A stretch of DNA of 64,000 nucleotides, taken from a phage. This document shows, in pieces, positions 1 to 64,000 of the stretch. The notes below the pieces were generated by a model that was not told where the DNA came from, did not search any database, and saw nothing but the letters and a program-made list of their open reading frames with translations. How positions within the stretch are numbered: the first letter of the stretch is position 1; every line of letters starts with the position of its first letter. The stretch is from the sequence record PZ445517.1; one strand, written 5' to 3'. The translations under genes were made by a program, and so were the position numbers.

Positions 1-69
1 GGGCAAAATAAGGAAGGCCTGATTGCCAGCTTAAACATACTCCATCAATATCAGTTAAAATAGTAGGCT

Positions 70-528
70 TCATAAAGAGTCTCTTAATAGGTTTAACACA
101 TCAATAAATTCAGCTTCGGTTAGTATTGTATCATCTTTTGTTAGACCACTAGCCATGCTGTGCTTCAAAACTTTTCCTTTCGAGGCTTGTAATGCATCGC
201 GAAAGCCCCTATTTTGGATCGCTGCTTCAAAATATGCATTTGTGTATAATTCTTTCCACGCTGGGGAGTATCTTGAAAATGGAACTCCAAGCCAGAAGAG
301 GGTCCCACGGTCCTGAGCTCTAGCATAAGACCTTCCAGCTTGTTGGGCGGCAAGCCCAGATAACCCAAATATACGACGTTGTTGTTCAACGTTTTTCACC
401 TTGCATCCTTGGAGGAATCCTTCAAGACCTCCAAATTGAATACCATCCATAACGAAAGGCCAATGGGCGAAATTACTTAATGCGCATGATGGCCACCTAA
501 AATTGCTTCTAATCTCTAACTCAGACAT
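70..528 (-). CDS. NADAR/YbiA-like (DUF1768-like) protein in gene 30.x region
   Basis: ORF in track (70..534); first ATG at 528. Motifs LSNFAHWP and EGFLQGCK resemble the YbiA/NADAR family from memory; not verified by search. Confidence 0.4.
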   Translation of the reverse strand: MSELEIRSNFRWPSCALSNFAHWPFVMDGIQFGGLEGFLQGCKVKNVEQQRRIFGLSGLAAQQAGRSYARAQDRGTLFWLGVPFSRYSPAWKELYTNAYFEAAIQNRGFRDALQASKGKVLKHSMASGLTKDDTILTEAEFIDVLNLLRDSL

Positions 529-727
529 TTTCAATGCTTATAATTTCAACATCAGCCCAATGACCATAGCAAGGAAGACGAAATTCAACTGGCCAGTTAG
601 GGTCCTTTTCTAATATAATAGACTCAACTTGTGGTTCTTCGTGTTCATCAGTATACGGATTTTTATCTGTTACTTTATATGTGACCTTAATGTACTGAAT
701 TCCAAAAATCTTATTAATTATATTCAT
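521..727 (-). CDS. hypothetical protein (30.x region)
   Basis: 68-aa ORF packed head-to-tail with neighbours on the early strand; start approximate. Confidence 0.35.
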   Translation of the reverse strand: MNIINKIFGIQYIKVTYKVTDKNPYTDEHEEPQVESIILEKDPNWPVEFRLPCYGHWADVEIISIENV

Positions 728-921
728 ACTAATTCCTTTAATCCGTAGATAGGAGATAATTCATCGCCCATATGAAGGTCTTCATTTCCATCTACCCAAG
801 AAACAATATAAGCCTCTTTTATTTGAATACCACTCCATTTAAACGGAGGTAGAACCTTAGAAATTAATCCAGGTATACCAACTCCCTTTAATTCAACGGT
901 TTGACCTAAAAAGAATTTCAT
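724..921 (-). CDS. hypothetical protein (30.x region)
   Basis: 65-aa ORF, 4-nt overlap with neighbours typical of T4 early operons. Confidence 0.35.
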   Translation of the reverse strand: MKFFLGQTVELKGVGIPGLISKVLPPFKWSGIQIKEAYIVSWVDGNEDLHMGDELSPIYGLKELV

Positions 922-1208
922 TAGAACCTCATCTGAAAACCGTGCGATTTAACATTACCGCCATTAATATCAGAACTATTAATTTCGCGTGCAATTGAGG
1001 GATCAATGTCAATTTCACGATTGAGTTTAGCGATAGCTAGAGTATCACGCCCATTTACAGTACGAAACTCTAAAGGGCAGACTGCATTAACATAGTTTTT
1101 AATCGATTCACTGGTAGGTTGCAAATGAGCAGGAAGGTCTTTAGGCGCCTTAGAGAAAACCACTTCACAGAAATTTTTGCGGGTATCAAAATAAGTAGTC
1201 ATAAACAT
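921..1208 (-). CDS. hypothetical protein (30.x region)
   Basis: ORF 921..1259 in track; ATG at 1208 preceded by AGGAA RBS and a GGGGCUUCGGCCCC hairpin, so the shorter start is preferred. Confidence 0.4.
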   Translation of the reverse strand: MFMTTYFDTRKNFCEVVFSKAPKDLPAHLQPTSESIKNYVNAVCPLEFRTVNGRDTLAIAKLNREIDIDPSIAREINSSDINGGNVKSHGFQMRF

Positions 1209-1248
1209 AGTATTTTCCTCAGTAAGGGGCCGAAGCCCCTGTTTTATT

Positions 1249-1605
1249 TTAAATATCAAATTCGTTAAGAACTACATCAAAGATTGCTTCAAGATGCTCA
1301 GGTTTAGCTCTGTTACTCAAAATATGACGAATCCAAGTTTTAACCAGAAGCTTACGATTGACGCCATTCCAGCAAGGATGAGTCCCTAAATCACGTTGAC
1401 GAAAATCATCATCTAATGCGATTTTAAAAGAAGAACCTTCTTTCGTGATTGAAACCGTGATGCCATTTTCAAATCGCATATAAACGTAGTTAGGAGTCAT
1501 ATACTGTTCAATTTCGCATTTCGCATACTGATCCATTTTGATGTTTCCAAAGGCAGATAGTATCAATAGAACCTGCAATACCGTTAGAAACATATTTACG
1601 TTCAA
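1249..1605 (-). CDS. hypothetical protein (30.x region)
   Basis: 118-aa ORF on early strand. Confidence 0.4.
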   Translation of the reverse strand: MNVNMFLTVLQVLLILSAFGNIKMDQYAKCEIEQYMTPNYVYMRFENGITVSITKEGSSFKIALDDDFRQRDLGTHPCWNGVNRKLLVKTWIRHILSNRAKPEHLEAIFDVVLNEFDI

Positions 1606-1689
1606 AGTTGATGTAGTTCATTTTTATTCTCCGAGATGTTTAATTGCGGTACAGATATATAATATCATATCCTGTACCAAAGTAAACAA

Positions 1690-2022
1690 TTATTTTACTA
1701 CTTTCCAATGCTTCATGTCAAGTTTACCAACTTTTTTCATCTTCTCAATTAAGCGTTCGGCACGTTGGCGAGCTGTAACATAATACCATTCACCTAATTC
1801 ATTTTGTTCAATTTTTCCAACGATTACTGTATTCAATTCATAAATCCAACCAGTAAAGAAATTATGAACTTGGATTGTAAAGGTGAAATCTGTTCCCATA
1901 CCTTCTGTTGTTTCTACTTCAATAATATCACCTTCAACTGCCATTAAGAACCACATAGTTTCATCATATTTACCATTGAAGCATTTAGTTTTAACTGTAG
2001 CGTTCAGATTAATCGTTTTCAT
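1690..2022 (-). CDS. hypothetical protein (30.x region)
   Basis: 110-aa ORF directly downstream of an early promoter at 2050-2079. Confidence 0.45.
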   Translation of the reverse strand: MKTINLNATVKTKCFNGKYDETMWFLMAVEGDIIEVETTEGMGTDFTFTIQVHNFFTGWIYELNTVIVGKIEQNELGEWYYVTARQRAERLIEKMKKVGKLDMKHWKVVK

Positions 2023-2049
2023 TTTATTCTCCTTTGTTTGTGTAAGATA

Positions 2050-2079
2050 ATACTATCACAAAGGAACCGTACTGTAAAC
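2050..2079 (-). promoter_or_regulatory. phage early promoter (GTTTAC -35, 17-bp spacer, TAGTAT -10)
   Basis: Minus strand reads GTTTACAGTACGGTTCCTTTGTGATAGTAT; follows terminator 2102-2127. Confidence 0.5.
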
Positions 2080-2101
2080 AACTTTGTGCAATCTTTGGAA
2101 A

Positions 2102-2127
2102 ATAAAAAAGGACTCCCGAAGGAGTCC
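2102..2127 (-). terminator. intrinsic terminator
   Basis: GGACUCC-UUCG-GGAGUCC hairpin + U-run on minus transcript. Confidence 0.6.
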
Positions 2128-2132
2128 TCAAC

Positions 2133-2351
2133 TTATGCTTTCTGCTTACCAAAACGAGAAGCATCATCTCGAAGAACCGCACGTGCTCGGCGCATGATCT
2201 TCTCAACAGTTTGATTGATACGAGAGTTCGACCCACGCTTGTAACCAGCGCGTTTAGAATCACCAACTTTCTTTTCAACTGCTTTCTTTGCTTTAGCTTG
2301 TTTTGCCATTATAAATTCTCTTTTAAATGAAAATGCAGGACTTATTGGCAT
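2133..2351 (-). CDS. small Lys/Arg-rich basic protein
   Basis: ORF ends just before terminator hairpin 2110-2127; internal ATG (MAKQAKAKK...) is an alternative start; strongly basic composition. Confidence 0.4.
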   Translation of the reverse strand: MPISPAFSFKREFIMAKQAKAKKAVEKKVGDSKRAGYKRGSNSRINQTVEKIMRRARAVLRDDASRFGKQKA

Positions 2352-2596
2352 TGCCTGCGCAAGCCCTCAAGGGGAACATAGGTTTTGAATATTTACCGAC
2401 AGGATAACCATAAACCTCGTCAACATACCACCAAGACTTACACAGATAACACTTTTCTGACGCATGATAGTAACATTCAAGAGGTACACCATAAAACTGC
2501 CGGGGTCTTAAAACTATAATGATTCGCAAATCATTAATCAGACAGTTCGATGGCTCCTCGATTTAGCTCACACTAAGGCAGTGAATCTCCAATAAA

Positions 2597-2845
2597 TTAC
2601 TTCAGTGTTACCACAAAGTGACGAACTGCTTTTCGTGCAGCAGAAGCCAAAGGCTTAGCATATTTAAGTTCATCTTTTTCCTGAAGCTCAGCAGCTAATG
2701 CAGTTTGAGCAGGATTCAGATGTTTGAAATAACGCAGGATTTCAAGAGCTTCGGCTTCAACATCAATAGATGCGCCATAGTTTTCGTGACCATTATTCCA
2801 TGCGTTTCGTTGCAGTTCAAGAGCGTGTTGTAATTGTTTAATCAT
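2597..2845 (-). CDS. rIII: rIII lysis-inhibition accessory protein
   Basis: 82 aa; sequence and position (next to 31) match recalled T4 rIII. Confidence 0.85.
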   Translation of the reverse strand: MIKQLQHALELQRNAWNNGHENYGASIDVEAEALEILRYFKHLNPAQTALAAELQEKDELKYAKPLASAARKAVRHFVVTLK

Positions 2846-2992
2846 TTAAAAATTCTCGTTAGAGATTAAAACTCGGTAGTCACGTTCTTCTGAATTTCAT
2901 CTTCTTTCGACAGATCTCTCAGTTGTAGACTACCACATAGAATTGTTCGGTTAACTTATTATTCCGACATCCAATTCATATTATTATTTATA

Positions 2993-3328
2993 TCACTTAT
3001 AAAGACACGGAATAGCTTTATAGTGACAGGTAACGAATTTTTGTTTAATTTCTTTTGGCTGCTTAAGACCCAGAGCTACAAAAGGATGCGGAACATTTCG
3101 AATTTGACCAACTGGAAGAGAAGTCAAATCACCAACTTCGCAGAAACCTTCAGGAACATCAGGACCGACAGAGTGAACTACACACAGTTCAGGAACTTCA
3201 CCTTGGACACGTTTACCGATAATAAGTCCTGATTCTGTAACTTCTTCATCACCCGCCTGTGCGGGTTCAGAAACTAAAATAACATATTCACCGACAGCAC
3301 GAATTGGTAGCTGTTGTACTTCAGACAT
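2993..3328 (-). CDS. 31: gp31 co-chaperonin (GroES analogue for capsid folding)
   Basis: 111 aa, [19 protein letters not shown]... matches recalled T4 gp31; synteny with cd. Confidence 0.9.
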
Positions 3329-3384
3329 TGTTTTTCCTTTTTGTTAACAGATGAATTAATAATAACAAATAATTCTTAAAGCAT

Positions 3385-3693
3385 TTATTTACCAATAAAT
3401 TGAAGCAAATGCTCAACTTTCATACCATTAACGGAAATCAATTTGTCAATAGAAAAACCTCGCCATGCACCAAGCTCAACATCAAATACTGGAATCATAT
3501 CAGTAGATTCTTTCCGAGTAGATTCAGTTAATTTACCAGTTTGCATGGTTGGCATAAAGTCTGCGTCACGAGTACCTTTCATAGTACGAATAGTACCATC
3601 AGACTTTTCAAAAACTACGTTTGAAACACCCATGGACAATTTAGTTTTCAAAATTTCACGAATTGCTACTTTCTGCTCAGTTGTCAGTTTCAT
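3385..3693 (-). CDS. hypothetical protein (31.1 position)
   Basis: 102-aa ORF between 31 and cd. Confidence 0.45.
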   Translation of the reverse strand: MKLTTEQKVAIREILKTKLSMGVSNVVFEKSDGTIRTMKGTRDADFMPTMQTGKLTESTRKESTDMIPVFDVELGAWRGFSIDKLISVNGMKVEHLLQFIGK

Positions 3694-3930
3694 TTATTTA
3701 CCTATCACAGTTTTAATATGAGTTGTTCCACGTTCTTTAAGGGTGGAAAGTAATTTTTGGCATTTTTCTAAATCAGATTTCCAACTATATGGTCTATCAA
3801 TACTAGTCCAATCAGTTTTATAATACTGTTTCCATTTAGAGAAAAAATATTTCTTATACTCTACAGCAAATGAGATGTTCTCATTAGAATAAGAACTAAT
3901 TGCTGTGAGCTTTACCAAACGAAATTTCAT
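3694..3930 (-). CDS. hypothetical protein (31.2 position)
   Basis: 78-aa ORF, abuts cd stop. Confidence 0.45.
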   Translation of the reverse strand: MKFRLVKLTAISSYSNENISFAVEYKKYFFSKWKQYYKTDWTSIDRPYSWKSDLEKCQKLLSTLKERGTTHIKTVIGK

Positions 3931-4511
3931 TATTCACCACAGAATTCGTTGATATTTTCCCAGTTTAACTTATTCAAGTTTTTCTTAGGAACATTAAACA
4001 CTTCAATACCTGCATTTCGCAGAATATCATCCCAGCCAGGTTTATTTTTATCGTATGTTTCGCAATAAACCAGCTTTTTAATACCAGATTGAGCTATCGC
4101 TTTTGCACAATCTGGACAAGGAGAAAGTGTTACATACATAGTAGCACCTTCAATAGAAGAACCATTTCGTGCAGCAAACAAAATTGCATTTAGTTCAGCA
4201 TGAATTTCATTTTTAGACGACCATTCAGAGTGAGCGCTGCGATGTTCTTTCGCCAAGACAAAACGATCAGTTGAACAAAATGATACGCATTCAGGCTTAT
4301 GGCCTTGAATGATAGTGTGTTTAGGCTTATTCAACAACCAACCTTGCTCAGCGGCATAATCACAACAGTTCACACCACCAGCAGGTGAACCATTATATCC
4401 GGTAGAAATAATACGTCCATTCTTTTCAATTACTGCTCCTACCTTCCAGGAGCAGCATTTTGATTCTTGTGATACTAAATATGCAATTTGAAGTACTGTA
4501 CTCGCTTTCAT
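3930..4511 (-). CDS. cd: dCMP deaminase
   Basis: 193 aa; zinc-binding deaminase motifs (HAELNAI, PCPDCA); matches recalled T4 Cd. Confidence 0.9.
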   Translation of the reverse strand: MKASTVLQIAYLVSQESKCCSWKVGAVIEKNGRIISTGYNGSPAGGVNCCDYAAEQGWLLNKPKHTIIQGHKPECVSFCSTDRFVLAKEHRSAHSEWSSKNEIHAELNAILFAARNGSSIEGATMYVTLSPCPDCAKAIAQSGIKKLVYCETYDKNKPGWDDILRNAGIEVFNVPKKNLNKLNWENINEFCGE

Positions 4512-4846
4512 TTCATAATCACCAGATAAGCAGATTTAGCAGTTTCAACACGATAAATTTCATGACGAAGTTTAGTTATACTTTTAATAACAGAACTAAT
4601 TATATTCTGCCCATCTTTAAAGCGGTTTTTCTTATCAATAAAAATTGCGCCAGCCATCTTTTTGTGAAGCTCAACTGGATACTTCGTCACAATAATAGCA
4701 TCATACACAGAAGGATGAATACTGTTCACCAGAGTATCATTCATTAAAGTTATTCTAATGAACTGTGCTGTTTCAGAATCAAGCGCTCTATGATCGCCAG
4801 TATCATTTTCAAGACAATTATCAATTATATCAGTTAAATTCATCAT
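4508..4846 (-). CDS. hypothetical protein (cd.1 position)
   Basis: 112-aa ORF, 4-nt overlap with cd. Confidence 0.45.
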   Translation of the reverse strand: MMNLTDIIDNCLENDTGDHRALDSETAQFIRITLMNDTLVNSIHPSVYDAIIVTKYPVELHKKMAGAIFIDKKNRFKDGQNIISSVIKSITKLRHEIYRVETAKSAYLVIMK

Positions 4847-5079
4847 AGTACGCCATACACCCTTTGTGCTTCAACTAATCCATCAAAATCCAATTTGAGA
4901 TGTGTTATTTGGTCACCATCACCTGGATTCACAATTACTAATACTGAACGAGGAGTCTCGGTAATAACACGAACCGATGTTTCAGGAAATCGTTCAGAAA
5001 CCTTATTTACCAATTCTTGAGCAAATAGTTTAACTTTTTCTTGGAATTCTTTAACAGTAATTGGTTTTTCGCTTAGCAT
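4843..5079 (-). CDS. hypothetical protein (cd.2 position)
   Basis: 78-aa ORF. Confidence 0.45.
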   Translation of the reverse strand: MLSEKPITVKEFQEKVKLFAQELVNKVSERFPETSVRVITETPRSVLVIVNPGDGDQITHLKLDFDGLVEAQRVYGVL

Positions 5080-5600
5080 GTTGATCCCAGCTCCTTACTT
5101 TCAACGTTTTTAACTAATTTGACAGAAACTAATTCGGCATCTTGGGTAATCATTACCGGGCCTTCTTCATACTCTTCAAGATATTCTAGAGCTTTCTTTT
5201 TAGCTTCTTCCTTCGTATCAGTTTGAGCATAGATATAGAACATACAACCAGTAATACCTACTACTTTCCACTTAATTTCTTTATCAGCTTTAATTTCAAA
5301 TTTACTGACAGAATCATCTTTTTGAACTTCTTCGAAAAAAGAATATTCTAACATATAAGCAATTGAAAATAACGGGCTAACTTTATAGGATTCGCCCATT
5401 ACATCAACAGCTTTATACCAGCAATCGTCAATTTCGCGTTTAATGCTAATAACATTTTTCGCAGGATCTATTTTTACTTTAAATGAATTTTCCCCAATAA
5501 ACTGGGCAATTCGTTTATTAGCCCCACAAGTTTCATTAAAAATATCTTTATATCCAGCTTTAAAGCGATAAACCTTACCTTCTTCAAACCATTCGCTCAT
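5073..5600 (-). CDS. hypothetical protein (cd.3 position)
   Basis: 175-aa ORF downstream of early promoter 5631-5660. Confidence 0.45.
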   Translation of the reverse strand: MSEWFEEGKVYRFKAGYKDIFNETCGANKRIAQFIGENSFKVKIDPAKNVISIKREIDDCWYKAVDVMGESYKVSPLFSIAYMLEYSFFEEVQKDDSVSKFEIKADKEIKWKVVGITGCMFYIYAQTDTKEEAKKKALEYLEEYEEGPVMITQDAELVSVKLVKNVESKELGSTC

Positions 5601-5630
5601 TTCAATTTCCTCATTTGTTTTGGTAGAGCT

Positions 5631-5660
5631 ATAATATCACAACTCTACCGTAAAGTAAAC
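5631..5660 (-). promoter_or_regulatory. phage early promoter
   Basis: GTTTAC -35 and TATTAT -10 with about 17-bp spacing on minus strand. Confidence 0.45.
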
Positions 5661-5662
5661 TA

Positions 5663-5938
5663 TTAAATTGCTTTGAATTCTGATGTCTGTGATTCAAAAC
5701 GAATATCGCCTTTGATAACTAACTCAGCATCAAGACCAAATACGACAATGATATGCGCAGAACCTGAATACAGCGTAATGGCGATAGAATCCACCTGGTC
5801 TGGAAGCAAAGTGTTCAATACATGAGTCACTTGAGCATGAATTCGAAGCTCAGCTGCGTTATCAAGCTTTTCAAACATATTATTAGCGATAATTTGGCTA
5901 AACACTACTTCTACGATTTTAGAATAAGTCGGAAACAT
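5663..5938 (-). CDS. hypothetical protein (cd.4 position)
   Basis: 91-aa ORF. Confidence 0.45.
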   Translation of the reverse strand: MFPTYSKIVEVVFSQIIANNMFEKLDNAAELRIHAQVTHVLNTLLPDQVDSIAITLYSGSAHIIVVFGLDAELVIKGDIRFESQTSEFKAI

Positions 5939-5940
5939 AT

Positions 5941-6141
5941 TTACCTCACATAATTTTCTTCAAGCCAATCAATAACATCCAACGCATTATCAAAAGTTGA
6001 ACCATCTACTTTGTCTTCTGTTTCATAATCAAGAACATCTAAACCTACTCTTCCATCAACAATAGGCCATAAACAAAATAGATATTTCTTTTCTTTTTCA
6101 ATCTTATCACAAAGACGATAAATCTTTTCTATGTTATTCAT
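5941..6141 (-). CDS. hypothetical protein (cd.5 position)
   Basis: 66-aa ORF. Confidence 0.4.
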   Translation of the reverse strand: MNNIEKIYRLCDKIEKEKKYLFCLWPIVDGRVGLDVLDYETEDKVDGSTFDNALDVIDWLEENYVR

Positions 6142-6330
6142 AAGTTTTCCATGGTAAAGGCAGTTTAGTTTTCTTTACTGTTAGTTCAGCATCAGGATTC
6201 TTTTCTCTTAATTTAAGGCATTCCTCCCAAGCTCTGATTTCACTAGTGAATATACAAAATTGCCCATTACTAGTACCAACTAAACCACTATTTACAATAA
6301 CAATAGCCCAAGTTTCATGATGCCAAGCCA

Positions 6331-6331
<1 letters not shown>
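6134..6331 (-). CDS. hypothetical protein
   Basis: 65-aa ORF abutting pseT stop. Confidence 0.4.
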
Positions 6332-7552
<1,221 letters not shown>

Positions 7553-7556
<4 letters not shown>

Positions 7557-7783
7557 TTATTTTTCTCAACCAATGATTGAATATAATCATGCAGGTCTTT
7601 AGATGCTTTGCCCCACTTATTTTGATATTCATTTTTGAGATTAGCACGTGATTGAGCTAATAAAACATCATTAGTTGGAGGTAAAGATTCTAATCGTTGA
7701 ATCTGGCGTCCATAAATCATTGCAGCCATCTCAGATTCATAAATCAATCCTTTGAGATGTTCAAATTGATGCCATGAAATCAT
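7553..7783 (-). CDS. hypothetical protein (pseT.2 position)
   Basis: 76-aa ORF. Confidence 0.45.
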
Positions 7784-8079
7784 TTACATTTATCCTCTTT
7801 TAGCTCTTGACGATAATAACATATCATAGTTTTTTGGTCATGTACATATCGTTTTACATCATTAAGCCAAATGCGAAATTCCTGGGAATCTTCAAATGGC
7901 ATACCGACCCAAGCTTTGCCATCAATAACTTTAACTTGCCAAGATAGTTTAGCTTCGTCATATGACTTTATTTGCACAGGCCAATTAGGATGAACTGTTT
8001 CTTTCTTTACTTCTAGAGGCTTTGTCGAACAACCAACTAGAAGACCAATAGATAATATTACTGCTGATAGTTTAATCAT
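7780..8079 (-). CDS. putative lipoprotein (pseT.3 position)
   Basis: N-terminal signal peptide ending in lipobox LLVGC. Confidence 0.45.
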   Translation of the reverse strand: MIKLSAVILSIGLLVGCSTKPLEVKKETVHPNWPVQIKSYDEAKLSWQVKVIDGKAWVGMPFEDSQEFRIWLNDVKRYVHDQKTMICYYRQELKEDKCK

Positions 8080-8429
8080 TTAGAAAGGTCCTGGATGTCT
8101 TCTGCGAACTTGTTGAAGGAGTTGTTGATTTGTTTTTCAACCAATCCTGGCTTATGAGCCACCACATCCGCCTTCTTTGCATCTTTGCGCAGTTTTTCAT
8201 TTTCACGCTCAATAGCAGCAATTGCCTCACGATTTTTATTATTCATCGCATCAATATAATTATACTGAATTCGCAAATTATCTAATGCTAAAGCGTTTTC
8301 ATTGGCCGTTTTTGTAATTTCAGTAACCGATGTTTCTAATCTTTCTACCTTATTTTTTAAAATAATAGATGTTCCGCCAAATGCTATTACAAGTAATAGC
8401 AATCCAGCTGTAAAATTACTTACATGCAT
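8076..8429 (-). CDS. putative membrane-anchored coiled-coil protein
   Basis: 117 aa; N-terminal hydrophobic helix then charged helical region. Confidence 0.4.
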   Translation of the reverse strand: MHVSNFTAGLLLLVIAFGGTSIILKNKVERLETSVTEITKTANENALALDNLRIQYNYIDAMNNKNREAIAAIERENEKLRKDAKKADVVAHKPGLVEKQINNSFNKFAEDIQDLSK

Positions 8430-8926
8430 AAAGTTTTAATAACCTCTACAATATCGTCTTGAGAAAGACCGTTAATTAAAATATGATGTTCAGCTGGAGA
8501 TTTAGAAATTTTAAAGCATGCCTCAACATCTTCTGCCATATCTGATGCACTACGATTTGGATTACTAATTCCAAGACGATGTTTTCCCGTCAAAGGATTA
8601 ACGATGATGTAGCATTTACAGCTATTAATGTGAACATTAGGTTGAGTCTGATTAATGAATACTTCACAATCGTATTTCGCAAGCTGATTTTCTAAAAAGA
8701 CTTTCATCTCCTCAACCGCATCAGGAAGCATATCACGGGCTTGCTCAAGACGACGATTTCGATATTCTTTAATGGTCGTTTTCCGCTTGACTTGCTTAGC
8801 TAAATCTTTCTTAAGATCGGTGATATATCCAACTCGACGATTTCCTTTAAATACAGAAATCCCATCTGTAGTATCACCGTATGCTTCAACGACCATTTCA
8901 GTAGTAATAAGCTGTAAATCCATCAT
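8420..8926 (-). CDS. alc: Alc, inhibitor of host transcription on dC-DNA
   Basis: 168 aa (T4 Alc about 167) between pseT and rnlA; early promoter immediately upstream (8955-8984). Called on size and position. Confidence 0.75.
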   Translation of the reverse strand: MMDLQLITTEMVVEAYGDTTDGISVFKGNRRVGYITDLKKDLAKQVKRKTTIKEYRNRRLEQARDMLPDAVEEMKVFLENQLAKYDCEVFINQTQPNVHINSCKCYIIVNPLTGKHRLGISNPNRSASDMAEDVEACFKISKSPAEHHILINGLSQDDIVEVIKTLCM

Positions 8927-8954
8927 AAAGTCCTCATGTTATGTCAGTAAGTCT

Positions 8955-8984
8955 ACTATAACACAACATGAGGGACTTGTAAAC
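8955..8984 (-). promoter_or_regulatory. phage early promoter upstream of alc
   Basis: GTTTACA -35 + 17 bp + TATAGT -10. Confidence 0.5.
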
Positions 8985-8987
8985 AGC

Positions 8988-10575
<1,588 letters not shown>

Positions 10576-10602
10576 AATAAAATGGGCCTTGCGGCCCACT
10601 CC

Positions 10603-11781
10603 TTAAAAATATTTTTTAAAACTCATCATAACTTTATCATCAACATCATTATCAATCTGTGCTACAAGGTAAGATGACAGTTCTACTTCTTGCGGCGCGG
10701 ATTGAACATTATCAGAATTAAGGTATTCACGAATCCAAGGATATGGATGTTTAACCGGAGCATCGGTAATTGGGCATGGAAGACCGCACTGTTTCATACG
10801 AGATACAGTTAAGTAATCAATAAAGCTCCACATGCTATTTGTATTTAATCCAGGAACATCACCATCTTTAAATAAATGAACTGCCCAATCTTTTTCTTGG
10901 CGGTTAACTTCCATGAAAATATCAACTGCTTCTTGTTCACACTCTTGGGCAATTTTAACCCATTCATCACCATCAATGCCAAGTTGAAGTTGACGAATAA
11001 TATATTGTGTACCTTTAAGATGAAGTTGCTCATCACGCGCAATGAACTTCATAATCTTGGCATTACCTTCCATAATTTCCATGTTCTTATGGAAGTTAAA
11101 GGTACAGGCGAAAGATACGTAAAAACGAATAGCTTCCAATGCATTGATTACATGAAGGCAAAGATAAAGAGATTTCATTAGTGCTCGTTTAGCTTCGGCT
11201 TCTTGTTTAATAGCTCGATTTAAACGAAAATCAGCATCAGGAGATTCTTTAGCTAGTTCTACAAATTCTTTAGCATTTTCCCATTCACGGGTCTTCTTAA
11301 GAACATCATCGTAATAGCGACCAATGGACTCAGCGCGTTTCATAATATCTTCATCTAATACAATCTCATCAAATACCTTTGACGGATCAGTATAAAGATT
11401 TCGCATGATATGGGTATATGAACGGCTGTGAATAGTTTCACTAAAAGTCCATGTAGCAACCCATGTATCAAGACTTGGGTCTGAAATTAACGACATAAGT
11501 ACAGCAGACGGTGCACGACCCTGAATGCTATCTAGAAGTGATTGATACTTCAGGTTATTAGTAAAAATATCTTGCTGATACTGAGGAAGCTTGTTAAATT
11601 GTGCAGCATCCATCATTAAGTTTACTTCTTCAGGACGCCAGAAAAATGATAATTGCTTTTCGGTTAAATCTTCAAAAACTTTATGGCGTTGAATATCATA
11701 ACGCGCAATACCAAGACCTGAACCGAAGAACATAGGTTCTTTTAAAACATCAACTGGATTTGTATTAAAAACTGTAGACAT
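10603..11781 (-). CDS. nrdB: ribonucleotide reductase small subunit (class Ia), continuous
   Basis: 392-aa diiron-tyrosyl radical protein; single continuous ORF with no intron interruption. Confidence 0.9.
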   Translation of the reverse strand: MSTVFNTNPVDVLKEPMFFGSGLGIARYDIQRHKVFEDLTEKQLSFFWRPEEVNLMMDAAQFNKLPQYQQDIFTNNLKYQSLLDSIQGRAPSAVLMSLISDPSLDTWVATWTFSETIHSRSYTHIMRNLYTDPSKVFDEIVLDEDIMKRAESIGRYYDDVLKKTREWENAKEFVELAKESPDADFRLNRAIKQEAEAKRALMKSLYLCLHVINALEAIRFYVSFACTFNFHKNMEIMEGNAKIMKFIARDEQLHLKGTQYIIRQLQLGIDGDEWVKIAQECEQEAVDIFMEVNRQEKDWAVHLFKDGDVPGLNTNSMWSFIDYLTVSRMKQCGLPCPITDAPVKHPYPWIREYLNSDNVQSAPQEVELSSYLVAQIDNDVDDKVMMSFKKYF

Positions 11782-11816
11782 ATTATTCTCGCTTATTATA
11801 GGTTTAAATTATTTAA

Positions 11817-12608
11817 TCACATATTGTGTATAAGCACTTCAGTCTGAAATGATGCACCTTTCTTTTGCTTCCTATACATGGTTTCAAAATATTCAATTTT
11901 GAAATTATTAGAAAGGGCCCAATCTTTTAAAATATAATTATTAATATCGTCTGATAGATTATTAGTGATAATAAATTTAGACTTCGATTGTTTAATTTTG
12001 TCTAATAATTCTAATTCATCCTTTTCTTCCCAGCCTGAATATTTAAATTTAGTAGAAAGATACGGCGGGTCAATGAATAAATTTTTGTTTTCAAAATCCA
12101 AATCTCTGAATGATTTATTACTAAATGTAAATCTGTGCTGTCTATTTTTAAATTCAGAAAATTTATCCTGTTGAGACTTATTAAAAGAAGTTCTGGAATA
12201 CTTGGCTCTATTGGCGAAAGCCGCGTTATAATTCCCATTACTAGAAAATCGGATTAACGAACTGAATGAAAATAAATGTAGAACATAAAGATATAGTCCG
12301 TTTTTGGTTTTATCGTATTCTTTTGACAGATTATAAAAAGGTGCTGAATCTTTGTCATTCAAATTAAAGTCTTCAATAATTTGAACTATATCATTAATTG
12401 AAGATGATTTCATCTTGTTATACATATCTATAAGAGGAGTATTAATATCATTACATATAACATCTCTCTGACAATTCATAGAAAATCCAAGACCACCACA
12501 AAAAGCGTCCAAAACAGGCTTATCGTCAAAGCGGTTTGAAAATTGTCTAATAAATGGCATATACTTATGTTTTGCACCTGGATATGTTATGGCAGGTAGG
12601 TCTTTCAT
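11817..12608 (-). CDS. Dam-family (D12-class) N6-adenine DNA methyltransferase-like protein
   Basis: 263 aa with YPGAKHK, FCGGLG (AdoMet motif I) and FIDPPY (motif IV) in Dam-like order; visibly AT-rich, N/K/S/F-rich coding; sits between nrdA and nrdB. Confidence 0.7.
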   Translation of the reverse strand: MKDLPAITYPGAKHKYMPFIRQFSNRFDDKPVLDAFCGGLGFSMNCQRDVICNDINTPLIDMYNKMKSSSINDIVQIIEDFNLNDKDSAPFYNLSKEYDKTKNGLYLYVLHLFSFSSLIRFSSNGNYNAAFANRAKYSRTSFNKSQQDKFSEFKNRQHRFTFSNKSFRDLDFENKNLFIDPPYLSTKFKYSGWEEKDELELLDKIKQSKSKFIITNNLSDDINNYILKDWALSNNFKIEYFETMYRKQKKGASFQTEVLIHNM

Positions 12609-12651
12609 TTTATTTCTCGTTGTTAGTGACTCGTCCGTGAGTCAAATTATA

Positions 12652-14916
12652 TCATAATTTACAGGATGAACAATCTTCAGCTTTTGGAGTTTCTATTTCA
12701 TAATCATCAGTACCAGAACCATCGCGGGTATTATGATAATAGAAATTTTTTCCGCCAAAATACCAAAAATACAAAAGGTCATCAATCATTACAGACATTG
12801 GAACCTTTCCTTTTGGAAAAATCTGCGGGTCATAATATGTATTCGCTGAAGCTGATTGACATACCCATTTAAGCATAATAGCTACCTGCGTAAGATAAGG
12901 TTTATTACCTTTCTTAGCTAATTTCCATGTATAATCATAGAGGTCTATGTTATGTTCAATATTGGGCACGACTTGATTAAAGGAACCCTCTTTTGATTCT
13001 TTAACCGAGACTGGTCCACGTGGAGGCTCGATACCGTTTGTACTGTTAGAAACTTGGGAAGATGACTCACATGGCATAAGTGCTGATAATGTGCTATTAC
13101 GGATGCCAAAGAGCTTAAGGTCTTCCCGCAGCGCCGACCAGTCACAAACGTATTTTGGAGCTGCGATTTGGTCAATCTTTTTATTGTACCAGTCGATAGG
13201 TAATTCGCCTCGAGACCAACGAGTGTCTGAATAATATTCGCAAGGTCCTTTTTCTTTGGCGAGCTTAATGGATGCTTTAATGAGTCCATACTGTAATCTC
13301 TCAAATAGTTCATGTGTTAAATCGTTAGCATCTTCATAAGAAGCAAAGTTACTTGCCAGCCAAGCTGCATAGTTAGTAACACCTACGCCAAGGTTTCGAC
13401 GCTTTTTAGCTTTTTCTGCTTCAGGAACTGGATATCCTTGGTAATCCAAAAGATTATCAAGAGCGCGAACTTGAACTTCTGCTAATTCATTAATTTTATC
13501 TTGGTCTTGCCAATCGAAGTTATCCAACACAAATGCAGATAACGTGCACAATCCAATTTCAGCATCAGGACTATTCACATCATTTGTTGGAATAGCAATT
13601 TCACAACACAAGTTACTCTGACGAATAGGTGCCTTTTCACGAATAAACGGAGTATAGTTATTCGTATTATCAATGAACTGTACATAAATCCTTGCTGTTC
13701 CTGATCGTTCAGTCATGAGCAATTCAAACAGTTCACGGGCTTTAATACGCTTTTTACGAATATTAGGGTCTTTTTCTGCAGCTTCGTACAATTCACGGAA
13801 TCGGTCTTGGTCTTTAAAATAAGAATAATAAAGTTCGCCACCCATTTCATGCGGACTAAACAAAGTAATGTAGTCGTTCTTTCCAAAACGTTCCATCATT
13901 AGGTCATTCAGCTGAACACCATAATCCATATGACGGATACGGTTTTCTTCTACACCTTTGTTATTTTTCAAAACGAGAAGATTTTCAACTTCCAAATGCC
14001 AAATAGGATAATAAGCAGTAGCAGCGCCGCCACGAATTCCGCCCTGTGAACATGATTTAACAGCAGTCTGAAAATGTTTCCAAAAAGGAATAACACCAGT
14101 ATGACGCACTTCACCTGTGCCAATCTTAGAACCTTCAGCACGAATCATACCAACGTTAATGCCGATTCCAGCTCGTTTAGAAATATACTCAACAATTGAA
14201 GCAGAAGCCTTATTGATAGACTTCAGCGAATCGCCTGCCTCAATAACAACGCATGAACTAAACTGCCGAGTTGGAGTACGACAACCAGCCATAATAGGAG
14301 TTGGCAATGAAATCTGTCGAGTAGATACTGCTTCATAAAAACGAATAACATGTTTTAATCTGTCAACAGGTTCATCTTGATGCAATGCCATTCCAATAGT
14401 CATAAATGCAAACTGTGGAGTTTCATAAATTTGACCAGTGGTTTTATCTTTAACTAGATATTTTTCTTTTAATTGCATCGCTCCGGAATAAGTAAATTCC
14501 ATATCCCGCTCATGCTTAATTTTTGATTCTAAAAATGTAATTTCTTCTGCTGAATATTTTGACAACAGTTCAGGGTCGTATTTACCTTCATTTACACAGT
14601 AAGAAATATGGTCAATAAATGAACGGGGCTCATACTGCCCGTAAACATGCTTACGAAGAGCAAACATTAAACAGCGTGCAGCTACATATTGATAATCAGG
14701 CTCTTCAACTGAAATAGAATTCGCAGCAGCCTTAATGACAATAGTCTGAATGTCATCAGTTGTCATTCCATCACGGAGATATGATTTAATATTTTCATAT
14801 AATTCATAAGGATCTACAGATGTTCCTTCAGCTGCCCAAGATAAAACTTTAATAATTTTTTGCGGGTCAAAGCTTTGAGAAACACCACTACTTTTGATAA
14901 CATTAATTAATTGCAT
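12652..14916 (-). CDS. nrdA: ribonucleotide reductase large subunit (class Ia)
   Basis: 754 aa with ATP-cone N-terminus, catalytic motifs and C-terminal Cys pair; matches T4 NrdA. Confidence 0.95.
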   Translation of the reverse strand: MQLINVIKSSGVSQSFDPQKIIKVLSWAAEGTSVDPYELYENIKSYLRDGMTTDDIQTIVIKAAANSISVEEPDYQYVAARCLMFALRKHVYGQYEPRSFIDHISYCVNEGKYDPELLSKYSAEEITFLESKIKHERDMEFTYSGAMQLKEKYLVKDKTTGQIYETPQFAFMTIGMALHQDEPVDRLKHVIRFYEAVSTRQISLPTPIMAGCRTPTRQFSSCVVIEAGDSLKSINKASASIVEYISKRAGIGINVGMIRAEGSKIGTGEVRHTGVIPFWKHFQTAVKSCSQGGIRGGAATAYYPIWHLEVENLLVLKNNKGVEENRIRHMDYGVQLNDLMMERFGKNDYITLFSPHEMGGELYYSYFKDQDRFRELYEAAEKDPNIRKKRIKARELFELLMTERSGTARIYVQFIDNTNNYTPFIREKAPIRQSNLCCEIAIPTNDVNSPDAEIGLCTLSAFVLDNFDWQDQDKINELAEVQVRALDNLLDYQGYPVPEAEKAKKRRNLGVGVTNYAAWLASNFASYEDANDLTHELFERLQYGLIKASIKLAKEKGPCEYYSDTRWSRGELPIDWYNKKIDQIAAPKYVCDWSALREDLKLFGIRNSTLSALMPCESSSQVSNSTNGIEPPRGPVSVKESKEGSFNQVVPNIEHNIDLYDYTWKLAKKGNKPYLTQVAIMLKWVCQSASANTYYDPQIFPKGKVPMSVMIDDLLYFWYFGGKNFYYHNTRDGSGTDDYEIETPKAEDCSSCKL

Positions 14917-15233
14917 AAGTCCTCAACTTGAAAATCGTCTTTAAACAATCGGTTAACTATATGAGCTATTATATCACCATGACACGGCTTTGGTTTACAT
15001 GTGCATCCTAGCCTCATTCCACGTAAAGGCTCTAAATGTGCTTTAGTTATTTCTCCGGATTTAATTCGACGTATAAAATCTTTTTTGAATAATTCAATGG
15101 CAGCCTCCCGGCTGCCAGCATCTTTACCGACGTAATTTCCCCAAAATGTACCACGGTGAATATTAACATCAAAGTCGGATTTATATTTATTCATTACCTG
15201 GCATAGACGGCCCGCGCGGTGATAATTCGTCAT
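14907..15233 (-). CDS. hypothetical protein with C-x-C...C-H motif
   Basis: 108-aa ORF; [15 protein letters not shown] motif suggests metal binding; between nrdA and td. Confidence 0.4.
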
Positions 15234-15462
15234 ATTGTTTTTCCGTTAAAACAGTAATATCATAGTAACAATCTGAAGAAGTTTTAACTGTAGAAATTTT
15301 ATTATCAAAATACTCACGAGTCATTTTATGAGTATAATATTTTTTGCCATAAATGATAATAGGCTGATTTGGTCCTGGAACTTCTAACTCACTTGGGTTA
15401 GGAAGTGTAAAAAGAACTACACCAGAAGTATCTTTAAATCGTAAAATCATATATCCTCGCAA
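15187..15462 (-). CDS. hypothetical protein
   Basis: 91-aa ORF between td and nrdA; start approximate. Confidence 0.35.
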
Positions 15463-15468
15463 TTAAAA

Positions 15469-16329
15469 TTACACCGCCATTTTTCCTTTCAAGACACCAT
15501 GGGACTGATAATCTTTAAGAACGAAATCTCGCGATGTCATATATTCAGTTAACCAATACATTTGAGTTTCAGTATCGCATTGGCTGAATCCATTAGGCCA
15601 ATTAATACTGAGTTTGCACAGGTCCATAGGAGTTCTATTTAATATCTCTTTGCATTGCTCAATATGGTTAGAATAAATGTGTGTATTGCCACCCGAAAAT
15701 ACCAAATCGCCTGGAACTAGTTCACACATGTCAGCAACAATATGTAAGAGAGCAGCATAGCTCGCGATGTTAAATGGAAGACCGAGGAAAACATCTACCG
15801 AGCGTTGATACCATTGGAGGTCAAGGTATCCGTTACGAACATTAAACTGATAGAACATGTGACAAGGCGGTAATGCCATTTGCTTGAGTTCAGCTGGATT
15901 CCACGCCGACACAATTTGTCGCCTATCGTTTGGAAATGTTTTAATACGATTAACAACTTCTACAATTTGGTCTACACCGCCAAAATCACGCCATTGTTTT
16001 CCGTAAATTGGACCAAGTTCACCACTATGATAACCTAGGTCTTTGGCCTGATTTTCGTAGTTTTCATCCCAAATCGTTTTTCCAGCAATTAAGGATCCAT
16101 GAGTACGTTTACGTAGATCATTTACGTTAGTACTTCCTGATAAGAACCACAATAACTCAGAAATACACGCATTCCAGGCGAGCTTCTTAGTTGTTACTGC
16201 AGGAAAACCTTTACTTAAATCCCAGCGTAATTTAGTACCGAACAAAGCAATTGTTCCTGTGCCCGTTCGGTCATCGGTTTCATAGCCATTTTCAAAAATG
16301 TCTTTAATTAAATCTTGGTATTGTTTCAT
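15469..16329 (-). CDS. td: thymidylate synthase, continuous (no intron)
   Basis: 286 aa, MKQYQDLIKDIFENGYETDDRTGTGT...; full-length protein in one ORF. Confidence 0.95.
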   Translation of the reverse strand: MKQYQDLIKDIFENGYETDDRTGTGTIALFGTKLRWDLSKGFPAVTTKKLAWNACISELLWFLSGSTNVNDLRKRTHGSLIAGKTIWDENYENQAKDLGYHSGELGPIYGKQWRDFGGVDQIVEVVNRIKTFPNDRRQIVSAWNPAELKQMALPPCHMFYQFNVRNGYLDLQWYQRSVDVFLGLPFNIASYAALLHIVADMCELVPGDLVFSGGNTHIYSNHIEQCKEILNRTPMDLCKLSINWPNGFSQCDTETQMYWLTEYMTSRDFVLKDYQSHGVLKGKMAV

Positions 16330-16374
16330 TTAGTACCTTATATAAATTATAATACATTTTATGAAGCTAAATAA

Positions 16375-16722
16375 TCAATACGGTTTAGCATCAAATTTTC
16401 TCTCAATTTCAGGCGTGAAATATAATTCTTTACCGCGTTTGGAAAAGCGACCAATAATATGATAATTATTCTCATCAAACGTGATATTACCAATATCCAT
16501 AGCTTTCAACCAAATATCGATATTTCTATCCAACTTTATGTCAAAATTCCAATACGGAGAACTATTACCGAAAATACTGCAAGCGGATTCAGTAAAACAA
16601 CTACTATAAATCTTATCTTTAGGAACTACTAATTGATAGACACCTTTAATAAACTGAGGACCCTGCCATTTTGGTTGTTTCGTGTCTTTTTCTAATAGAA
16701 TAGGGTAATAATTAAAATTCAT
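16375..16722 (-). CDS. hypothetical protein inserted between frd and td
   Basis: 115-aa ORF with ATG at 16722; fills a 400-bp gap where T4 frd and td overlap (recalled); no recognisable motif. Confidence 0.45.
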   Translation of the reverse strand: MNFNYYPILLEKDTKQPKWQGPQFIKGVYQLVVPKDKIYSSCFTESACSIFGNSSPYWNFDIKLDRNIDIWLKAMDIGNITFDENNYHIIGRFSKRGKELYFTPEIERKFDAKPY

Positions 16723-16741
16723 ATTTCCGCCACGCGTTATT

Positions 16742-17568
<827 letters not shown>

Positions 17569-17579
17569 ATTATCTCCTA

Positions 17580-17912
17580 TTAAAAAGGATCAGGAACATA
17601 TCCGCTAGCTTTAATCATTTTAATTAACGTTAACATTCCTTTGTTAACTGCTCGTGAGATTTCATCAAAAACTTCATCACTAAAAAGTTCTAACACGCCC
17701 TTCTGAACTTTTAATTTACAGCCAACAATTTCTTCATCGCCTATAGTAAATTCATTACCACCAATTCCACCGAAAAACTTAATTACACCAGTTAACTGTC
17801 TTCCACGAGAATATGGGTCGTGTGATAAAGTAATATGAGTCACCCCGGGTACAGTTTTAAATTGGCAGCGAATATTTACTTGTGAAATTCCAGTTACATG
17901 AATGTCAGACAT
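17580..17912 (-). CDS. hypothetical protein (frd.2 position)
   Basis: 110-aa ORF. Confidence 0.45.
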   Translation of the reverse strand: MSDIHVTGISQVNIRCQFKTVPGVTHITLSHDPYSRGRQLTGVIKFFGGIGGNEFTIGDEEIVGCKLKVQKGVLELFSDEVFDEISRAVNKGMLTLIKMIKASGYVPDPF

Positions 17913-17922
17913 AATATTTTCC

Positions 17923-18165
17923 TCAGATAGACTTTTTCACAATTTTCCAATCAGCTTTAAACTGATCGACGTCAGAGTGATAAATCCAAAATCCTGCGCT
18001 TTCACCGTCTTCATAAAGCGGACACCCATCACATTCATCTTCCCATCCCATGCCACGTAAAAGGTGTTCAGCTTTTTCAACAAGTTCAGAATCTTTACCG
18101 ATGATATTAAAATACCATTTACCTCTAACTTCCGAATCTTTGATGCTCTGACGTTGTAATCTCAT
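17923..18165 (-). CDS. hypothetical protein (frd.3 position)
   Basis: 80-aa ORF. Confidence 0.45.
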   Translation of the reverse strand: MRLQRQSIKDSEVRGKWYFNIIGKDSELVEKAEHLLRGMGWEDECDGCPLYEDGESAGFWIYHSDVDQFKADWKIVKKSI

Positions 18166-18220
18166 TTTATTCTCCTCAAGTTGATAAGGCTATAGTATCA
18201 TTACCATAGCCCGTTGTAAA

Positions 18221-18586
18221 CTACTTTTTGAAAGTTTTTCGCAAAAGTTCAATAATTTCATCTACATTGTTTTCGTCAACAATGCAGTGAATTTTCGTTA
18301 CGCCGGAAACCTTGTCTTCGACTTCATCTTCTTCAGAAGTCGGTTCTTTATACTCACGAAAACAATGAAATTCGTCTTCACAAACGTTAAAGTAAAAATG
18401 CTTTCCATTTGCGCATTCAATGTGTTTTATTACTCTAAATCCATCAGCAGAGAAAGCTTCTTTAACTTCAAACCATCCGCCATTTTCTTGAATAATTTTA
18501 ACTATTGCTGAATTAGAACGTGGGCGATAATTAATAAATGTATCAATAAGTCTTGGAACAAGTTCATACTTTTTACCGATATACAT
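18221..18586 (-). CDS. hypothetical protein
   Basis: 121-aa ORF between frd.3 position and gene 32. Confidence 0.4.
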   Translation of the reverse strand: MYIGKKYELVPRLIDTFINYRPRSNSAIVKIIQENGGWFEVKEAFSADGFRVIKHIECANGKHFYFNVCEDEFHCFREYKEPTSEEDEVEDKVSGVTKIHCIVDENNVDEIIELLRKTFKK

Positions 18587-18630
18587 TTTCTTTTCTTCAT
18601 TTTAATAGGGGCTTGATAGCCCCTTGATAA

Positions 18631-18858
18631 TTACTGTTCAATAAATCCTGTGTAAAATTCTACATCTTCAGCATCCATACCGTCGCAGTATTCATTAACC
18701 ATAAACTGTTTAAGACGATCTAAAGGACCTTCAATAACAACTGAAACATTACAATTAGGATCATCTAATGCGCTTATGATACTAAGTTCAGGATAACGAT
18801 TACGAATAATTTCTTCAATATATTCAAAATCAACAACATCAATATCAATTTTAGCCAT
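18631..18858 (-). CDS. hypothetical acidic protein
   Basis: 75-aa ORF immediately downstream of early promoter 18902-18931. Confidence 0.45.
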
Positions 18859-18901
18859 ATTATTTTCCTCTTTAATTATCAGCAGTATTGCCGATAGTTG
18901 T

Positions 18902-18931
18902 ATAGTACCACAGTATGCTTTGGTTGTAAAC
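18902..18931 (-). promoter_or_regulatory. phage early promoter (conserved cassette copy)
   Basis: GGTTTACAACCAAAGCATACTGTGGTACTATACAACTATC on minus strand; near-identical to copy at 35388-35417. Confidence 0.6.
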
Positions 18932-18953
18932 CGTTTTGTGAAAAAAATTTTGA

Positions 18954-18981
18954 AATAAAAAAGGGGACCCTAGAGGTCCCC
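18954..18981 (-). terminator. intrinsic terminator downstream of gene 32
   Basis: GGGGACC-UCUA-GGGUCCCC hairpin followed by U-run on minus transcript. Confidence 0.65.
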
Positions 18982-19003
18982 AATTAATTAGTAATATAAT
19001 CTG

Positions 19004-19912
19004 TTAAAGGTCATTCAAAAGGTCATCCAGGTCCGTGTCATCAGCACTAGATGAACTGCCAGAGCTTGAGCTCATAAAATCATCTTCAGTTTTTGTATTG
19101 AAGTCATCAACATTGAATGCATCCAAATCATCAGCAACTTTATCAGCTTTCTTAGCAGCAGTCGCTGCGGCACCGCCCATCACAGCAGTTCCCATAACTT
19201 GACCGAATTTAGTATTCAGTTCTTCAAATGATTTGAATTTATCTTTAGAAGTCATTTCAGAAAGGTCAACCATTTGTTCGAACAGTTCTTTCTGGAAAGA
19301 TTCATCATCAATGTTTGGAATCGCAGATTGATTCAGGAATTTAGATTCGTCGTAGTTACTAAATCCAGAAACCTGTTTAACTTTCAGTACAAAGTTAGCA
19401 CCTTCCCACGGACAAGTTACATCAACCGGGGTTTCACCCATTTCAACATCAACCGCAATCATCGCGTTGATTTTATCCCAGATTTTCTTACCGAAACGAT
19501 ATTTAAATACTTTACCTTCATTTTCTGGAGCAGCTGGGTCTTTTACAACAAGAATGTTAGCCCAGTAAGAAGTTTTACGTTTAACAAGACTGTACTCTTT
19601 ATTGTCAGTGTTGTACAGATCATTTTTACTAATGTATTGACATACTGGGCAAGAATCGTAATCACCGTGGGTAGATGAACAATTTTCGATATACCATTTA
19701 CCATTTTTCTTGAAACCGTGATTTACAAGAATTGCGAATGGTGCTTGTTCATCATTTTTAGACGGAAGAAAACGAATTACTGCTTGACCGTTACCCGCAT
19801 TGTCGAGTTTCAGTTTCCACTCGCCTTTATCTTCAGAAGAAAAACCACCTTTATTTCCAGCCAGTTTAGCCATTTGTGCAGCGAGTTCAGCAGTAGATTT
19901 ACGTTTAAACAT
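19004..19912 (-). CDS. 32: single-stranded DNA-binding protein gp32
   Basis: 302 aa, [50 protein letters not shown]...; acidic C-terminal tail; matches recalled T4 gp32. Confidence 0.95.
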
Positions 19913-19985
19913 TTTTATTTCCTTTTTAATTTAATTAACAGTTGGTGCTATGACGATGTATGACCTCATAGCTGGTCAGTGAGAT
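19913..19985 (-). promoter_or_regulatory. gene 32 translational operator (pseudoknot plus A/U-rich gp32 binding region)
   Basis: Leader reads ...GACCAGCUAUGAGGUCAUACAUCGUCAUAGCACCAACUGUUAAUUAAAUUAAAAAGGAAAUAAAA-AUG, matching the recalled T4 gene 32 autoregulatory leader. Confidence 0.65.
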
Positions 19986-19987
19986 AA

Positions 19988-20012
19988 TTATAATCTATTT
20001 ATAATAAGCAAT
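19988..20012 (-). promoter_or_regulatory. gene 32 promoters: MotA box (TTGCTTA) + TATAAT overlapping late TATAAATA
   Basis: Minus strand TTGCTTA-12 bp-TATAAT; TATAAATA at 19996-20003. Confidence 0.5.
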
Positions 20013-20665
20013 TAATACTTGCAAGATTTCACAGTTTCAATGAAAACATTTTTAGCTTTCTGCGAATCAATATTTAAAATTTTTCTATAAGCCTTTAACT
20101 TTATAGAATAATTATTCCAGACTAAATTATCAGTCTGTTCATCATGTTTATCAATTATATTTAAAAATGAATCAAGCAAGATAAACGTCTCAAACGAAAT
20201 TATATTCGATTGAAGTAGTTTAAAAATATAGCTTGATTGAACCTTTGGATTATACTCAAAGATTTCTTTAAAAGCAGAAACTTCAACTTTTTTACTAAAA
20301 TAATAAATGTTGCGAATATCTTCTTCAAACTTAAATTTAATTTGTTTTAAGCGTCCGATATATTCACGATAAAACACAAGTGCATCAGCGTCAGAGATGT
20401 CACCAATCCAAGCATCTTGGTTAGCAACAAGATTGCTTATAAAGATTAAAGCAAGTTCCTTTAATTTATATTTTTCTGATAACTTCTGGAAAAAATACTT
20501 ATCCCTTCGCTTTTGATAAGCGGCATCAGACACCCGCATGCACCAATTATACTTAATTACATCATACTTTCCATTCATATGTTGTTTTATCATTAAGTAT
20601 AATTTATAAACTGATTTACCATCAATATATCTTTCACCACCAGCAGGCATGCGGAGTTTAATCAT
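20012..20665 (-). CDS. 59: gp59 helicase-loading protein
   Basis: 217 aa (T4 gp59 = 217), position next to 32. Confidence 0.8.
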   Translation of the reverse strand: MIKLRMPAGGERYIDGKSVYKLYLMIKQHMNGKYDVIKYNWCMRVSDAAYQKRRDKYFFQKLSEKYKLKELALIFISNLVANQDAWIGDISDADALVFYREYIGRLKQIKFKFEEDIRNIYYFSKKVEVSAFKEIFEYNPKVQSSYIFKLLQSNIISFETFILLDSFLNIIDKHDEQTDNLVWNNYSIKLKAYRKILNIDSQKAKNVFIETVKSCKY

Positions 20666-21000
20666 AGTAGAAAATCTAATGTATTAGTTTTTTCACAACG
20701 AACAACAGAAGGACGTAAAAGATTTTCGTCAATAGCTTCTGACTGAATTTTTTCAATTATACCCGAAGGAATAAATTTAGCAAATTGAGTTTCAGGAATA
20801 GAATTTTCTTCTAAGAATGCTGTTGTAGCTTCAAGATAACTCATTCCAAACTCTTCTACCATTTTTTCAATGATAAATCCATTTTCTTGACGATCAAGAA
20901 GCTTTGCAATTTCATCCTTTTCTTTCTTAATTGAAAGTTCTTTTTCTGAAAGACCGGTCTCATCGACCGGACGAATATCATTTAGAGAAAACTGTGTCAT
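20662..21000 (-). CDS. 33: gp33 late-transcription co-activator
   Basis: 112 aa from ATG at 21000 (track start is TTG); position between 59 and dsbA. Confidence 0.7.
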   Translation of the reverse strand: MTQFSLNDIRPVDETGLSEKELSIKKEKDEIAKLLDRQENGFIIEKMVEEFGMSYLEATTAFLEENSIPETQFAKFIPSGIIEKIQSEAIDENLLRPSVVRCEKTNTLDFLL

Positions 21001-21247
21001 AAAGTTCAACTACCTCTTCGGTTTCAGCTTCAAACACATCACGGTTATCTTTATGATACAAAGCTAAAAGACGATTAAACATCTTACCATCAACGCCAAG
21101 TTCATCTTTGGCGCGAATTCGAATATCTTTAATCAATTCATTATAACCAGAAATTTTCAGTTTATGATCAGATGCTTCTTTGATAAATTTAGCCAAGTCT
21201 TCGCCATGGATAGCTTCATCAAATTCAACCATTTCTTTTTTAGCCAT
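20978..21247 (-). CDS. dsbA: double-stranded DNA-binding protein DsbA
   Basis: 89 aa; position and size as in T4. Confidence 0.65.
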   Translation of the reverse strand: MAKKEMVEFDEAIHGEDLAKFIKEASDHKLKISGYNELIKDIRIRAKDELGVDGKMFNRLLALYHKDNRDVFEAETEEVVELYDTVFSK

Positions 21248-21255
21248 TATTCACC

Positions 21256-22173
21256 TCAAAATTCATTAATGCTATTAGTTAATTTAGAAAGACCCGCTTT
21301 TACAAAATATGAATAAATTTTGCCACGCGGTGGTAATTTATATGAATTATAGTAATTCACAATGTTTGAAGCAATATTATCAGGAATATAATCAAAGTCA
21401 ATTAGAACTAAATTTTCTTTATATCGATTATATTCAGATTCAGTGAGAAGCACCTTAGCTTGCTCACGGTCATTAGCAATAGCTTCAACAATAGATGTTT
21501 TCATTGAGGGAGTTCGTTCACCTTCAACTCTGGTAAACCAAAAGTCAGATCGTACTTTAACTGAAGCAACGTTATCCTTTTTATCACCCTTAAGAATTTT
21601 AGTCATACAGTCAATTTCAGCAGAACCGCTTTTAATTTTAACCCATTTCTTATGCATCGGTGACCATTGCTTAACATTTGGATACTTGTGAAGTTGAGTA
21701 AAGTCACCATCCGATGAAATGATTAAAATCTTGTGTCCTTCTAAAGAGAACTTTTTAACAAGAACAGCAATGTGGTCATCTGCTTCATACTTATCAATAT
21801 CCATAACAATGTATGGCATATAAGCTTTCAATTCATCTATGACTTTATGGCTGGATTCAAAATAACCTTCCCAGTCCCAAGTAGATTCTTCTCGTGCTTT
21901 TCCGCGGTTTTTCTTATAATAATAAGCAAAATCACGACGCCAGTATCCGGATTTTGCGTTATCGATACACAGTACAATTTTAGTGTATCCAAGAGTTTTT
22001 GCTTTTTTGACATTAAACTTAATTGAGTTCAATATCAAATGACGAACCATTGATAAGTTAATTTTTTCTTTATCTGGAAAGTTTACTAGAGCAGTTGAAA
22101 GCGCAATTTGACTAAAGTCAATTAAGCAAATTCCTTCTTTGTAATCTTCATCCAGCATCATTTCTAAATCCAT
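21256..22173 (-). CDS. rnh: RNase H (5'-3' exonuclease, FEN family)
   Basis: 305 aa from ATG at 22173 (MDLEMMLDEDYKEG...); track start is TTG. Confidence 0.85.
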   Translation of the reverse strand: MDLEMMLDEDYKEGICLIDFSQIALSTALVNFPDKEKINLSMVRHLILNSIKFNVKKAKTLGYTKIVLCIDNAKSGYWRRDFAYYYKKNRGKAREESTWDWEGYFESSHKVIDELKAYMPYIVMDIDKYEADDHIAVLVKKFSLEGHKILIISSDGDFTQLHKYPNVKQWSPMHKKWVKIKSGSAEIDCMTKILKGDKKDNVASVKVRSDFWFTRVEGERTPSMKTSIVEAIANDREQAKVLLTESEYNRYKENLVLIDFDYIPDNIASNIVNYYNSYKLPPRGKIYSYFVKAGLSKLTNSINEF

Positions 22174-22202
22174 ATGAACCTCGTTCAATTAGTGAGATTT
22201 CT

Positions 22203-22232
22203 ATTATATACTATCCAAATCTTAAAGTAAAC
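22203..22232 (-). promoter_or_regulatory. phage early promoter for rnh
   Basis: GTTTAC -35 + TATAAT -10 on minus strand, divergent from gene 34 late promoter. Confidence 0.5.
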
Positions 22233-22235
22233 AAG

Positions 22236-22243
22236 TATAAATA
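22236..22243 (+). promoter_or_regulatory. late promoter (TATAAATA) of gene 34
   Basis: Exact TATAAATA about 35 nt upstream of gene 34 ATG. Confidence 0.7.
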
Positions 22244-22277
22244 CTTATTATTGAAAACACAATAGGAGCCCGGGAGA

Positions 22278-25200
22278 ATGGCCGAGACTAAAAGAAAGTT
22301 CAGAGCAGAAGATGGTCTGGACGCAGGTGGCGATAAAATAATCAACGTAGCTTTAGCTGATCGTACCGTAGGAACTGACGGTGTTAACGTTGATTACTTA
22401 ATTCAAGAAAACACAGTTCAACAATATGATCCAACTCGTGGATATTTAAAAGATTTTGTAATCATTTATAATAATCGTTTTTGGGCAGCAACGGATAATA
22501 TTCCAAAACCTGCTGGAAGTTTTAATAGAATTCGTTGGAAAGCATTACGTACTGATGCCGTATATACAACCGTATCATCTGGACCATATCAATTAAAATC
22601 CGGAGAAGCAATTTCAGTAGATACATCAGTTGGTAATGACATTGAGTTTAATTTACCGCCTTCTCCGCTTGATGGAGAAACCGTAATAATTCAAGATATT
22701 GGTGGAAAACCTGGTATAAATCAGGTTAAAATAAATTCTTCAAATCAGAGTATTGTTAATTTTAGAGGTGAACAAGTACGTTCAGTTCTAATGACTCATC
22801 CAAAGTCACAGATGATATTCATTTTTAATAATCGTTTGTGGCAAATGTATGTTGCTGATTATAGCAGAGAAGCTGCGATTGTTACTCCATCGACTGCATA
22901 TCAAGCACAATCTAATGATTTTATCGTGCGTAGATTTACTTCCGCTGCGCCGATTAATATTAAACTTCCGAGATTTGCTAATCATGGCGATATTATTAAT
23001 TTCGTTGATTTAGATAAATTAAATCCACTTTATCATACAATTGTCACGACATATGATGAAACAACTTCAGTACAAGAAGTTGGAACTCATTCTATTGAAG
23101 GCCGTACATTGATTGACGGTTTCTTGATGTTTGATGATAATGAAAAATTATGGAGATTGTTTGACGGGGATAGTAAAGCACGTTTACGCATTATAACAAC
23201 TAATTCTAATATTCGTCCAAATGAAGAAGTTATGGTATTTGGTGCGAATAACGGAACACCCCAAACAATTGAACTTCAGCTTCCAACCGATATTTCCATT
23301 GGTGATACTGTTAAAATTTCCATGAATTACATGAGAAAAGGACAAACAGTTAAAATCAAAGCTGCCGGTGAAGATAAAATTGCTTCTTCAGTTCAATTGC
23401 TGCAATTCCCAAAACGTTCAGAATATCCACCTGAAGCTGAATGGGTGACTGTTCAAGAATTAGTTTTTAACGGCGAAACCAATTATGTTCCAGTTTTACA
23501 GCTTGCTTATATAGAAGATTCTGATGGAAAATACTGGGTGGTGCAGCAAAACGTGCCAACAGTTGAAAGAGTTGATTCTTTAAATGATTCTACTAGAGCA
23601 AGATTAGGCGTAATTGCTTTAGCTACACAAGCTCAAGCAAATGCTGATTTAGAAAATTCTCCACAAAAAGAATTAGCAATTACACCAGAAACATTAGCTA
23701 ACCGTACTGCCACAGAAACTCGTAGAGGTATCGCAAGAATAGCAACTACTGCTCAAGTAAATCAGAACACCACATTCTCTTTTGCTGATGATATTATCAT
23801 CACTCCTAAAAAGCTGAATGAAAGAACTGCTACAGAAACTCGTAGAGGTGTCGCTGAAATTGCTACGCAGCAGGAAACTAATACAGGTACTGATGATACT
23901 ACAATCATCACTCCTAAAAAGCTTCAAGCTCGACAAGGTTCTGAGTCATTATCTGGTATTGTAACCTTTGTATCTACTGCAGGAGCTACTCCAGCTTCTA
24001 GTCGTGAATTAAATGGTACAAACGTTTATAATAAAAACACTAATAATTTAGTTGTTTCGCCTAAAGCTTTGGATCAGTATAAAGCTACTCCAACGCAACA
24101 AGGTGCAGTAATTTTAGCAGTTGAAAGTGAAGTAATTGCTGGACAAAGCCAAGAAGGATGGGCAAATGCGGTTGTAACGCCAGAAACGTTACATAAAAAG
24201 ACATCAACTGATGCAAGAATTGGTTTAATTGAAATTGCTACGCAAAGTGAAGTTAATACAGGAACTGATTATACTCGTGCAGTCACTCCTAAAACTTTAA
24301 ATGACCGTAAAGCAACTGAAAGTTTAACTGGTATAGCTGAAATTGCTACGCAAGTTGAATTCGACGCAGGCGTCGACGATACTCGTATCTCTACACCATT
24401 AAAAATTAAAACCAGATTTAATAGTACTGATCGTACTTCTGTTGTTGCTCTATCTGGATTAGTTGAATCAGGAACTCTCTGGGACCATTATACCCTTAAT
24501 ATTCTTGAAGCAAATGAGACACAGCGTGGTACACTTCGTGTAGCTACACAAGTTGAAGCTGCTGCAGGAACATTGGATAATGTTCTAATAACTCCTAAAA
24601 AGCTTTTAGGTACTAAATCTACTGAAGCACAGGAAGGCGTTATTAAAGTTGCAACTCGGTCTGAAACTGTGGCTGGAACGTCAGCAAATACTGCTGTATC
24701 TCCAAAAAATTTAAAATGGATTGTGCAGAGTGAACCTACATGGGCAGCTACTACTGCGATAAGAGGTTTTGTTAAAACCTCATCTGGTTCAATTACGTTC
24801 GTTGGTAATGATACAGCTGGTTCTACGCAGGACTTAGAACTATATGAGAAAAATAACTATGCAGTATCACCATATGAATTAAACCGCGTATTAGCAAATT
24901 ATTTGCCGTTAAAAGCAAAAGCTGTAGATAGTAATTTATTAGATGGTTTAGATTCACTCCAGTTCATTCGTAGGGATATTGCGCAGACGGTTAATGGTTC
25001 ACTAACCTTAACACAACAAACGAATCTGAGTGCCCCTCTTGTATCATCTAGTACTGCTACGTTTGGTGGATCAGTTTCGGCAAATAGTACATTAACTATT
25101 TCTAATACTGGAACAGCAACTCGTCTGATTTTTGAGAAAGGACCTCAAACTGGGACGAACCCAGCTCAAACGATGACAGTCAGAGTGTGGGGAAATCAAT

Positions 25201-26147
25201 TCAGCGGTGAATCGGACACAACACGTTCTACTGTATTTGAAGTTAGTGATGAAACGTCTAGTCACTTTTATTCTCAGCGCAATAAAGCTGGTAATATAAC
25301 ATTTAATATCAATGGTACAGTAACACCAATAAATGTGAATGCTTCAGGCACATTGAATGTGAATGGCGTAGCAACATTCGGCAGTTCGGTGACCGCACAG
25401 GGTGAATTTATAACCTATAGTGCAAACGCATTTAGAGCTATTAGTGGTAATTACGGATTCTTTATCAGGAATGGTGGCAGCATCACACATTTTATGCTCA
25501 CTGAATCTGGCGACCAGACCGGTGGATTTAATGGATTACGTCCTTTATCTATTAATAATGCATCTGGTCAAGTAACGATTGGTGAAAGCTTAATCATTGC
25601 CAAAGGTGCTACTATAAGTTCAGGTGGTTTAACTGTCAACTCGAGAATTCGTTCTCAGGGTACTAAAACCTCTGATTTATATACTCGTGCGCCAACATCT
25701 GATACTGTAGGATTCTGGTCAATCGATATTAATGATTCAGCCACTTATAACCAGTTCCCGGGTTATTTTAAGATGGTTGAAAAAACTAATGAAGTGACTG
25801 GGCTTCCATACTTAGAACGTGGCGAAGAAGTTAAATCTCCTGGTACATTGACTCAGTTTGGTAACACACTTGATTCGCTTTACCAAGATTGGATTACTTA
25901 TCCAACTACCCCAGAAGCGCGCACCACTCGCTGGACACGCACATGGCAGAAAACCAAAAACTCTTGGTCAAGTTTTGTTCAGGTATTTGATGGGGGTAAC
26001 CCTCCTCAGCCGTCTGATATCGGTGCTTTACCATCTGATAATGCTATAATGGGGAATCTTACTATTCGTGATTTCTTACGAATTGGTAATGTTCGCATTA
26101 TTCCTGACCCAGTGAATAAAACGGTTAAATTTGAATGGGTTGAATAA
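22278..26147 (+). CDS. 34: long tail fibre proximal subunit gp34
   Basis: 1289 aa (T4 gp34 = 1289); late promoter TATAAATA upstream; internal repeated motifs. Confidence 0.95.
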   Translation: MAETKRKFRAEDGLDAGGDKIINVALADRTVGTDGVNVDYLIQENTVQQYDPTRGYLKDFVIIYNNRFWAATDNIPKPAGSFNRIRWKALRTDAVYTTVSSGPYQLKSGEAISVDTSVGNDIEFNLPPSPLDGETVIIQDIGGKPGINQVKINSSNQSIVNFRGEQVRSVLMTHPKSQMIFIFNNRLWQMYVADYSREAAIVTPSTAYQAQSNDFIVRRFTSAAPINIKLPRFANHGDIINFVDLDKLNPLYHTIVTTYDETTSVQEVGTHSIEGRTLIDGFLMFDDNEKLWRLFDGDSKARLRIITTNSNIRPNEEVMVFGANNGTPQTIELQLPTDISIGDTVKISMNYMRKGQTVKIKAAGEDKIASSVQLLQFPKRSEYPPEAEWVTVQELVFNGETNYVPVLQLAYIEDSDGKYWVVQQNVPTVERVDSLNDSTRARLGVIALATQAQANADLENSPQKELAITPETLANRTATETRRGIARIATTAQVNQNTTFSFADDIIITPKKLNERTATETRRGVAEIATQQETNTGTDDTTIITPKKLQARQGSESLSGIVTFVSTAGATPASSRELNGTNVYNKNTNNLVVSPKALDQYKATPTQQGAVILAVESEVIAGQSQEGWANAVVTPETLHKKTSTDARIGLIEIATQSEVNTGTDYTRAVTPKTLNDRKATESLTGIAEIATQVEFDAGVDDTRISTPLKIKTRFNSTDRTSVVALSGLVESGTLWDHYTLNILEANETQRGTLRVATQVEAAAGTLDNVLITPKKLLGTKSTEAQEGVIKVATRSETVAGTSANTAVSPKNLKWIVQSEPTWAATTAIRGFVKTSSGSITFVGNDTAGSTQDLELYEKNNYAVSPYELNRVLANYLPLKAKAVDSNLLDGLDSLQFIRRDIAQTVNGSLTLTQQTNLSAPLVSSSTATFGGSVSANSTLTISNTGTATRLIFEKGPQTGTNPAQTMTVRVWGNQFSGESDTTRSTVFEVSDETSSHFYSQRNKAGNITFNINGTVTPINVNASGTLNVNGVATFGSSVTAQGEFITYSANAFRAISGNYGFFIRNGGSITHFMLTESGDQTGGFNGLRPLSINNASGQVTIGESLIIAKGATISSGGLTVNSRIRSQGTKTSDLYTRAPTSDTVGFWSIDINDSATYNQFPGYFKMVEKTNEVTGLPYLERGEEVKSPGTLTQFGNTLDSLYQDWITYPTTPEARTTRWTRTWQKTKNSWSSFVQVFDGGNPPQPSDIGALPSDNAIMGNLTIRDFLRIGNVRIIPDPVNKTVKFEWVE
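23690..24720 (+). repeat. intragenic tandem repeats within gene 34
   Basis: DNA units ACAGAAACTCGTAGAGGT(A/G)TCGC and ATCATCACTCCTAAAAAGCT recur about 120 bp apart (23704/23824; 23796/23904); degenerate copies continue to about 24720. Confidence 0.7.
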
Positions 26148-26155
26148 GAGGTATT

Positions 26156-27271
26156 ATGGAAAAATTTATGGCAGAGTTTGGACAAGGATATGTCCAAACG
26201 CCATTTTTATCGGAAAGTAATTCAGTAAGATATAAAATAAGCATAGCGGGTTCTTGTCCGCTTTCTACAGCAGGACCATATGTTAAATTTCAGGATAATC
26301 CTATCGGAAGCCAAACGTTCGACGCAGGTCTTCATTTAAGAGTTTTTGACCCTTCCACAGGAGCATTAGTTGATAGTAAGTCATATGCTTTTTCTACTTC
26401 AAATAATACTACATCAGCTGCTTTTGTTAGTTTCATGAATTCTTTGTTAAACAATAGACTTGTTGCTATATTAACTAGCGGAAAGGTTAATTTTCCTCCT
26501 GAAGTGGTATCTTGGTTAAGGGGAGCAGGAACTTCAGTTTTTCCATCAGATTCCGTATTGTCAAGATTTGACGTATCATATGCTGCTTTTTATACTTCTT
26601 CTAAAAGAGCTATTGCATTAGAGCATGTTAAACTAAGTAATAGAAAAAGCACAGATGATTATCAAACTATTTTAGATGTTGTATTTGATAGTTTAGAAGA
26701 CGTTGGAGCTACGGGATTTCCTAAAAGAACATATGAAAGTGTCGAGCAATTCATGTCAGCGGTTGGTGGAACTAATAACGAAATTGCGCGATTGCCAACT
26801 TCAGCTGCTATAAGTAAACTTTCTGACTATAATTTAATTCCTGGTGATGTTCTTTATCTTAAAGCACAGTTATATGCTGATGCTGATTTACTTGATCTTG
26901 GAACTACAAATATATCCATTCGTTTTTATGATGCATCAAATGGATATATTTCTTCAACACAGGCTGAGTTTACTGGACAAGCTGGATCTTGGGAATTAAA
27001 GGAAGATTATGTAGTTGTTCCTGAAAATGCAGTCGGATTTACTATATATGCGCAGAGAACTGCTCAAGCTGGTCAAGGCGGAATGAGGAATTTAAGCTTT
27101 TCTGAAGTATCAAGAAATGGCGGCATTTCAAAACCTGCCGAATTTGGCGTCAACGGTATTCGCGTTAATTATGTCTGTGAATCGGCTTCACCTCCAGATA
27201 TAATGGTACTTCCTACACAAGCCTCTTCTAAAACTGGCAAAGTGTTTGGGCAAGAATTTAGAGAAGTTTAA
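26156..27271 (+). CDS. 35: long tail fibre hinge connector gp35
   Basis: 371 aa; follows 34 with 8-nt gap; terminator hairpin after stop. Confidence 0.9.
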   Translation: MEKFMAEFGQGYVQTPFLSESNSVRYKISIAGSCPLSTAGPYVKFQDNPIGSQTFDAGLHLRVFDPSTGALVDSKSYAFSTSNNTTSAAFVSFMNSLLNNRLVAILTSGKVNFPPEVVSWLRGAGTSVFPSDSVLSRFDVSYAAFYTSSKRAIALEHVKLSNRKSTDDYQTILDVVFDSLEDVGATGFPKRTYESVEQFMSAVGGTNNEIARLPTSAAISKLSDYNLIPGDVLYLKAQLYADADLLDLGTTNISIRFYDASNGYISSTQAEFTGQAGSWELKEDYVVVPENAVGFTIYAQRTAQAGQGGMRNLSFSEVSRNGGISKPAEFGVNGIRVNYVCESASPPDIMVLPTQASSKTGKVFGQEFREV

Positions 27272-27276
27272 ACTGA

Positions 27277-27300
27277 GGGAGCCTTTGGGTTCCCTTTTTC
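27277..27300 (+). terminator. intrinsic terminator after gene 35
   Basis: GGGAGCC-UUUG-GGUUCCC hairpin + UUUUU. Confidence 0.6.
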
Positions 27301-27302
27301 TT

Positions 27303-27310
27303 TATAAATA
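27303..27310 (+). promoter_or_regulatory. late promoter (TATAAATA) of gene 36
   Basis: Exact TATAAATA 24 nt upstream of gene 36 ATG. Confidence 0.65.
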
Positions 27311-27333
27311 ATATTAAAATAAAGGGGCATATA

Positions 27334-28023
27334 ATGGCTGATTTAAAAGTAGGTTCAACTGTGGGTGGATCTGTCATTTGGCATCAAGGAAATTTTCCAT
27401 TGAATTCAGCCGGTGACGATGTACTCTACAAATCATTTAAAATATATTCAGAATATAATAAACCACAGGCAGCTGATAACGATTTCGTTTCTAAAGCTAA
27501 TGGTGGCACAAAGTCTGGAGGTTTCCAAAAAGAAGTAGAATTTAAAGAAGGCGTTAAAATTTCTGCAACGTTTTCTAATGGTTCAGACCTGAATGGGTTA
27601 TATTCTGGCAATGGAGATGGAGCTTCCAGAGAAAAAGCTAACATGGATTTACATTCATGGTACGGCATTGGTATTTGGAACACATGCACAGGTGATGGGA
27701 TCCAGGGACGCACAATCTGGTTTAATGCCAGGCGTGGTACAATTGAAACAGTTGGCGATATTGTTTCGGGCCGACAAGTTATTTCTAATGCTTCAGTACC
27801 GACCGGCCCAGCACACTTAACTCGCAAAGATTATGTCGATGGAGCAATAAATACTGTTACGACAAATGCAAACTCTAGAGTGTTACGATCTGGTGACACC
27901 ATGACAGGAAATTTAACTGCGCCAAACCTTTTTTCACAGAATCCTGCATCTCAACCTTCACACGTTCCACGATTTGACCAAATCGTGATTAAGGATTCTG
28001 TTCAAGATTTCGGCTATTATTAA
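27334..28023 (+). CDS. 36: long tail fibre distal connector gp36
   Basis: 229 aa, [24 protein letters not shown]...; late promoter at 27303-27310. Confidence 0.9.
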
Positions 28024-28031
28024 GAGGACTT

Positions 28032-31000
28032 ATGGCTACTTTAAAACAAATACAATTTAAAAGAAGCAAAACTGCAGGTCAACTTCCTGCTGCTTCAGTA
28101 TTAGCCGAAGGTGAATTGGCTATTAATTTAAAAGATAAAACAATTTTCACAAAAGATGACTCAGGCAATGTTATAGAATTAGGTTTAAAATATGGAGGAA
28201 CAATTGATGGTTCTTTAACTGTTAATGGAAATATAACTGGAACTTTAATTGGAAATTCTAGCACAGCTACTAAATTGCAAACACCTAGGAAAATTAATGG
28301 TATATCCTTTGACGGGTCAAAAGATATCACGCTAACTCCATCTGACATAAATGTCAATAGCACAACGTTTATAAAAAATAACGGCGAATTACCTACTAAT
28401 GCTAATTTAGATACGTATGGGCCCATTGAAGAATATCTTGGTGTTTGGTCGAAATCTACTTCAGTAAATGCGCAACCAGCAAATAAATTCCCAGAAGAAA
28501 ATGCCGTAGGTGTATTAGAAGTATTTGTGGCAGGCCAATTTGCTGGCACTCAGCGTTATACTGTTCGGTCTGGTAACGTTTATATTCGTTCCTTATCTGC
28601 TAAATGGAATGGCGTAGATGGTCCGTGGGGTGTATGGCGTAATGTTCAAGCGTCAACTCGTCCACTTTCACAAACGATTGATCTTGATAGCTTGGGAGAA
28701 TTAGAACATTGTGGCTTATGGCGAAACAGTTCAAGCGCAATCGCATCATTTGATCGCCATTATCCAGAAGAAGGATCAGCCGCACAAGGATTTTTAGAAA
28801 TATTTGAAGGTGGTTTATACACGAGAACGCAGCGATATACTACCCGCATGGGTATGGTTTATACTCGTTGTCTCGCTGCCGCATGGGATGCTAGCGCACC
28901 TAAGTGGGAGGAATGGAAGCAGGTTGGTCATGGCACACCAGCGACTTTCTATGACGGAGATCTGAATGATTTTAAAACTCCTGGGTTATATAATATTTTA
29001 GGCACTGATGCCGTTATTAACTGTCCTACCGGCGAAGGTTTGCCGACTGTTATTGTTGGTTTGCTGGAAGTTAAACAACGTGCTTCTGGCGGTGCTATTT
29101 TCCAAAAATTTACTACTGCCGGAACGGGTGCAACTACTCGCGATCGTATTTTTGAGCGTGCATATACTGGTGGTGTGTGGGGTGCATGGAACGAAGTATA
29201 TACGTCCTATTCTATGCCGATCACTCTGGGTATTGGTGGTGTTAAATCTCAATTAGCGGAGCTAGATTGGAACACATTTGATTTTGTTCCTGGCAGTATG
29301 TTTAGCGTTCCCTTGAACAAAATAAAGAATATGCCAGCAAATATGGATTGGGGCACGATTGATGGAAACCTGGTTATGTTTTCCGTTGGACCAAGCGAGA
29401 GTGACGGAACAGGTCGAACAGTTCAATTATGGCGTGGCAGAGCAACACAATCAGACTATCGTTATTTTGTTGTTCGTATTACTGGACCTTTGGCGAATAG
29501 AACTTGTACAGCTCGACGCGTTGTTCTTGAAGATGGTCGCCACACATGGACAGCTCAACAAGATTTTAATGGTGCTGTTAACTTCGGTGCTCCTACCAAT
29601 TTTAACTCTACTGTTAACCTTAATAACACTACCACTTTTAAAACAGAAGTTAAATTCCGCTCATCTAATGCATTCCGTATGTATGCCGGAAAATTTGGTA
29701 CAATTTTCCGTAATGATGGAGAGAGTCTTTATATTCTTTCCACCGACGAAGATGATCAAGCTGGAAACTTTAATACAAATAGACCTTTCCGTTATGAATT
29801 AAGAACTGGTGATGTTACTTTGGGTGGTGCTGTTGGTGCTAACGTTTTAATTTTAAAACGTGATTCTCTCACCGCATTTTTTGGCGGTGATATTAACATG
29901 AAAGGCACGATGACTTTTGACGCCGGGCGTTTAGGATCACGAGATTATTTTAAATTTAACCATTGGGGTGATAGTAATAATGCTCGTGATAACATCATCC
30001 AGTTAGAAGATAGTCAAGGCGCCCATTTTTCCACTGAACGTACTTTAGCGACAGGTGCAATTAAAACTCGTTTCTTTGGCGAAACATTCACTGATGGTAC
30101 ATTATACCTAAATCAGATGAATAATAGCTCTGAACGATTCTCTATTAATAATTGGGGAAATTCAGAAGTTGGTCGCGCGGCAGTGATGGAAGTCAGTGAT
30201 TCCAAAGGTTATCACTTCTATACGGAACGCAGGACAGATAACAGTTTGAATTTTGATGTTGCTGGCAATTTTACTGCGCATGGACCTTCCGGAATAACCA
30301 TCAAAAACTCAACTGGTGCACGACATATCTGGTTTAGAGATGATAGCGATGCAGAAAAGGCTGTTATCTGGGCTACAGATGAGGGTATTTTACATATTCG
30401 CAATAATCATGGGGGTTCATTTAGTCATCACTTCCAGGGTGCAATGATTAAAGCGGGAGAGCGTGTTCCATATAATGGTGAATACGCTCTTATCCGTGGT
30501 GATATTTCAGGTGGTGCATGGGTAGACTGGCGAGAGCGTCCGGCTGGATTGTTGGTAGACTGTCAGGACTCACGAAATCAAGCATATAACATTTGGAAAG
30601 CTACTCATTGGGGCGAACAGCACCTTGCGGCGATGGGTGTTCATGCTGGCGGTGGTAATCCTCATGTTGTATTGCATGTGGCTGGGAATGATTATGCATT
30701 TGCATTTAACGGTGATTTTACTGCTGGTGCTGCTGTATATTGTAACGACGTTTATATTCGTTCTGACCGTCGTCTGAAAATTAATGTTGAAGACTACGAA
30801 GAGAATGCGGTGGATAAGGTAAATAAACTCAAAGTTAAAACCTATGATAAAGTTAAATCTCTTTCTGACCGCGAAGTTATCGGCCATGAGATTGGTATTA
30901 TCGCACAGGATTTGCAAGAAGTATTACCGGAAGCTGTTAGCACTTCTAGTGTCGGATCTCAGGATAACCCAGAAGAAATTTTAACAATTTCTAACTCTGC

Positions 31001-31115
31001 TGTGAACGCGCTTTTAATTAAGGCTATTCAGGAAATGAGTGAAGAAATTAAAGAATTGAAAACGCCTCTCTTTACTAAAATTGCTCGCAAAATTAGTAAA
31101 TATTTTAAATTCTAA
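28032..31115 (+). CDS. 37: long tail fibre distal subunit gp37 with C-terminal intramolecular chaperone domain
   Basis: 1027 aa; N-terminus shares motif with gp36; C-terminal about 117 aa carries SDRRLK ... [15 protein letters not shown] chaperone/autocleavage motifs. Confidence 0.95.
30762..31112 (+). other. intramolecular chaperone / autoproteolytic (peptidase S74-like) domain within gp37
   Basis: Ser911 at 30762 begins [13 protein letters not shown]...; motifs typical of tail-fibre/endosialidase C-terminal chaperone domains. Confidence 0.7.
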
Positions 31116-31151
31116 CAACAAGGGGGAAATGCCCCCTTTGGAGTATAAATT

Positions 31152-31931
31152 ATGGCAGTAGTTGGAGTTCCTGGCTGGATTGGAAGTTCAGCCGTAAATG
31201 AAACGGGTCAGCGCTGGATGAGTCAAGCAGCTGGTCAATTAAGATTGGGTGTTCCTTGCTGGATGAGTCAATTTGCAGGTCGCTCAAGAGAAATTATTCA
31301 TACACTTGGAGCAGACCATAACTTCAATGGTCAATGGTTCCGAGATAGATGTTTTGAGGCAGGTAGTACACCTATAGTGTTTAATATCACTGGAGATTTA
31401 GTATCATATTCTAAAGATGTTCCTTTATTCTTCATGTATGGAGATACACCGAATGAATATGTTCAGTTGAATATACACGGCGTAGCGATGTATGGCCGTG
31501 GCGGTAATGGCGGTAGCAATAGTCCTGGTTCAGCTGGCGGTCATTGTATTCAAAACGATATTGGTGGGAGACTAAGAATTAATAATGGCGGAGCTATTGC
31601 TGGAGGTGGCGGCGGCGGAGGCGGCGGCAACAGGGGTAGACTATCCTTTGGCGGCGGAGGCGGTCGTCCATTTGGCGCTGGTGGGTCTTCCTCTCATATG
31701 AGTGCTGGTGCAACCTCCGGCACTATTTACGCTCCGGGTGCAGGATCTGTCGGTGAGGGGTCTCTTAGTGCATATACAGGCGGGAATGGCGGTGAAGTTG
31801 GCTCCGCAGGAGGTAGATGTAATACTCACGGTACCGGTACAGAATATGACGGCGGTGCTGCTGGTTATGCCGTCATAGGGTCTACGCCGACATGGCAAAA
31901 CGTTGGAGCAATATATGGTCCAAGAGTATAA
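31152..31931 (+). CDS. 38: gp38 receptor-recognising adhesin (T2-type, glycine-rich motifs)
   Basis: 259 aa; poly-Gly motifs ([23 protein letters not shown]) separating variable segments; longer than T4 gp38 chaperone (183 aa). Confidence 0.85.
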
Positions 31932-31961
31932 TTTGAATAAATATCCTTAAAAGGAGGGTCT

Positions 31962-32618
31962 ATGGCAGCACCTAGAATATCATTTTCGCCCTCTGATATT
32001 CTGTTGGGTGTTCTAGATCGCTTGTTCAAAGATAACGCTACCGGGAAAGTTCTTGCTTCCCGGGTAGCTGTCGTAATTCTTTTGTTTATAATGGCGATTG
32101 TTTGGTATAGGGGAGATAGTTTCTTTGAGTACTATAAGCAATCAAAGTATGAAACATACAGTGAAATTATTGAAAAGGAAAGAAATGCACGCTTTGAATC
32201 TGTCGTCCTGGAACAACTCCAGATAGTTCACATATCATCTGAGGCAGACTTTAGTGCGGTGTATTCTTTCCGCCCTAAAAACTTAAACTATTTTGTTGAT
32301 ATTATAGCATACGAAGGAAAATTACCTTCAACAATAAGTGAAAAATCACTTGGAGAATATCCTGTTGATAAAACTATGGATGAATATACAGTTCATTTAA
32401 ATGGACGTCATTATTATTCCGACTCAAAATTTGCTTTTTTACCAACTAAAAAGCCTACTCCCGAAATAAATTACATGTACAGTTGTCCATATTTCAATTT
32501 GGATAATATCTATGCTGGAACAATAACCATGTACTGGTATAGAAATGATCATATAAGTAATGACCGCCTTGAATCAATATGTTCTCAGGCGGCCAGAATA
32601 TTAGGAAGGGCTAAATAA
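31962..32618 (+). CDS. t: holin T
   Basis: 218 aa with single TM helix (VVILLFIMAIVWY) and large periplasmic domain; matches T4 T. Confidence 0.9.
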   Translation: MAAPRISFSPSDILLGVLDRLFKDNATGKVLASRVAVVILLFIMAIVWYRGDSFFEYYKQSKYETYSEIIEKERNARFESVVLEQLQIVHISSEADFSAVYSFRPKNLNYFVDIIAYEGKLPSTISEKSLGEYPVDKTMDEYTVHLNGRHYYSDSKFAFLPTKKPTPEINYMYSCPYFNLDNIYAGTITMYWYRNDHISNDRLESICSQAARILGRAK

Positions 32619-32891
32619 TTATTTGTTTGTATACATCTCTAGATATCGATATACACCCTCAAAACCCTCGTTGAATTCGTCGATGAGGGTTTTCTTATCT
32701 TCTTGGGTTAATTCAGAAACAATTTTACGGAATGAATTCTGATTTAACTTTCTACCTTCATGCGTTACTCCAATCTCATTCAGAAATGCAATAAAATTAG
32801 CACGATTCTCAACAATATCTTCTCTGGAAAATTTAATCAAAATAGACGCAACAGTAATAATTTCACGAACTGTATCAATGTTTTTATTCAT
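32619..32891 (-). CDS. asiA: anti-sigma70 factor AsiA
   Basis: 90 aa, MNKNIDTVREIITVASILIKFSREDIVENRANFIAFLNEIG...; matches T4 AsiA. Confidence 0.9.
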   Translation of the reverse strand: MNKNIDTVREIITVASILIKFSREDIVENRANFIAFLNEIGVTHEGRKLNQNSFRKIVSELTQEDKKTLIDEFNEGFEGVYRYLEMYTNK

Positions 32892-32922
32892 TAACTATAC
32901 CACTCAATTAGTTGACTTTATT

Positions 32923-32952
32923 ATAATATCATCAGACACTTGATTTGTAAAC
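32923..32952 (-). promoter_or_regulatory. phage early promoter for asiA
   Basis: GTTTACA + 17 bp + TATTAT on minus strand. Confidence 0.5.
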
Positions 32953-33052
32953 TGGTCTGTGTTATTTTCTTCAAAAATTTTTTCTACGAATTCATTGAAC
33001 GACTCGCGTTCCTGAGCTACATTATGCTCGATTACCTTTTCAAGATTATGAC

Positions 33053-33331
33053 TCATTCAAAATAATCTTCAATTTCGTAATCATGGACATAAATCATTAT
33101 AGTTTTTAATACATCATCAATACTTTTTCCTGGAGCTGGAATTACGTAAAAATACCCCGCCTTTGAGTTATCTTTATAAGTTCCAACCAAGAAATCATTA
33201 TTTTCAAGATGTAGTTCTTCAACTAATTCATCGACAATTGAGTGGTATAAATTTGGTAGAAACTTATATAGCTTTTCTAGAATGTCAATTTTGATTGTAT
33301 ATTGAACCACAGATTGAGAATCAATAATCAT
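33053..33331 (-). CDS. arn: Arn anti-restriction nuclease (McrBC inhibitor)
   Basis: 92 aa, position after asiA as in T4. Confidence 0.75.
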   Translation of the reverse strand: MIIDSQSVVQYTIKIDILEKLYKFLPNLYHSIVDELVEELHLENNDFLVGTYKDNSKAGYFYVIPAPGKSIDDVLKTIMIYVHDYEIEDYFE

Positions 33332-33414
33332 AGACCTTCCCCTTATGTTTCTGTTTACGATTAGATTCTTTAAACGCTTTCTTCTTATCTTTATGAACAG
33401 AAGCTTTATTAAAA

Positions 33415-33633
33415 TTATGTTTTGCGACTAAATTGTTCATAGTGCTGAATTACCTCTCTTAAACATTTGCATGTGAATGAAAACTTTTTAGCTACACCAC
33501 ACTCAAATATATGTTCTCTTAAATCACGTGTGTCAGTATATCCCATCTCAACGATAAAGTGCCGTATTAGATTTTTATCTTTATCGTTGAGAGAATTAAA
33601 ATAATCTGATTTTGAATTAATTTCCCTGGCCAA
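33415..33633 (-). CDS. hypothetical protein (arn.1 position)
   Basis: 72-aa ORF. Confidence 0.4.
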   Translation of the reverse strand: MAREINSKSDYFNSLNDKDKNLIRHFIVEMGYTDTRDLREHIFECGVAKKFSFTCKCLREVIQHYEQFSRKT

Positions 33634-33913
33634 ATTGAATCACCTTCAGTTGACGTTTTAGCTCTTTTATCATCTCTTCGTTCATCGCAATATAAAGATC
33701 ACGTAAAGCAGGTTTTAACATTCCATTTATTGGGGAACTAAATGGACATACATAATCTTTTCCTACGAGCTTTTTAGTTAATTCCATATCACAAAACTGA
33801 AATGCAGGTTCATTAGCATAAATTCCCCAATTAGTTGACATCATTTTATTGGCATATTCCAACGCCTGGATTTGATTAGTAATTCCGTCAATTTGAAACT
33901 TTTTAATATTCAT
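33617..33913 (-). CDS. hypothetical protein (arn.2 position)
   Basis: 98-aa ORF. Confidence 0.4.
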   Translation of the reverse strand: MNIKKFQIDGITNQIQALEYANKMMSTNWGIYANEPAFQFCDMELTKKLVGKDYVCPFSSPINGMLKPALRDLYIAMNEEMIKELKRQLKVIQFGQGN

Positions 33914-34374
33914 TAGTAAAGGTCCTCAGAGTAAAGTTCTTTTTCACTACCACCGCGTTCAATACGTACTTGTCCAGCGTAAGTTGCAATAATCATTGCT
34001 TCTTCACGTGTCCAATAATTACTGTATTGGTCAATAAACCCTTGATCATCATCACAAACTTGCTGAGTAACTAATTGAGGTTTAACTACATCTAAAACTG
34101 CTGCCATGTCTTTAGAATAATGACGAGCACCTGGAATAACAAGAGTTCGTCCATCTTTTAATTTAAAACGGTTGGCTGCGCAAACAATTCGTCGTTGATA
34201 CTTTTGGTTTTCGTCCCAATATGCAGACTGCCAACAGATTTCAGGAACTTCTTTCAGAATATCTTCTTCTGTGCATTTATAACCATGCGCTTTAAATTTT
34301 TCAACAAGACTTTCTGGAGTTTCACGAGATAAAGGAACATTCAGCATTTTTAAACGATTAATAAATGGGTTCAT
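33913..34374 (-). CDS. hypothetical protein (arn.3 position)
   Basis: 153-aa ORF. Confidence 0.4.
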
Positions 34375-34700
34375 TTAAACCATCCTTTAATACGTTGCCA
34401 CAAAGTTTTCTGTTGAGCTTTGTTAACACCAATTGAGCGAATAACTGGTTGAGATTCCTGGAATTCTTTATAATCAGCAAGGTAAATTTCGTAAGCTGAA
34501 TCTGTAAAGGAACTTATCGCTGCCATGAAATTATTGCGAATACCTACTGGAGCATCTTTACTTTCACGAATAATCATGTATTTACCAGTCTTAATCTTTA
34601 CGATAGTTCCAAGATAAGCTCCATGGTACCAGATGTCCCAACCCTCTTGAGTAGGTTCTGCGCAACGACGAAGTTCATTAACAATTTCTAACTTGTTCAT
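34371..34700 (-). CDS. hypothetical protein (arn.4 position)
   Basis: 109-aa ORF. Confidence 0.4.
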
Positions 34701-34710
34701 TATTTATTCC

Positions 34711-35346
34711 TCACAGTTCAGATGCTACAGTGATTACAGCTTCAATGTTTTCTGCCGAGCGTTTAATGTCAAGATACACATTACCGTTTTTAGCGATTTT
34801 ACATGACATTCCGATGTCAGTAAATTTCTGAATATGATGTTCCATCATTTTGTATCCAAAAATTCGCATATTTCCGTTGTTGTTAATTTCAAAATTACGA
34901 ATTCCGTGAGTGCGTTTTTCTAAAATAGCGAGATAGTTACTGCGATAAGTTTCAACCTTTTTAAGAACAAATCCATTTTCATCTAAAAGTTTTAACATGA
35001 GGTCTTTATCTTCTTCCATATCTGAAGTAATCTCGCGAGCTTTACGAGTTGCTCGTTTTTTCAGTAGTTCCGGAGCATTTTCCTGTGCATATAAAGTTGC
35101 TGCATTTGAAATAATATCCTGAGCTTCACCTGTAATGATTAATCCATCACCAGATTTCTCCACTAGGCCTTTTTTAATCAATACCCCAATATTACTATTA
35201 ACTACTGCGTTACCTAAATCTGGATGTACCTCACGAACTTCTGCAGCTGTAATGAAATCTTTCTTAGCAATGGTAATTAAAATCGCAGCAGTTTTTTCAT
35301 TCAGAACATCGTTAGAAGCTTTGATGATGTAAGTTACTTTAGACAT
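34711..35346 (-). CDS. motA: MotA activator of middle transcription
   Basis: 211 aa; early promoter cassette directly upstream (35388-35417); matches T4 MotA. Confidence 0.9.
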   Translation of the reverse strand: MSKVTYIIKASNDVLNEKTAAILITIAKKDFITAAEVREVHPDLGNAVVNSNIGVLIKKGLVEKSGDGLIITGEAQDIISNAATLYAQENAPELLKKRATRKAREITSDMEEDKDLMLKLLDENGFVLKKVETYRSNYLAILEKRTHGIRNFEINNNGNMRIFGYKMMEHHIQKFTDIGMSCKIAKNGNVYLDIKRSAENIEAVITVASEL

Positions 35347-35387
35347 TTTCTAATCTCCGTAATTCTGTATCAGTAGTTGATAGTTGT

Positions 35388-35417
35388 ATAGTACCACAGT
35401 ATGCTTTGGTTGTAAAC
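35388..35417 (-). promoter_or_regulatory. phage early promoter for motA (conserved cassette copy)
   Basis: Same cassette as 18902-18931, including conserved transcribed leader ACAACTATCAACTACTGATAC. Confidence 0.6.
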
Positions 35418-35442
35418 CTTTTTGTGAAAAAATTTTTGGAAT

Positions 35443-35468
35443 AAAAAAGGGAGAGCCGAGGCTCTCCC
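35443..35468 (-). terminator. intrinsic terminator downstream of gene 52
   Basis: GGGAGAGCC-UCGG-CUCUCCC hairpin + U-run. Confidence 0.6.
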
Positions 35469-35473
35469 TAAAA

Positions 35474-35623
35474 TTAATGCATGACTGTGATAACTGTCAT
35501 GATAACACGTTGAATGCCGAACGCAAGAAGACCTCCTGCTACAGCTGGAACAACACCTAAACCTGTCAGTAAAATGCTACCAGATACTAATGCCGCGCTT
35601 GTAATACCTATAAATGGACTCAT
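35474..35623 (-). CDS. small hydrophobic peptide (49 aa)
   Basis: Decoded by hand (MSPFIGITSAALVSGSILLTGLGVVPAVAGG...); ATGA overlap with gene 52 stop; not in ORF track (<60 aa). Confidence 0.35.
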   Translation of the reverse strand: MSPFIGITSAALVSGSILLTGLGVVPAVAGGLLAFGIQRVIMTVITVMH

Positions 35624-36948
35624 TTGATTTCCTCTAAATCTTTGGTGTATTCTGTAACTACATCAGTAGTTTTCCAATATTCGTTTTCTTCTTTCTTAGC
35701 TTTAGCTTCTTCAGCAAGTTTCTTTGCTTCATCGGAAGTCATATGAAAAATATTCATTCCGACTAGTTTATCAACATAAGAAGAATACATATCAATTTTA
35801 GAAAGTTCTTCGGTTAGTTCTTTGCGAGTTTTACCTTGCACAACAATTTCACCTGAAATTACTTTCTTAATGAAATGCGCCTTGGCAAAGGCTAAACGAA
35901 ATGCTGATTCAGTTTCTTTGATTTTGTTATCAATTCGTTTTTGGACATAAGTTTTACGAACTTCAACAAAGTCTTTAATTAAATCAACTACGTTATCGTA
36001 AACTTGCAGCTTTCCTTTCTCATTAATGACTGTAATATTCTGAGAACGACGCTCAATCAACCCGAAGTCTTTCATAATTTTTGCATGGCGTTCTTCTTCG
36101 TTATCACTCAAAGAATATTCTTTGCGGAATTTAATTTTAAAGCCAAAGCCATGCTCACCGCAAGCATCATCCCATGTAATGAAGCCTTTATCTTCAAGCG
36201 GATCTAAGATTTTACTCACGTAAGTTTCACGATCATACTTATACGGAATCTCAGTGATATTCATTTGAGTTCGTGAAGTAAACTTGTACGTTCCACGAAT
36301 TTCATATTGACCGTCAATTTCAACGACTTCACCACGAAATTCTGGGAATTCTACCTTCGGTTTAGTTACTTTCTTTCCTTGAAGAGCTTGTAGTACAGCT
36401 TTCTTGACAGAAGAAACACTATGAGGAAGAATGTAAGTTGCATAACCAGTTGCAATACCGGAAACACCATTAAGAAGAACAGTAGGAATAATAGGCAAAT
36501 AGAAAGCAGGAGGAATGTGTTCTTTATCTTGATGTACCGGAGCATATTCAGTATCTTTATATACGCTATAGAAATTTTTACTTACACGAGCAAAAATATA
36601 ACGACTTGCTGCTGCTTTTTGAACGGTACGAGAACCAAAGTTTCCTTGACCATCTAACAAAGGAAAGTTATTATTCCAAGTGTTAGCCATCAAAGCCCCC
36701 GCATCTTGTGCAGAGTTTTCGCCATGATGATATCCAAGGTCAGCTACACCACCTGCAATAGAAGCGAGTTTGTGAAACTTATCTTTATTTCCCCGTGCCA
36801 AATCAAGAGCTCGAGCGATAACAAATCGTTGAACTGGCTTAAATCCATCAATCATATTTGGAATAGCACGGTTTTCAACCGTGTACATAGCATAAGCCAA
36901 TGCTTCATTATCAATGATACTTTTTAAATCGCGATTATTCAGTTGCAT
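35620..36948 (-). CDS. 52: DNA topoisomerase II medium subunit gp52 (GyrA-like)
   Basis: 442 aa with GyrA-type N-terminal domain; matches T4 gp52. Confidence 0.9.
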   Translation of the reverse strand: MQLNNRDLKSIIDNEALAYAMYTVENRAIPNMIDGFKPVQRFVIARALDLARGNKDKFHKLASIAGGVADLGYHHGENSAQDAGALMANTWNNNFPLLDGQGNFGSRTVQKAAASRYIFARVSKNFYSVYKDTEYAPVHQDKEHIPPAFYLPIIPTVLLNGVSGIATGYATYILPHSVSSVKKAVLQALQGKKVTKPKVEFPEFRGEVVEIDGQYEIRGTYKFTSRTQMNITEIPYKYDRETYVSKILDPLEDKGFITWDDACGEHGFGFKIKFRKEYSLSDNEEERHAKIMKDFGLIERRSQNITVINEKGKLQVYDNVVDLIKDFVEVRKTYVQKRIDNKIKETESAFRLAFAKAHFIKKVISGEIVVQGKTRKELTEELSKIDMYSSYVDKLVGMNIFHMTSDEAKKLAEEAKAKKEENEYWKTTDVVTEYTKDLEEIK

Positions 36949-36952
36949 AAAT

Positions 36953-37093
36953 TTACCATACTAGTGAATGTAGTGCCATAATAACATCAGAAATGAAAAG
37001 CACGACTTGAATTAATCCGAACATTACTCCATAATATAGTGCTACCAATAAAGCAGCAAGGGCTAATGAATAGCCCAAGATTTTCTTAATCAT
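36953..37093 (-). CDS. small hydrophobic membrane peptide (46 aa)
   Basis: Decoded by hand (MIKKILGYSLALAALLVALYYGVMFGLIQVVLF...); overlaps ac stop. Confidence 0.35.
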   Translation of the reverse strand: MIKKILGYSLALAALLVALYYGVMFGLIQVVLFISDVIMALHSLVW

Positions 37094-37244
37094 TAGTAGA
37101 TAACAACACAAATGTTAAATATGCACACATACCCTGGGCTAAAGCTTGTGAAAACACACTGCTAGCATCAATACAAATAGTTAAAACACATGCTACTATC
37201 CAACAAATAAATGAAATAACTCCTAATAATTTTGCAATATTCAT
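37086..37244 (-). CDS. ac: Ac (acridine sensitivity) small membrane protein
   Basis: 52-aa hydrophobic ORF decoded by hand, between 52 and stp as in T4 (T4 Ac 51 aa). Confidence 0.55.
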   Translation of the reverse strand: MNIAKLLGVISFICWIVACVLTICIDASSVFSQALAQGMCAYLTFVLLSTND

Positions 37245-37251
37245 ATTTTCC

Positions 37252-37332
37252 TCACTGGCGTCCGAAGACGCCTTTAGTTTTAAGATTGTTACGATAGAAC
37301 TGCATCACGTGTTCGTTGTGGAAATTACTCAT
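37252..37332 (-). CDS. stp: Stp peptide (activator of host PrrC anticodon nuclease)
   Basis: 26-aa peptide [26 protein letters not shown] decoded by hand; matches recalled T4 Stp; TAATG overlap with ndd stop. Confidence 0.8.
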
Positions 37333-37787
37333 TAATACGCCTGCAACACAAATTTAAAGTTATCAGCCAACATACGGTTCATTTCTTCAAGTGTTTGATA
37401 CTCAGAATGATGATTACGAGTAAACGCTAAAGATAACTGACCTTTTCCAAATCCCGTCGTCAAAGGTTTCATCTTAGAAGCAGGTAGATAAAATACTGTG
37501 TATGCAACATTGTTATTCGCAATAGTACGCGCAAGCTGAGACCGACGCTGACGAATATGACTTAGAACTGCACTGAATCCTTGCTTAGAACGCTGATTAC
37601 CTACATAAAACCGCGCCGATACACACGGACTATCAAATGGACCACCAAATTTACTCACTAAAAAGTAAAATCCAGGGTTAGACAAAATGTCTTTATGCGG
37701 AGTTCCAAAAACCCATTCACCGCCCTTGATTGTACCAATAACAGTTGCGCCTGCATTATTCAAATCAGTAACAGTCATATATTTCAT
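37332..37787 (-). CDS. ndd: Ndd nucleoid disruption protein
   Basis: 151 aa (T4 Ndd 151 aa), position between stp and denB. Confidence 0.75.
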
Positions 37788-37846
37788 GTTAATTTCCTCT
37801 AATTATTTTCTACTCCAAGGCCGCATGAATACATACGGCCGATAAA

Positions 37847-38062
37847 TTAATCGTCGCAGTCGACACTTAATTCCCAGAATTCTTCTACAGTATAAGTTTC
37901 AGTATCATTTTCAATACAGAAACGTTCATTACTGTTATTTGCTAAAGTAGCGTTAACTGTCATTTTCTCGCTAGTGCTTTTAAGAGGTGAAATACGAATT
38001 AACTGATCACCACTATCTAAGCAAAAAATTTCACCAACTTTTACATCTTTAAAGATTTTCAT
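37847..38062 (-). CDS. hypothetical protein (ndd.1 position)
   Basis: 71-aa ORF. Confidence 0.4.
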   Translation of the reverse strand: MKIFKDVKVGEIFCLDSGDQLIRISPLKSTSEKMTVNATLANNSNERFCIENDTETYTVEEFWELSVDCDD

Positions 38063-38177
38063 AATTCACCTCAAGGAGTATAAAACCCAAACGCAGTTGT
38101 TGACCATCCCATCCAATATGGGAAATTTGCACCAATGTAAAATACAAGAATATAAAACCAAATGCTTAGTAAATTCA

Positions 38178-38396
38178 TTATTTTACACCATTCCAAATTG
38201 TTTCAACCACAGATTTTAAGCCATTTTGATGAATGTCCATTCCGACAACTGCCATCAAATAAATTCCAACCACAACTGAACCCAAGGCGAAAATCAGCAT
38301 GAAAATGAATAAAGCTGGAAAAATATTATCGAAAAACCATTCAATAAATGTAAAAGCACTACGTTTACGCTTCATATTTTCCTCACATAAATCCAA
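38178..38396 (-). CDS. small membrane protein
   Basis: 72-aa ORF with two predicted TM segments. Confidence 0.4.
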   Translation of the reverse strand: MDLCEENMKRKRSAFTFIEWFFDNIFPALFIFMLIFALGSVVVGIYLMAVVGMDIHQNGLKSVVETIWNGVK

Positions 38397-38496
38397 AGTA
38401 AGCGTTTAATACATCAATCATTAAAACGATTGGGAATATACTCAAAACTACTAGTATTATAACTACATTCCATATAGCTTTAACAATCTTTTTCAT
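38383..38496 (-). CDS. small membrane peptide (37 aa)
   Basis: ATG at 38496 with GGAGGAA RBS; the longer track ORF (to 38631) would run across early promoter 38525-38554, so the short form is preferred. Confidence 0.4.
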   Translation of the reverse strand: MKKIVKAIWNVVIILVVLSIFPIVLMIDVLNAYFGFM

Positions 38497-38524
38497 TTTC
38501 TGTTCCTCCGTAGTTGATAGTTGT

Positions 38525-38554
38525 ATAGTACCACAGAGGAACAGTCTTGTAAAC
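38525..38554 (-). promoter_or_regulatory. phage early promoter (conserved cassette copy)
   Basis: GTTTACAAGACTGTTCCTCTGTGGTACTATACAACTATCAACTAC. Confidence 0.55.
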
Positions 38555-38739
38555 AACTTTTTTAAAAATATTCGTAATAAATGTGAATACCAATCACTAC
38601 TGCCGAAACTTGCGCAACCCACCACGCACAAGCAATAAGTACAGAATTAAAAATTTTCATAATAACCTCATCACAAAAGTAAATGTTAAACAAATTAATG
38701 GAATACTAATTAACCAAACAAAACACCACCATAATGAAC

Positions 38740-39012
38740 TCATAGTTCAATCTCAGCGATTTTCATTTCATTACTATTAATAGCCGCTTTAAGACTATCT
38801 GAAAGAATTACATTCCAGTGGTCATTCATATGACCATTAACTAAGCGTGTAATTTCTTCGGGAGTTGAAAAATAAGGCGTATCAGACTCCCAATGCGATA
38901 GTCCCAAGCGAGTATAAATCATACCTTCATCGTCGCTAGAATATTCAACTGACACAAACTCATCAGTTATTTTATGTTTAGCGTAATAAAATTTAAATTT
39001 CATTTTACTCAA
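38740..39012 (-). CDS. hypothetical protein
   Basis: 90-aa ORF in ndd-denB intergenic cluster. Confidence 0.4.
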   Translation of the reverse strand: MSKMKFKFYYAKHKITDEFVSVEYSSDDEGMIYTRLGLSHWESDTPYFSTPEEITRLVNGHMNDHWNVILSDSLKAAINSNEMKIAEIEL

Positions 39013-39215
39013 TAATCCGCTAAAAGATCGACGATTGCATCACGAAGACACTTATTCGCAATACGTTTAAGAGCAATTTCAGTTTCTGGAGCATTTTGAA
39101 TAATCATTGAATTCAATTCAGCCTCAGCAAACTGAAGTTCTTTAACTAATTCAGCTTTATATTTTCCTTGACCTTTCTTAGCTTTTGCTCGTTTTAATTC
39201 AGCTGTAGTAAACAT
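39009..39215 (-). CDS. hypothetical protein
   Basis: ATG at 39215 with GGAGAA RBS downstream of early promoter 39250-39279; longer track ORF would span the promoter. Confidence 0.4.
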   Translation of the reverse strand: MFTTAELKRAKAKKGQGKYKAELVKELQFAEAELNSMIIQNAPETEIALKRIANKCLRDAIVDLLADY

Positions 39216-39249
39216 TTTTATTCTCCAATCCATATCAGTTGATAGTTGT

Positions 39250-39279
39250 ATAGTACCACGGTCCTTGTGATATGTAAAC
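39250..39279 (-). promoter_or_regulatory. phage early promoter (conserved cassette copy)
   Basis: GTTTACATATCACAAGGACCGTGGTACTATACAACTATCAACTG. Confidence 0.55.
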
Positions 39280-39295
39280 TGTTTTGTGAAAATTT

Positions 39296-39853
39296 TTAAA
39301 TGGAAAGATACCATCCGTTGTAGTTGCTTTTTCTTACAACCTTACGAAGGTCTTCTCTATCACCGATGAACTTCGGAGTGTACTGGATGACACCTGGATG
39401 AATTTCTTTAGTGTTGAATATAATTATACAGTCAGCGACCTGATGATTCAGAATGGGCCCTAGATTTATTCCAGAACCGTATGGATACTCTCCGCTGCAT
39501 CCTGTTGTTACCGAAATCCAACGTGAGTCAGTTTGATGTGTCTTAACTTCTACACGAAGCCCGCAGTATTTTGGATGCGCCAGTACATCCCACGCATATG
39601 TATACGGGTCATTAACATCCTCTTGGCCTTTGTTAACATACCCGCTTAGCCAATCTGCTACAAAAAACTCTGCATACACAGCGATACGACATCTTTCAAT
39701 AACTTCTGCTTTATCCTGATTCGGATTTTGTTTTAAAGAGTATCTTGCTGTATCAGCAATTTTGACCTTCATTTCACTAGTCAAGTCACTGTTCAATAGG
39801 GTAAATGTCGGAATCTGAAATAGTCTCTGTAAACCCGGATTCGTTTTCTGCAT
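39296..39853 (-). CDS. denB: endonuclease IV (dC-specific ssDNA endonuclease)
   Basis: 185 aa (T4 DenB 185 aa); position adjacent to rIIB. Confidence 0.8.
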   Translation of the reverse strand: MQKTNPGLQRLFQIPTFTLLNSDLTSEMKVKIADTARYSLKQNPNQDKAEVIERCRIAVYAEFFVADWLSGYVNKGQEDVNDPYTYAWDVLAHPKYCGLRVEVKTHQTDSRWISVTTGCSGEYPYGSGINLGPILNHQVADCIIIFNTKEIHPGVIQYTPKFIGDREDLRKVVRKSNYNGWYLSI

Positions 39854-39939
39854 TAAACTTTCCTTTTACGTCGGAATCACTGATATTCATATAATAAATC
39901 ATAGTTTCCCTTAAAACAAAAGGGCCGAAGCCCTTTATT

Positions 39940-40134
39940 TTATTTGAATTGTGCAATTCTTTTCTCTAAACAATCTGCATAAGATTTCATTGAGATAAAC
40001 TGCGAAAGCAACAGTTCTTGCTCAACTGCATTAACCGCTGAAAACTTTTCACTTTCTAAAAATTTGCTCAGTGCATTAATTTTGAGCATTAATTGATCGT
40101 ATTCTTCTTTTACTCGTGCTTGATAACCTAACAT
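39940..40134 (-). CDS. hypothetical protein
   Basis: 64-aa ORF flanked by UUCG hairpins. Confidence 0.4.
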   Translation of the reverse strand: MLGYQARVKEEYDQLMLKINALSKFLESEKFSAVNAVEQELLLSQFISMKSYADCLEKRIAQFK

Positions 40135-40162
40135 AATTTTCCTTAGTTAAGGGCCGAAGCCC

Positions 40163-41101
40163 TTATTTAAATTGTTCAGTAACGTCTTCAACTACTTCAT
40201 ATTGACAGGTACGCATTTTAGCATCGTTGTAATCAATCGGAATTGATACTACATCGCGAGGATGTACTTTAACTTTTACAACTCGGCTGGTTGAACTGCC
40301 AAAGTGACGAATATAAGATTTAGAACACACATGCAGACCACGAGAACAAGTTTGTGTATCATCGTCATTCACACGAGTGCGTGGCATTTTAACTACTTTA
40401 CCAGGACTGTTATCAAAGGTGTTTGAGTGACAGTCAAAGTAATTGCTGCGAACTACTTTCCAAGCATAGAAGTAACCGTCTTCTGTAATTTCAATATCGT
40501 TTGCTACCAAGAAATCAAAGAGTCGAGATACCGCTTTTTGGCTCGGGTTTTCCAGCAGATTTTCCAAGAACGGAAAATAAAATTCAAAGTTTTCGCCTTT
40601 TTCCATCGAATCGAGAATACGATCAACTAAACCAGATCGCAATTCAATGTTTTGATAGAACAAGCTTCCACCTTCAATTCGAACATCACCGGAAATATAT
40701 TTTTCAACAGCGCGACGAACGTTAATTTTTTGTGCCGCTTCTTCCAATTTATCTGCAACAAGCAGGTTAAGAATTTCCTGGAAGTTTGAATGAGTATTAG
40801 GAGTTGCGTTATAAGTTACGCCATCAACAGTAATTGAAATGAATTTTTTAGATGCATTCCAAATAATGTCAGATTTAGCAACTGGAGCAATAGCTACATC
40901 ACTCTTAACTTCAACTGTAATGTCACCGCTAATGGTAACTTTGGAGCGTTCAGCTTCTTCAGCATTTTTCAAAACACGACGGATTGTGTCAACCGATACA
41001 CCTTGCCAATCAGCCAATTCCTGTTGGGTGTAATTACCGCTTGAATACAGTTTGACAATTTCAGCTTGTTCGTTTTTGGTCAGGCATTTAATATTGTACA
41101 T
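40163..41101 (-). CDS. rIIB: rIIB
   Basis: 312 aa, MYNIKCLTKNEQAEIVKLYSSGNYTQQELADWQGVSVDTIRRVLKN...; matches recalled T4 rIIB. Confidence 0.95.
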   Translation of the reverse strand: MYNIKCLTKNEQAEIVKLYSSGNYTQQELADWQGVSVDTIRRVLKNAEEAERSKVTISGDITVEVKSDVAIAPVAKSDIIWNASKKFISITVDGVTYNATPNTHSNFQEILNLLVADKLEEAAQKINVRRAVEKYISGDVRIEGGSLFYQNIELRSGLVDRILDSMEKGENFEFYFPFLENLLENPSQKAVSRLFDFLVANDIEITEDGYFYAWKVVRSNYFDCHSNTFDNSPGKVVKMPRTRVNDDDTQTCSRGLHVCSKSYIRHFGSSTSRVVKVKVHPRDVVSIPIDYNDAKMRTCQYEVVEDVTEQFK

Positions 41102-41112
41102 AATTTTCCTTA

Positions 41113-43290
41113 TTAGGCCGCAAGGGCCTTCATAGTTTTAGCGATTTGGGAAACTTCATCATCACTTAAAGAGTTGCGATAACCGATGAAGTCGGAAACA
41201 ATACGGAATTTCTTGGTAAACTCAGCAACCATTTTATCACTGTTTTTTGAAGCATTATTTGATAATACATCAAAAAGATTAGTTACTGTCCAGATGTCAT
41301 GACCGATAGTATCTTTTCCACCGTTGAAATATACACCCTGTAATGAACTAACCATATTAGCGAGTCGTGTATATTCTTCAGAAACTTCATCTACACTGAA
41401 GTACTTCATCATAAAATCTAGTTCAGGATACTTAATAATTTTATCAATATATCGTTTAGCTGAACTTGAATAACCTACATACTTATCATAATCTACATCA
41501 TCAAAAGCATCTACATATAAATCACGCAGAGTTTCAAAAATACATTGGCACTGACCAAGTTCTTTTACCTTTTTCTGCAAAAGCGGACGAATAACATAAA
41601 ATTCATTAATGCCAATAATATTAGCCATACGAGTCAAAATATTCGTAGATGGATGACAAAGCGATGTAGTACCATCCATAGAGAAAATATCAGAACGATG
41701 CATGTATGCTACATAACCAGTAATTTCATCTGCTTCTGATGTGAGCGTAAACAGTTCCTCTTTTTCCCAACGACCGTCTTTAATTTCAAACTTAAATGCA
41801 GTAGCAGCTTTAGGACGAGGAGCTTTACTTTTAACTGCCTTCGGAATATAACTTTTAACTAAATCTTCAATTTCTGACAAATAATGAATGTTAACTTCAT
41901 CACTTTCAAACATTGCCATAATATCAGGGAGTAAATCAATCTGCGATTCTACTTCCGGATTAATAAACAGAAGACGCTCATTGTGATGAATATTCAAAGT
42001 GTTATTAAATTCATTATCATCTAACGCACGTGCTAATCCACGGACAATATTAACACGATTTTTAATATTATCAATAACGATATTAATTTTTGTTGTGTTA
42101 ATACCAAACAGACGATAACTTGATGCAACGGCTGAAGTTTCATGGCTTTGCTTAATGCGTTTCAGTCGAGGGTCAAGATTTACTTCATACACAACTCCTG
42201 CATTGCATAACTTACTATCAGGTTCAAACATACTCTGCATCTTCTTATATGACAGATTTTTAGTCGTGAATTTGACTGAATTACTAATCATATAATCTCG
42301 AGCAGAATACCCCATCTTCATCAATTCACGATATGTGTGACGAGGAGATGTAGATTCTTTAAATCGTTTTACATCTTCATTGAATGCCTTCTCACTAAGC
42401 TCTTTAACACGCTCAATAATATTTTTACGAGTACGATCGTCCAGTGAAAGAGCCTCACGTGATGGAGCAATATCAAGTGAACCCATTGGAAACTTAATGT
42501 AATTCACTTCATTGCGGATGCTTAACCAGTTACGGTCTCTAATAACACCATCGATAGGATAAACAATACCACCATAGATAGCATATAATCCACCACGATC
42601 TGGCCAGTATCTTTCTGGATTTACACCGTAATAGTCATCAAAATCCGGAAAATAGTCAATTTCACGGTCAAGACCATTAATGATAGCCAAATCTTTGAAC
42701 GGCCGCATGATATAAGAAACTTCATAAGCAAAGTTTCTAAAGTCTTTTTCTTCAACTGGAACTACGATTTCAATACCAGTTTTATCATCTGGACCCATTT
42801 CTTTCACGAATGTAGGTTTAATTTGTGGACCATCGCCATCCATGTAAGCTACATAACCACGAATTTCACCTTTATGATACGAAGTAATACTAAATGTATC
42901 AGTATAACTAAACGGAGATTTAGAACCTAAACCAAATCCGCCAATGAAATCGTTAGATTCAGCCTTAGATGAACTGAAGTATGAATTATACAAACCAGGA
43001 GAATTATCATCACCCTGAATATCAAAATCACTCATACCCGGACCAAAATCTCGGCAAACAAATCGTGGATCTAAACGTCCAGGAACTTGAATGATAAATT
43101 TTTCAGGATTTCCATTGAGAGCATGGGCATCAATCATGTTGGTAATCAATTCACGGACTACTGCGCGAATTTTGTTTGTATACAAATCAGATGACAGAAT
43201 TTTAAATACTTTAGGATTTGCTGCGATGCTAAATGCTTTTGATTTAGAACCATTGCCAAGAATAGTTTCTTTTTCAGTGGTGATAATCAT
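41113..43290 (-). CDS. rIIA: rIIA
   Basis: 725 aa with GHKL-type ATPase motifs near N-terminus; matches T4 rIIA size and sequence. Confidence 0.95.
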
Positions 43291-43300
43291 AATTTCCTCA

Positions 43301-43504
43301 TTAATTCATATTGCGTTTAATAACTTCAGCAACTTCTAGTAGTTCGTCTTTAGTTGCGGTGTCGGATTGAATTTTATCTCTAATATCCTTAAAGCGGTTT
43401 TTAAACTCTTCAGCTTCTCCCATATCGAAAAAGCGTTGAATGATTCTATATTCTCGATGAACTGCTTTATCAAAAAGTTCTAAATTTACTTTATATGATT
43501 TCAT
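43301..43504 (-). CDS. hypothetical protein (rIIA.1 position)
   Basis: 67-aa ORF downstream of early promoter 43530-43559. Confidence 0.45.
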
Positions 43505-43529
43505 TTCAATATCCTCATTTGCCCAATTA

Positions 43530-43559
43530 ATTATACCACATCCTTGTGGTAAAGTAAAC
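43530..43559 (-). promoter_or_regulatory. phage early promoter upstream of rIIA.1/rIIA
   Basis: GTTTAC + 17 bp + TGGTATAAT; -35 overlaps gene 39 stop codon. Confidence 0.5.
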
Positions 43560-45376
43560 TACTGGCTCATCCATTCTTTACGAAGGTCAGCATTATCTCC
43601 CATGAGCATTTCAAAAAGCTCTTTCCAATTCTCAGGAAGTTTAACAACATCATAAACTGGGTTTTGAATCATCTCACGATATTCAGATTTTTCCAAAGAG
43701 CCAAGTCCTTTAATATAACGGATGCTATGTTTAGGTAGAGCATCTTTGGCACTCTCATATTCAGCGACTGTATAAAACCATTCTTGTTTTTTACCGACCT
43801 GAGCGATGATTACAGGAGTTTTGACAAAGCGAATTCTTCCTTGTTCAAAAAGTTCTGGCCAATTACTAAAAAATCCGAGCAGAGAAGGATAAATGCTTCC
43901 TAGACCATCGTGGTCAGCATCGGTCATAATAGCAATATTATGATAATTCAAGTTTTCAGCTTTTTCACCAAGAACTAATCCAGTGATTGCACAAATATCA
44001 AACAGTTCTTTGTTTTTAAGCATATCAGCATATGACATACCCCAACTGTTAAGAACTTTACCACGTAATGGATAACCACCATGAAGTTCTTTATCACGAA
44101 CATCAATAAGATATCCGATAGCAGAATCACCCTCAGTCAAGAAAAGAGTAGTGTCAGCATCTTTACCACAAAGATTCGCTTTAATATGTTTATGAACCTT
44201 AGCTTTAGAAGCCTTTTTAGCTGCTTTAGTTTCTGCTGCTTTTTCTGCCGCCAATTTACGAGCCAAGGCAGCTTCAATAATTGGCATTAAAATTGCTTCA
44301 TTATTTAAAATAGCACGTGAAATCTTTTTAGCATCAAGCTGAATATGACTACGAATTTCACCAAATGGAGAAGTCAAACGCTCTTTAGTCTGAGAGTCAA
44401 ATCGCATGTTTTTCATATCACGAACAAACATAACGATAGTCAAACATTCTTTAACACGTGCTTTAGTTACATCAATTTTGAACTTACGTTTGATTTGTGG
44501 AATAAGGTCTTCACAAATATCATCCATAACACAGTCAATGTGATGGCCACCATTCTTAGTATGAATGTTATTGACGTACGTTAATTGACGAAAACCATCC
44601 GGCGAACGACCAACCGCAATAGAACAGTTTTCTTGTTCTTGAACGATAGCATGCTCATCATATTGGCGTGCATATTTCTTAAAATTACCCTGAACCTTTT
44701 TACCATTAAAGGTAAATTGAATATCAGGATAAACTACTGCAAGTGTCTGGAGACGATCTAGTGTAATGTCAAGATAAACTTGAGATAGCTCATTAGTTTC
44801 AAATGACATAAAATCAGGAATGAAAGTAACGCGAGTTCCTTTCCATTTTCCAGGAATATCTTCCCACGATTTATTTTCCATGCCGTTTGAACAACGAACT
44901 ACAATATTATTTTGACCGTCGCCAGTTTCACCGACAAACATCACAGAAAAAATGTTAGTTAAACTAGAACCAACACCATTCATACCACCGGTGACGCGTT
45001 CTTTATCATCACCAAAGTTACCACCTGCTTTTGGAATAGTCCAGGCAGCAACTGGACCAGGAATTTCTTCACCAGTAGGTGTTTTAACCATCGCCTGTGG
45101 AATACCACGACCGTTATCTTCAACTGTTACTTGATTGTTTTTGATAGTAACATTAATTTTATTTGCGAATTTAAACTTAGTACGAATACCTTCATCTACT
45201 GAGTTATCGATAATTTCATCAATAAGCTTAACAAGACCAGGTACATACTGAACACTTTCCCATTTACCAAACAGAAAGCGCTCATGCATTTCATTAGCAG
45301 AAGAGCCAATATACATGCCGCTACGCTTTTTGATATGTTCAATATCGCTCAGAATTTTAATTTCATTCTTAATCAT
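43559..45376 (-). CDS. 39: DNA topoisomerase II large subunit (GyrB-like), single unsplit gene (T4 gp39+gp60 equivalent)
   Basis: 605 aa from second ATG (MIKNEIKILSDIEHIKKRSGMYIGSS...); ATPase and TOPRIM regions continuous in one ORF. Confidence 0.9.
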   Translation of the reverse strand: MIKNEIKILSDIEHIKKRSGMYIGSSANEMHERFLFGKWESVQYVPGLVKLIDEIIDNSVDEGIRTKFKFANKINVTIKNNQVTVEDNGRGIPQAMVKTPTGEEIPGPVAAWTIPKAGGNFGDDKERVTGGMNGVGSSLTNIFSVMFVGETGDGQNNIVVRCSNGMENKSWEDIPGKWKGTRVTFIPDFMSFETNELSQVYLDITLDRLQTLAVVYPDIQFTFNGKKVQGNFKKYARQYDEHAIVQEQENCSIAVGRSPDGFRQLTYVNNIHTKNGGHHIDCVMDDICEDLIPQIKRKFKIDVTKARVKECLTIVMFVRDMKNMRFDSQTKERLTSPFGEIRSHIQLDAKKISRAILNNEAILMPIIEAALARKLAAEKAAETKAAKKASKAKVHKHIKANLCGKDADTTLFLTEGDSAIGYLIDVRDKELHGGYPLRGKVLNSWGMSYADMLKNKELFDICAITGLVLGEKAENLNYHNIAIMTDADHDGLGSIYPSLLGFFSNWPELFEQGRIRFVKTPVIIAQVGKKQEWFYTVAEYESAKDALPKHSIRYIKGLGSLEKSEYREMIQNPVYDVVKLPENWKELFEMLMGDNADLRKEWMSQ

Positions 45377-45445
45377 CACTTATCCTCGTTTGGTTTCGGG
45401 AATATTATACTCCGGTAATCATAAAGCTAAAGGCCCGAAGGCCTT

Positions 45446-45718
45446 TTATTTAAAACGGATAGTCGAATCCTTGAAAAATAGACCAGAACATACTGTTCCT
45501 TCTACTTTCTGCCCGGTAGGTCCAATAGCACGAAATCCAGTATGTTGGAAATCATTTTCAGAGCAACCGAACCAATTATATCCAGTGATTTCAATATTAG
45601 TAAAACCGCTTGAAGACAAAACTTTGGTTGCATTATCAGCATCAGTACATCCTACTAAAGATACTGCTAATACTAATGCCGCGATAGAACGATTAACATA
45701 TTTCATAATTTCACTCAA
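45446..45718 (-). CDS. putative lipoprotein
   Basis: Signal peptide with lipobox LVGC; 90 aa; more convincing than the overlapping plus-strand ORF. Confidence 0.5.
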   Translation of the reverse strand: MSEIMKYVNRSIAALVLAVSLVGCTDADNATKVLSSSGFTNIEITGYNWFGCSENDFQHTGFRAIGPTGQKVEGTVCSGLFFKDSTIRFK

Positions 45719-46082
45719 ATTTAATGGCTTGAAGGAGACTAATAATTCTCAAGCGACTTCTTTCATCTTTAACTGTAAAAGAAAGAGGGTCGCCAGATTT
45801 CATAGTGATAGTGCATTCAAAATCAAAATCTTCAGGAACTTCTTCGAAGAAGTCAAATTCTTCATCATAAATTAGAACATTACTCTGAAAACTGTGAAGA
45901 ATTTTTCCATCATTTCCAGATGCTGTACTAATCATTGTAACATTATGGCCTTTCATATCTTCAACGATAAATTCGCTTGTAGATATTACGGCATTAATAG
46001 AACCATTCCTATAAATAGAAGAAAGTAGATATTTCTTTTCTTCACCTTCGCGAACACGATATTTCTTACCAATTTTAAACAT
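45711..46082 (-). CDS. hypothetical protein
   Basis: 123-aa ORF. Confidence 0.4.
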   Translation of the reverse strand: MFKIGKKYRVREGEEKKYLLSSIYRNGSINAVISTSEFIVEDMKGHNVTMISTASGNDGKILHSFQSNVLIYDEEFDFFEEVPEDFDFECTITMKSGDPLSFTVKDERSRLRIISLLQAIKFE

Positions 46083-46084
46083 AA

Positions 46085-46261
46085 TTACCCTTTAAGTAAG
46101 TCGTAAAATCCACCATTCACATGCTTAGGAGCAGAAGGCCGACGAGTAGACAAACGATGACATTTAGGGCAAACATCATTTTCTCGTTCAGAAATCTTTT
46201 TAATTTTTTCATATTCATGCCCGCAATCTTCGGATTGGCATTTATAATCATACATTGGCAT
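46085..46261 (-). CDS. small zinc-ribbon protein (FmdB-like)
   Basis: 58 aa decoded by hand: MPMYDYKCQSEDCGHEYE...CPKCH; two CxxC pairs and MPxYxYxC start typical of FmdB-family zinc ribbons. Confidence 0.45.
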   Translation of the reverse strand: MPMYDYKCQSEDCGHEYEKIKKISERENDVCPKCHRLSTRRPSAPKHVNGGFYDLLKG

Positions 46262-46263
46262 AA

Positions 46264-46683
46264 TTATTCCTTAAAGTGTGCTTTCAACATCTGATACAAG
46301 GACCATGCTTGTTCATTATTTTCAATAGTAACTTTCATTACCGGGAATTCTGTGAAATCTTCTATTTGTTCTTGCTCTTCCTGCTCTTGTTCTTCAGCTG
46401 CCTGGTATGGATTTTCAACTTCATCAAAGAACCCAGCTTCACTTTTTGAAAGCCAAATAAAGTCTTCATCCAAAACATCTTTATCAGGAGATAGTACTAA
46501 ATTTCCAGTAGATGACAAAATTTTAATAGGACGCCCAAGAGCGTCCACATCTAAAATTTTAAAAGGATACATACCTAAACGGCGCGCATAAATTCCGTTA
46601 TTAATATGGTCTTTAATAAAATTTTCTTGAGCTTGTTTATTTTTAAATTGATACCATTTATTAACTTCAAATCTAATAGCCAT
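46264..46683 (-). CDS. hypothetical acidic protein (goF position)
   Basis: 139-aa ORF with [10 protein letters not shown] acidic stretch; size and position match T4 goF (141 aa). Confidence 0.45.
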
Positions 46684-46898
46684 TAATAAATTTCCTTCCA
46701 GTAAGTTGTGCCATCTTCAGTAATTTCACGAAATACGCCGTAAATTGGCTGTTTATCACCAACCTTTTCATAAACATAAACCGAAGTCAAGTGAGTAAAC
46801 TTAATGGTGTGTTCCTTTTGAACCACTACCAAATCTGGATCGAATAATACATCTTCAAATTCGTCATTAGTGCATTTCTGAACAGTTTTACGTTTCAT
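46683..46898 (-). CDS. hypothetical protein (cef position)
   Basis: 71 aa, same length as T4 Cef; position-based. Confidence 0.4.
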
Positions 46899-46997
46899 TA
46901 CAATTTCCTCATTAATTGAACAGTGGAGCGATGCGTTTCAGAAGAGTAGCAGCACCTTTGGCAAATTTTCCATTTTATTCTCCAAGTTGTTTTCTGT

Positions 46998-47068
46998 ATC
47001 AGTAGTTGATATTGATATAGTACCATAATCAACTACTGATGTATATAGTTTTATGAAAAAAAAAAAAA
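46998..47068 (-). repeat. degenerate promoter cassette with 13-bp inverted repeat and A13/T13 homopolymer
   Basis: ATCAGTAGTTGAT (46998-47010) and its reverse complement (47028-47040) flank ATTGATATAGTACCATA; A13 run at 47056-47068. Confidence 0.6.
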
Positions 47069-47076
47069 TTTAAACT

Positions 47077-47574
47077 TTATGCACAGCGAGCTTTGCTATA
47101 GTGTTTAATCCAACTTTCAGGAATGACTTTGTATGTTCCTAAAAATACCGCGTTGTACAACTTAACGCCATCTTCTACCCATTGATCGGTAATGTATGCA
47201 CACATAGCACGAGTACGATGTTTTTGAACAACCCCTTCCTCATCTTCGGTAAATTCGAATTCATAAGGAGCAATGAACTTAATAGCCTGACCGAGTTTCC
47301 ACTTAAAGTCTACACCTACATGCGAAGTATCAATCGTTTCAATTCCTTTAGCAGGAACAGCTTTCAAAAACGCAGACTCAAGAAATTTCGCACGAACATA
47401 GCCAAACTGAGGTTTAGACTTTCCATCTTTAGGAATGATACGCACTTTTACTTCAGAATCTTCATCTTTAACACCATGTTTAAGCTGAATGCTTACAATT
47501 TCAACCAATTTTCCTGCTGCTTTAGAACGGGATTTATCAGATACACGAGCAATTTCACCAATATTAATAATCAT
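47077..47574 (-). CDS. MotB-like protein
   Basis: 165 aa (T4 MotB 162); own promoter at 47619-47648; paralogous to the next ORF. Confidence 0.5.
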   Translation of the reverse strand: MIINIGEIARVSDKSRSKAAGKLVEIVSIQLKHGVKDEDSEVKVRIIPKDGKSKPQFGYVRAKFLESAFLKAVPAKGIETIDTSHVGVDFKWKLGQAIKFIAPYEFEFTEDEEGVVQKHRTRAMCAYITDQWVEDGVKLYNAVFLGTYKVIPESWIKHYSKARCA

Positions 47575-47618
47575 AGTTATCTCTCACTTGTTAAAAAGAT
47601 TTTATACTCCACGGGACC

Positions 47619-47648
47619 ATTATACTCTGGTCCCAAGAGTTTGTAAAC
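47619..47648 (-). promoter_or_regulatory. phage early promoter upstream of MotB-like gene
   Basis: GTTTACA + 17 bp + TATAAT; -10 lies in loop between inverted repeats GGGACCA/TGGTCCC. Confidence 0.45.
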
Positions 47649-47650
47649 TA

Positions 47651-48190
47651 TTAATTTAAAATAGCTACCACCGCACTACGAGGTACTACACTAAAATCAC
47701 CTGCATGAACAACGTTCAGAAGTTCAACACCATCTTCAATCCATTGGTCTGTTACCCAACCACAGACCGAAATAAATGGAGTCTTGATAGCTACCGCACG
47801 AGTTAGAAGGTCAGTAGGATCGCATTCTTGAAAGAGGATGAACTCTGCTTCAAAAACTATAGTTTTAATTACTTCATCATTATCTAAACGGTGCACTCGA
47901 ATCACGTAAGCTTTATTCTTATCATGCCAGTTACTTTTTGAAAAGCTTTTAACCACAAACTCGCCTTCACCAAAAACATTAGTCAATGCTTTATAACCCA
48001 AATTTAGTTCAGTAGTTTTAATTTCAGTTTCAGCCAGTTTGTAGATTTTGCCGATTTCAATAGCGGTAGTCATAGTAGGTTCCTTAATTTCCAGTGGTTT
48101 AACAGGGCATACATAAGTGCTTACAACATCAAAATCAATCAGTTTAGCTACCGGATTTGGTATGTATTCAGGATTATAATTAAATTTCAT
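47651..48190 (-). CDS. paralogue of MotB-like protein
   Basis: 179 aa; C-terminal VTDQWIEDGVELLNVVHAG aligns with ITDQWVEDGVKLYNAVFLG of the MotB-like ORF. Confidence 0.45.
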   Translation of the reverse strand: MKFNYNPEYIPNPVAKLIDFDVVSTYVCPVKPLEIKEPTMTTAIEIGKIYKLAETEIKTTELNLGYKALTNVFGEGEFVVKSFSKSNWHDKNKAYVIRVHRLDNDEVIKTIVFEAEFILFQECDPTDLLTRAVAIKTPFISVCGWVTDQWIEDGVELLNVVHAGDFSVVPRSAVVAILN

Positions 48191-48192
48191 AA

Positions 48193-48693
48193 TTATCTCA
48201 TTTCAATAAAATCTATGAGTTCAGCATGCGATTTGCGGAACATTACTTGGTGCCCGCCAATGATAACTTCATCTTCAGGAACTTCGTATACAGCGAGATA
48301 AAATCCTTTAGAAGATAATTCTTCCCGCTCTTCTCGTGTGAACCATCTCATCATATCATATTCACTAGCGAAAGCAAAATGATAAAGAGCTATAAACCAC
48401 CCTGGAATATGATATTCTACTCCAACATAATCTTTCTTGAACTTAGTATTAATTACTATATTAGCGTTTTTAACTAATAGTTTATCTTCGTGTGGTAAAG
48501 GAATTCTTTTATTATTATCGCTATGATGCATAAAATTAGGTCTGTCATAACCTACGTGTAATAGCCACTCTTCGCTCCATGAATCTATTATACTCCTGTA
48601 CGGCGTTATTTGAACACAAAGATTTCGACGTATTGTTATAGCATCTTCATAATCAAGAATACTAAACGATGATTCAACACGATAAATTTTCAT
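48193..48693 (-). CDS. hypothetical protein
   Basis: ATG at 48693 with GAGGA RBS, downstream of promoter 48721-48750; track ORF start (48732) lies upstream of the predicted transcript start. Confidence 0.4.
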   Translation of the reverse strand: MKIYRVESSFSILDYEDAITIRRNLCVQITPYRSIIDSWSEEWLLHVGYDRPNFMHHSDNNKRIPLPHEDKLLVKNANIVINTKFKKDYVGVEYHIPGWFIALYHFAFASEYDMMRWFTREEREELSSKGFYLAVYEVPEDEVIIGGHQVMFRKSHAELIDFIEMR

Positions 48694-48720
48694 TTTATTA
48701 TCCTCAGTAGCTATGGTGTT

Positions 48721-48750
48721 ATAATACCACAACTAACTGAGGAAGTAAAC
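48721..48750 (-). promoter_or_regulatory. phage early promoter
   Basis: GTTTAC + TGGTATTAT on minus strand. Confidence 0.45.
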
Positions 48751-48756
48751 AACTTT

Positions 48757-49440
48757 TTATCGTTTTGTTGGAAGAGACAGAGGATCGCATTCTTCCTCTG
48801 ATGGAGCATCTTCAAGACCCATAGCATAGCGCAAAGCATACTTCATCATCAGGATGTCTTTCGCACAGTCATGAATAGAATCATGTGCAACGAATCCATC
48901 TAAAGTTCCCTTTGGAAGAGGACACGTGGTCATATCACGAACAAGGAGAAGTGCTTCAATTCTGGTACGAATATCACGCTGATTCCAGAATTTACATGGT
49001 TCTAACTTAAATGTGTCAAGTTCATTCTCAGAAACGCCATTAAGACGTTGAATATCGCGAATGAGATCGACTAAAATTGGAAAATCAAACGACATTCCAC
49101 GACACCAGCCTTGAGATTTCCAAGGATCGATATTATGCGCATTGATATAATCATTAAATTTTACAATACCATCGATAGTGCTTACATCTTCATCTGATGG
49201 TGCAATATTTTTTCGAGCTTCAGGAGATTGGTTTTTCCACCATTCAATGGTGCTTTTAGTAAAAAGACGATGTCCTTTTTGACTTTTTAAGTCAAATTTA
49301 ATTTTAATGCCACGTGAAACTAATTCATCAAATGTTTCAACCACTTCTGGGTTAGGGTCAAAGGCAATAACAGCCAAATCAATAACAGCTGCTTTTTCAC
49401 CGCTTCCCATTGTTTCAAAATCTATAATAAAATCAAACAT
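48757..49440 (-). CDS. dexA: exonuclease A (DEDD 3'-5' exonuclease)
   Basis: 227 aa (T4 DexA 227), N-terminal DFETMG exonuclease motif. Confidence 0.85.
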   Translation of the reverse strand: MFDFIIDFETMGSGEKAAVIDLAVIAFDPNPEVVETFDELVSRGIKIKFDLKSQKGHRLFTKSTIEWWKNQSPEARKNIAPSDEDVSTIDGIVKFNDYINAHNIDPWKSQGWCRGMSFDFPILVDLIRDIQRLNGVSENELDTFKLEPCKFWNQRDIRTRIEALLLVRDMTTCPLPKGTLDGFVAHDSIHDCAKDILMMKYALRYAMGLEDAPSEEECDPLSLPTKR

Positions 49441-49715
49441 TAAATTTTCCTCGCTAAATCGCGAATTTGACCTACAGTATAATCTTGGATATAAACTTTA
49501 TTAATGGGCTCATCAATAAATTTTGCCATAGATTCAATATCTTTTTGTATCTCTTCAAGACTGTATACTATCTTTGAAGCTTTTTCGCAAATAGTAACAT
49601 TATCAGGTCCTGGATTTTCCTCAATGACAGCTTTAACATTTGTCATAAGAGATTTAAACTGATGCAAACTTAATTCAATCATTAATAACCGCCTTATAAA
49701 GATGGCTAATTTCAC
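49440..49715 (-). CDS. hypothetical protein
   Basis: 91-aa ORF between dexA and dda. Confidence 0.4.
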   Translation of the reverse strand: MKLAIFIRRLLMIELSLHQFKSLMTNVKAVIEENPGPDNVTICEKASKIVYSLEEIQKDIESMAKFIDEPINKVYIQDYTVGQIRDLARKI

Positions 49716-49935
49716 CTAAAACGTAATCACTGATTGTAACAGTTTTCACTTCACCACAAAAGAATTCTAACGCAATCAAATCTCGTTCAATTTCTTCCAA
49801 TTGAAGCATTAACTTGCCTGATTCAATTTTCACGTTTTTGCGATTTTTACTATAAGCTATTTCATATATTTCGCTCACTTTATCTTGAAGTAGATAAAAC
49901 TGGTCTTTAGTTATTTCCACGAATAGCTTCCTCAA
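49675..49935 (-). CDS. hypothetical protein
   Basis: 86-aa ORF; overlaps previous ORF, start approximate. Confidence 0.35.
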   Translation of the reverse strand: MRKLFVEITKDQFYLLQDKVSEIYEIAYSKNRKNVKIESGKLMLQLEEIERDLIALEFFCGEVKTVTISDYVLGEISHLYKAVIND

Positions 49936-49941
49936 ATTTAA

Positions 49942-51261
49942 TCATACATAAAACACATCATAACGACCACGTGTTACACCAACATAAAGAAGCTGCTGAG
50001 CTAGTTCAGCATCTGCATAATGAATGCAAGGTGTATAAATGAAAGCACGATCTACAGACATGCCCTGAGCTTTATGGAATGTTGATGCAGGAAGTGCTTT
50101 CACTTTACTAAACTGTGATTTAGCATCCCAAAAATCACTCCACGGAGCTTTTCCACCTTTATTCCAATTTTTATAAGTTTCTGCCGTTTTACCTAAAAAT
50201 AAGTTAAACTTATACAGCTCTTCATCAGATGAAATTATTTTAATCTTTTCACGATAATATTCATCATCGCCGTAAGTTTCTACTGTTAAATCCCAATGAC
50301 GAATTAGATATTCTCCGGGAACACCACGAGCTTTAACAAATGTTGATGTATACTCTGCTTCTATAATACGAACTAATTGTCCATTATTAAAAATAATTTC
50401 TGACACAGGCTTTCCATCAATTTTATATGTTTTAATTAATGGTTCCTGCATTACAATAATTTCACCAACGATAAAATCTTTATCAGTTTCAAAAATCTTT
50501 TTGCGAATAATGCTATTTAACTTATCAACAGATTTATTCGTAAATGCCATTACGCGATTTTCAAACAAATCATCTAGCGATTTGACGATTGAAAAATAAT
50601 TTACCATAAAATCGCGTAAAGCGGTATCACCAGTAAATCCACGTACTCCATGCCCGTCAACAATTTTATCATAAATCCACTTACCGTTGCGAACATCAGT
50701 AGCTACATCAATAATAGGAGCATTACTGCGTTTAACTTCAGTGAGTTCACATTGATAAAAATCTTTGTGCGTAAAGAATGGACTGATATAAGCAGTGTTT
50801 TCTCCTGGGTCAACAGGTCTAATTTGCTTATTATCGCCTATTCCAATTATAGTACACCACGGCGGGATAGTTGAAAGCAGAATTTTAAATAGCTTTCTAT
50901 CATACATTGACACTTCGTCGCAGATTAATACCCTGCATTTAGCTAAATCTGGTACTTCTTTTTGTTCAAAAAGAACGTTTTCTTCATATGTTACTGGGTT
51001 AATTTTGAGAATACTGTGAATAGTACTCGCTTCTTTCCCCGACAGTTTTGAAAGAATCTTTTTAGCTGCATGAGTAGGAGCTGCTAAAATAATTCCAGTT
51101 TCGCCCGTAGATATTAAAGCTTCAATGATGAACTTAGTAAGAGTAGTCTTACCAGTACCAGCAGGTCCATTAATAGTTACATGATGTTTCTTTTCTTTGA
51201 TAGCCCTCATAACGATGTTAAAGGCATTTTTCTGGCCTTCGGTCAAATCATCAAATGTCAT
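49942..51261 (-). CDS. dda: Dda DNA helicase (SF1B)
   Basis: 439 aa with Walker A GPAGTGKTT; matches recalled T4 Dda. Confidence 0.95.
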   Translation of the reverse strand: MTFDDLTEGQKNAFNIVMRAIKEKKHHVTINGPAGTGKTTLTKFIIEALISTGETGIILAAPTHAAKKILSKLSGKEASTIHSILKINPVTYEENVLFEQKEVPDLAKCRVLICDEVSMYDRKLFKILLSTIPPWCTIIGIGDNKQIRPVDPGENTAYISPFFTHKDFYQCELTEVKRSNAPIIDVATDVRNGKWIYDKIVDGHGVRGFTGDTALRDFMVNYFSIVKSLDDLFENRVMAFTNKSVDKLNSIIRKKIFETDKDFIVGEIIVMQEPLIKTYKIDGKPVSEIIFNNGQLVRIIEAEYTSTFVKARGVPGEYLIRHWDLTVETYGDDEYYREKIKIISSDEELYKFNLFLGKTAETYKNWNKGGKAPWSDFWDAKSQFSKVKALPASTFHKAQGMSVDRAFIYTPCIHYADAELAQQLLYVGVTRGRYDVFYV

Positions 51262-51569
51262 CGTAAATTCCCTGCAATTGGTATACTAACAATACGCCCA
51301 GTATCTAAAATTCGCCGATATAATCTTTGTGTGTCTACATCAGGCTTAACGTGTTTAACTTCTATTTTATTAAACCAAAACTTGCGTGGAGTCTCAACTA
51401 ATCTCGGAATTCCCATACCTAAAGCTAGTTGATACTGCTCTTTAAGAGTAGTAAATACTTTATCAGCAATCTCCCTTTCAAAAAATACAGCAGGACGATG
51501 TTCATCAAGAGGAACAGGCACCGCAAATCCATCTTTATCTCTATACACTATCGCATATACATAAAACAT
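51258..51569 (-). CDS. hypothetical protein (dda.1 position)
   Basis: 103-aa ORF. Confidence 0.4.
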   Translation of the reverse strand: MFYVYAIVYRDKDGFAVPVPLDEHRPAVFFEREIADKVFTTLKEQYQLALGMGIPRLVETPRKFWFNKIEVKHVKPDVDTQRLYRRILDTGRIVSIPIAGNLR

Positions 51570-51570
51570 A

Positions 51571-52317
51571 TTATCCTCGGATAAGTTTAAAAATTGAACA
51601 ATTTAGCGGGTATCCTCTTTTCAGTTTAAGTTTATCAATAAAAGACAAGTTTTGATACCGCTCTACACCTTGAATAATTTTATCACACATATCATATTGC
51701 ATTTCTGCTTCTGACAACTTTTTCACGGTTTTCCAATCCGAGCCTTTAAGAAGAACGTTCAATTTAACAACTTCAGCGCCTTCTGCTATACGAGAACCAT
51801 CAATACGAGCTTTAAGTGCTATAATCGTTAGCTTAACGTCAGAGGTTTGTTTTGATTTAGAAAGCTGAGAAATGTGCTCAATTCGGTTTTCGCGTTTTTT
51901 CTGTATAGCTTTAATTTGATTATAAGTCTTTTTGATTTTAGCCCATTTCTTTTCATCTAAATTTAGTTTATGAACTTTTTTCGCAGATGAACGACCAATT
52001 CGCAAAGCAAATAAATCACGCTTTTCAATCAACTCTTCTAAAGTATAATCAGAACGAAATGTATTATACTTTTTCTTTACTGCAATAACATTCCCTTTAA
52101 TGTATCCAACGTTATTGTCAAAACGTTCTAATGATAATTTCTCTCCTTCAATACGATTATCAAAAGGTTCTCCCGAGTAAGCGCAAACTTTCTGATCTAA
52201 AATGTTCTTAATGTAATTGAAGTCTAAGTTAAAATCTTTAGAACGTCTTTTAGCAGATGCCTGAGTATGCTCTAAACGACGCGTAATTTTACGAATTTGA
52301 TTTTTAGACAGTTTCAT
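51571..52317 (-). CDS. Srd-like protein
   Basis: 248 aa, basic; position after dda; early promoter 52347-52376 upstream. Called on size and position only. Confidence 0.45.
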   Translation of the reverse strand: MKLSKNQIRKITRRLEHTQASAKRRSKDFNLDFNYIKNILDQKVCAYSGEPFDNRIEGEKLSLERFDNNVGYIKGNVIAVKKKYNTFRSDYTLEELIEKRDLFALRIGRSSAKKVHKLNLDEKKWAKIKKTYNQIKAIQKKRENRIEHISQLSKSKQTSDVKLTIIALKARIDGSRIAEGAEVVKLNVLLKGSDWKTVKKLSEAEMQYDMCDKIIQGVERYQNLSFIDKLKLKRGYPLNCSIFKLIRG

Positions 52318-52346
52318 ATTTTTCTCACGGACGGTTAACTACTTAT

Positions 52347-52376
52347 ACTATATCATTTTTACTTCAGCTTGTAAAC
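52347..52376 (-). promoter_or_regulatory. phage early promoter upstream of srd-like gene
   Basis: GTTTACA + 17 bp + TATAGT. Confidence 0.45.
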
Positions 52377-52432
52377 AACTTTATGAAAAATGCTTTAAAA
52401 CTTTCATGGTATAATGAATCTAAGTCCTTCCA

Positions 52433-53035
52433 TTATAGATTAAATCCTTCAAAGTCAAGAGTATAGATAGTGTATGTTGAATACTTTTTATACTCATATC
52501 TATCCGCAATTCTAAATACACTTCCAGCTGGTATCATTACTTCTTGTTCATCTGAAACTAATTCCATATTACGATAGCGATGGCTATCTGGAAACTTAAA
52601 ACTTGGACTATATTCTTTACAACGTAGAGCTTTTATAGCATACTCCTGGAAATTAAATACCATAGGAGCTTTGAATTCAAAAATAACTTGTGTATTGTAT
52701 TCTAATCCAGAAGCAAAATGTAGAGCTATATTTTTATCATATGAAGCTGATACTACTTTATCAAATGTAATAATATCAATTCCTTGATTTAATACCTGCT
52801 TAGTCTCAACTGGAACACCTCTCCAAAGAGGTTTATCGTTTGGTTCCAAACGAGATTTGATTATTTCATTTAACCAAGAATGATCGTCTGGCTTATTAGT
52901 AATACAATGAATTAAAAGTTCAATTTCGGATAAATTAAATCCTTCAGAAAGTAATTCTTCACGAATAGAAGCACGCACCGATGCATCCATTGATTTGATT
53001 TTAAAATCTTTTAATTGCATTGCTGAATATTTCAT
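52433..53035 (-). CDS. modA: ADP-ribosyltransferase ModA
   Basis: 200 aa (T4 ModA 200); called on size and position next to modB. Confidence 0.7.
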   Translation of the reverse strand: MKYSAMQLKDFKIKSMDASVRASIREELLSEGFNLSEIELLIHCITNKPDDHSWLNEIIKSRLEPNDKPLWRGVPVETKQVLNQGIDIITFDKVVSASYDKNIALHFASGLEYNTQVIFEFKAPMVFNFQEYAIKALRCKEYSPSFKFPDSHRYRNMELVSDEQEVMIPAGSVFRIADRYEYKKYSTYTIYTLDFEGFNL

Positions 53036-53667
53036 TCAACTACCTCAATATCATACACTTTAAATGTTCCAAATGAATCGTGTAATTTTTCTTTTGAAAT
53101 AGAAGTTATTTTATACTTTCCAATTGGAATCATCCATTCTTGTTCACGCACAATCATCATTAAGTTATCAGTACGTTCTGAATCTAATCCATCAGTATCT
53201 TCATATGTATACTTAAACTCAGTATTAGGAGAAGAAAGTATAATATCGCTGATATGGTCAGAATAATTAAAAGCTTTATCAGTTTTTAAGCGAAATATTA
53301 TTTCAGTGAAATACTCAACATAAGAAAAACCGCACGCTGTGTGCAAACTAGTAGTAAATGAATCTACTCTGTTCGTTGAAAACACTTCTCCGACTTGTAA
53401 ATCTTTAATGAGTTCTTTTGTCGATTTTGATATACCACGATATAGCTGATAAGGTGATTTAGTTAAATGCTTTTTAACGATTTTATTCAACTGCCGATGA
53501 AGAGCTTCATTCTTTTTAGCTTCCATACATTGCCAAAGAACTGATTGTTCAAAGTCAGTAAATTTTTCACAGACCTTTTTATACATATCATATTGAAAAT
53601 CAACACTTTCAGCTTTTATAGATAACTGTTCAACATCTGCAAGATTAATAATCATGATAGCCTCCAT
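53032..53667 (-). CDS. modB: ADP-ribosyltransferase ModB
   Basis: 211 aa; paralogous arrangement with modA; early promoter 53682-53711 upstream. Confidence 0.7.
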   Translation of the reverse strand: MEAIMIINLADVEQLSIKAESVDFQYDMYKKVCEKFTDFEQSVLWQCMEAKKNEALHRQLNKIVKKHLTKSPYQLYRGISKSTKELIKDLQVGEVFSTNRVDSFTTSLHTACGFSYVEYFTEIIFRLKTDKAFNYSDHISDIILSSPNTEFKYTYEDTDGLDSERTDNLMMIVREQEWMIPIGKYKITSISKEKLHDSFGTFKVYDIEVVE

Positions 53668-53681
53668 ATACTTCAGAAGCT

Positions 53682-53711
53682 ATCATATCATTGTTAGGAA
53701 GGAAAGTAAAC
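53682..53711 (-). promoter_or_regulatory. phage early promoter upstream of modB
   Basis: GTTTAC + 17 bp + TATGAT. Confidence 0.45.
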
Positions 53712-53722
53712 AACTTTTTGAA

Positions 53723-53905
53723 TTATTTTGCCCAGGGAGCCCAGGGCGGAGGGTCAAGATGGTATGAAGCTAGTTCTTCTAGAAGAGCATCTGGGGCTTC
53801 AATTCCATAATTCTGTAATACTATACGGTACTCTTTCTTATAATCACTAGAATCATTCTGGATATTCGTAGAATGATTATCTTCTAACATCTCAAATAAA
53901 TCCAT
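53723..53905 (-). CDS. hypothetical protein
   Basis: 60-aa ORF. Confidence 0.35.
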   Translation of the reverse strand: MDLFEMLEDNHSTNIQNDSSDYKKEYRIVLQNYGIEAPDALLEELASYHLDPPPWAPWAK

Positions 53906-53913
53906 ATTAATTC

Positions 53914-54396
53914 CTAGCGATAAAAACCAAAATAACGATTAGCTTCAATAATTTTTCTTTCTTCTTCGGACATTCTCCAGCGTAGTCCAACATCAAAATG
54001 AGCCCAGACCATCTTAACAAATGCATTTATATCTTTAATATCTTCAATAATGAATGTTTTACTTTTAGAAGGTTGACCTGCTAAATTAAGTGCTAATTTA
54101 ACGTTATCATCTTCAAACAGGTCAAAAAGACCATATTCATGAGCTCTTTTATAGCCTTTGATAGTTAAAGCTTCAGAAGAAGAAAACGGTGAATCAGTAT
54201 TCTGCAAAATATCTTCAGTATGCTTTATAATTAGAATAACATTTTCTGGATATTTTCTTTCTTTTATATCTTTAATTAAAAGATCCGGATTTTCTGCTAA
54301 AGGAATAATTAATGAGCACTTTTTATCAAGTGTATTTACTGATTTACCTTCTTTAGACATAAATTCTATTGAATATAGTTTTGCTACTTCAATCAT
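53914..54396 (-). CDS. hypothetical protein (mrh position)
   Basis: 160-aa ORF; size and position match T4 mrh (161 aa). Confidence 0.4.
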
Positions 54397-54549
54397 GTGA
54401 TTTCCTTTTGCCTACTAATGGACCGTCAGGAATTTTGTTTTCCTGGATATATTTCTCATTTTCTTCCATCATTTTACTACCGATTTTAAGAAGCAAATCC
54501 AACGCTTCATTTGCTTTAGCCTTGGCCTCTTCTAACGTCATATTTTTGT

Positions 54550-54753
54550 TCACGATTTATCCCCATAGATGTCTCTCATCAATTTAAGCGCTGAGCGTTC
54601 TAATTTCTTTTCTTTCTCAGCACTAATCATTGATTTCATCCATTCTTCTGATTCATTCTGCATTTCTTTATTTGCTTGTTCAACCCAACCATCATCAATA
54701 TACATTGAGTTTGGTCTACTGAACCATTCAAACATTTTCTTCAGAACTTTCAT
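54550..54753 (-). CDS. hypothetical protein
   Basis: 67-aa charged helical ORF. Confidence 0.35.
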
Positions 54754-55213
54754 TTGTTTTACCTAAAACAACAGTAGGAGCATCGTCAAATTCATGAATT
54801 TTTAGCAAATTTGGATGTAAACTATTCCATACAGAAGAAATAAAATATGATAAAGCATCTTCACTCGCAATTATAAATTTGTTTTCTTTATCTATTTTCC
54901 AGTTATATACTGAATCGTACGAATAAAAAGATAAGGGTTTATCATTATATTGTTCTGCGCTAACATTAATGTATTCGGATTTAGTAAATGCTTCAATTGC
55001 TCTAAATGGAATATTTGGCACAGTTTCAATGATACCAATCTTTTTAAGCTTTATTTCAACATCTTCTGGAACTGGCATTGAAACGAAATTTTCTACGAGA
55101 TACATTGGGTCACAATAACCCTTATCAATCATTACTGCTACGGTAATTGGAACGTCTTTAGCAAACGCCATGCTATCGCTATTAATATACATTTCAAACA
55201 AAATCGCTTCCAT
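54728..55213 (-). CDS. hypothetical protein
   Basis: 161 aa from ATG at 55213 (GAGGAAA RBS). Confidence 0.4.
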
Positions 55214-55221
55214 AATTTTCC

Positions 55222-55563
55222 TCAATCGCAAGATGTAGATGAACAACTAGAATCACAAGAACTTCCACATGAATCGCCCGTCCATACATGAACAGGAACA
55301 TTAGTGTCATATGAATCAGAACTAGACTGTGTATTCTGTGTGTTAGATGATGTAGTAGGTGTTGACCAGCGCCAAGGATTTTTATAATATTCCTGGGCTT
55401 CTTCATAAGTCATAGTAACTGCTTCTACTGTTCCATCTCCCATATAAACATATTCAACTACAGTTAAAGGAAGGTAGTCATTTGAAATAGGAACTACACC
55501 TTCTCCGGGAGTTGTAGAGAAAAAATCCGTAAAGAAATTTTTAAACCAATTAAAGATAAACAT
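55222..55563 (-). CDS. hypothetical protein with hydrophobic N-terminus and Cys/Ser-rich C-terminal tail
   Basis: 113 aa; C-terminus [18 protein letters not shown]; Thr/Ser-rich linker. Confidence 0.4.
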
Positions 55564-55769
55564 TACAAAAAGCCTCTCTTGAATTCAACTTGCTTCTCGC
55601 CATAATCATATCGAATCTCTGCATTAAATTCGACAGAACCATCTGCGTACATCATAAATGAATGCACAACAACTTCTGTAGACCATGGCTGTAGTTCATA
55701 TTTCTTCATTACATGTCGTGAAATGATAATATCTAAATCTTCATTTGGTTTAATCCAGCGATTTAACAT
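55563..55769 (-). CDS. hypothetical protein
   Basis: 68-aa ORF downstream of early promoter 55796-55825. Confidence 0.4.
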   Translation of the reverse strand: MLNRWIKPNEDLDIIISRHVMKKYELQPWSTEVVVHSFMMYADGSVEFNAEIRYDYGEKQVEFKRGFL

Positions 55770-55795
55770 AGTGCTCTCCTCTATAAGATAATTCT

Positions 55796-55825
55796 ATTAT
55801 ACCATACTCATTTTGGAAAGTAAAC
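55796..55825 (-). promoter_or_regulatory. phage early promoter following soc terminator
   Basis: GTTTAC + 17 bp + TGGTATAAT. Confidence 0.5.
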
Positions 55826-55834
55826 TGTTTAAAT

Positions 55835-55859
55835 GAAAAAAGGACTCCCGAAGGAGTCC
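55835..55859 (-). terminator. intrinsic terminator downstream of soc
   Basis: GGACUCC-UUCG-GGAGUCC hairpin + UUUUUU; hairpin identical to the one at 2110-2127. Confidence 0.65.
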
Positions 55860-55866
55860 TTGAATT

Positions 55867-56112
55867 TTAACCGCCAGTTACTTTCCACAAATCTTCGTTT
55901 GCAGCAATCCATTCAGTACGTTGATTTTCTTCATATACAGTAGTATATGCTGCTTTTTCTGAAGGGAATGTCTGGTAATGAGCGCCAGAAATTTTGTGAA
56001 CGTCAGAATAAAGAGGGAAAGCTACAGAAATTTCCTTTCCTTCAATTTTCTTATTTCCATCTAATTTCTGCTCAAACGTTTTGATATTAACATAACCGCG
56101 AGTACTAGCCAT
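55867..56112 (-). CDS. soc: small outer capsid protein Soc
   Basis: 81-aa ORF, MASTRGYVNIKTFEQKLDGNKKIEGKEISVAFPLYSDVHKISGAHYQTF...; late promoter upstream. Confidence 0.9.
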   Translation of the reverse strand: MASTRGYVNIKTFEQKLDGNKKIEGKEISVAFPLYSDVHKISGAHYQTFPSEKAAYTTVYEENQRTEWIAANEDLWKVTGG

Positions 56113-56142
56113 GTAATTCTCCTTTTATTTAAATTACATGAT

Positions 56143-56150
56143 TATTTATA
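56143..56150 (-). promoter_or_regulatory. late promoter (TATAAATA) of soc
   Basis: Exact TATAAATA on minus strand about 30 nt upstream of soc ATG. Confidence 0.6.
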
Positions 56151-56194
56151 ATAATTCTCGCGGCTTTTAAGTCGTCGTTTAAATAAACGCGCTA

Positions 56195-56713
56195 TTAATA
56201 ACCTCGGTCTTGACGAGCGAAGTTTTCAGCATTTTTCAGATAATAAAGTTTAAAGATTTCTTCAGCCGTAAGACCGAGACCTTGGAACATGTTCAGAACG
56301 AAATGAAGAATATCAATCATTTCAAATTTAATTTCCAACTGGTCTTGTGGAGACAAATCAGTAATTAGAGTTTCACGACGTTCACCATGTTGAGCTTTCC
56401 AAGGCTTCCATACAGCAGATGCATCTTTTTCGCCATTGCTCATACCGCCAAGAGAAGTCAGAAGTTCACGGAATTCATCGTCAATATAATCTTTCTGATT
56501 ACGCAGCCAATCAACAACTTCACCAGCAGTAGCCAAATCATCAGGATGACGGTTATATTCAGGTTTATCTTTAGCTAAACGAACTTGCAGAGATTTCTGC
56601 ATATCAAGCATAACTTGCAGTGGGTCTTTTTCATCACCGAGAATATCCCAGTATTCATTTTGAGCTTTATCGGCGCCTTCGATCAGTTGCGAACATTCAT
56701 TAAAGTATGCCAT
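56195..56713 (-). CDS. 56: dCTPase/dUTPase gp56
   Basis: 172 aa from ATG at 56713 (MAYFNECSQLIEG...), AAGGA RBS; MazG-like fold. Confidence 0.85.
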   Translation of the reverse strand: MAYFNECSQLIEGADKAQNEYWDILGDEKDPLQVMLDMQKSLQVRLAKDKPEYNRHPDDLATAGEVVDWLRNQKDYIDDEFRELLTSLGGMSNGEKDASAVWKPWKAQHGERRETLITDLSPQDQLEIKFEMIDILHFVLNMFQGLGLTAEEIFKLYYLKNAENFARQDRGY

Positions 56714-56980
56714 TATTTTTCCTTTCAATTCATGGATTAGTAGATTAATTATACAATAAATATATAAAGCAATAAGGAGGACATATGGTACAAAAATTAA
56801 TGGCACTTGTTAATGCCATCAAAGGTAATAAAAACGTATAGCTTTTACTATTTCTGCTATGATAGGAATTTTACTTTGGAATTTTGTTTTATCGCCAGTT
56901 GCTATTGCTCATGGCGTTAGTATTCCAGTAATTACTCTTGATACATTCGTAGATTTAGCATTTGCTTTAGTTGGGTTAAT

Positions 56981-58009
56981 TTAAATCTTAGCATATTTAG
57001 ATAACCGCATTTTAGCCATCAACCCCTGGGCAATATTATTTTTCATATATTCCATAATTTGTTCAGGGGTTGCACCTTCCTTTCTAATCATATCATTAAC
57101 ATCTTTTGATTTCCAGGGAGATTTATCCCAAAACATAACCCTTTCTCCTGCATCAACTAATTTAGTCATTCGTTTGATAGTGTCAGGGTGACGAGGTTCA
57201 TTATCTAAAACCCACACTCGTCTATCTTTAAATGGAACAACTTCTAGGTCTAATTGACCACCTGTAATAGCTATACCATTTTCAATAAAAAGTGAATCGA
57301 TGGGTCCTTCTAGAACATATACATCACCATCTTTAACTCGTTCAACACCGTAAATTTTTGTTGCTTCAGGATAAGCTTTGATGGTGATATATTTTTGGGG
57401 AGCATCTTTCTTTAATGCACGTCCTTGAAAAGACTCAGCTTTTCCATTAGCATTATAAATTGGAATAACAAGACGAGGCTCAGGTATTTCTTTTTTATAT
57501 GTTCCTGGTGCTATACTATTAACTAATTTAGGCCATTCAGTTGTAAACCAAAGATATTTCCATTTATCCTTTGGAATACAACGAGCTTTTACGTATTTTA
57601 TAATTGGATGGTCTTCCGCCAGTTTATCTAATCTAATGCATGACGGAAGAGATTTAATTATTTTCTTCTCGGATTGTTTAGGAAGTTCTTTAGGTTTTTC
57701 TACTGGACGACTTTTACCTTTTTCTTTTCTTATTTCAAAGATATACTCACGATATAAATCAGGTTCAAACTCCTTTAAATATATTCCGATTGGTGCATGA
57801 TAGTTACAGTTATAACAATGAATATTTCCTTCATTATTATCACCGTAATACCATCCACGGGCTTTATTTTGGTCGGTTTTTGAATCTCCACAAACAGGAC
57901 ATCTAAACCGTAATTTAAAAGTTGAACTATTATTTACTTGTGTGAATTTAGGTAAATGAGCTAATGCACGGTATGCAAACTCATTATCAATCCAAGGTAT
58001 TGATGACAT
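56981..58009 (-). CDS. 61: DNA primase gp61
   Basis: 342 aa with N-terminal zinc ribbon (CPVCGDS...CYNCNYH) and TOPRIM core. Confidence 0.9.
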   Translation of the reverse strand: MSSIPWIDNEFAYRALAHLPKFTQVNNSSTFKLRFRCPVCGDSKTDQNKARGWYYGDNNEGNIHCYNCNYHAPIGIYLKEFEPDLYREYIFEIRKEKGKSRPVEKPKELPKQSEKKIIKSLPSCIRLDKLAEDHPIIKYVKARCIPKDKWKYLWFTTEWPKLVNSIAPGTYKKEIPEPRLVIPIYNANGKAESFQGRALKKDAPQKYITIKAYPEATKIYGVERVKDGDVYVLEGPIDSLFIENGIAITGGQLDLEVVPFKDRRVWVLDNEPRHPDTIKRMTKLVDAGERVMFWDKSPWKSKDVNDMIRKEGATPEQIMEYMKNNIAQGLMAKMRLSKYAKI

Positions 58010-58177
58010 TTTTACTCTTCTTTTTCTTTAGATTCCTCTTTTTTCTTTTTAGGAATCTGTTCAGGACCTTTATTTACTACAGCACCTGACGTTGTTCCAG
58101 TAGAGATATTTTCAGGATTACCACCTGAATCTCCAGCAACCATATCTTCTTTGATAAATTCTTTATATGTTTTCATA

Positions 58178-58804
58178 TTAACCTCTATTCATAAAAGCAT
58201 TAAAAATTTGGTCATCAATAGAAACATTCACTTTAGACTGTTTTTCTGATGGTAATTCATATCCACATATTACAATTTTATGATCAATATCAAAATACAC
58301 AGAAGCGATATGATTAATGATGTTTTCAGTAAAGTCTAAATCAACATCAATATCTTTTTGACCACAACCCAAAGGATAAATAATGCGAGTAATTCGATTA
58401 TCTTTAACAAAGATTCCACCGACATACTCTGTGCTGCGTTTAAAGTCTACACGCCGACGAAATGAAAAATATTCAGGCTCTTTATGAGCTCGGCTCATAG
58501 GACACAACGAGTAACTAGAATAAGAGATGTCAAATCCTACGCCTTCGATATGAGCCAAAGTGTCATGATTAAACCAATTATAATCGTACGCCAAATCCAT
58601 TAGATTATAATATGTAAAAGGCATCGGATTAACATCATTGGTCACAAGCATGTAATTAGCAACTGCTATAATTTCATTATTTTTAACAAATACAAATCTT
58701 GATTGATGCGAATGACCTGGACCCGCGTTTTCACGATTAATGATATAACACTGGGCACCTTTGTATTTGTACGTGTCTTTGCACTTGTGCATTTGATAAA
58801 GCAT
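58178..58804 (-). CDS. hypothetical protein (61.x position)
   Basis: 208-aa ORF. Confidence 0.45.
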   Translation of the reverse strand: MLYQMHKCKDTYKYKGAQCYIINRENAGPGHSHQSRFVFVKNNEIIAVANYMLVTNDVNPMPFTYYNLMDLAYDYNWFNHDTLAHIEGVGFDISYSSYSLCPMSRAHKEPEYFSFRRRVDFKRSTEYVGGIFVKDNRITRIIYPLGCGQKDIDVDLDFTENIINHIASVYFDIDHKIVICGYELPSEKQSKVNVSIDDQIFNAFMNRG

Positions 58805-59097
58805 TATTCACCTACCACTTCAGCGATGATATTTTTATTATTGAAGTTTTTATCGCAATACAGAACGTAATTATACTGCATTACACCACCAGACTTAAGC
58901 TGTTTTTGTACTTCAGCTTTCATTTCAGGGCGATCGCGCTCAACGATATTCATAATATCTGCTTCAATCTGAGTTTCAACCTCAGTCTGATCTGCAGTCA
59001 TAGACCATTCGCACAAATCTTTATCATAACCTGCCATAGCAGGCTGAGCAGCACAAGAAGCTAAAGCAAAAATTGCAGCAAAAACAAATTTTTTCAT
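58804..59097 (-). CDS. sp: Spackle periplasmic protein (superinfection exclusion / lysozyme inhibitor)
   Basis: 97 aa with signal peptide (MKKFVFAAIFALASCAAQPAMA); position between 61 and 41. Confidence 0.75.
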   Translation of the reverse strand: MKKFVFAAIFALASCAAQPAMAGYDKDLCEWSMTADQTEVETQIEADIMNIVERDRPEMKAEVQKQLKSGGVMQYNYVLYCDKNFNNKNIIAEVVGE

Positions 59098-59157
59098 GAT
59101 AATCTCCTCAGTAGTTTATGTTTATATAGTATCTCAATTTCTAACAAAAGTAAACAC

Positions 59158-59460
59158 TTATTTTAAAACTTCTGCATAATCGCATGTTACAAACTGTTTC
59201 TCTAACTTGACGATTTTACGAAAGTATCTTTTGCATTGACGAATCTGTCGCTTCGTAGGGCGCACAGCAAACTTAATAAATTCCACTCGACCAAATGGAG
59301 GACTTTCTTCTGCTGGAATATCTAACACCAATTCCCACGTATCCGCAATAAGTGCTTTGAATTGTGTATTTTTCCTGATGTTATACGGAGTAGGTTTAAA
59401 TAAAACCGTATGCATATTACCCTCGCCAATCAGATTCAAAAACTTTCTTATCATTAACAA
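59158..59460 (-). CDS. hypothetical protein (61.4 position)
   Basis: 100-aa ORF. Confidence 0.4.
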   Translation of the reverse strand: MLMIRKFLNLIGEGNMHTVLFKPTPYNIRKNTQFKALIADTWELVLDIPAEESPPFGRVEFIKFAVRPTKRQIRQCKRYFRKIVKLEKQFVTCDYAEVLK

Positions 59461-59608
59461 ATGCTTTAACTAAAGCTTTATTAACTTCAGCAAGTTGTGA
59501 AGTGACCCATAGAATTTGATCTTTATCAGACACATCCATAGTGATTTCTTTGGTAAACATATTACCATTTTCAAACCAGCCAATAAAAACAATCTTTGCT
59601 AATTCCAT
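59417..59608 (-). CDS. small protein at 61.5 position (possible Dmd-like antitoxin)
   Basis: 63 aa directly upstream of gene 41; own early promoter 59638-59667. Called on size and position only. Confidence 0.35.
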   Translation of the reverse strand: MELAKIVFIGWFENGNMFTKEITMDVSDKDQILWVTSQLAEVNKALVKAFVNDKKVFESDWRG

Positions 59609-59637
59609 AACAATCTCCCCATTTAACCAACAAGACT

Positions 59638-59667
59638 ATTATACCATAGTCTTGTCAGCTTGTAAAC
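59638..59667 (-). promoter_or_regulatory. phage early promoter upstream of 61.5-position ORF
   Basis: GTTTACA + 17 bp + TGGTATAAT; -35 overlaps gene 41 stop. Confidence 0.5.
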
Positions 59668-61094
59668 TAAAATTTTAATTCGTTTGCTAAAGCATCTAAC
59701 TGGGCTCGAGTAGATTCATTTCTTTGATAGCGATTCTGCTCAGCTTGTATCTGTTGTGAACCTGCTACTTCGTTAACTTCAGTTGGAGTAGAATCTTGTT
59801 CAATTTCTACCCATTTCTGATTTCCTTTTTGAACACCCATCAAAAACTTATTCCATTTATTCTTATCACCATATCGTGATTTGATTTGCTTAATGAGTTG
59901 TTGTTCAGCAGCTGCTAACTCCTCGGTTTCAATGACCGCAAGCATAAAATCGGCTGTTGCTGGAAGACCGGCGGATTCTGCAATATCGCTCATGTTAACA
60001 TCAGAAGAATCCCAAGCTTGCTTACCAACCTGTGCTGCAGTCCAAAGAACAGTTTCGGTTTCAACAGCCAGAGCACGCAATTCCTCTGCAATAGCTTTAA
60101 CAGTTGTGTAACTATTTTCTGAGTAAACTCTGATGCGGCAAGATTTACAAATACCTAGATAATCGACAATAATGATCGTTGGAACAAAATTCTTCTTGAG
60201 CTTCAATTCGTTTAAAAGCGATCGAAATGTATTAGCGTCTGCTCCACCAGTAGGATACTGTTTAACGATTAAACGGCCGAGAGTAGATTTCTCACGCCAT
60301 TTTTCCATTTTTCCTTTATATTCAGCGTAAGAAATATGCCCATCATCAATGTCATCAAGAGAAACATCGAGCATATTAGCGTCAATACGCTTAGCACAGA
60401 CTTCTTCTGCCATTTCCATTGAAATGTAAAGAACATTATGACCGAGCTGTAAATAATCTGCTGCCAATGAACACAGACCTAATGACTTACCAACGTTAAC
60501 ACCAGCCATTAAAACGTTCAGTGTTCCAGTTTCAGCTCCGCCTTTAGTAATTTTATTTAGAATTTTGAGTTTAAATGGAACCTTACGAGCTTTATTCATA
60601 TAAGATAGCCAACGTGCTTCATAGTCATCCATCCAATCATGACCAACGTAGCTATCAAATGAAATTGATAATGCTTGGCGCATGATGTCAGGAATAGCAC
60701 CAACATCCGGCATTTTCTTATTTCGTTTTTCCGGAGGAAGTTCAGCATTAGTTTGAATTTCAATTATTTTAGACGTAGCATTAAACATCGCCCTTTGCTG
60801 AACATATTTTTCTGTTTCTTTTACTAACCAGCTGTGGTCTTCCGGAGAATCGGCTAGTTTTGAAATAAGTGTTTTTACACCAGAATATTCTGTTTCAGTA
60901 AATGAACTATTTTCTAATGCAACATTTAACGCATTAATGGATGGAACGCTATGGTACTCATTAACATGAGATTTAATTAATTTGAACGTATTTTTAGCTG
61001 GACCACTTTCAAAATATTCTGAATCCATATATGGCCAAACTTTTGAAAAATAAGCTTGATCAAATATGAGATGAGAAAGAATAATTTCTACCAC
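59667..61094 (-). CDS. 41: replicative DNA helicase gp41 (DnaB-like)
   Basis: 475 aa with Walker A GVNVGKS and RecA-like core. Confidence 0.95.
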   Translation of the reverse strand: MVEIILSHLIFDQAYFSKVWPYMDSEYFESGPAKNTFKLIKSHVNEYHSVPSINALNVALENSSFTETEYSGVKTLISKLADSPEDHSWLVKETEKYVQQRAMFNATSKIIEIQTNAELPPEKRNKKMPDVGAIPDIMRQALSISFDSYVGHDWMDDYEARWLSYMNKARKVPFKLKILNKITKGGAETGTLNVLMAGVNVGKSLGLCSLAADYLQLGHNVLYISMEMAEEVCAKRIDANMLDVSLDDIDDGHISYAEYKGKMEKWREKSTLGRLIVKQYPTGGADANTFRSLLNELKLKKNFVPTIIIVDYLGICKSCRIRVYSENSYTTVKAIAEELRALAVETETVLWTAAQVGKQAWDSSDVNMSDIAESAGLPATADFMLAVIETEELAAAEQQLIKQIKSRYGDKNKWNKFLMGVQKGNQKWVEIEQDSTPTEVNEVAGSQQIQAEQNRYQRNESTRAQLDALANELKF

Positions 61095-61103
61095 ACTTAC
61101 TCC

Positions 61104-61460
61104 TTAAAAGAATTTAAATTTTTTCTTTGACCTTTTATTAAATGCATCTTGTAGTTGCATTGTAATACATTTTTCTACATGAGGAGCTAACTCAGCTTTT
61201 CTTTCTTGGTCAAGAACAGCAAAGTCCATTACGACTTTTCCATCAACCCAATCTAATTTTGTCACATACACAATGTGTGTAGAACCATCTTCTAGTTTAA
61301 TGACAATCTCCTGGATAACATTTTCCATGGCAGATTTAATTATCTTAAGGGATTCATTAAAAAGACGTTCTTTTCTTTCTTCTTCCCCCTCCGAAGAGGG
61401 GGATTCGTCGATAATTTCTAAATCTAAATCATCTTTATTCATTAAATTCTTCCATATCAC
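61104..61460 (-). CDS. 40: gp40 head assembly protein
   Basis: 118-aa ORF between uvsX and 41; start approximate. Confidence 0.6.
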   Translation of the reverse strand: MIWKNLMNKDDLDLEIIDESPSSEGEEERKERLFNESLKIIKSAMENVIQEIVIKLEDGSTHIVYVTKLDWVDGKVVMDFAVLDQERKAELAPHVEKCITMQLQDAFNKRSKKKFKFF

Positions 61461-62616
61461 TTAACTGATCTAGGTCAGTTTCTAAATCAGCTGCTGATTT
61501 ACTTTTACTTTCTGGAGATTTAAATTTTTCAACCTTTGAGTTAATCAATTCATCAACTTCAGCTTCAACAATTTCATTGCTATCAATAGCACCTAACTGA
61601 TAAGCACGTTTAATAGCATCTCGGAATGGTTGATGCTTAAATAAAGGACCCCAGAATGTAGTGCAGTTGGTATCTTTTGCACGCCAAGATTTTTCTTCGC
61701 GAATCATCTCACCGGTTTCTTCATCAAGAAATTCACGGGCATACCAGCCATTTTTAGGTTTTACCACGAATCCTAATTCTAGAGCCATATCTAACAATCC
61801 AGAATAAGGATCGATACCACCGTCAAATTTAACATCAATAAAGAATTTACTTTTTTCTTTAACGGTACGAGATTTTTCTACATTTAGAACAAATTGATAC
61901 CCCTGAAGATCAGAACCATCTTTAATCTGGCGTTTACCGATAATGAATACGGTATCAGCCGAATACATTACGCCTGTACCACCTGTCATCACGGTTTTAC
62001 TAAACATTTCAATTGTTTCAATTGTATGGTTAACCGCAACACATGGAATATTTTTAATGCTAAAATAAGGAGTAACAATACGGAATAATGACTTCAGTGA
62101 TTTAGCACGAGTCATATCTGCCACAGATTTTTCATTCAAGGCATCTTCCGTTTCTTTCTTAGAAGCCATATTACCGATTGAGTCGATGAATACAATAACC
62201 TTTTCACCACGCTCAATAGCTTCAAGCTGATTCACCATGTCAATTTTCAGTTGTTCAACTGACTGGATTGGTGTATGAATTACTCGTTCCGGGTCAACTC
62301 CCATGGATCGCAAATAAGCTGGAGTAATACCAAATTCGCTATCATAGAATAGACAAACCGCGTCAGGATATTTGTTCAAATATGCCGCAACCATAGTCAA
62401 AGACATATTTGATTTAAAGTGTTTAGAAGGCCCTGCGAAAATAGTTAAACCAGACTGCATACCGCCATCAATCGCACCAGAAATAGCAATATTAAGCATT
62501 GGAATTTTTGTACGAATTACATCCTTTTCATTAAAGAATTTAGATGTAGTCAGTTCAGCAGTCATTTTAGAAGTGGAAGCTTTAATCAAACGGGATTTTA
62601 AATCTGCAATAGACAT
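61435..62616 (-). CDS. uvsX: UvsX recombinase (RecA-like)
   Basis: 393 aa with Walker A GPSKHFKS and acidic C-terminus; matches recalled T4 UvsX. Confidence 0.95.
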   Translation of the reverse strand: MSIADLKSRLIKASTSKMTAELTTSKFFNEKDVIRTKIPMLNIAISGAIDGGMQSGLTIFAGPSKHFKSNMSLTMVAAYLNKYPDAVCLFYDSEFGITPAYLRSMGVDPERVIHTPIQSVEQLKIDMVNQLEAIERGEKVIVFIDSIGNMASKKETEDALNEKSVADMTRAKSLKSLFRIVTPYFSIKNIPCVAVNHTIETIEMFSKTVMTGGTGVMYSADTVFIIGKRQIKDGSDLQGYQFVLNVEKSRTVKEKSKFFIDVKFDGGIDPYSGLLDMALELGFVVKPKNGWYAREFLDEETGEMIREEKSWRAKDTNCTTFWGPLFKHQPFRDAIKRAYQLGAIDSNEIVEAEVDELINSKVEKFKSPESKSKSAADLETDLDQLSDMEEFNE

Positions 62617-62693
62617 TCATTTTTTCCATAGGCATCATTATATTTTCCTCACTGGTTAAAGATAGAGTAATTATAACACAATAAATTTAGGCA

Positions 62694-63542
62694 TTAATCA
62701 ACTGCTATCGGATGAATAGCATTAAACTTATGAAATGCTTCTGATTTTTCTTTACGCGAAACACACATGCGAAGAACCTTTAATGGCTCGTCTTCTTCAC
62801 CCAACGATTTTCGTTTTTCAATATTCGATGTTTTCCAACGAGCTTGCTCTGGAAACTCTCTATTGATTTGCTCAAGCGCTCTATTATGTTTAGAATTACT
62901 ACGAATTGAACTGCACCCGCCAGGAGCTTGTGCTTTTCCAGATACAACCAGATATTTGAACAAGGCCAAATGCGGATAACCTTGATTAATTAAATTGAGA
63001 AATGCATACATATCTTCGCATAAATCAATTTTTCCATACCCAATTTGTTCTGTCGTAAGTTTTCCGAGGTCATACCATGTATTCGTGAATCCATATGAAT
63101 TTTCACGATAATTACCCCAAGATGAAGTAATTTTAAAAATTGGTAAACGAGCATGGCCATGATAATATCCGCAATCCATGGCATCCTCGACATATTGAAT
63201 CAATTCATAGAACTGTTCACGAGTTAATTGATTGACTTTATCTACACAACGACGATCATCTCTTTTTCGCATTGAACTCATACGAATAGTAGTATCATCG
63301 TCAATCATCCAAATTCGTTGACCTGCATACATATCAGTAATTGCTTTACGAGTTCCAGCAATTCCATTTACATCATCAGGAATAGTTATAATTTTAGCTC
63401 TAGACCCATAGGCATCATAATAAGCTTTTTCTTCGTGTTCACGTACTACAATATGTGGTTCATAATCAGTCGGAAACATATCAAGGGCAGAAACTGCCCC
63501 TACACGTTGATAGCTTGGAATTACGAATTGAATCATTTCCAC
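62694..63542 (-). CDS. GT-A fold glycosyltransferase in bgt slot (beta-glucosyl-HMC alpha-glucosyltransferase-like)
   Basis: 282 aa; N-terminal VIPSYQR and DxD motif (MIDDD); between uvsX and 42 where T4 has the unrelated 351-aa beta-gt. Confidence 0.55.
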   Translation of the reverse strand: MEMIQFVIPSYQRVGAVSALDMFPTDYEPHIVVREHEEKAYYDAYGSRAKIITIPDDVNGIAGTRKAITDMYAGQRIWMIDDDTTIRMSSMRKRDDRRCVDKVNQLTREQFYELIQYVEDAMDCGYYHGHARLPIFKITSSWGNYRENSYGFTNTWYDLGKLTTEQIGYGKIDLCEDMYAFLNLINQGYPHLALFKYLVVSGKAQAPGGCSSIRSNSKHNRALEQINREFPEQARWKTSNIEKRKSLGEEDEPLKVLRMCVSRKEKSEAFHKFNAIHPIAVD

Positions 63543-64000
63543 TCACCGTTATAATCTTTTTTCACAATATGAGTTTCGCCAGTATTCCACCAATGATCAA
63601 CCAAGTAAAAATGACGAGAATATACATGAAGACTTCCAACATTCCATATAATAGAACCTGCTTTATACTGACGAGTTGAATCGCCTGCATTCAAATCAGA
63701 TACTAATTTATCTAATACGTATTTTTGCCATGCATAATCATTACGGAATCCGAAGACCACGTCATTTGAGCGCATGCTTACTACTGCATTGACTTTCTTA
63801 TCACGAATCAGGTACTGTACTGTATTAGTACACATGAAATCTGACATACCATCTTTATTGTAGTCAAATTGCATGGATGGACGAGTATAAATCATGATAC
63901 CACGTCGAGAATCAGGATTTTGACCAAGTTCAGCTAAACACATATCATACTGGGCATAGTTATCTTCTGACCAAATAGCCCAACCATAATTCGAGTTAAT
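63533..64000 (-). CDS. 42: dCMP hydroxymethylase gp42 (3' portion; 5' end beyond window)
   Basis: Open frame continues to window edge; C-terminal sequence matches recalled T4 gp42. Confidence 0.9.
   Translation of the reverse strand: MNSNYGWAIWSEDNYAQYDMCLAELGQNPDSRRGIMIYTRPSMQFDYNKDGMSDFMCTNTVQYLIRDKKVNAVVSMRSNDVVFGFRNDYAWQKYVLDKLVSDLNAGDSTRQYKAGSIIWNVGSLHVYSRHFYLVDHWWNTGETHIVKKDYNGEWK

Follow-up and report, generated by a model that had tools for sequence, protein, structure and literature searches.

The open reading frame (ORF) at positions 70 to 528 of a 64,000-nucleotide stretch of phage DNA (sequence record PZ445517.1; the whole stretch is called the window below) is T-even phage gene 30.3, i.e., adfN. 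With a probability of about 94% we take it to encode a minimal, single-domain NADAR ADP-ribosylglycohydrolase that would be made by the phage during infection and would reverse the ADP-ribosylation of guanine by DarT1. AdfN is a lytic-phage orphan enzyme of an antitoxin-like kind, which chemically reverses a defence based on DNA ADP-ribosylation and leaves the toxin unbound. The identity of the gene, the NADAR fold, the three conserved active-site residues and the intact C-terminal helix were computed here; from sequence we infer that the allele with H22, R107 and M125 would behave like the 98%-identical T4 protein. The finding itself is already known from bioinformatics (2012), biochemistry (2023-2026) and phage genetics (2025), and the window contributes no discovery past this literature of 2012-2026. 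Its value lies in annotation, as most of the approximately 1,500 phage records with a 30.3 homologue label the product 'hypothetical protein' and Pfam keeps the corresponding family, PF08010, outside NADAR.

Gene identity and genomic setting

The reading frame on the minus strand is intact and comprises 152 codons plus a stop, from an ATG at 526-528 to a TGA at 70-72, as read from the sequence and the ORF list. The ORF list places the start at a TTG at 534, upstream of this ATG; the ATG at 528 was taken as the start because both the T4 annotation and the published numbering of E36 and K43 agree with it. The protein is identical to T4 NP_049816 at 149 of its 152 residues (98%), the differences being Q22H, K107R and I125M (T4 to window). 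At the DNA level, 15 differences separate it from the T4 reference gene 30.3 (12 synonymous and three non-synonymous), which corresponds to a dN/dS of 0.064. Homologues were found in 1,511 phage records, in 1,504 of them over 80% or more of the protein length, and the phages that carry them infect many genera. A search with hmmscan against Pfam matched PF08010 (Phage_30_3) at 232.4 bits (gathering cut-off 36, E=1.7e-69) over model positions 1-138 of 138. On the strength of this match, of the 1,511 phage records and of the dN/dS value, 30.3 is a real gene and far beyond a chance ORF. The coordinates of the gene, its neighbours and its main features are given in Table 1.

Table 1. Coordinates of adfN, its flanking genes and its functional motifs in the window
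Feature	Position	Strand	Remarks
adfN (T4 gene 30.3), CDS	70..528	-	152 aa + TGA; stand-alone NADAR core domain
LSNFAHWP motif, residues 17-24	457..480	-	From sequence; aligns with FSNFAAWP of E. coli YbiA (hhalign)
EGFLQGCK motif, residues 36-43	400..423	-	E36 codon 421-423, K43 codon 400-402
H123 codon	160..162	-	Ends the last beta-strand (residues 120-123, model); marks the phage NADAR (gp30.3) clade
C-terminal helix, residues 138-152 (EAEFIDVLNLLRDSL)	73..117	-	Helix 138-151 in the model; intact here
Gene 30.4, upstream neighbour	521..727	-	68 aa; ORF list and T4 annotation; phrog_2042, no function assigned
Gene 30.2, downstream neighbour, 5' end	1..73	-	ATG 71-73; remainder past the left window edge (L001:3234-4073)

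Over positions 1-1300 the window matches Escherichia phage T4_ev240 with 100% identity, and at least 80% of this segment is covered in 463 phage records. The window spans the ends of the T4_ev240 record, with window position 1 corresponding to 126291 and position 64000 to 23336. According to the annotations of LR597657 (T4_ev240) and NC_000866, the gene arc reads cd-31.2-31.1-31-rIII-30.9...30.4-30.3-30.2-30.1-30(ligase)-alt.1-alt, and genes 30.4 and 30.2 flank 30.3 here as they do in T4, T2 and RB69. The first-pass annotation, made from the sequence alone, had placed the ORF in the gene 30.x region, which is indeed where it lies: its neighbours are 30.2 and 30.4-30.9, followed by rIII, 31 and cd. 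The stop of 30.4 and the start of adfN overlap by 8 nt, a layout that would permit translational coupling, and the TGA of adfN overlaps the ATG of 30.2 in the sequence ATGA at 70-73. A dedicated 30.3 promoter was not supported by a promoter and terminator scan of positions 1-3000, which returned nine promoter-like sites against 8.9 expected. A GC-rich hairpin (AGGGGCCGAAGCCCCT) is located at 1225..1240, between genes 30.7 and 30.6; in the simple scan it was called a terminator on the plus strand only, the genes there being on the minus strand, and a terminator is annotated around this position in related records.

The T4 reference annotation also contains 30.3', an internal out-of-frame ORF that corresponds to 165..392 (minus strand) inside adfN. 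Its ATG, kept in T4, T2 and RB69, is changed to ACG in the window, and the same change is synonymous in 30.3 (N46, AAT to AAC). A TTG one codon 3' of the lost ATG could still open an ORF of 74 aa. The change from ATG to ACG weakens the case for 30.3' as a real gene.

Regarding the rest of the window, the other published anti-DarT factor, adfA (T4 gene 61.2), is found at 58181..58804 on the minus strand (tblastn, 96.6% over 208/208 residues), with spackle (58807..59097) and the primase gene 61 (56984..58009) as neighbours. As adfN and adfA are both in the window, both layers of anti-DarTG1 counter-defence are carried. A dmd homologue at 59420..59608 (minus strand) is 67% identical to T4 Dmd, compared with 97-99% for the neighbouring gp61, AdfA and Sp, and is a locally divergent anti-defence gene; Dmd is the antitoxin against the host toxins RnlA and LsoA. 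Rfam at gathering thresholds gave no matches over the whole 64 kb, and no group I intron was recognised; the T4 reference has the td and nrdB introns in the arc matching the window. In close relatives a beta-glucosyl-HMC-alpha-glucosyltransferase is annotated near the window end (62000..64000). The window suggests a phage that is T2/T6-like in places and not a canonical T4.

NADAR fold and active site

The first reading of the ORF as NADAR/YbiA-like is borne out by profile-level homology and by the match of the predicted fold. The search against PF08719 (NADAR) that had been proposed as a check was itself negative for the window protein, with no match in hmmscan even at E<=1, because Pfam holds 30.3 in a separate family and the sensitivity of a single sequence is limited. 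Likewise, a single-sequence phmmer search of the PDB recovered no NADAR (a chance-level ATP pyrophosphatase was listed at E=0.58), and PADLOC, which has no matching model, gave no match for gp30.3 or gp30.2.

A family alignment was built from 70 full-length sequences out of 94 collected homologues, reaching down to 35% identity; several of the database entries among the homologues collected are short or fragmentary, and several homologues from metagenomes bear the source label YbiA/DUF1768. Ten of the 70 aligned sequences match PF08719 individually (best 1.5e-07). Under a threshold of E<=10, the only PDB entry matched by the alignment profile was E. coli YbiA (2b3w, E=0.0039), and hhalign of the alignment against the YbiA sequence of the MG1655 record gave a probability of 93.8% (E=1.7e-07). 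An AlphaFold2 model computed on the alignment (pLDDT 93.5, pTM 0.89) has the alpha-helical core and two small flanking beta-sheets of the YbiA-like NADAR fold. Structure prediction had also been proposed as a check, and here the model does match NADAR structures: the top Foldseek matches in the PDB were 2b3w, 8bau (Phytophthora NADAR with ADP-ribose) and 8bat (Geobacter lovleyi NADAR), all remaining ones having E>1. Gene 30.3 is assigned to NADAR because these sensitive tests converge, namely the PF08719 matches within the family, the profile and hhalign matches to YbiA, and Foldseek. Later papers, including PMC11825919 and PMC11543638, credit de Souza and Aravind (2012) with the first assignment of gp30.3 to NADAR.

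The two motifs from which the NADAR reading had started, LSNFAHWP and EGFLQGCK, are both exact. Within the former, L17, S18, N19 and F20 are invariant across the family alignment. In the hhalign alignment E36 is opposite YbiA E48 and K43 is opposite YbiA K55. Among the 70 homologues E36 is conserved in all, K43 in 68 (as Lys) and H123 again in all; H123 is paired with YbiA E125 by extension of the alignment, as it lies one residue past the hhalign end point. The phage NADAR clade is defined by a His in the last strand, where YbiA-type proteins have Glu and DarG1-type proteins have Asp (PMC11543638, PMC11125620), and H123 at this position places the window protein in the clade. The equivalent Glu and Lys residues of PnNADAR (E43/K50) and of the E. 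coli C7 NADAR (E88/K95) are the residues that contact ADP-ribose, at its distal ribose and its phosphates (PMC11543638), and their conserved counterparts in the window protein are E36 and K43. An absence of catalytic residues would have spoken against the first reading; E36, K43 and H123 are all present.

The positions at which the allele differs from T4 (22, 107 and 125) are variable within the family alignment. H22 sits inside the SNFA-x-WP motif, and M125 is common to T2 and RB69. An active site changed by the three substitutions relative to T4 was considered and rejected, as these positions vary across the family. Regarding the C-terminus, a single T is inserted behind ...ATACTAAC in gene 30.3 of RB69, so that the frame ends in a TGA directly after T137 (137 aa) and the helix is lost, whereas the alleles of the window, T4 and T2 lack this insertion and read through to the end of the helix given in Table 1. 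RB69, with its truncated 30.3, is sensitive to DarTG1, and an RB69-like truncation lowers the activity of AdfN (PMC11825919).

Function, mechanism and alternative explanations

The resistance of T2 and T4 to DarTG1 was mapped to gene 30.3 by Johannesman et al. 2025, who renamed it adfN (PMC11825919). According to the same study, T4 and T2 no longer form plaques on DarTG1 hosts when adfN is deleted, RB69 is fully rescued by ectopic AdfN(T4), the substitutions E36A and K43A impair T4 AdfN, purified AdfN strips ADP-ribose from DarT1-modified DNA, no interaction between AdfN and DarT1 was found, and the thymidine-specific DarTG2 is unaffected (PMC11825919). For T-even phages adfN is both necessary and sufficient to resist DarTG1, which does not extend to DarTG2 (Johannesman et al. 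2025; Schuller et al. 2023). In vitro, the T4 NADAR hydrolyses G-ADPr but not T-ADPr (PMC11125620) and does not hydrolyse C-ADPr (PMC12945103). The idea, put forward from the sequence, that the gene might counter DarT-type toxins therefore stands for DarT1/DarTG1, which involve guanine-ADPr, and falls for the thymidine-modifying DarT2/DarTG2 (PMC11825919, PMC11125620).

In the mechanism proposed for the window allele, host DarTG1 would fire and DarT1 would add ADP-ribose to guanines of the phage DNA, which would block replication. AdfN would then cleave the bond between guanine and ADP-ribose, and replication could proceed on the unmodified DNA. By analogy with the PnNADAR structure and the mutagenesis of the E. 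coli C7 NADAR, E36 would be placed at the distal ribose and K43 would coordinate the phosphates, and H123 may fill the position of the catalytic Glu or Asp of other NADARs. The toxin would not be bound by AdfN; the DNA would be repaired chemically instead.

AdfN(T4) does not relieve uninfected E. coli of DarT1 toxicity (PMC11825919, PMC11125620) and helps T5 and Bas25 only weakly (PMC11825919). Since it works in vitro and during T-even infection, but not in uninfected cells and barely in T5 or Bas25, a helper encoded by T-even phages is implied, and the picture of an enzyme that suffices alone is incomplete. The product of the adjoining gene 30.2 might be this factor, processing freed ADP-ribose or bringing AdfN to the DNA, which we consider improbable. 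The N-terminal domain of gp30.2 contains the invariant motifs DIDGV, VAVTALG and IDDL, which we take to resemble the signature of HAD phosphatases and 5'-nucleotidases. A profile of six gp30.2 sequences matched only the 5'(3')-deoxyribonucleotidase 2jao in the PDB, at a non-significant E=0.95. There was no match of gp30.2 in Pfam even at E<=10 and no phmmer match among PDB sequences, its family PHROG 420 has no function assigned, and a few GenBank records label it 'putative phosphatase'. Gene 30.2 is present in 1,457 phage records, compared with 1,511 for AdfN, with the same distribution of host genera, and is found together with adfN in approximately 1,450 T4-like phages. In Yersinia phage JC221 and Acinetobacter phage Minot its homologue (46-49% identity) adjoins that of 30.3 or lies close by, and RB69, in which AdfN(T4) is fully active, has 30.2. 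No 30.2-like gene adjoins the AdfN homologue in Rhizobium or Ralstonia phages. The linkage of 30.2 and adfN is not strict: tens of kb separate them in Aeromonas phage Assk and in Enterobacter phage SonariX. Adjacency, co-distribution and one non-significant profile match are thus what a helper role of 30.2 would draw on, and it is a low-probability reading.

Regarding the substrate, the main target might be RNA carrying guanine-linked ADP-ribose, or DNA that other ARTs have modified, with DarTG1 being one of several; this is rather unlikely in our judgement and would supplement the DarTG1 explanation, not displace it. The T4 NADAR does reverse guanosine ADP-ribosylation on RNA in vitro (PMC11833690, PMC12945103), the AdfN authors themselves bring up broader targets (PMC11825919), and the retention of homologues by approximately 1,500 phages across many genera suggests a widespread selective pressure. 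However, the activity on RNA is lower than that of the E. coli C7 NADAR (PMC11833690), the DarTG1 phenotype of the adfN deletion is complete (PMC11825919), and no phage defence based on RNA-G-ADPr has been connected to AdfN. It is very improbable that the protein is a YbiA-like housekeeping N-glycosidase, clearing reactive intermediates of the riboflavin pathway, or has another role in nucleotide metabolism. It does share the fold and the N-terminal motifs with E. coli YbiA, and the gene arc is rich in genes of nucleotide metabolism (e.g., cd and DNA ligase), but the last-strand Glu that defines YbiA is a His in all 70 family members, trees put the gp30.3 clade closest to DarG1-type NADARs and not to YbiA (PMC11825919), and the phenotype of the adfN deletion is confined to DarTG1 (PMC11825919). 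A role in nucleotide metabolism had also been offered in the first-pass annotation, and nothing was found to support it.

AdfN might also erase ADP-ribosylation by the phage's own Alt, ModA and ModB and so tune self-modification, given that T4, T2 and RB69 all carry alt in this arc, approximately 3 kb downstream of the gene, and that an ADP-ribosyltransferase adjoins the ligase gene in Acinetobacter phage Minot. This is highly improbable: Alt, ModA and ModB modify protein arginines, and the annotation of Alt is that of an ADP-ribosyltransferase acting on protein (RNA polymerase). The NADARs tested all act on guanine-linked, and some also on cytidine-linked, nucleic-acid ADP-ribose (PMC11543638, PMC11125620, PMC12945103). 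Moreover, the closeness of alt and 30.3 reflects the conserved synteny of T4-like phages, and the homologues of Rhizobium and Ralstonia phages stand in an unrelated context. That the allele of the window is inactive or decaying in the manner of RB69 is extremely unlikely; broken 30.3 alleles do exist, as in RB69 (137 aa) and in the short database entries mentioned above, but here the frame is intact at full length, all invariant residues are present, dN/dS is low at the value given above and the substitutions fall at variable positions. Reversal of DarT1 modification remains the preferred explanation.

Comparison with known systems

AdfN(T4) shares with the protein described here the locus (30.4-30.3-30.2-30.1-30), the length, E36, K43 and H123, and the C-terminal helix; the two differ only by the three substitutions listed above.

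[quoted passage not shown] Members of that family have an N-terminal beta1-beta2-alpha1 extension, which forms a proposed DNA groove and is missing from the window protein (152 aa, compared with 219 aa), and their last strand carries Asp and not His. The DarG1 gene adjoins darT1, whereas adfN is flanked by 30.4 and 30.2 and has no ART as a neighbour. T4 AdfN is not interchangeable with DarG1, being unable to replace it as an antitoxin in uninfected cells (PMC11825919, PMC11125620).

E. coli YbiA (2b3w, PF08719) is approximately 20% identical to AdfN. The last-strand Glu of the YbiA family (E125 in YbiA) is H123 in AdfN, which places the window protein outside that family. YbiA serves the host as a housekeeping N-glycosidase, and its operon is under LexA control, whereas AdfN is encoded by the phage.

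AdfN(Bas32) and AdfN(Bas60), from T5-like phages and Vequintavirinae, are also phage orphan NADARs with anti-DarTG1 activity and specificity for guanine-ADPr. They fall into NADAR clades other than that of gp30.3 and go back to separate acquisitions (PMC11825919). Unlike AdfN(T4), they need no T-even factor and neutralise DarT1 in uninfected cells (PMC11825919).

Follow-up and report, generated by a model that had tools for sequence, protein, structure and literature searches.

The interval between nrdA and nrdB is a polymorphic slot in T-even phages, and in the T4 reference NC_000866 it holds mobE and nrdB.1. In the phage DNA analysed here, a stretch of 64,000 nt from record PZ445517.1 (the window), this interval contains a single open reading frame (ORF) of 263 aa. 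A sequence-only reading, which had correctly located the ORF at the site of mobE in T4, had regarded it as a horizontally acquired orphan methyltransferase. The question arises which enzyme this nrd-gap ORF encodes, whether it was imported recently, and how it relates to the canonical dam gene of T-even phages.

Family assignment and predicted fold of the nrd-gap ORF

The ORF and two of its motifs have the following positions:

11817..12608, minus strand: methylase ORF, 263 aa, ATG start, stop codon included (ORF list and translation)
12486..12503, minus strand: motif I FCGGLG, the FxGxG AdoMet-binding loop, aa 36-41 (translation)
12060..12071, minus strand: motif IV DPPY, the catalytic adenine-binding motif, aa 180-183, within FIDPPY at aa 178-183 (GAC CCG CCG TAT)

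In the translation of the ORF, YPGAKHK is located at aa 9-15, and motif I is followed by the recognition region and motif IV. The assignment to the Dam (D12) family, which had been proposed from the order of YPGAKHK, FCGGLG and FIDPPY, is borne out by profile searches. With a score of 84.6 bits (E=1.2e-23), the ORF exceeds the cut-off of 22 set for the Pfam profile PF02086 (D12 class), and the match spans profile positions 1-251 of 253. PHROG 56, annotated as 'DNA methyltransferase', is matched at 1e-35, and the top PADLOC model is 'orphan methyltransferase'. The thresholds of TIGR00571, the curated Dam family (93.6 vs. a cut-off of 114.85), and of NF008152, the equivalog model of E. coli Dam (EcoDam; 35.6 vs. 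a cut-off of 441), are missed by the ORF.

No allele has lost motif I or motif IV. In an alignment of 21 family sequences, F36 and G38 of motif I are invariant and G39 is found in at least 90%; among 171 sequences, the columns equivalent to T4 Dam hold F 163 times and G 170 and 131 times, respectively. D180, P181, P182 and Y183 of motif IV are likewise invariant in the family alignment, and their columns are kept in 163-170 of the 171 relatives.

The AlphaFold2 model of the ORF is confident, with a pLDDT of 87.7 and a pTM of 0.87. Foldseek comparison of the model yields TM scores of 0.82-0.88 with T4 Dam, 0.74-0.80 with EcoDam and 0.72 with DpnM (M1.DpnII) of Streptococcus pneumoniae, all of which are GATC enzymes. 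By profile, motifs and predicted fold, the nrd-gap ORF is an intact N6-adenine DNA methyltransferase of the D12 class. By analogy with the family, S-adenosylmethionine would be bound by the FCGGLG loop, a beta-hairpin at aa 115-134 would read the target from the major groove, and the target adenine would be flipped into the DPPY pocket and then N6-methylated.

The closest structurally characterised relative in sequence is T4 Dam (M.EcoT4Dam; PDB 1Q0S, 1YF3, 1YFJ, 1YFL), the structures of which are the top PDB match in a phmmer search (E=6e-37, aa 4-252). Both proteins are orphan enzymes of T-even phages, and they share the fold, a similar length (263 vs. 259 aa), the FxGxG/DPPY order and the hairpin residues F, S, R and R. 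However, the identity is 34%, in agreement with the earlier impression that this is not the T2/T4 Dam sequence, and the gene lies in the nrdA-nrdB gap instead of between genes 61 and 56, so that the two genes are not orthologous. EcoDam and DpnM belong to the same D12 class and have the same architecture, but their sequence similarity to the ORF is marginal (E about 1e-5) and confined to aa 32-185.

No cognate restriction endonuclease is found beside the methylase, the immediate neighbours of which are nrdA and nrdB; the lack of a partner nuclease had been recognised from the sequence. A GIY-YIG gene in the vicinity (10165..10575) occupies the position held by denA (endonuclease II) in T4. Taken as a whole, the nrd-gap methylase is a real but fairly ordinary orphan enzyme that represents a previously uncharacterised, locus-specific sub-family of T4 Dam-like proteins.

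The nrd slot and the origin of the gene

The methylase is separated from its flanking genes by two short spacers:

12652..14916, minus strand: nrdA, upstream flank (Pfam ATP-cone, Ribonuc_red_lgN and Ribonuc_red_lgC)
12609..12651, minus strand: 43-nt spacer from the nrdA stop to the methylase start (sequence)
11782..11816, minus strand: 35-nt spacer from the methylase stop to the nrdB start (alignment A1)
10603..11781, minus strand: nrdB, downstream flank, uninterrupted, 392 aa (Pfam Ribonuc_red_sm and ORF list)

The 43-nt spacer contains a stem-loop (12627-12644), which is also present in phages with an empty gap. In addition, a Shine-Dalgarno-like element, GAG, lies 9 nt ahead of the methylase ATG. 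RNA folding assigns −7.5 kcal/mol (z=−2.1) to the stem-loop behind nrdA, which has no T-run. The left junction of the cassette is located just past this conserved stem-loop behind the nrdA stop codon: identity to phage teqskov, which has an empty gap, runs through GAGTCACTA and ends near 12624, after which the sequences diverge. The right junction is codon 2 of nrdB, which reads TCT in carriers and AGC or AGT elsewhere. In the alignment to the empty-gap phage, neither a target duplication nor a nuclease nor a repeat was found at the junctions. The 35-nt spacer is common to the three methylase-bearing phages of alignment A1 and unlike the nrdB leader of phages with an empty gap or with mobE. 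As judged from this alignment, it is part of the cassette and would provide the ribosome-binding region of nrdB. No significant structure was detected in this downstream spacer.

A terminator-like site was not found in 11400-13100, and neither a T4 late promoter (TATAAATA) nor a full MotA box is present in 11701-15300. Given that both sides lack a terminator and that the spacers comprise only 43 and 35 nt, the methylase is expected to be read through with nrdA and nrdB, with nrdA probably being the source of this transcription. The most economical and most likely reading is that the three genes are co-transcribed ahead of replication. The methylase would then be expressed in the pre-replicative nucleotide-metabolism transcription unit, which would imply methylation of freshly synthesised phage DNA. 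A search for sigma-70-like promoters gave 14 matches vs. 8.4 ± 2.3 in shuffled sequences, which is unconvincing in AT-rich DNA. In Rfam, no family exceeded the threshold, and the only match, to an L20 leader, was at chance level.

Among 640 T-even-like phage records with matches to the nrdA and the nrdB flank, eight carry the methylase in the nrd gap; the gene is thus far from being a universal T-even gene at this locus. In most sampled records the gap is empty (651-bp span, spacer of approximately 51 nt), and others carry mobE. Across 50,697 phage records, nine contain a homologue with at least 75% identity. The closest group consists of five nearly identical Tequatroviruses of E. coli; the more distant homologues have the following identities to the window ORF:

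vB_Eco_BGP (Tequatrovirus): 80%
CF-SP2 (Salmonella Gelderlandvirus): 79.5%
fDHCT2: 78%
PhiKpNIH-6 (Klebsiella Marfavirus): 75.5%

All nine homologues share the nrd location, as do metagenome contigs of two kinds (for P0003 and P0004); in PhiKpNIH-6, the gene lies immediately behind nrdA, where the record ends. The gene is therefore a rare occupant of a slot that may be empty or hold mobE or the methylase, and it occurs in at least three phage genera. This adds a third type of occupant, besides empty and mobE, to the well-studied polymorphic nrd slot.

The identities of alleles and flanks disagree. The window and BGP, both of the genus Tequatrovirus, share 95.8% identity in nrdA and 80% in the methylase, whereas BGP and CF-SP2, which belong to different genera, share 79% in nrdA and 91.5% in the methylase. 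This discordance indicates that the cassette has passed from genus to genus, for which homologous recombination in the conserved nrdA and nrdB flanks would be the simplest route. The mobE cassette of T4 occupies the same slot and is likewise found in only some T-even phages. mobE spreads by cleaving its target, whereas the nrd-gap ORF has no sequence similarity to mobE, contains no nuclease domain and shows only signs of recombinational exchange.

The proposal of a recent horizontal import from a bacterial host or a restriction-modification system, marked by a foreign base composition, draws on the rarity of the gene among T-even phages and on its overall GC content of 29.2%, which ranks third from the bottom among the 65 ORFs with 100 aa or more (window mean 35.6%, z=−1.8). 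The AT-richness and the abundance of N, K, S and F stressed in the sequence-only reading are thus real. However, the GC3 of 25.0% is average for the window (mean 25.2%), so the AT-richness resides in codon positions 1 and 2 of a gene for an N/K/S/F-rich protein and not in synonymous sites, and the low GC content is no sign of foreign origin. Moreover, a search of 5,426 complete genomes of E. coli gave no match, and the best plasmid match is 29% identical. In an exhaustive search of 1.84 billion representatives at 50% identity, only the cluster of the ORF itself fell below E=1e-30, the next match being 34% identical. Every homologue with at least 75% identity belongs to a T4-like phage and lies at the same locus, and no nuclease gene is adjacent. 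Recent import is therefore largely refuted and very improbable. Hardly more credible, and if anything less so, is a decaying or functionless passenger that fills a recombination-prone slot. The polymorphism of the slot and the small number of carriers would fit such a passenger, and the in vivo role of T4 Dam itself has been described as unclear, although restriction was blocked in vitro (PMC12707154). On the other hand, the pairwise dN/dS is 0.05-0.18 in ten comparisons with homologues, over a synonymous divergence of 0.28 to >1, which points to purifying selection. The intact catalytic motifs of all alleles, the confident structural model and the constant protein length, 263-264 aa from a conserved MK start across three genera, also speak against decay.

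The favoured origin, judged by composition and homologue searches, is long residence in the T4-like gene pool as opposed to recent import from bacteria, because GC3 is average and neither a bacterial nor a plasmid donor was found in the collections searched. The earlier suggestion of a horizontally acquired orphan holds insofar as the gene is an orphan and laterally mobile, as seen from the discordance of allele and flanks; the exchange, though, takes place within the T4-like pool and no bacterial donor emerges. A word-indexed search of 5.8 billion proteins returned four close clusters and no others, and a pattern scan of IMG/VR, a method that reaches close relatives only, gave no confirmed relative. 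In the phage collection, the closest homologue from outside the nrd-gap family is a Dam predicted in Alcaligenes phage Afa-NA1 (PV550095.1), which is 40% identical over 261 aa. It resembles the nrd-gap enzyme in a lengthened segment behind the hairpin and in an Ala at the position of T4 Dam P126. In contrast, Afa-NA1 is an unrelated phage of 78 kb in which the gene, likewise uncharacterised, lies beside topoisomerase genes and not at nrd. A sister relationship of the nrd-gap family with T4 Dam is unsupported: in a neighbour-joining tree the family stands apart on a long branch, and 52 of the 57 sequences fall into the smallest clade joining it to T4 Dam.

The canonical dam position

In T4 the gene order is 61-dam-56-segF-soc. 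The corresponding region of the window is organised differently, as seen from the comparison of the window ORFs with the T4 gene order:

56981..58009: gene 61 (primase), flank of the dam slot (window ORFs)
56714..56980, minus strand: spacer of 267 nt separating genes 61 and 56, the vacant slot of canonical dam (window ORFs vs. T4 gene order)
56195..56713: gene 56 (dCTPase), flank of the dam slot, with soc directly next (window ORFs)

A tblastn search with the ORF at E≤10 detected no second Dam-like sequence in the whole window. Escherichia phage T4_ev240 (LR597657.1, genus Tequatrovirus), which has one Dam-like place in its whole genome, matches the window at 100% identity in each of the three stretches compared: the ORF, its flanks and the 61-56 junction. 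A second gene of the T4 Dam type in T4_ev240 would have shown, because T4 Dam matches the ORF query at approximately 1e-22. Given that the window holds no paralogue, that genes 61 and 56 are adjacent and that the identical record has one Dam-like place, the nrd-gap gene is, by genome comparison, the sole Dam-family gene of the phage, which belongs to the dam-less T-evens. The absence of canonical dam had escaped the sequence-only reading, and the nrd-gap gene is thus the sole rather than an extra Dam. The coordinates of the window also fit a circular permutation of LR597657.1.

Junctions of genes 61 and 56 that lack dam are frequent, 25 of 30 sampled full-length matches being uninterrupted. 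As dam-less T-even-like records are common, the absence of dam here need not be causally linked to the nrd-gap gene. Mutual exclusion of the two genes as a rule was considered and rejected, since vB_Eco_BGP carries both the nrd-gap methylase and canonical dam and dam-less junctions are common anyway; the two genes are therefore not strict alternatives. Double carriage in BGP could reflect a transient state or enzymes that differ in specificity, and it argues against simple redundancy or replacement. The nrd-gap genes constitute a second lineage of Dam-like orphan methylases in T-even phages, one tied to its own locus, which can replace or co-exist with the classical dam.

The recognition hairpin and target specificity

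In T4 Dam, F111, S112, R116 and R130 belong to the residues reading GATC, and P126 is the reported dam-h site. The equivalent region of the nrd-gap protein was located by alignment:

12207..12266, minus strand: predicted DNA-reading beta-hairpin, aa 115-134, FSSLIRFSSNGNYNAAFANR (gap-free alignment to T4 Dam residues 111-130)
F115: T4 Dam F111
S116: T4 Dam S112
L118: T4 Dam M114, EcoDam L122
R120: T4 Dam R116
A130: T4 Dam P126, EcoDam P134
R134: T4 Dam R130

Relative to T4 Dam, the hairpin is followed by an insertion of six residues, AKYSRT (aa 135-140), placed after T4 R130. Its first three residues (aa 135-137) are the sole segment of the model with a pLDDT below 50. EcoDam uses R124 to read the guanine of the fourth base pair and Y119 to intercalate, and its contacts with the neighbouring pair are made by L122 and P134 (PMC4417163). 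The guanine-reading arginine (EcoDam R124, T4 R116) is present in the nrd-gap protein as R120, the intercalating aromatic residue (Y119, F111) as F115, and the Leu equivalent to L122 is shared with EcoDam. Absent from every member of the nrd-gap family is the hairpin proline (EcoDam P134, T4 P126), which is replaced by Ala in the window allele and PhiKpNIH-6 and by Ser in P0002 and the type B alleles (BGP, fDHCT2, CF-SP2). In the type B alleles, the guanine-reading Arg is additionally replaced by Lys. There is no sign of diversifying selection in the recognition region, where dN/dS is 0.09-0.20.

Because most reading residues are kept, a GATC-like specificity is predicted. The target is most likely GATC or a near relative, possibly with relaxed recognition; the specificity could differ from GATC because A130 replaces the proline and the six-residue insertion is modelled with low confidence. 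The evidence as a whole is best explained by a functional solitary N6-adenine methyltransferase of the D12/alpha type with the predicted fold of T4 Dam, which would represent a sub-family of the Straboviridae limited to the nrd slot, be read through with the nrd genes, act on a GATC-like target and reside on a cassette that recombines through its flanks. The probability of this explanation is estimated at roughly 0.7. The methylase may have an anti-restriction or epigenetic-marking role, and any benefit to the phage is one that we infer.

The missing proline raises the alternative of a relaxed or altered specificity, in which the enzyme would correspond, as a natural variant, to the dam-h mutants of T2 and T4 obtained in the laboratory, methylating broader sites (e.g., of the GAY type) and thereby providing wider anti-restriction cover. 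The dam-h mutants were reportedly first selected by the resistance of non-glucosylated T2 to P1 restriction. Miner, Schlagman and Hattman reportedly showed in 1989 that dam-h is a P126S exchange in T2 and T4 Dam, which relaxes the specificity to non-canonical sites and makes the enzyme hypermethylating. All members of the nrd-gap family share a non-proline residue at the aligned position with these mutants, but the residues are natural alleles in a protein that is only 34% identical to T4 Dam. The proximity of EcoDam P134 to the guanine read by R124, as a contact of the adjacent pair, the insertion behind the hairpin, the Arg to Lys exchange of the type B alleles and the retention of both genes in BGP, which is expected if they are non-redundant, also fit a relaxed specificity. 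Against it stand the conservation of the remaining contact residues and the natural variability of the P126-equivalent column, which among 171 T4 Dam-like proteins holds P in 89, S in 31, A in 21 and T in 17; because of this variability, Ala or Ser at this position says little on its own. A relaxed or altered specificity is therefore considered possible but unlikely. Slightly more speculative still is the extension of this idea to the whole family, according to which the nrd-gap enzymes would be natural methylases of relaxed or shifted specificity, with an Arg/Ala and a Lys/Ser group of different target ranges, and their alleles would be swapped through the nrd flanks as interchangeable anti-restriction modules. 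If true, such swapping would explain why BGP keeps both the nrd-gap gene and canonical dam.

Compared with these proposals, an enzyme with a GATC-like target is still preferred. The natural non-proline residue at the dam-h position, Ala or Ser, is nevertheless a lead worth a specificity experiment. The practical impact of the nrd-gap methylase as such is modest. Natural phages carrying only the variant, only dam, both or neither offer a comparison set for the effects of adenine methylation in hmC-modified phages. Examples are T4_ev240 and 236Ecol005PP with the variant only, T4 with dam only, BGP with both, and RB32 and ime09 with neither gene at the two loci examined. The label 'DNA adenine methylase' is already assigned to the nrd-gap gene in some GenBank records.

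Allele types and left junction of the nrd-gap methylase

The family of Dam-like methylases encoded between nrdA and nrdB comprises two allele types, which differ in the predicted DNA-reading hairpin when the comparison loci L002, L003, and L007 are set against window 12207-12266. The type A hairpin is FSSLIRFSSNGNYNAAF, present in the window and in similar form in Klebsiella phage PhiKpNIH-6, while the type B hairpin, FSSMLKFSKDDKYIASF, is found in vB_Eco_BGP (BGP), fDHCT2, and Salmonella phage CF-SP2. Compared with the type B alleles, the window gene is 85-95% identical in its C-terminal third (about nt 510-690) and 62-87% identical in its N-terminal two-thirds.

The left recombination junction of the methylase cassette is marked by a stem-loop:

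12627-12644, minus strand: 6-bp stem-loop with arms GACUCA/UGAGUC, directly 3' of the nrdA stop codon

This structure (-7.5 kcal/mol, z = -2.1) is kept in phages with an empty gap as well as in methylase-bearing phages, and the more distant fDHCT2 also retains it, with an altered loop. It lacks a T-run and matches no Rfam family.

Methylase carriers and GATC content

Among the records seen, only BGP (OZ035849.1) contains the nrd-gap methylase together with the canonical dam gene (L002 5986-6777 and L010 1964-2743). Its nrd-gap methylase belongs to type B and shares 91.5% identity with the copy of Salmonella phage CF-SP2. BGP additionally encodes a 186-aa ORF between gene 61 and dam, and its nrdB is interrupted by an intron-type homing endonuclease. 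The linear GenBank record of PhiKpNIH-6 (MN395284.1, L008 4001-4624) begins within the methylase gene, so that each end of the record holds one part of the gene, whose sole annotation is a misc_feature. This copy would escape automated surveys.

GATC is the most under-represented of the 256 tetranucleotides in the whole window, with 84 occurrences observed and 215 expected under a second-order Markov model (ratio 0.39), followed by TCGA with a ratio of 0.58. The scarcity of GATC shows that this site matters to the phage lineage and says nothing on the specificity of the methylase.

Gene content relative to T4

In T4, nrdB and td each carry a group I intron, with I-TevIII and I-TevI, whereas both genes are uninterrupted in the window (nrdB, 10603-11781, 392 aa; td, 15469-16329, 286 aa). 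T4 also has canonical dam in the 61/56 interval and the homing endonuclease segF between 56 and soc, but both are missing from window 55867-58009. At least four T4 mobile nuclease elements, namely mobE, segF, and those of nrdB and td, are thus absent from the parts of the window examined. The 203-aa GTG ORF listed in the 61-56-soc region (56195..56806) corresponds to gene 56, spuriously extended at its N terminus; translation of gene 56 probably begins at the Met codon at 56713.

In the T4 reference, frd overlaps td directly, whereas in the window the two are separated by an ORF:

16375-16722, minus strand: 115-aa ORF between frd (16742..17323) and td

The ORF has no Pfam match and is labelled only 'Phage protein' in the T4_ev240 and BGP records. 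It looks like a further optional insertion within the nucleotide-metabolism cluster.

Follow-up and report, generated by a model that had tools for sequence, protein, structure and literature searches.

A conserved small gene of PHROG 1928 occupies the frd-td junction of a T-even phage genome

The analyzed sequence is a 64,000-nt stretch of phage record PZ445517.1 (the window), read as one strand, and its source is a T-even (Tequatrovirus) genome. The frd-td region is 100% identical to that of Escherichia phage T4_ev240, and positions 16200-16900 are also 100% identical to Shigella phage JK38. On the minus strand, the dihydrofolate reductase (DHFR) gene frd (16742..17323; 193 aa) is followed by an ORF at 16375..16722 with an ATG start, 115 codons for amino acids and a TGA stop, and then by the thymidylate synthase gene td (15469..16329; 286 aa). 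The stretch that belongs to neither frd nor td measures 412 nt (16330..16741). An earlier sequence-only reading had noticed that an ATG-initiated 115-aa ORF separates the two genes here and had stated that they overlap in T4. The ORF listing confirms the first point and alignment with the T4 locus the second: in T4 the frd stop and the td start share the 4 nt ATGA, with nothing between them. The td gene of the window is intronless; T4 and several relatives carry the I-TevI intron. Record LR597657.1 ("Escherichia phage T4_ev240") likewise carries the ORF, named td.1 below, together with an intronless td, and is not T4-like in this region despite its name.

Two spacers, both read from the sequence of the minus strand, flank the ORF. 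The frd-side spacer of 19 nt (16723..16741), between the frd stop and the ORF start, contains a Shine-Dalgarno-like GGCGGA (16726-16731) located 3 nt ahead of the ATG. The td-side spacer of 45 nt (16330..16374), between the ORF stop and the td start, contains the td Shine-Dalgarno sequence AAGG (16336-16339) and, upstream of it, a MotA-box-like TTTAGCTTCA (16362-16371) followed by TATAAT (16346-16351) or TAATTT (16344-16349). In T4 middle promoters, a MotA box is followed, after about 12 nt, by TAnnnT. The putative element upstream of td (16344-16371) resembles such a MotA-dependent middle promoter; if it is active, td would have its own promoter in phages that carry td.1. The element is present in T2-type cassettes and absent from phage NHEP29, which is discussed below. 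A sigma-70-like site at 16378..16349 scores 9/12 matches, not above the shuffled background. An Rfam scan of the segment gave no meaningful match, the best hit (E 0.067) being far below the gathering score.

The ORF matches PHROG 1928, a family listed with "unknown function", at E 1e-35, residues 4-111 aligning with profile positions 2-125 of 126. The T2H GenBank record AY262132.2 names the gene td.1 (protein ABI48932.1), records of the RB phages RB14 and RB51 name it RB32ORF229c, and most others label it "hypothetical protein". The window protein shares 99% amino acid identity with Td.1 of T2H and has the same place between frd and td; the two differ by a single residue, T14 in the window where T2H has A14. 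In a few records (e.g., Kelasse) the gene is labeled "dihydrofolate reductase", an assignment that we rejected as the ORF has no DHFR domain. The sequence-only reading had taken the ORF for an unannotated accessory gene, whereas it is real and already catalogued, as Td.1, RB32ORF229c or PHROG 1928, and present as a hypothetical protein in hundreds of genomes. The literature library that was searched held no paper on the gene under the names td.1, RB32ORF229c or phrog_1928, and its peptide is absent from the supplementary text of the accessory-gene screen papers that were checked. What the present analysis adds to the database labels is a paralogy between two subfamilies, the full layout of the junction, its bracketing by a repeat and a confident structural model without a solved relative.

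Homologs were detected by tblastn in 581 phage records, 363 of them at 90% identity or above and 218 below 60%. The former group is T-even and includes T2, RB3, RB14, RB51, RB68, AR1, PP01 and HP3, among others; the latter belongs to other genera. Searched exhaustively with HMMER, 1.84 billion representative proteins yielded only 48 clusters, 47 of which have lengths of 39-148 aa (nearly all 95-148 aa), and no domain fusions. The remaining match, a repetitive beta-sandwich protein of 1806 aa (P0068), was taken as spurious. No paralog of the ORF was found among the ORFs of the window by HMM search. PHROG 1928 is a small family, found only in Straboviridae phages of Enterobacterales.

In the window and in all of the 14 ORF-bearing related loci that we opened, a homolog lies directly downstream of frd and upstream of td. 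These loci include Jiaodavirus Merci, Roskildevirus Cronus, Gelderlandvirus STML-198, Kanagawavirus PEi26, Moonvirus Moon, Kagamiyamavirus EcS1, Bragavirus PM2, Enterobacter phage MY742, Klebsiella phage Biddle, and Providencia and Morganella phages; a 32-kb metagenomic contig likewise has the homolog after frd. At least nine other genera have a diverged homolog (27-47% identity) immediately behind frd, and in the related loci the start of the homolog usually overlaps the frd stop. Relative to the window, the identity of the homolog (29-47%) falls across genera roughly in step with that of frd (45-55%) and td (69-78%), as vertical descent predicts.

The family comprises two subfamilies, A (approximately 100-115 aa), which includes the window ORF, and B (approximately 113-148 aa). 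They are paralogous (hhalign probability 99.4%, E 5.6e-22) and stand in tandem in most of the related loci opened; all 45 aligned members of A and B match PHROG 1928 and no other PHROG. Subfamily B, represented by PEi26 ORF-252, Moon gp253 and EcS1 ORF254, occupies the same frd-td interval and shares with the window ORF the motifs LLxxDxxQKKW, HG(I/V)Y and GRFxKxGxxxxF, but differs from it by some 20 additional residues (PTIxxYKRNP) inserted behind the QKKW motif. Subfamily B is absent from the window and, at the loci examined, from other Tequatrovirus genomes.

A third small gene, unrelated in sequence, can occupy the same junction. In MY742 and Biddle, a 68-aa DUF4858 ORF lies just before td, and a 69-aa ORF in the same place on the metagenomic contig is probably the DUF4858 gene as well. 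The window ORF is not similar to the 68-aa protein and has no Pfam match. In about 135 T-even and Dhakavirus records, including Shinka, pSs-1 and JS98, DUF4858 is the sole occupant of the junction. Positions noted for ORFs of this kind are 2049-2255 of locus L004, 2673-2879 of L009, 3148-3354 of L005 and 4670-4879 of L018. DUF4858 copies at 43% identity were also seen in another phage family, in genomes of Phapecoctavirus. The A-B tandem is often followed by DUF4858, which gives frd-A-B-DUF4858-td as the fullest layout. Among T-even phages, the junction exists in at least three states, namely A only (the window, T2), DUF4858 only, and the empty ATGA overlap (T4, JK45). The plasticity that the sequence-only reading had ascribed to this junction is borne out, and the window carries a real protein-coding gene that T4 lacks.

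This comparison corrects a T4-centered view of the locus. The frd/td ATGA overlap does not typify T-even phages in general but is a single allele at a junction with three states, where most relatives have between one and three small genes. T4 is the exception, and the ORF looks "extra" only because T4 lacks it. The same comparison makes td.1 an example of a well-conserved "dark matter" protein that is always tied to thymidylate-synthesis genes. The description of the ORF as an unannotated gene has accordingly given way to that of a known, conserved T-even gene, an outcome that the sequence-only reading had itself named as the one that would overturn it.

The coding character of the ORF was assessed from substitutions between the window allele and those of T2H and NHEP29 (Nei-Gojobori method). 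The window and T2H alleles are separated by 15 synonymous changes and one non-synonymous change (dN/dS 0.012), the window and NHEP29 alleles by 29 synonymous and 10 non-synonymous changes (dN/dS 0.051, dS 0.71). Pairwise dN/dS among T-even alleles spans 0.012-0.051, with dS up to 0.74. At 0.27, the GC3 of the ORF equals that of frd, which indicates a native composition, and the overall GC content of the ORF segment is 0.30, making it slightly more AT-rich than frd or td (0.39). Six-frame counts in shuffled versions of the 64-kb window average 0.63 ATG-initiated ORFs of at least 115 aa; this expectation, the homologs in 581 phage records and the low dN/dS together exclude a chance ORF. As judged by its pattern of substitution, 16375..16722 is a translated protein-coding gene under strong purifying selection.

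Alignments of the family identify seven invariant residues (Q16, W19, G27, G91, F93, K95 and G97) and four nearly invariant ones (L9, Y29, N79 and F102); the window protein has all of the motif residues Q16, W19, G27, Y29, G91, F93, K95 and G97. The same alignments contain no invariant Asp, Glu, His or Cys, and the lack of a conserved acidic residue, His or Cys is evidence against nuclease or other hydrolase activity. With a median pI of 8.5, the family is mildly basic. The statement of the sequence-only reading that the protein has no recognizable motif held up in profile searches: Pfam returned no family for the ORF at E values up to 10 and none common to more than one of 45 members at E up to 5, NCBIfam gave no match for the ORF or its diverse relatives, and PADLOC defense profiles gave none for five family members at E up to 1. 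A profile search of the PDB produced only chance-level matches (E 0.18 or above).

An AlphaFold2 model built from the 45-sequence alignment (pLDDT 92, pTM 0.85) predicts a helix at residues 68-76 and strands at 6-12, 27-34, 38-40, 48-50, 62-64 and 80-82; the GRFxKxG motif lies on a long hairpin formed by residues 86-96 and 99-104. The model has no significant structural neighbor in the PDB. From these features, the td.1 product would be a small, mildly basic, non-catalytic and beta-rich domain.

The junction itself carries traces of its history. A repeat search showed that a direct repeat of 12 nt with a single mismatch (11/12, 92% identity) flanks the ORF; its copies are spaced by 416 and delimit a 416-bp segment. 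The left copy, TAAATGAAATAA (16737..16748, minus strand), includes the frd stop as well as a relic-like ATG AAA TAA; the right copy, TAAATGAAACAA (16321..16332, minus strand), contains the td start ATG AAA CAA. The T4 frd/td junction holds exactly one copy of the repeat, so a deletion between the two copies would yield the T4 ATGA overlap precisely. The opposite direction can also be read from the same bases, because the ATG AAA TAA of the left copy resembles a duplicated td start, which makes insertion into an empty, T4-like junction possible for the T2-type cassette.

Gain of the gene can be followed in one phage. Compared with the window, NHEP29 (L015, 617-2424) has an frd of only 58-59% and a td of 83% amino acid identity, while the ORF is 93% identical in protein and approximately 88% in DNA. 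Its closest relatives in the region, among them JK45, FL31 and NicPhage, have the empty ATGA junction. A site-by-site comparison showed JK45-like flanks in NHEP29 that reach to within about 20 nt of the ORF toward frd and to within about 30 nt toward td. The 19-nt frd-side spacer is missing, the ORF start overlapping the frd stop as ATGA, and 30 nt of the td-side spacer are missing as well, the stretch with TTTAGCTTCA and then TATAAT. The comparison demonstrates, at the level of sequence, that a T2-like td.1 copy moved into a divergent, JK45-like background, with crossovers in the short conserved gene ends. NHEP29 is a clean case of the exchange of a single-gene cassette between divergent T-even lineages. 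The td protein of the window shares only 82-83% identity with its counterparts in T2H and NHEP29, as against 93-99% for the adjacent td.1, a contrast which indicates that td itself is mosaic among T-even phages.

We consider it probable that the ORF is the T2-type td.1 of PHROG 1928 with the following history. The gene may be ancestral to the frd-td operon. The T4 overlap would then have arisen by precise deletion between the short repeats, or the empty allele would have been inherited by recombination. Ordinary homologous recombination at the conserved gene ends would since have redistributed presence and absence of td.1 among T-even phages that infect the same cell. The term "inserted" thus probably points in the wrong direction at the level of the family, since many genera have a member at this very position behind frd, although it does describe the local gain in NHEP29.

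All of the evidence on function comes from context: the co-location with DHFR, the usual translational coupling and the place ahead of thymidylate synthase. The tentative proposal that we prefer, although we give it rather little weight, is that the phage makes the td.1 product in the prereplicative period, alongside DHFR and thymidylate synthase, as a dispensable binding or adaptor protein without enzymatic activity. It might modulate or tether enzymes of the thymidylate cycle or of dNTP synthesis, or bind a nucleotide or nucleic-acid ligand, and the conserved face formed by Q16, W19, Y29, F93 and K95 could serve as its contact surface. A more specific version, which must be called improbable as it stands, would make Td.1 and its paralog B unrecognized non-catalytic partners, with a fold that has no solved relative, of the T-even DHFR/thymidylate synthase module or of the dNTP-synthetase complex. 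If it were true, decades of genetics would have missed these partners because T4 deleted the genes.

The main rival role is conceivable, although we would not bet on it: as an accessory host-takeover or counter-defense protein, the td.1 product could bind a host factor or an immune system. Host range would then decide whether a phage keeps the gene or loses it, and nucleotide metabolism would not be involved. Such a role would lead one to expect a gene that is present or absent at a site between core genes, as at this junction with its three alternative occupants, and the lateral transfer between lineages; the protein is small, non-enzymatic and confined to phages, and td.1 is dispensable in T4. 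The pattern also fits the concept of the "accessory region" (bioRxiv 10.1101/2023.04.06.535777). However, the gene is under very strong purifying selection and does not evolve rapidly, its place beside frd is fixed across distant genera, and the accessory-gene screens mentioned above do not include the protein in the supplementary text that was checked.

Far less probable is that td.1 is a free-standing homing endonuclease gene, or the remnant of one, that spreads by cutting empty frd/td junctions. It is annotated as "putative homing endonuclease" in the BASEL phages FelixPlatter, AndreasVesalius, KarlGJung and TadeuszReichstein. Like the seg/mob homing endonuclease genes of T4, it is an optional ORF between conserved genes with a patchy distribution among T-even phages, and the flanking direct repeats and the transfer into a foreign background would suit such an element. 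The protein itself speaks against this annotation. Even at Pfam E values up to 10 there is no GIY-YIG, HNH, LAGLIDADG, His-Cys box, PD-(D/E)xK or other nuclease domain, the residues His, Asp, Glu and Cys are nowhere invariant, and a chain of 115 aa has no separate DNA-binding domain. Set against the seg/mob proteins, the td.1 product is much smaller, and it lacks a nuclease or DNA-binding domain and conserved catalytic residues. In further contrast to the seg/mob genes, td.1 keeps its locus across genera, its divergence parallels that of the phages that carry it, and it has a paralog in tandem. The co-conversion tracts in NHEP29, a single case, are only about 20-30 nt long.

We give almost no credence to the view that the ORF is foreign DNA recently inserted in this phage lineage alone, or that it arose by chance in a spacer without coding function. 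It is absent from T4 and sits in a slightly AT-rich, repeat-bracketed segment. Against this, ten or more genera have the family at this locus, dN/dS lies far below 1, GC3 is that of frd, no Rfam family explains the segment, and the 1.84 billion representatives hold no close donor outside Straboviridae. The chance-ORF reading is refuted outright.

The frd-td junction is not the only variable site in this operon. Two more ORFs on the minus strand, at 17323-17568 (81 aa) and 17580-17912 (110 aa), lie between frd.1 and frd, and the stop of the 81-aa ORF overlaps the frd start. Both are absent from T4, which has only approximately 71 bp between frd.1 and frd, and the interval is another polymorphic slot. 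Further upstream, a strong terminator-like hairpin, GGGGACCTCTAGGGTCCCC followed by a T-run (18963-18981, minus strand), lies just downstream of gene 32 and is presumably the gene 32 terminator.

Follow-up and report, generated by a model that had tools for sequence, protein, structure and literature searches.

We found that the last 117 residues of gp37 (residues 911 to 1027), the distal subunit of the long tail fiber, are a standard Peptidase_S74 intramolecular chaperone domain. We propose that this domain aids the trimerization of gp37 and then cleaves itself off at the Arg910-Ser911 bond and that gp38 caps the trimmed tip; we put the probability of this reading at about 90%. The analysis was carried out on a stretch of 64,000 nucleotides of phage DNA (PZ445517.1), which we call the window, and the features described below lie on its plus strand unless otherwise stated. 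The evidence obtained here is the identity of the domain, the conservation of its catalytic motif, the fold of its monomer, and the gene context.

Gene 37 occupies positions 28032 to 31115 and is an open reading frame of 1027 codons plus a stop codon that encodes the precursor of the distal subunit. By sequence comparison, its product is 100% identical to that of the LR597657.1 CDS VUF56047.1, and in a profile search gp37 matched PHROG 1699, "long tail fiber protein distal subunit," with an E value of 7e-177. The DNA from gene 37 through gene 38 is 100% identical to that of Escherichia phage T4_ev240 (LR597657.1, genus Tequatrovirus). The neighboring open reading frames form the usual T-even long-tail-fiber block, which consists of gp34 (1289 amino acids, 91% identical to T4 gp34), gp35, gp36, gp37, and gp38, followed by an open reading frame at the position of the holin gene t. 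T2 has the same gene order as the window, 34-35-36-37-38-t. Farther upstream within gp37, we noted that residues 522 to 587 (29595 to 29792) match the Pfam family Gp34_trimer (PF21446; E = 1.8e-14), a trimerization domain described for the proximal fiber protein gp34. Gp34_trimer is also found in T2 gp37, and the match of T4 gp37 is weak and falls below the cutoff.

The chaperone domain (30762 to 31112; 13.2 kDa) lies at the extreme C terminus and runs to the gp37 stop codon at 31113 to 31115. It opens with the motif SDRRLK, which occurs only once in gp37, at residue 911, with its first codon at 30762. The domain also contains the conserved G-x-IAQ...PEAV core of S74 at residues 951 to 969 (30882 to 30938), which we located on the translation and in an alignment of homologues. 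When we searched Pfam, residues 911 to 969 aligned to positions 1 to 57 of the 58 positions of PF13884 (Peptidase_S74, "Chaperone of endosialidase"). The score was 54.7 bits (E = 1.2e-14) with the whole of gp37 as the query and 59.1 bits (E = 5.4e-16) with the 117 residues alone, and the curated gathering score of this family is 22 bits. The initial annotation had read the last 117 residues as beginning at S-DRRLK and had proposed that they belong to Peptidase_S74. Its coordinates and the motifs that it quoted agree exactly with the translation, and the PF13884 match, far above the 22-bit cutoff, bears out the family assignment. PHROG tail fiber families also matched the 117 residues, with E values as low as 5e-47 and always at the C-terminal ends of the profiles. 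Using tblastn, we found the S74 domain in 1582 phage records, with hosts ranging from Escherichia to Streptococcus, Vibrio, and Synechococcus. The L-shaped tail fiber (ltf) genes of Tequintavirus were among these matches.

To follow the catalytic motif, we used an alignment (A1) of the last 137 residues of gp37 with 28 homologues. These homologues are mostly short partial proteins, so A1 is adequate for alignment and does not serve as a survey of full-length gp37. We found that Ser911 and Lys916, which form an S-x4-K pair, are invariant in the 29 aligned sequences. Further invariant columns are D912, R914, L915, G955, A958, Q959, E967, V969, and one glutamate in the C-terminal helix, and the I, P, and A residues of the core are almost invariant. 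The tblastn matches and A1 together showed that the Ser/Lys pair is kept across phages of Streptococcus, Vibrio, and cyanobacterial hosts. From this conservation and from alignment to S16, the GA-1 structure 3gud, and T2, we predict that the scissile bond lies between R910 and S911, directly before the catalytic motif S911-D-R-R-L-K916 (30759 to 30779 for R910 and the motif).

We next consider the fold. AlphaFold2 was run on A1 for a monomer of gp37 residues 891 to 1027 (137 amino acids) and gave a model with a mean pLDDT of 81 and a pTM of 0.67. The model contains four beta-strands (residues 935 to 941, 949 to 956, 969 to 975, and 980 to 986) together with short helices. These are followed by a long C-terminal helix at residues 988 to 1010 (30993 to 31061; DSSP helix 98 to 120 of the 137-residue query), a predicted element of a trimeric coiled coil, and by a second helix at residues 1013 to 1024. 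Thus, the helical tail that had been described from the sequence appears in the model as this pair of helices. The monomer model shows the order of elements that characterizes an S74 fold, beta-hairpins and then a long C-terminal helix. In profile searches, helix 988 to 1010 aligned with the C-terminal helices of 6f45, 8jov, and 7dc3. The first 15 modeled residues, which fall within the 20 residues preceding the predicted cleavage site, have pLDDT values below 50, as would be expected of a strand that forms only in the trimer. When the model was compared with the PDB by Foldseek, the sole matches with E values below 0.05 were 7dc3, 3gud, and 3gw6, and the remainder were noise (E > 0.2).

Comparison with solved structures placed gp37 closest to the distal fiber of Salmonella phage S16. 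The best PDB sequence match was 6f45 chain A, the S16 gp37 distal fragment (E = 1e-12). In this match, the S16 segment CRDLNVSSDRRIKKDIKAF aligns to the region of the predicted gp37 cleavage junction, with SDRRIKK opposite SDRRLKI. With the A1 profile as the query, the PDB matches were 6f45 (1.8e-17), the phage tail fiber 8jov (2e-13), the MYRF intramolecular chaperone domain (ICA) 7dc3 (3.6e-9), and GA-1 3gud (2.5e-4). The chain in 3gud, which is the chaperone fragment set free from the GA-1 neck appendage, starts with SDERHK exactly at the Ser911 column. S16 gp37 and the gp37 of the window have in common SDRR(I/L)K, the IAQ...LP core, the C-terminal helix, and the placement of the domain at the end of the protein; in both phages, the next gene encodes a gp38 of the adhesin type that has three tryptophans near its N terminus. 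S16 gp37 differs in its junction, which is DLNVS/S rather than DVYIR/S, in its chaperone domain, which has 113 residues and lacks the 16-residue tail found in the window, and in the body of gp37 before the junction, which is divergent.

T2 gp37 is also similar. Its PF13884 match, at residues 1243 to 1300, comes straight after NVYIR/SDIRLK, and the gene that follows encodes a gp38 with PF05268 and Gp38_N. In contrast to gp37 of the window, T2 gp37 has 1341 residues and a chaperone domain of 99 residues without the cationic tail, and the two chaperone domains are 41% identical (48 of 117 aligned columns). The junction of Yersinia phage fibers, DVYIR^SDGRLKI, is one residue off the DVYIR/SDRRLKI of the window; this likeness is judged by the junction, and cleavage there is itself a prediction, made in a 2021 paper (PMC7917993).

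More distant relatives carry the same features. The K1F endosialidase (3gw6), GA-1 (3gud), and T5 pb1 proteins belong to the same Pfam family, have the Ser/Lys+5 motif, and carry the domain at the C terminus after a trimeric beta-structure. The K1F and GA-1 structures match the fold of our model, but with only 9 to 17% identity in the Foldseek alignments. The K1F, GA-1, and T5 domains are carried by tailspikes or fibers whose functional tip is the trimmed end, whereas in the window the trimmed end is the predicted docking site for a separate adhesin. The catalytic residues of the K1F endosialidase bear the same numbers, Ser911 and Lys916. The numbering in the window is genuine, and its agreement with K1F is a coincidence. 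The best structural match was the eukaryotic homologue MYRF ICA (7dc3; Foldseek E = 2e-6, TM 0.6). Unlike gp37, MYRF is a eukaryotic transcription factor bound to a membrane, and its cleavage serves to set the factor free, not to mature a fiber. The initial annotation had seen in the C terminus of gp37 the hallmark motifs of the self-cleaving chaperones of endosialidases and of the T5 L-shaped tail fiber. The Pfam S74 match, the Foldseek match to 3gw6, and the ltf genes found by tblastn are all in accord with this. T5 pb1 structures were absent from our PDB sequence, profile, and Foldseek match lists, and the link to T5 is suggested by the tblastn matches to Tequintavirus ltf genes and by shared Pfam membership.

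The gene that follows gene 37 is consistent with a tip of this kind. Gene 38 (31152 to 31931) starts 36 bases past the gene 37 stop codon and encodes a T2/S16-type tail fiber adhesin of 259 residues, for which we predict docking at the tip of gp37 after trimming. In Pfam, gp38 matched GP38 (PF05268; E = 9e-70) and the attachment domain Gp38_N (PF21721; E = 9e-21). Its N-terminal 147 residues are 51% identical to T2 gp38, and it has tryptophans at residues 9, 22, and 37, the positions that they occupy in T2 gp38. A role in docking on gp37 has been described for the three N-terminal tryptophans of gp38 (PMC6851490, PMC7917993).

A T4-type fiber is suggested by the name T4_ev240, and we rejected it for this phage. 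In a T4-type tip, gp37 is a self-contained receptor-binding needle and gp38 is a separate chaperone, and the proteins encoded in the window are of another kind. Pfam searches of T4 gp37 found Collar (PF07484) and Phage_fiber (PF03335) repeats without PF13884, and T4 gp38, which is unrelated to that of the window, had no Pfam match. The gp37 of the window aligns well with T4 gp37 over residues 1 to 66 only (79% identity), and its gp38 is of the adhesin type. This contrast with T4, together with the likeness of gp37 and gp38 to those of T2 and S16, places the fiber tip in the T2/S16 type despite the name of the phage.

Removal of the gp37 C terminus has been described in both of these relatives. 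Proteolytic processing of T2 gp37 was reported by Drexler et al. in 1986, as cited in PMC3157838. In S16, the last 113 residues of gp37 are described as autocleaving at DLNVS^SDRRIKK, which exposes the docking surface for gp38 (work of Dunne et al. from 2018, cited in PMC7917993, PMC7289586, and PMC6851490). The chemistry has been worked out in T5 pb1, where Ser1264 is placed beside Lys1269, five residues on, and an arginine of the neighboring subunit completes the site (PMC4690869). In K1F as well as in T5, the neighboring subunit contributes upstream residues of the preceding domain (Arg1250 and Asp1239 in T5), which supply an arginine sensor and an oxyanion hole. Since the T5 site needs the arginine of a neighbor in the folded trimer, cleavage can occur only after correct trimerization. 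Replacement of the T5 pb1 serine with alanine abolishes cleavage of the recombinant protein (PMC4690869), and the same Ser/Lys mechanism has been proposed for K1F, as cited in that paper.

By analogy with T2, S16, T5, and K1F, we infer the following course for cleavage, its position, and gp38 docking in this phage. Three copies of the chaperone domain would associate through their long helices and so nucleate the trimeric, beta-structured distal shaft. Once the trimer had folded correctly, Ser911, activated by Lys916, would attack the Arg910-Ser911 bond of each chain. The 13.2-kDa domains would then leave, and gp37 would be reduced from 113.0 kDa to a mature form of 99.8 kDa comprising residues 1 to 910 (28032 to 30761), an end point that we take from the S16 cleavage site and the N terminus of 3gud. 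The mature gp37 trimer would end in the DVYIR strand. One copy of gp38 would then use the helical domain at its N terminus, with Trp9, Trp22, and Trp37, to dock on the exposed tip and would provide receptor recognition. The initial annotation had predicted removal of the C terminus after trimerization and attachment of gp38 to the new tip; this agrees with the model published for T2 and S16, and our results support it as a prediction for this phage.

We weighed this course against other accounts of the same residues. A chance or low-complexity match, with no real domain behind it, would leave nothing to cleave. We consider this close to impossible, given E values of 1e-12 to 1e-47 over the independent libraries Pfam, PDB, and PHROGs, the matches in 1582 phage records, and the agreement of the predicted fold; the Pfam, PDB profile, and Foldseek results exclude it. 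It is harder to dismiss that the S74 domain helps gp37 to trimerize and then stays on the mature fiber, with residues 911 to 1027 kept and gp38 bound elsewhere. Cleavage in this phage is deduced by homology, and the unusual extra amphipathic tail might be structural, both of which would suit a retained domain. We nonetheless think it very improbable that the domain is kept, as gp37 has both catalytic residues, Ser and Lys, intact, and neither varies among the homologues. Moreover, the S16 model, as described in PMC7917993, has gp38 on the surface bared by removal of the domain, and T2 gp37, with a like junction, is processed according to the work cited in PMC3157838.

Instead of being lost by autoproteolysis, the C terminus could also be cut off by a separate protease of the host or the phage. 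The title of the 1986 T2 paper, as cited in PMC3157838, speaks of "proteolytic processing" and does not name a mechanism, and the P1 residue of gp37 is arginine, a common protease site. Against a separate protease, Ser-to-Ala changes in members of the family block cleavage of the recombinant proteins (T5 pb1, and K1F as cited in PMC4690869), S16 gp37 is described as autocleaving (PMC7917993), and the Ser/Lys pair is conserved across very different hosts. We regard such a protease as no more probable than retention of the domain, that is, as having only a slight chance of being correct. The invariant Ser/Lys pair, the behavior of the family as recombinant proteins, and the T2 and S16 precedents make both of these accounts unlikely and favor trimerization followed by self-cleavage at Arg910-Ser911.

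The S74 domain and its removal in favor of gp38 are already known biology, supported in T2 (1986) and S16 (2018) and predicted for a junction that differs by one residue (2021). Our finding addresses no open question, since work on T2, S16, T5, and K1F has established the mechanism. Its use lies in annotation, in that the mature fiber of this phage should end at the predicted Arg910. It also bears on engineering. Since the docking surface for gp38 would form only after the chaperone has left, host range swaps and recombinant gp37-gp38 pairs must keep the S74 domain together with a matching gp38 N terminus.

The DNA around the junction is more conserved than genes 37 and 38 taken together. About 116 phage records share with the window, at an identity of 95% or higher, the 390 bases that cover the chaperone domain and the intergenic region (30762 to 31151), and in 13 of them the identity is 99% or higher. 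The entire gene 37-gene 38 query (28032 to 31931), in contrast, is mostly 80 to 95% identical across phages. This difference indicates that the end of gp37 and the start of gp38 behave as a conserved module with variable flanks. Subtypes that pair a gp37 C terminus with a gp38 N terminus have been described (PMC3157838). The higher conservation of the chaperone domain DNA fits its location at the gp37/gp38 junction.

The domain of the window ends in a variable add-on, a cationic amphipathic tail at residues 1012 to 1027 (31065 to 31112). We found that this tail is a strongly amphipathic helix, with a hydrophobic moment of 0.73, compared with 0.31 for shuffled sequences, and a net charge of +5. 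In 6f45, the S16 chain continues for just 7 residues beyond the aligned helix. The distribution of the tail in A1 is mosaic: it is present in homologues that are 67% identical over the domain, and homologues that are 72 to 94% identical have other tails. Because some distant homologues have the tail and closer ones do not, it gives the impression of a module exchanged on its own. The tail could conceivably give the released trimer of 13-kDa domains a second role, such as associating with membranes or recruiting gp38 or gp57A while the fiber is assembled, although we think this very unlikely. Alternatively, it might be a mere leftover of recombination beside gene 38.

Two further features lie near the junction. 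An antisense open reading frame of 115 codons on the minus strand (30570 to 30917, with a TTG start) overlaps the coding region of the chaperone domain. It had no match among the PHROG families and is most likely a mechanical open reading frame, so we set it aside. The spacer between genes 37 and 38 contains a G+C-rich stem-loop (31119 to 31140) immediately ahead of GGAG, the ribosome-binding site of gene 38. It has a GGGGG/CCCCC core and a minimum free energy of -14.7 kcal/mol (z = -4.8 versus shuffled sequences). We considered it as a plus-strand terminator; with only three T residues behind the stem, it does not qualify as a canonical one, and a terminator scan did not call it. The stem-loop might instead stabilize the transcript or modulate the translation of gene 38.

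Follow-up and report, generated by a model that had tools for sequence, protein, structure and literature searches.

The gp38 of phage T2, which uses FadL/OmpF as receptors, is the namesake of a family of receptor-binding adhesins. In phage T4, by comparison, gp38 is a chaperone and not a virion protein, and the receptor-binding tip is located on T4 gp37 itself (PMC3157838). For the description of the adhesins, the naming after Trojet was adopted here, in which glycine-rich motifs (GRM) are distinguished from variable segments (HVS), with T6 Q167/M168 (HVS2) and T6 G208 (HVS3) serving as anchors (PMC3157838). Among the OmpA-dependent adhesins, those of FL12, FL18 and FL20 are described as “type 2” adhesins with a narrow host range, for which contacts of R172, A189 and A253 with OmpA were proposed in silico (Lutz et al. 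2025, PMC12032242), and M1, FL08 and AV119 served in our comparison as the classical or type 1 OmpA adhesins. A preprint reports OmpA and LPS HepI as receptors of EV240, that is, Escherichia phage T4_ev240 with 166954 bp, determined by RB-TnSeq; in addition, the EV240 gp38 brought about a complete switch to OmpA when placed in the Tsx phage CM8, and the exchange in the CM8 recombinant was limited to HVS2 onwards (bioRxiv 10.64898/2026.04.02.716166).

The DNA analysed here, referred to as the window, is a stretch of 64,000 nucleotides (sequence record PZ445517.1), which as a whole matches the genome of T4_ev240 (LR597657.1). Beyond the last position of LR597657.1, the match continues with the first positions of this record, still at 100% identity, so that the window follows the genome of T4_ev240 as a circle; the crossing lies at about 40664/40665, and the window from 40665 onwards corresponds to LR597657.1 positions 1-23336 with the rIIA, topoisomerase and helicase genes. 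The tail fibre genes are arranged in the order 34-35-36-37-38-t, and the gp38 of T4_ev240 is labelled in GenBank only as “Phage tail fibers”. The product of gene 38 is a receptor-binding adhesin of the T2/T6 gp38 family and thus of a well-known kind. Its segments and the neighbouring features are listed below in window coordinates.

28032..31115 (+), gene 37, distal long-tail-fibre subunit of 1027 aa, whose processed tip carries gp38 (ORF; Pfam Gp34_trimer and Peptidase_S74)
30762..31112 (+), C-terminal S74 intramolecular chaperone domain of gp37, aa 911-1027 (Pfam PF13884, aa 911-969, E=1.2e-14)
31119..31140 (+), intergenic hairpin of high G+C content, 3' of gene 37 and just 5' of the gene 38 RBS (RNAfold, -14.7 kcal/mol)
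31152..31931 (+), gene 38, gp38 long-tail-fibre tip adhesin (ORF; Pfam; 100% nucleotide identity to LR597657.1 157442-158221, the gene of Escherichia phage T4_ev240)
31152..31292 (+), N-terminal attachment domain of the T6 type, aa 1-47, probably docking on the gp37 tip (Gp38_N, aa 1-42)
31293..31493 (+), conserved beta-helix core, aa 48-114 (pLDDT 93-98; near-identical in T6-, M1-, Ac3- and FL12-type proteins)
31494..31514 (+), GRM1, GRGGNGG, aa 115-121 (G115, R116, G117, G118 and G120 invariant in 69 sequences)
31515..31601 (+), HVS1, aa 122-150 (by alignment the same as in the T6 and M1 types, unlike the FL08/AV119 type)
31602..31628 (+), GRM2, nine Gly codons, aa 151-159 (the first GGN tract of the initial annotation)
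31611..31663 (+), span of a 14-nt perfect direct repeat, GGCGGCGGAGGCGG, bracketing HVS2, with in-frame copies at 31611-31624 and 31650-31663 at a distance of 39 nt (repeat search)
31629..31649 (+), HVS2, NRGRLSF, aa 160-166 (alignment; 5 residues shorter than the Tsx-type YYSPFSQMRLTF)
31650..31676 (+), GRM3, GGGGGRPFG, aa 167-175 (G167-G171, P173 and G175 invariant in 69 sequences)
31677..31778 (+), HVS3, aa 176-209 (over aa 179-209, 30/31 residues identical to FL12 and 14/31 to RB14)
31779..31793 (+), GRM4, GGNGG, aa 210-214 (a DNA repeat of GRM1, 14/15 nt identical)
31794..31850 (+), HVS4, aa 215-233 (alignment)
31851..31928 (+), GRM5, GGAAG, aa 234-238, followed by the conserved C-terminal strand segment, aa 239-259 (alignments, model)
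31962..32618 (+), gene t (holin), downstream of gene 38 (Pfam Phage_holin_T, E=1e-116)

The open reading frame of gene 38 (31152..31931, plus strand) starts with ATG, is preceded by GGAG 8 nt upstream, and encodes 259 amino acids plus the stop codon. Glycine accounts for 64 of the 259 residues (25%), 50 of which are found within the last 144 residues, and in its 3' part the gene has a G+C content of 55% as opposed to 36% window-wide. The initial annotation, which had described a 259-aa glycine-rich reading frame at this position, is confirmed by the ORF call and the glycine content. It had also placed two GGN tracts at 31602-31627 and 31651-31667; these exist in substance, but their ends were 1-3 nt off and the second was out of frame. 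The first tract comprises aa 151-159 at nt 31602-31628 with the codons GGA GGT GGC GGC GGC GGA GGC GGC GGC, and the second aa 167-171 at nt 31650-31664 with the codons GGC GGC GGA GGC GGT. Tandem Repeats Finder reported nothing beyond a short and imperfect (GGC)7 array, located at 31608-31628, with 88% matches and a score of 35. An alignment of the window's gp38 with 68 homologues, 69 sequences in total, and separate alignments with the named phages were used to delimit the segments. In the 68-homologue alignment, five conserved glycine-rich motifs separate four variable segments, in line with the poly-glycine motifs between variable segments postulated earlier, and the glycines G152-G156 and G167-G171 are invariant in 69/69 sequences.

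The family assignment is based on two Pfam matches, GP38 (PF05268) at aa 47-259 with E=8.9e-70 and 235 bits and Gp38_N (PF21721) at aa 1-42 with E=9.4e-21 and 74 bits, the cut-off being 25 in both cases. Sequence matches to solved structures were found for PP01 gp38 (PDB 9v85, E=1.2e-77) and S16 gp38 (6f45_D, E=1.7e-53, residues 5-256). An AlphaFold2 model of gp38 based on the 69-sequence alignment reached a mean pLDDT of 86.9, and a Foldseek search with this model returned the same two proteins, 9v85_C with E=1.3e-25 and an rmsd of 2.1 and 6f45_D with E=1.1e-21, with a probability of 1.00 and TM values of 0.75-0.87; beyond 9v85 and 6f45 the search gave no significant match, the next having E=3. 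According to the model, gp38 consists of the beta-helix and polyglycine-II sandwich known from PDB 6F45 and 9V85. The dips in pLDDT coincide with the blocks containing HVS2, HVS3 and HVS4. The attachment domain also showed low pLDDT when modelled alone with AlphaFold2, which is to be expected because this segment needs gp37. Its sequence is identical to that of RB14 and NBG2 in 47/47 positions and to that of FL12 in 32/47. Within the same domain, a 32-nt direct repeat with 78% identity is present at 31213-31244 and 31258-31289, 45 nt apart, which suggests an old internal duplication.

Gene 37 lies directly upstream, and its S74 domain resembles that of T2 gp37, whereas T4 gp37 lacks this domain and contains Collar and Phage_fiber domains. 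Self-cleavage of gp37 is predicted between R910 and S911 (...NDVYIR/SDRRLK), and the pattern ...VYIR/SD.R.K is kept in 15/15 gp37 sequences compared, T2 included. Since the gp37 lengths are unequal, the tips were compared by anchoring the sequences on the SD.R.K site. Despite near-identical gp38 sequences, gp37 is strongly mosaic, with 1027 aa here, 1080 aa in NBG2 and 982 aa in G2540-3, and gp38 proteins with the T6-type N-terminus occur together with at least three different gp37 sequences in the 70 residues preceding the cleavage site. However different upstream, the gp37 tips all end in DVYIR/SD, and the gp37/gp38 “lock and key” may therefore be limited to the few residues at the end. The stem of the hairpin between genes 37 and 38 is kept, with changed sequence, in FL12/T2, BF15/ST2, HMD-9, UKE3-1 and T4: the stems read GGGGG/CCCCC here, GAGGGC/GCCCTC in T2 and FL12 and GGGCC/GGCCC in BF15, and T4 has a CUUCGG loop. 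A scan for sigma-70 promoters around gene 38, with a tool that excludes T4 late promoters, gave no sites above the level of shuffled sequence. Further upstream, in gene 35 (26156-27271), aa 58-112 of gp35 match the Pfam family ILEI (interleukin-like EMT inducer / FAM3) with 31.3 bits at a cut-off of 27.

By full-length comparison, the gp38 has its nearest classical relatives in RB14 (87% identity) and T6 (83%), both of which are Tsx phages. A different order results when the specificity half alone (aa 151 to the end) is compared: NBG2 shows 100% identity, G2540-3 99%, FL12 95-96%, FL20 88%, Ac3 87-88% and FL18 84%, and the T6-like RB phages about 75%. The FL08/AV119-type gp38 aligns with the gp38 described here in the N-terminal part only. 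Judged by its sequence, the protein belongs to the “type 2” OmpA-specific subgroup, clustering with the HVS of FL12, FL18 and FL20 and not with those of the Tsx, OmpF, OmpC or type 1 OmpA adhesins. Of the OmpA contacts proposed for this subgroup, R172 and A253 are present, and position 189 is a serine, as it is in NBG2, if the 259-aa numbering is assumed for these positions. The OmpA receptor predicted in this way agrees with the experiment of the preprint. The initial annotation had regarded this locus as the primary host-range determinant, and its role as host-range determinant is supported by the OmpA receptor and by the transfer of specificity with the swapped gp38, both reported in the preprint for this phage. 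With the receptor mapping and the gp38 swap, the checks proposed in that annotation have therefore already been carried out on this phage. Host range also depends on gp12 and LPS, which for T4_ev240 concerns HepI.

The comparison along the gene reveals two parts with different affinities. Within the first 449 nt, RB14 differs at 15 nucleotides, and beyond 31601 at 109 alignment columns. With FL12 the distribution is reversed: 53 differences fall into the initial 153 nt and 31 into the 627 nt that follow. The silent changes, counted as changed codons with an unchanged amino acid, follow the same pattern: relative to RB14 they amount to 6-11% before aa 150 and to 45-57% from GRM3 through HVS4, and relative to FL12 to 50% in aa 1-47 and to 3-12% in most later segments. 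This parallel rise of the silent changes points to a different ancestry of the blocks and not to loop selection alone. One and the same set of HVS is found on at least four attachment types, the T6 type (here, NBG2, FL20), the T2 type (FL12), Ac3/FL18 and BF15/ST2, and it spans three genera. On this comparison of sequences, gene 38 is a mosaic: its attachment end and core are of the T6 type, and from HVS2 onwards it has an FL12/Ac3-like half of the OmpA type 2. As the region upstream of the nine-glycine tract is almost identical, a crossover anywhere in 450 nt gives the same product, and the tract is therefore needed neither for the mosaic nor for the recombinant of the preprint, in which the exchange is limited to “HVS2 onwards”. 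A related observation concerns Escherichia phage FL20, a Krischvirus, in which a region (L003:201-1197) matches the window at 30893-31900, the gp38 gene itself with about 90% DNA identity. Upstream, the match continues for about 170-260 nt and thereby reaches the 3' end of gene 37 with the S74 domain, although gene 37 lies elsewhere in the genus Krischvirus. The FL20 stretch looks like what is left of a cassette that came from a Tequatrovirus.

A natural change in length at HVS2 was found in the Yersinia phage vB_YepM_ZN18 (MN716856.1, identical to IMGVR_UViG_2974787500_000001; L006:3763-3864), which has a T6-like gp38. The length of this protein, 277 aa, results from a perfect tandem duplication of 51 nt, which comprises five Gly codons together with HVS2 (YYSPFSQMRLTF). 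The two tracts flanking the duplication have 14/15 nt in common, and the junction lies inside the GGN tracts. In IMG/VR, the ZN18 junction was found in a single instance, and in the phage collection searched the 277-aa gene was seen only in the two ZN18 records, in a search that was not designed for duplications. The host of ZN18 is Y. pseudotuberculosis, and changes in HVS2 and HVS3 are known to open the Yersinia host range (PMC3157838).

Three other readings of the locus have to be weighed against these data. That gene 38 might encode a tail-fibre assembly chaperone of the T4 type, absent from the virion and leaving receptor binding to gp37, is suggested by its position, as it occupies the slot of T4 gene 38 between genes 37 and t. 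The proteins themselves, however, show no similarity: the BLASTP alignment between T4 gp38 and the gp38 described here has E=1.8 over 22 residues, which also answers the initial annotation where it let its adhesin reading depend on the absence of homology confined to the T4 chaperone, and the lengths are 183 and 259 aa. T4 gp38 has no Pfam family match, as opposed to GP38 with E=9e-70 here; the gp37 of the window has a predicted self-cleaving S74 domain like that of T2, and the tip domains found in T4 gp37, Collar and Phage_fiber, are missing from it; and the choice of receptor moves with a swapped gp38, as described in the preprint. The chaperone identity was rejected on account of the absent sequence similarity, the different Pfam content and the different gp37 domains, and its probability is practically nil. 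Family, fold and gene context instead bear out a T2-like receptor-binding adhesin distinct from the 183-aa T4 chaperone, as initially annotated. The label “T2-type” given there holds for the family but not for a close kinship with T2 itself, since T6, M1 and Ac3 are the closest classical relatives. From the likeness to T6, in turn, one could conclude that the adhesin binds Tsx, considering the whole-protein identities of 83% to T6 and 87% to RB14 and the near-identity of the N-terminal 150 residues. This similarity is nevertheless confined to the attachment end and the core and falls to about 75% from HVS2 on, where, compared with the Tsx types, the gp38 described here lacks 5 residues in HVS2 and has 4 additional ones in HVS3. 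The nearest specificity domains are those of OmpA-dependent phages, and OmpA is the receptor identified for T4_ev240 by RB-TnSeq (bioRxiv 10.64898/2026.04.02.716166). A Tsx receptor, ruled out by the specificity-half search and the published receptor, is thus very improbable, and OmpA remains the preferred receptor.

The third reading concerns the GGN tracts, which could represent a dedicated diversity device in which recombination or slippage regularly reshuffles or resizes the variable segments; exchanges at conserved motifs were reported by Tetart 1998, and recombination at the GGN tracts is an old hypothesis from that work (as cited in PMC3157838). In its favour, HVS2 is bracketed by the perfect 14-nt direct repeat, the 51-nt duplication of ZN18 has its junction in the tracts, and the divergence from the Tsx types starts at the nine-glycine tract. 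Two statistical results point in the same direction, both from related sequences and to be taken only as a hint: 3/11 differences from NBG2 fall within the 27-nt tract (binomial P=0.006), and the third-position diversity is 0.41 in the tract codons compared to 0.28 in invariant Gly codons outside the tracts (P=0.013). The close relatives in IMG/VR comprise 13 loci, too few for population statistics, and 14 GenBank phage loci were used instead. The length of the first tract, on the other hand, is nine glycines in 18/18 aligned sequences (the window and 17 close relatives), and nine in about 53 and eight in about 37 of 120 homologue clusters, among which no internal repeats of at least 8 residues were found. 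A junction of the ZN18 type occurs once in IMG/VR, and the equivalent duplication junction for the window's own HVS2 type is absent from it. Moreover, 0/14 of the chimeras selected by Trojet 2011 were exchanged between GRM1 and GRM5, and all GRM or HVS deletions tested there were non-viable (PMC3157838). In the protein, the tract glycines are invariant, as a structural requirement would lead one to expect. At constant tract length, the GGN codons differ at their third positions in nearly all close relatives; G2540-3, for example, has GGA followed by (GGC)8 in the first tract, and FL12 has (GGC)8 followed by GGT. We regard the dedicated device as unlikely. The earlier proposal that the tracts are substrates for recombination is upheld in part, by the 14-nt repeat and the ZN18 duplication, but not by the published exchanges, none of which lies inside GRM1-GRM5, and slippage, which had been proposed alongside, finds no support in the constant nine glycines. 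In our reading, the glycines are kept mainly for the polyglycine-II sandwich, the DNA repeats are a by-product that occasionally mediates rearrangement, and slippage altering the tract length is selected against. A more specific proposal sees HVS2 as a hotspot of in-frame duplication or loss on account of the GGCGGCGGAGGCGG repeats and the corresponding repeats in relatives, with standing variants in loop length and with a ZN18 duplication selected in a host shift; this we consider quite doubtful.

Our preferred reading is thus an adhesin whose glycine-rich motifs serve its fold. Taken jointly, it is highly probable that gene 38 of T4_ev240 encodes a monomeric adhesin capping the distal tip of the long tail fibre, with the mosaic origin described above and the following mechanism; no finding speaks against the identification. 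Going by its domain and the cleavage motif, gp37 would trimerise via its own C-terminal S74 chaperone domain, which would then cut itself off. The T6-type N-terminal 47 residues of gp38 would dock on the gp37 tip exposed in this way, by analogy with the S16 structure, and the glycine-rich motifs form the polyglycine-II sandwich that holds the HVS1-4 loops at the very tip, as the agreement of the model with the solved structures shows. The loops bind E. coli OmpA according to the experiment on T4_ev240 in the preprint. The GGN tracts would exist for the glycine-requiring fold and, as a side effect, would provide short repeats permitting rare unequal or homologous exchange. As gp38 sets the outer-membrane protein used by a T-even-like phage, the variable loops predict the receptor, and reading them can guide phage engineering and cocktail design. 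For the gene described here, it is already known that the phage was sequenced, its receptor mapped and its gp38 used for retargeting; our analysis adds the exact positions of the motifs and loops within the window, the junctions of the mosaic, the figures for the GGN tracts and the natural HVS2 duplication in a Yersinia phage.

In comparison with the known systems, the gp38 of T4, located in the same slot between genes 37 and t, is unrelated in sequence. T2 gp38 belongs to the same family and has the same gene position, and its gp37 likewise carries an S74 domain; it shows 51% identity over residues 1-147 with another attachment type, and its specificity half gave no BLASTP alignment with the gp38 described here. 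The gp38 proteins of S16 (PDB 6F45) and PP01 (PDB 9V85), with 44% and 64-66% identity, respectively, share the attachment domain, the beta-helix and the polyglycine-II sandwich with protruding loops, but their loops differ, their first tract has 8 Gly instead of 9, and their receptor is OmpC. T6 and RB14 gp38 have the attachment domain, the core, HVS1 and all GRMs in common with the protein of the window, but their HVS2 is YYSPFSQMRLTF as opposed to NRGRLSF, their HVS3 is 4 residues shorter, HVS4 differs at 3-4 residues, and their receptor is Tsx and not OmpA. The closest agreement is found with the type 2 gp38 proteins of FL12, FL20 and FL18, and also of NBG2, G2540-3, BF15 and Ac3, which have the same HVS2-4 set, the same length of 259 aa and the same tract lengths; in the specificity half, FL12 and the gp38 described here differ by the five substitutions S165V, S189A, N212S, T228A and D233N.

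Follow-up and report, generated by a model that had tools for sequence, protein, structure and literature searches.

Here, we analysed a window of 64,000 nucleotides of phage DNA with a focus on the gene that lies between uvsX and gene 42, where an earlier note on this DNA had described an ORF of 282 aa. The ORF list of the window has this reading frame exactly there, on the minus strand (62694..63542), opened by an in-frame GTG (63540..63542). The length is accurate for such a mechanical ORF call, but it is probably not that of the protein. All annotated orthologs examined begin at an ATG, which in the window lies two codons past the GTG at 63536 and corresponds to the annotated start in T4_ev240, T2 and Solly (280 aa each) and likewise in T6, where the protein has 279 aa. 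For this reason, we doubt that the GTG is the real start, and the coding sequence of ba-gt (beta-glucosyl-HMC-alpha-glucosyltransferase, also g-gt or TAGT) is likely to occupy 62694..63536 on the minus strand, stop included, and to specify 280 rather than 282 residues. Its ATG overlaps the TGA stop codon of gene 42 in an ATGA read from the sequence (63533..63536, minus strand), which suggests that the two genes may be translationally coupled; this type of overlap is the usual arrangement among translationally coupled T4 early genes.

Alignment to T4 uvsX and T4 gp42 confirmed both flanks named in the earlier note. Upstream, the 3' part of gene 42, which encodes dCMP hydroxymethylase, spans 63533..64000 on the minus strand, where it is cut by the window end, and was recovered by tblastn with residues 92-245 of T4 gp42 (95% protein identity, E 1e-100). 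Downstream, a spacer of 77 nt (62617..62693, minus strand) separates the ba-gt stop from the start of uvsX (61435..62616, minus strand, 393 aa), which aligns to T4 uvsX DNA up to 62604. This spacer holds no terminator-like site, a promoter and terminator scan around ba-gt gave counts no higher than those in shuffled sequence, and neither Rfam nor a tRNA scan detected any RNA gene across the 64 kb. A single terminator-like hairpin (63502-63482) was given no weight as a signal, as it falls inside the ba-gt coding sequence and the scan counts did not exceed those of shuffled sequence.

Homology to T4 at the DNA level, with flanks that are just 92-94% identical, is interrupted by ba-gt itself: the blastn alignment with the T4 loci breaks off at 62604 in uvsX and is taken up again only at 63551, close to the end of gene 42, which leaves a segment of 946 bp (62605..63550) without DNA homology to T4. 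The T4 counterpart of this segment measures 1941 bp and carries the homing endonuclease gene segA together with b-gt, whereas the window segment carries ba-gt only. The proposal that the gene replaces T4 beta-gt therefore holds as to position, the slot being that of T4 segA and beta-gt. As a population statement, however, it has the polarity reversed because the ba-gt allele is common and T4 beta-gt is rare; DNA with at least 90% identity to ba-gt is present in 475 phage records, compared with 29 records for T4-type b-gt, mostly T4 isolates. Thus, ba-gt is the majority allele among Tequatrovirus and the gene that T4-like coliphages usually carry at this site, and the combination of alpha-GT and TAGT has likewise been reported as common (NAR 2026 paper).

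Relative to LR597657.1, 'Escherichia phage T4_ev240', the window (positions 1-64000) is circularly permuted and runs across the linear ends of the record (junction 40664/40665), with window 1-40664 matching record positions 126291-166954 except for one mismatch and window 58694-64000 being 100% identical. The alpha-gt gene of this matching record is located at 34727-35929, about 12 kb beyond the window; when T4 alpha-gt, beta-gt and segA served as tblastn queries against the whole 64-kb window, no match was better than E = 1.4. Despite its T4_ev240 name, the phage is without T4 segA, b-gt and segF (tblastn, 64-kb window), and there is no segF beside gene 56. As a practical point, the record bears the name 'T4_ev240', yet its glucosylation pattern is not that of T4.

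The assignment of the window protein to the T2/T6-type enzymes, which had been proposed from the sequence, is borne out by several lines of comparison. The protein is identical to that of T2 at 278 of 280 positions and to that of T6 at 276 of 280, it matches PHROG 842 'beta-glucosyl-HMC-alpha-glucosyltransferase' over residues 2-277 (E 2.2e-89), and it scores 38.9 bits against the TET-associated glycosyltransferase (TAGT) model of Pfam, PF20691, over profile positions 2-205 of 205, where the curated gathering cut-off is 27.5 bits. TAGT was the sole Pfam match, none of the GT2 models scoring at E <= 1, and no NCBIfam family matched ba-gt. Like the T2 and T6 genes, it lies between gene 42 and uvsX, and it shares with them the alpha-gt partner and both family matches. 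It differs from the T2 record by point substitutions only (H11 and S251 in T2), whereas the T6 record has N40, G55 and H106 and a DDD run that is shorter by one D. The reference for the T2/T6 beta-glucosyl-HMC-alpha-glucosyltransferase is reportedly the work of Winkler & Ruger 1993 (cited in PMC11946311). The gene is thus a second DNA glucosyltransferase of the T2/T6 type that is already known, and what the analysis provides is a correct annotation and not a discovery. The RefSeq protein for T6 ba-gt is YP_010067197.1 (PMC13216743).

The GT-A fold type suggested for the protein is also supported, since the predicted structure matches a GT-A fold and the DxD motif is conserved, and an AlphaFold3 analysis of the T6 enzyme likewise gave a GT-A fold (PMC13216743). 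In our model, residues 1-80 have pLDDT values of 79-93, with the DDD coming after strand E74-79, and the loops 131-150 and 203-211 are of low confidence. A phmmer search against all PDB chains at E <= 10 retrieved two chance matches only, to a pyridoxamine-phosphate-oxidase-like protein, and no glucosyltransferase, and therefore no solved structure is related to the protein by sequence. GT2-family enzymes with a GT-A fold, such as TarP (6H1J), SpsA (1H7L) and BcsA (4P00), share only 6-16% sequence identity with it and differ in that the acceptor of the window enzyme is a sugar on DNA. Both motifs singled out earlier are encoded on the minus strand, VIPSYQR at residues 5-11 (63504..63524) and the DDD of MIDDD at residues 79-81 (63294..63302), and I6, P7, S8, Y9 and R11 as well as D79, D80 and D81 do not vary among 9 aligned family members, whose BLASTP identity to the window protein is 28-77%. 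VIPSYQR is predicted to form the first strand and the following loop in the nucleotide-sugar-binding half of the protein, and the DDD, as a DxD motif for metal and UDP-sugar binding, would hold a divalent metal and the diphosphate of UDP. In the mechanism we propose, a conserved acidic residue would serve as the base, and the candidate is D175, invariant in the family alignment and part of E174-D175 in CEDMYAF (63012..63017, minus strand), a pair that we take to be comparable to GT2-type 'ED' motifs; by this analogy the enzyme would be an inverting GT-A transferase with D175 as its probable catalytic base.

By the same comparisons, the view that the protein is not T4 beta-gt was upheld. BLASTP of the window protein against T4 beta-gt yielded fragments of 8 residues only (E = 2.2), PF09198, the family of T4 beta-gt, did not match at E <= 1, and the protein does not have the two-Rossmann-domain GT-B fold. 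The BLASTP comparison with the T2/T6 enzymes that the earlier note had recommended gave 99% identity, and homology to T4 beta-gt was not found. Solved structures are available for T4 beta-gt and alpha-gt (PDB 1JG7 and 1XV5; PMC13216743). The two enzymes resemble each other in their genomic slot beside gene 42, in the UDP-glucose donor, in the beta linkage and in acting on hmC DNA after replication. However, T4 beta-gt is a GT-B protein of 351 aa that belongs to PF09198 and takes bare hmC as acceptor, whereas the window enzyme is a GT-A protein of 280 aa, unrelated in sequence, with alpha-glucosyl-hmC as its predicted acceptor. The shared slot could be read to mean that the window enzyme is a functional analogue which beta-glucosylates bare hmC at sites left by alpha-gt, but we regard this as extremely improbable, given that neither sequence nor fold is related to T4 beta-gt, that about 1/3 of bare 5-hmdC persists, without detectable beta-glucosyl-mdC, in phages that encode the identical protein (PMC13390438), and that alpha-glucosyl-hmC is what remains in T6 deleted for ba-gt (PMC11078745). 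A direct hmC beta-glucosyltransferase was rejected, both for the missing relationship to T4 beta-gt and for the absence of beta-glucosyl-mdC from Solly DNA.

[quoted passage not shown] In the proposed pathway, gp56 and gp42 would supply hydroxymethyl-dCTP for incorporation into phage DNA, and alpha-gt would then place an alpha-linked glucose on about 3/4 of the hmC residues; adjacent hmC residues are reported not to be modifiable by alpha-gt (PMC6024577; bioRxiv 10.64898/2026.02.25.707755). ba-gt, with UDP-glucose of the host as donor, would attach the second glucose to the first, and the linkage of the product known from previous work is beta-1,6, that is, gentiobiose (PMC6024577; PMC11078745). 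A beta-1,6 product from a UDP-alpha-glucose donor implies inversion of the anomeric configuration. A homolog of gene 56, the dCTPase gene of the hmC pathway, is located at 56198..56713 on the minus strand (tblastn with T4 gp56, E 2e-84); at 74% identity to T4 gp56 it is far more diverged than the adjacent genes.

Support for this product comes from vB_Eco_Solly (OY720021.1), to which both the alpha-gt of T4_ev240 (400 of 400 residues) and the window ba-gt (280 of 280) are identical. HPLC/MS of Solly DNA revealed about 1/3 5-hmdC and about 2/3 alpha-5-gentiobiosylmethyl-dC over a low background of alpha-glucosyl-mdC, without detection of beta-glucosyl-mdC, and the second glucose was credited to the TAGT gene that is syntenic with T4 b-gt (PMC13390438). 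The ba-gt protein is also 100% identical in the BASEL phages FriedrichZschokke, KarlGJung and FriedrichMiescher; across Solly and these phages the proteins are without difference and the DNA is 98% identical. These measurements likewise bear on the identity of the sugar, since Mosigvirus, which are related T4-like phages, carry mono- and di-arabinosylated cytosine derivatives (PMC13390438) and TAGT homologs exist in phages that have no homolog of alpha-gt or beta-gt (PMC13216743), so that transfer of a sugar other than glucose, such as arabinose or arabinobiose, might be considered. We judge the likelihood of this to be close to negligible, as gentiobiose is the measured product in phages with 100% identical enzymes (PMC13390438) and the genome has the gp42 hmC pathway and not the 5-hydroxy-dCMP synthase pathway of Mosigvirus. 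On these two grounds, an arabinosyltransferase was rejected. The present comparisons thus show what the gene is, its synteny, the class of its fold and that the matching record contains alpha-gt. The DNA product and the phenotype of deletion were shown in published work on proteins that are the same or almost the same, and the catalytic residues and the amount of product in the window phage are inferred.

How much of the alpha-glucosyl-hmC is converted by the enzyme is a separate matter, because T2 has only about 5% gentiobiosyl-hmC compared with 72% in T6 (PMC6024577) and its protein is 99% identical to that of the window, and near-identity alone therefore does not set the product level. This low level in T2 would be the precedent for a weak allele in the window phage that leaves mostly mono-alpha-glucosyl-hmC with a few percent of gentiobiosyl-hmC. 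We nevertheless consider a weak allele very unlikely, since R11, invariant in the family and replaced by H in the T2 record, is retained in the window protein, and since both glucosyltransferases are those of Solly with its roughly 2/3 gentiobiosyl-mdC. Given that both transferases are 100% identical to those of Solly, a level like that of T6 or Solly is the best prediction, and most alpha-glucosyl-hmC of the window phage would be converted, with an expected outcome of about 2/3 gentiobiosyl-hmC and about 1/3 bare hmC.

The T2 and T6 genes are themselves natural variants at invariant positions. ba-gt of T2 (AP018813, L003:4283-5125) has H at R11, and ba-gt of T6 (AP018814, L004:4135-4974) encodes 279 aa, the invariant DDD being shortened to DD; the gentiobiosyl-hmC content of the two phages differs about 14-fold. 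It is conceivable, though we would put it forward as a tentative and rather doubtful idea, that such point variants of ba-gt set the extent of gentiobiosylation. If they outweigh the effects of expression level and of the alpha-gt partner, the long-known difference between T2 and T6 would be accounted for by R11H, and the window allele would represent the fully active consensus form; the idea bears more on these relatives than on the window.

The biological relevance of the allele lies in the type of adduct, as ba-gt decides whether hmC carries one glucose or the two-glucose adduct gentiobiose, and this in turn affects the sensitivity of the phage to Brig1, which is specific for alpha-glucosyl-hmC, to BapA/Brig3 and to type IV restriction enzymes such as GmrSD and BrxU. 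T6 without ba-gt contains alpha-glucosyl-hmC only, and its DNA becomes a substrate of Brig1 and the phage more sensitive to Brig1 (PMC11078745). Similarly, DNA from T6 without g-gt is a substrate for the BapA deglucosylase and wild-type T6 DNA is not (bioRxiv 10.64898/2026.02.25.707755). Conversion of alpha-glucosyl-hmC in the window phage would accordingly be expected to render its mature DNA a poor substrate for the Brig1 glycosylase and for BapA, the deglucosylase that acts together with Brig3, while sensitivity to enzymes of the GmrSD/BrxU type stays (PMC13390438; PMC13216743). For T4-like phages in therapy, knowledge of the allele is useful in predicting host range. These relationships have already been established in published work on identical or near-identical proteins, and the value of the present result is that of a correct annotation.

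Several further features of the window deserve mention. Between nrdB and nrdA, on the minus strand (11817-12608), lies a gene for a D12-class N6-adenine DNA methyltransferase of 263 aa (PF02086, 84.6 bits) that is 33% identical to T4 Dam and annotated as 'hypothetical protein' in the matching record. There was no other Dam-like match in the window and none at the position of dam in T4, beside gene 56. The nrdB (10603-11781) and td (15469-16329) genes are annotated as uninterrupted coding sequences, and Rfam detected no group I intron across the 64 kb; the td and nrdB genes of T4 contain introns. A direct repeat of 73 nt occurs at 18893-18965 and 35379-35451 (95.9% identity), with both copies intergenic, one downstream of gene 32 and the other upstream of motA. 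Read on the minus strand, both copies are preceded by a G+C-rich hairpin with a T-run, and both hold an early-promoter-like GTTTACA-17 nt-TACTAT. Finally, a stretch of 98 nt near the small ORFs on the rIIB side (38485-38582) is 90% identical to L003:6908-7004 of T2, and its T2 counterpart, which lies between imm and gene 43, marks it as another short dispersed repeat.
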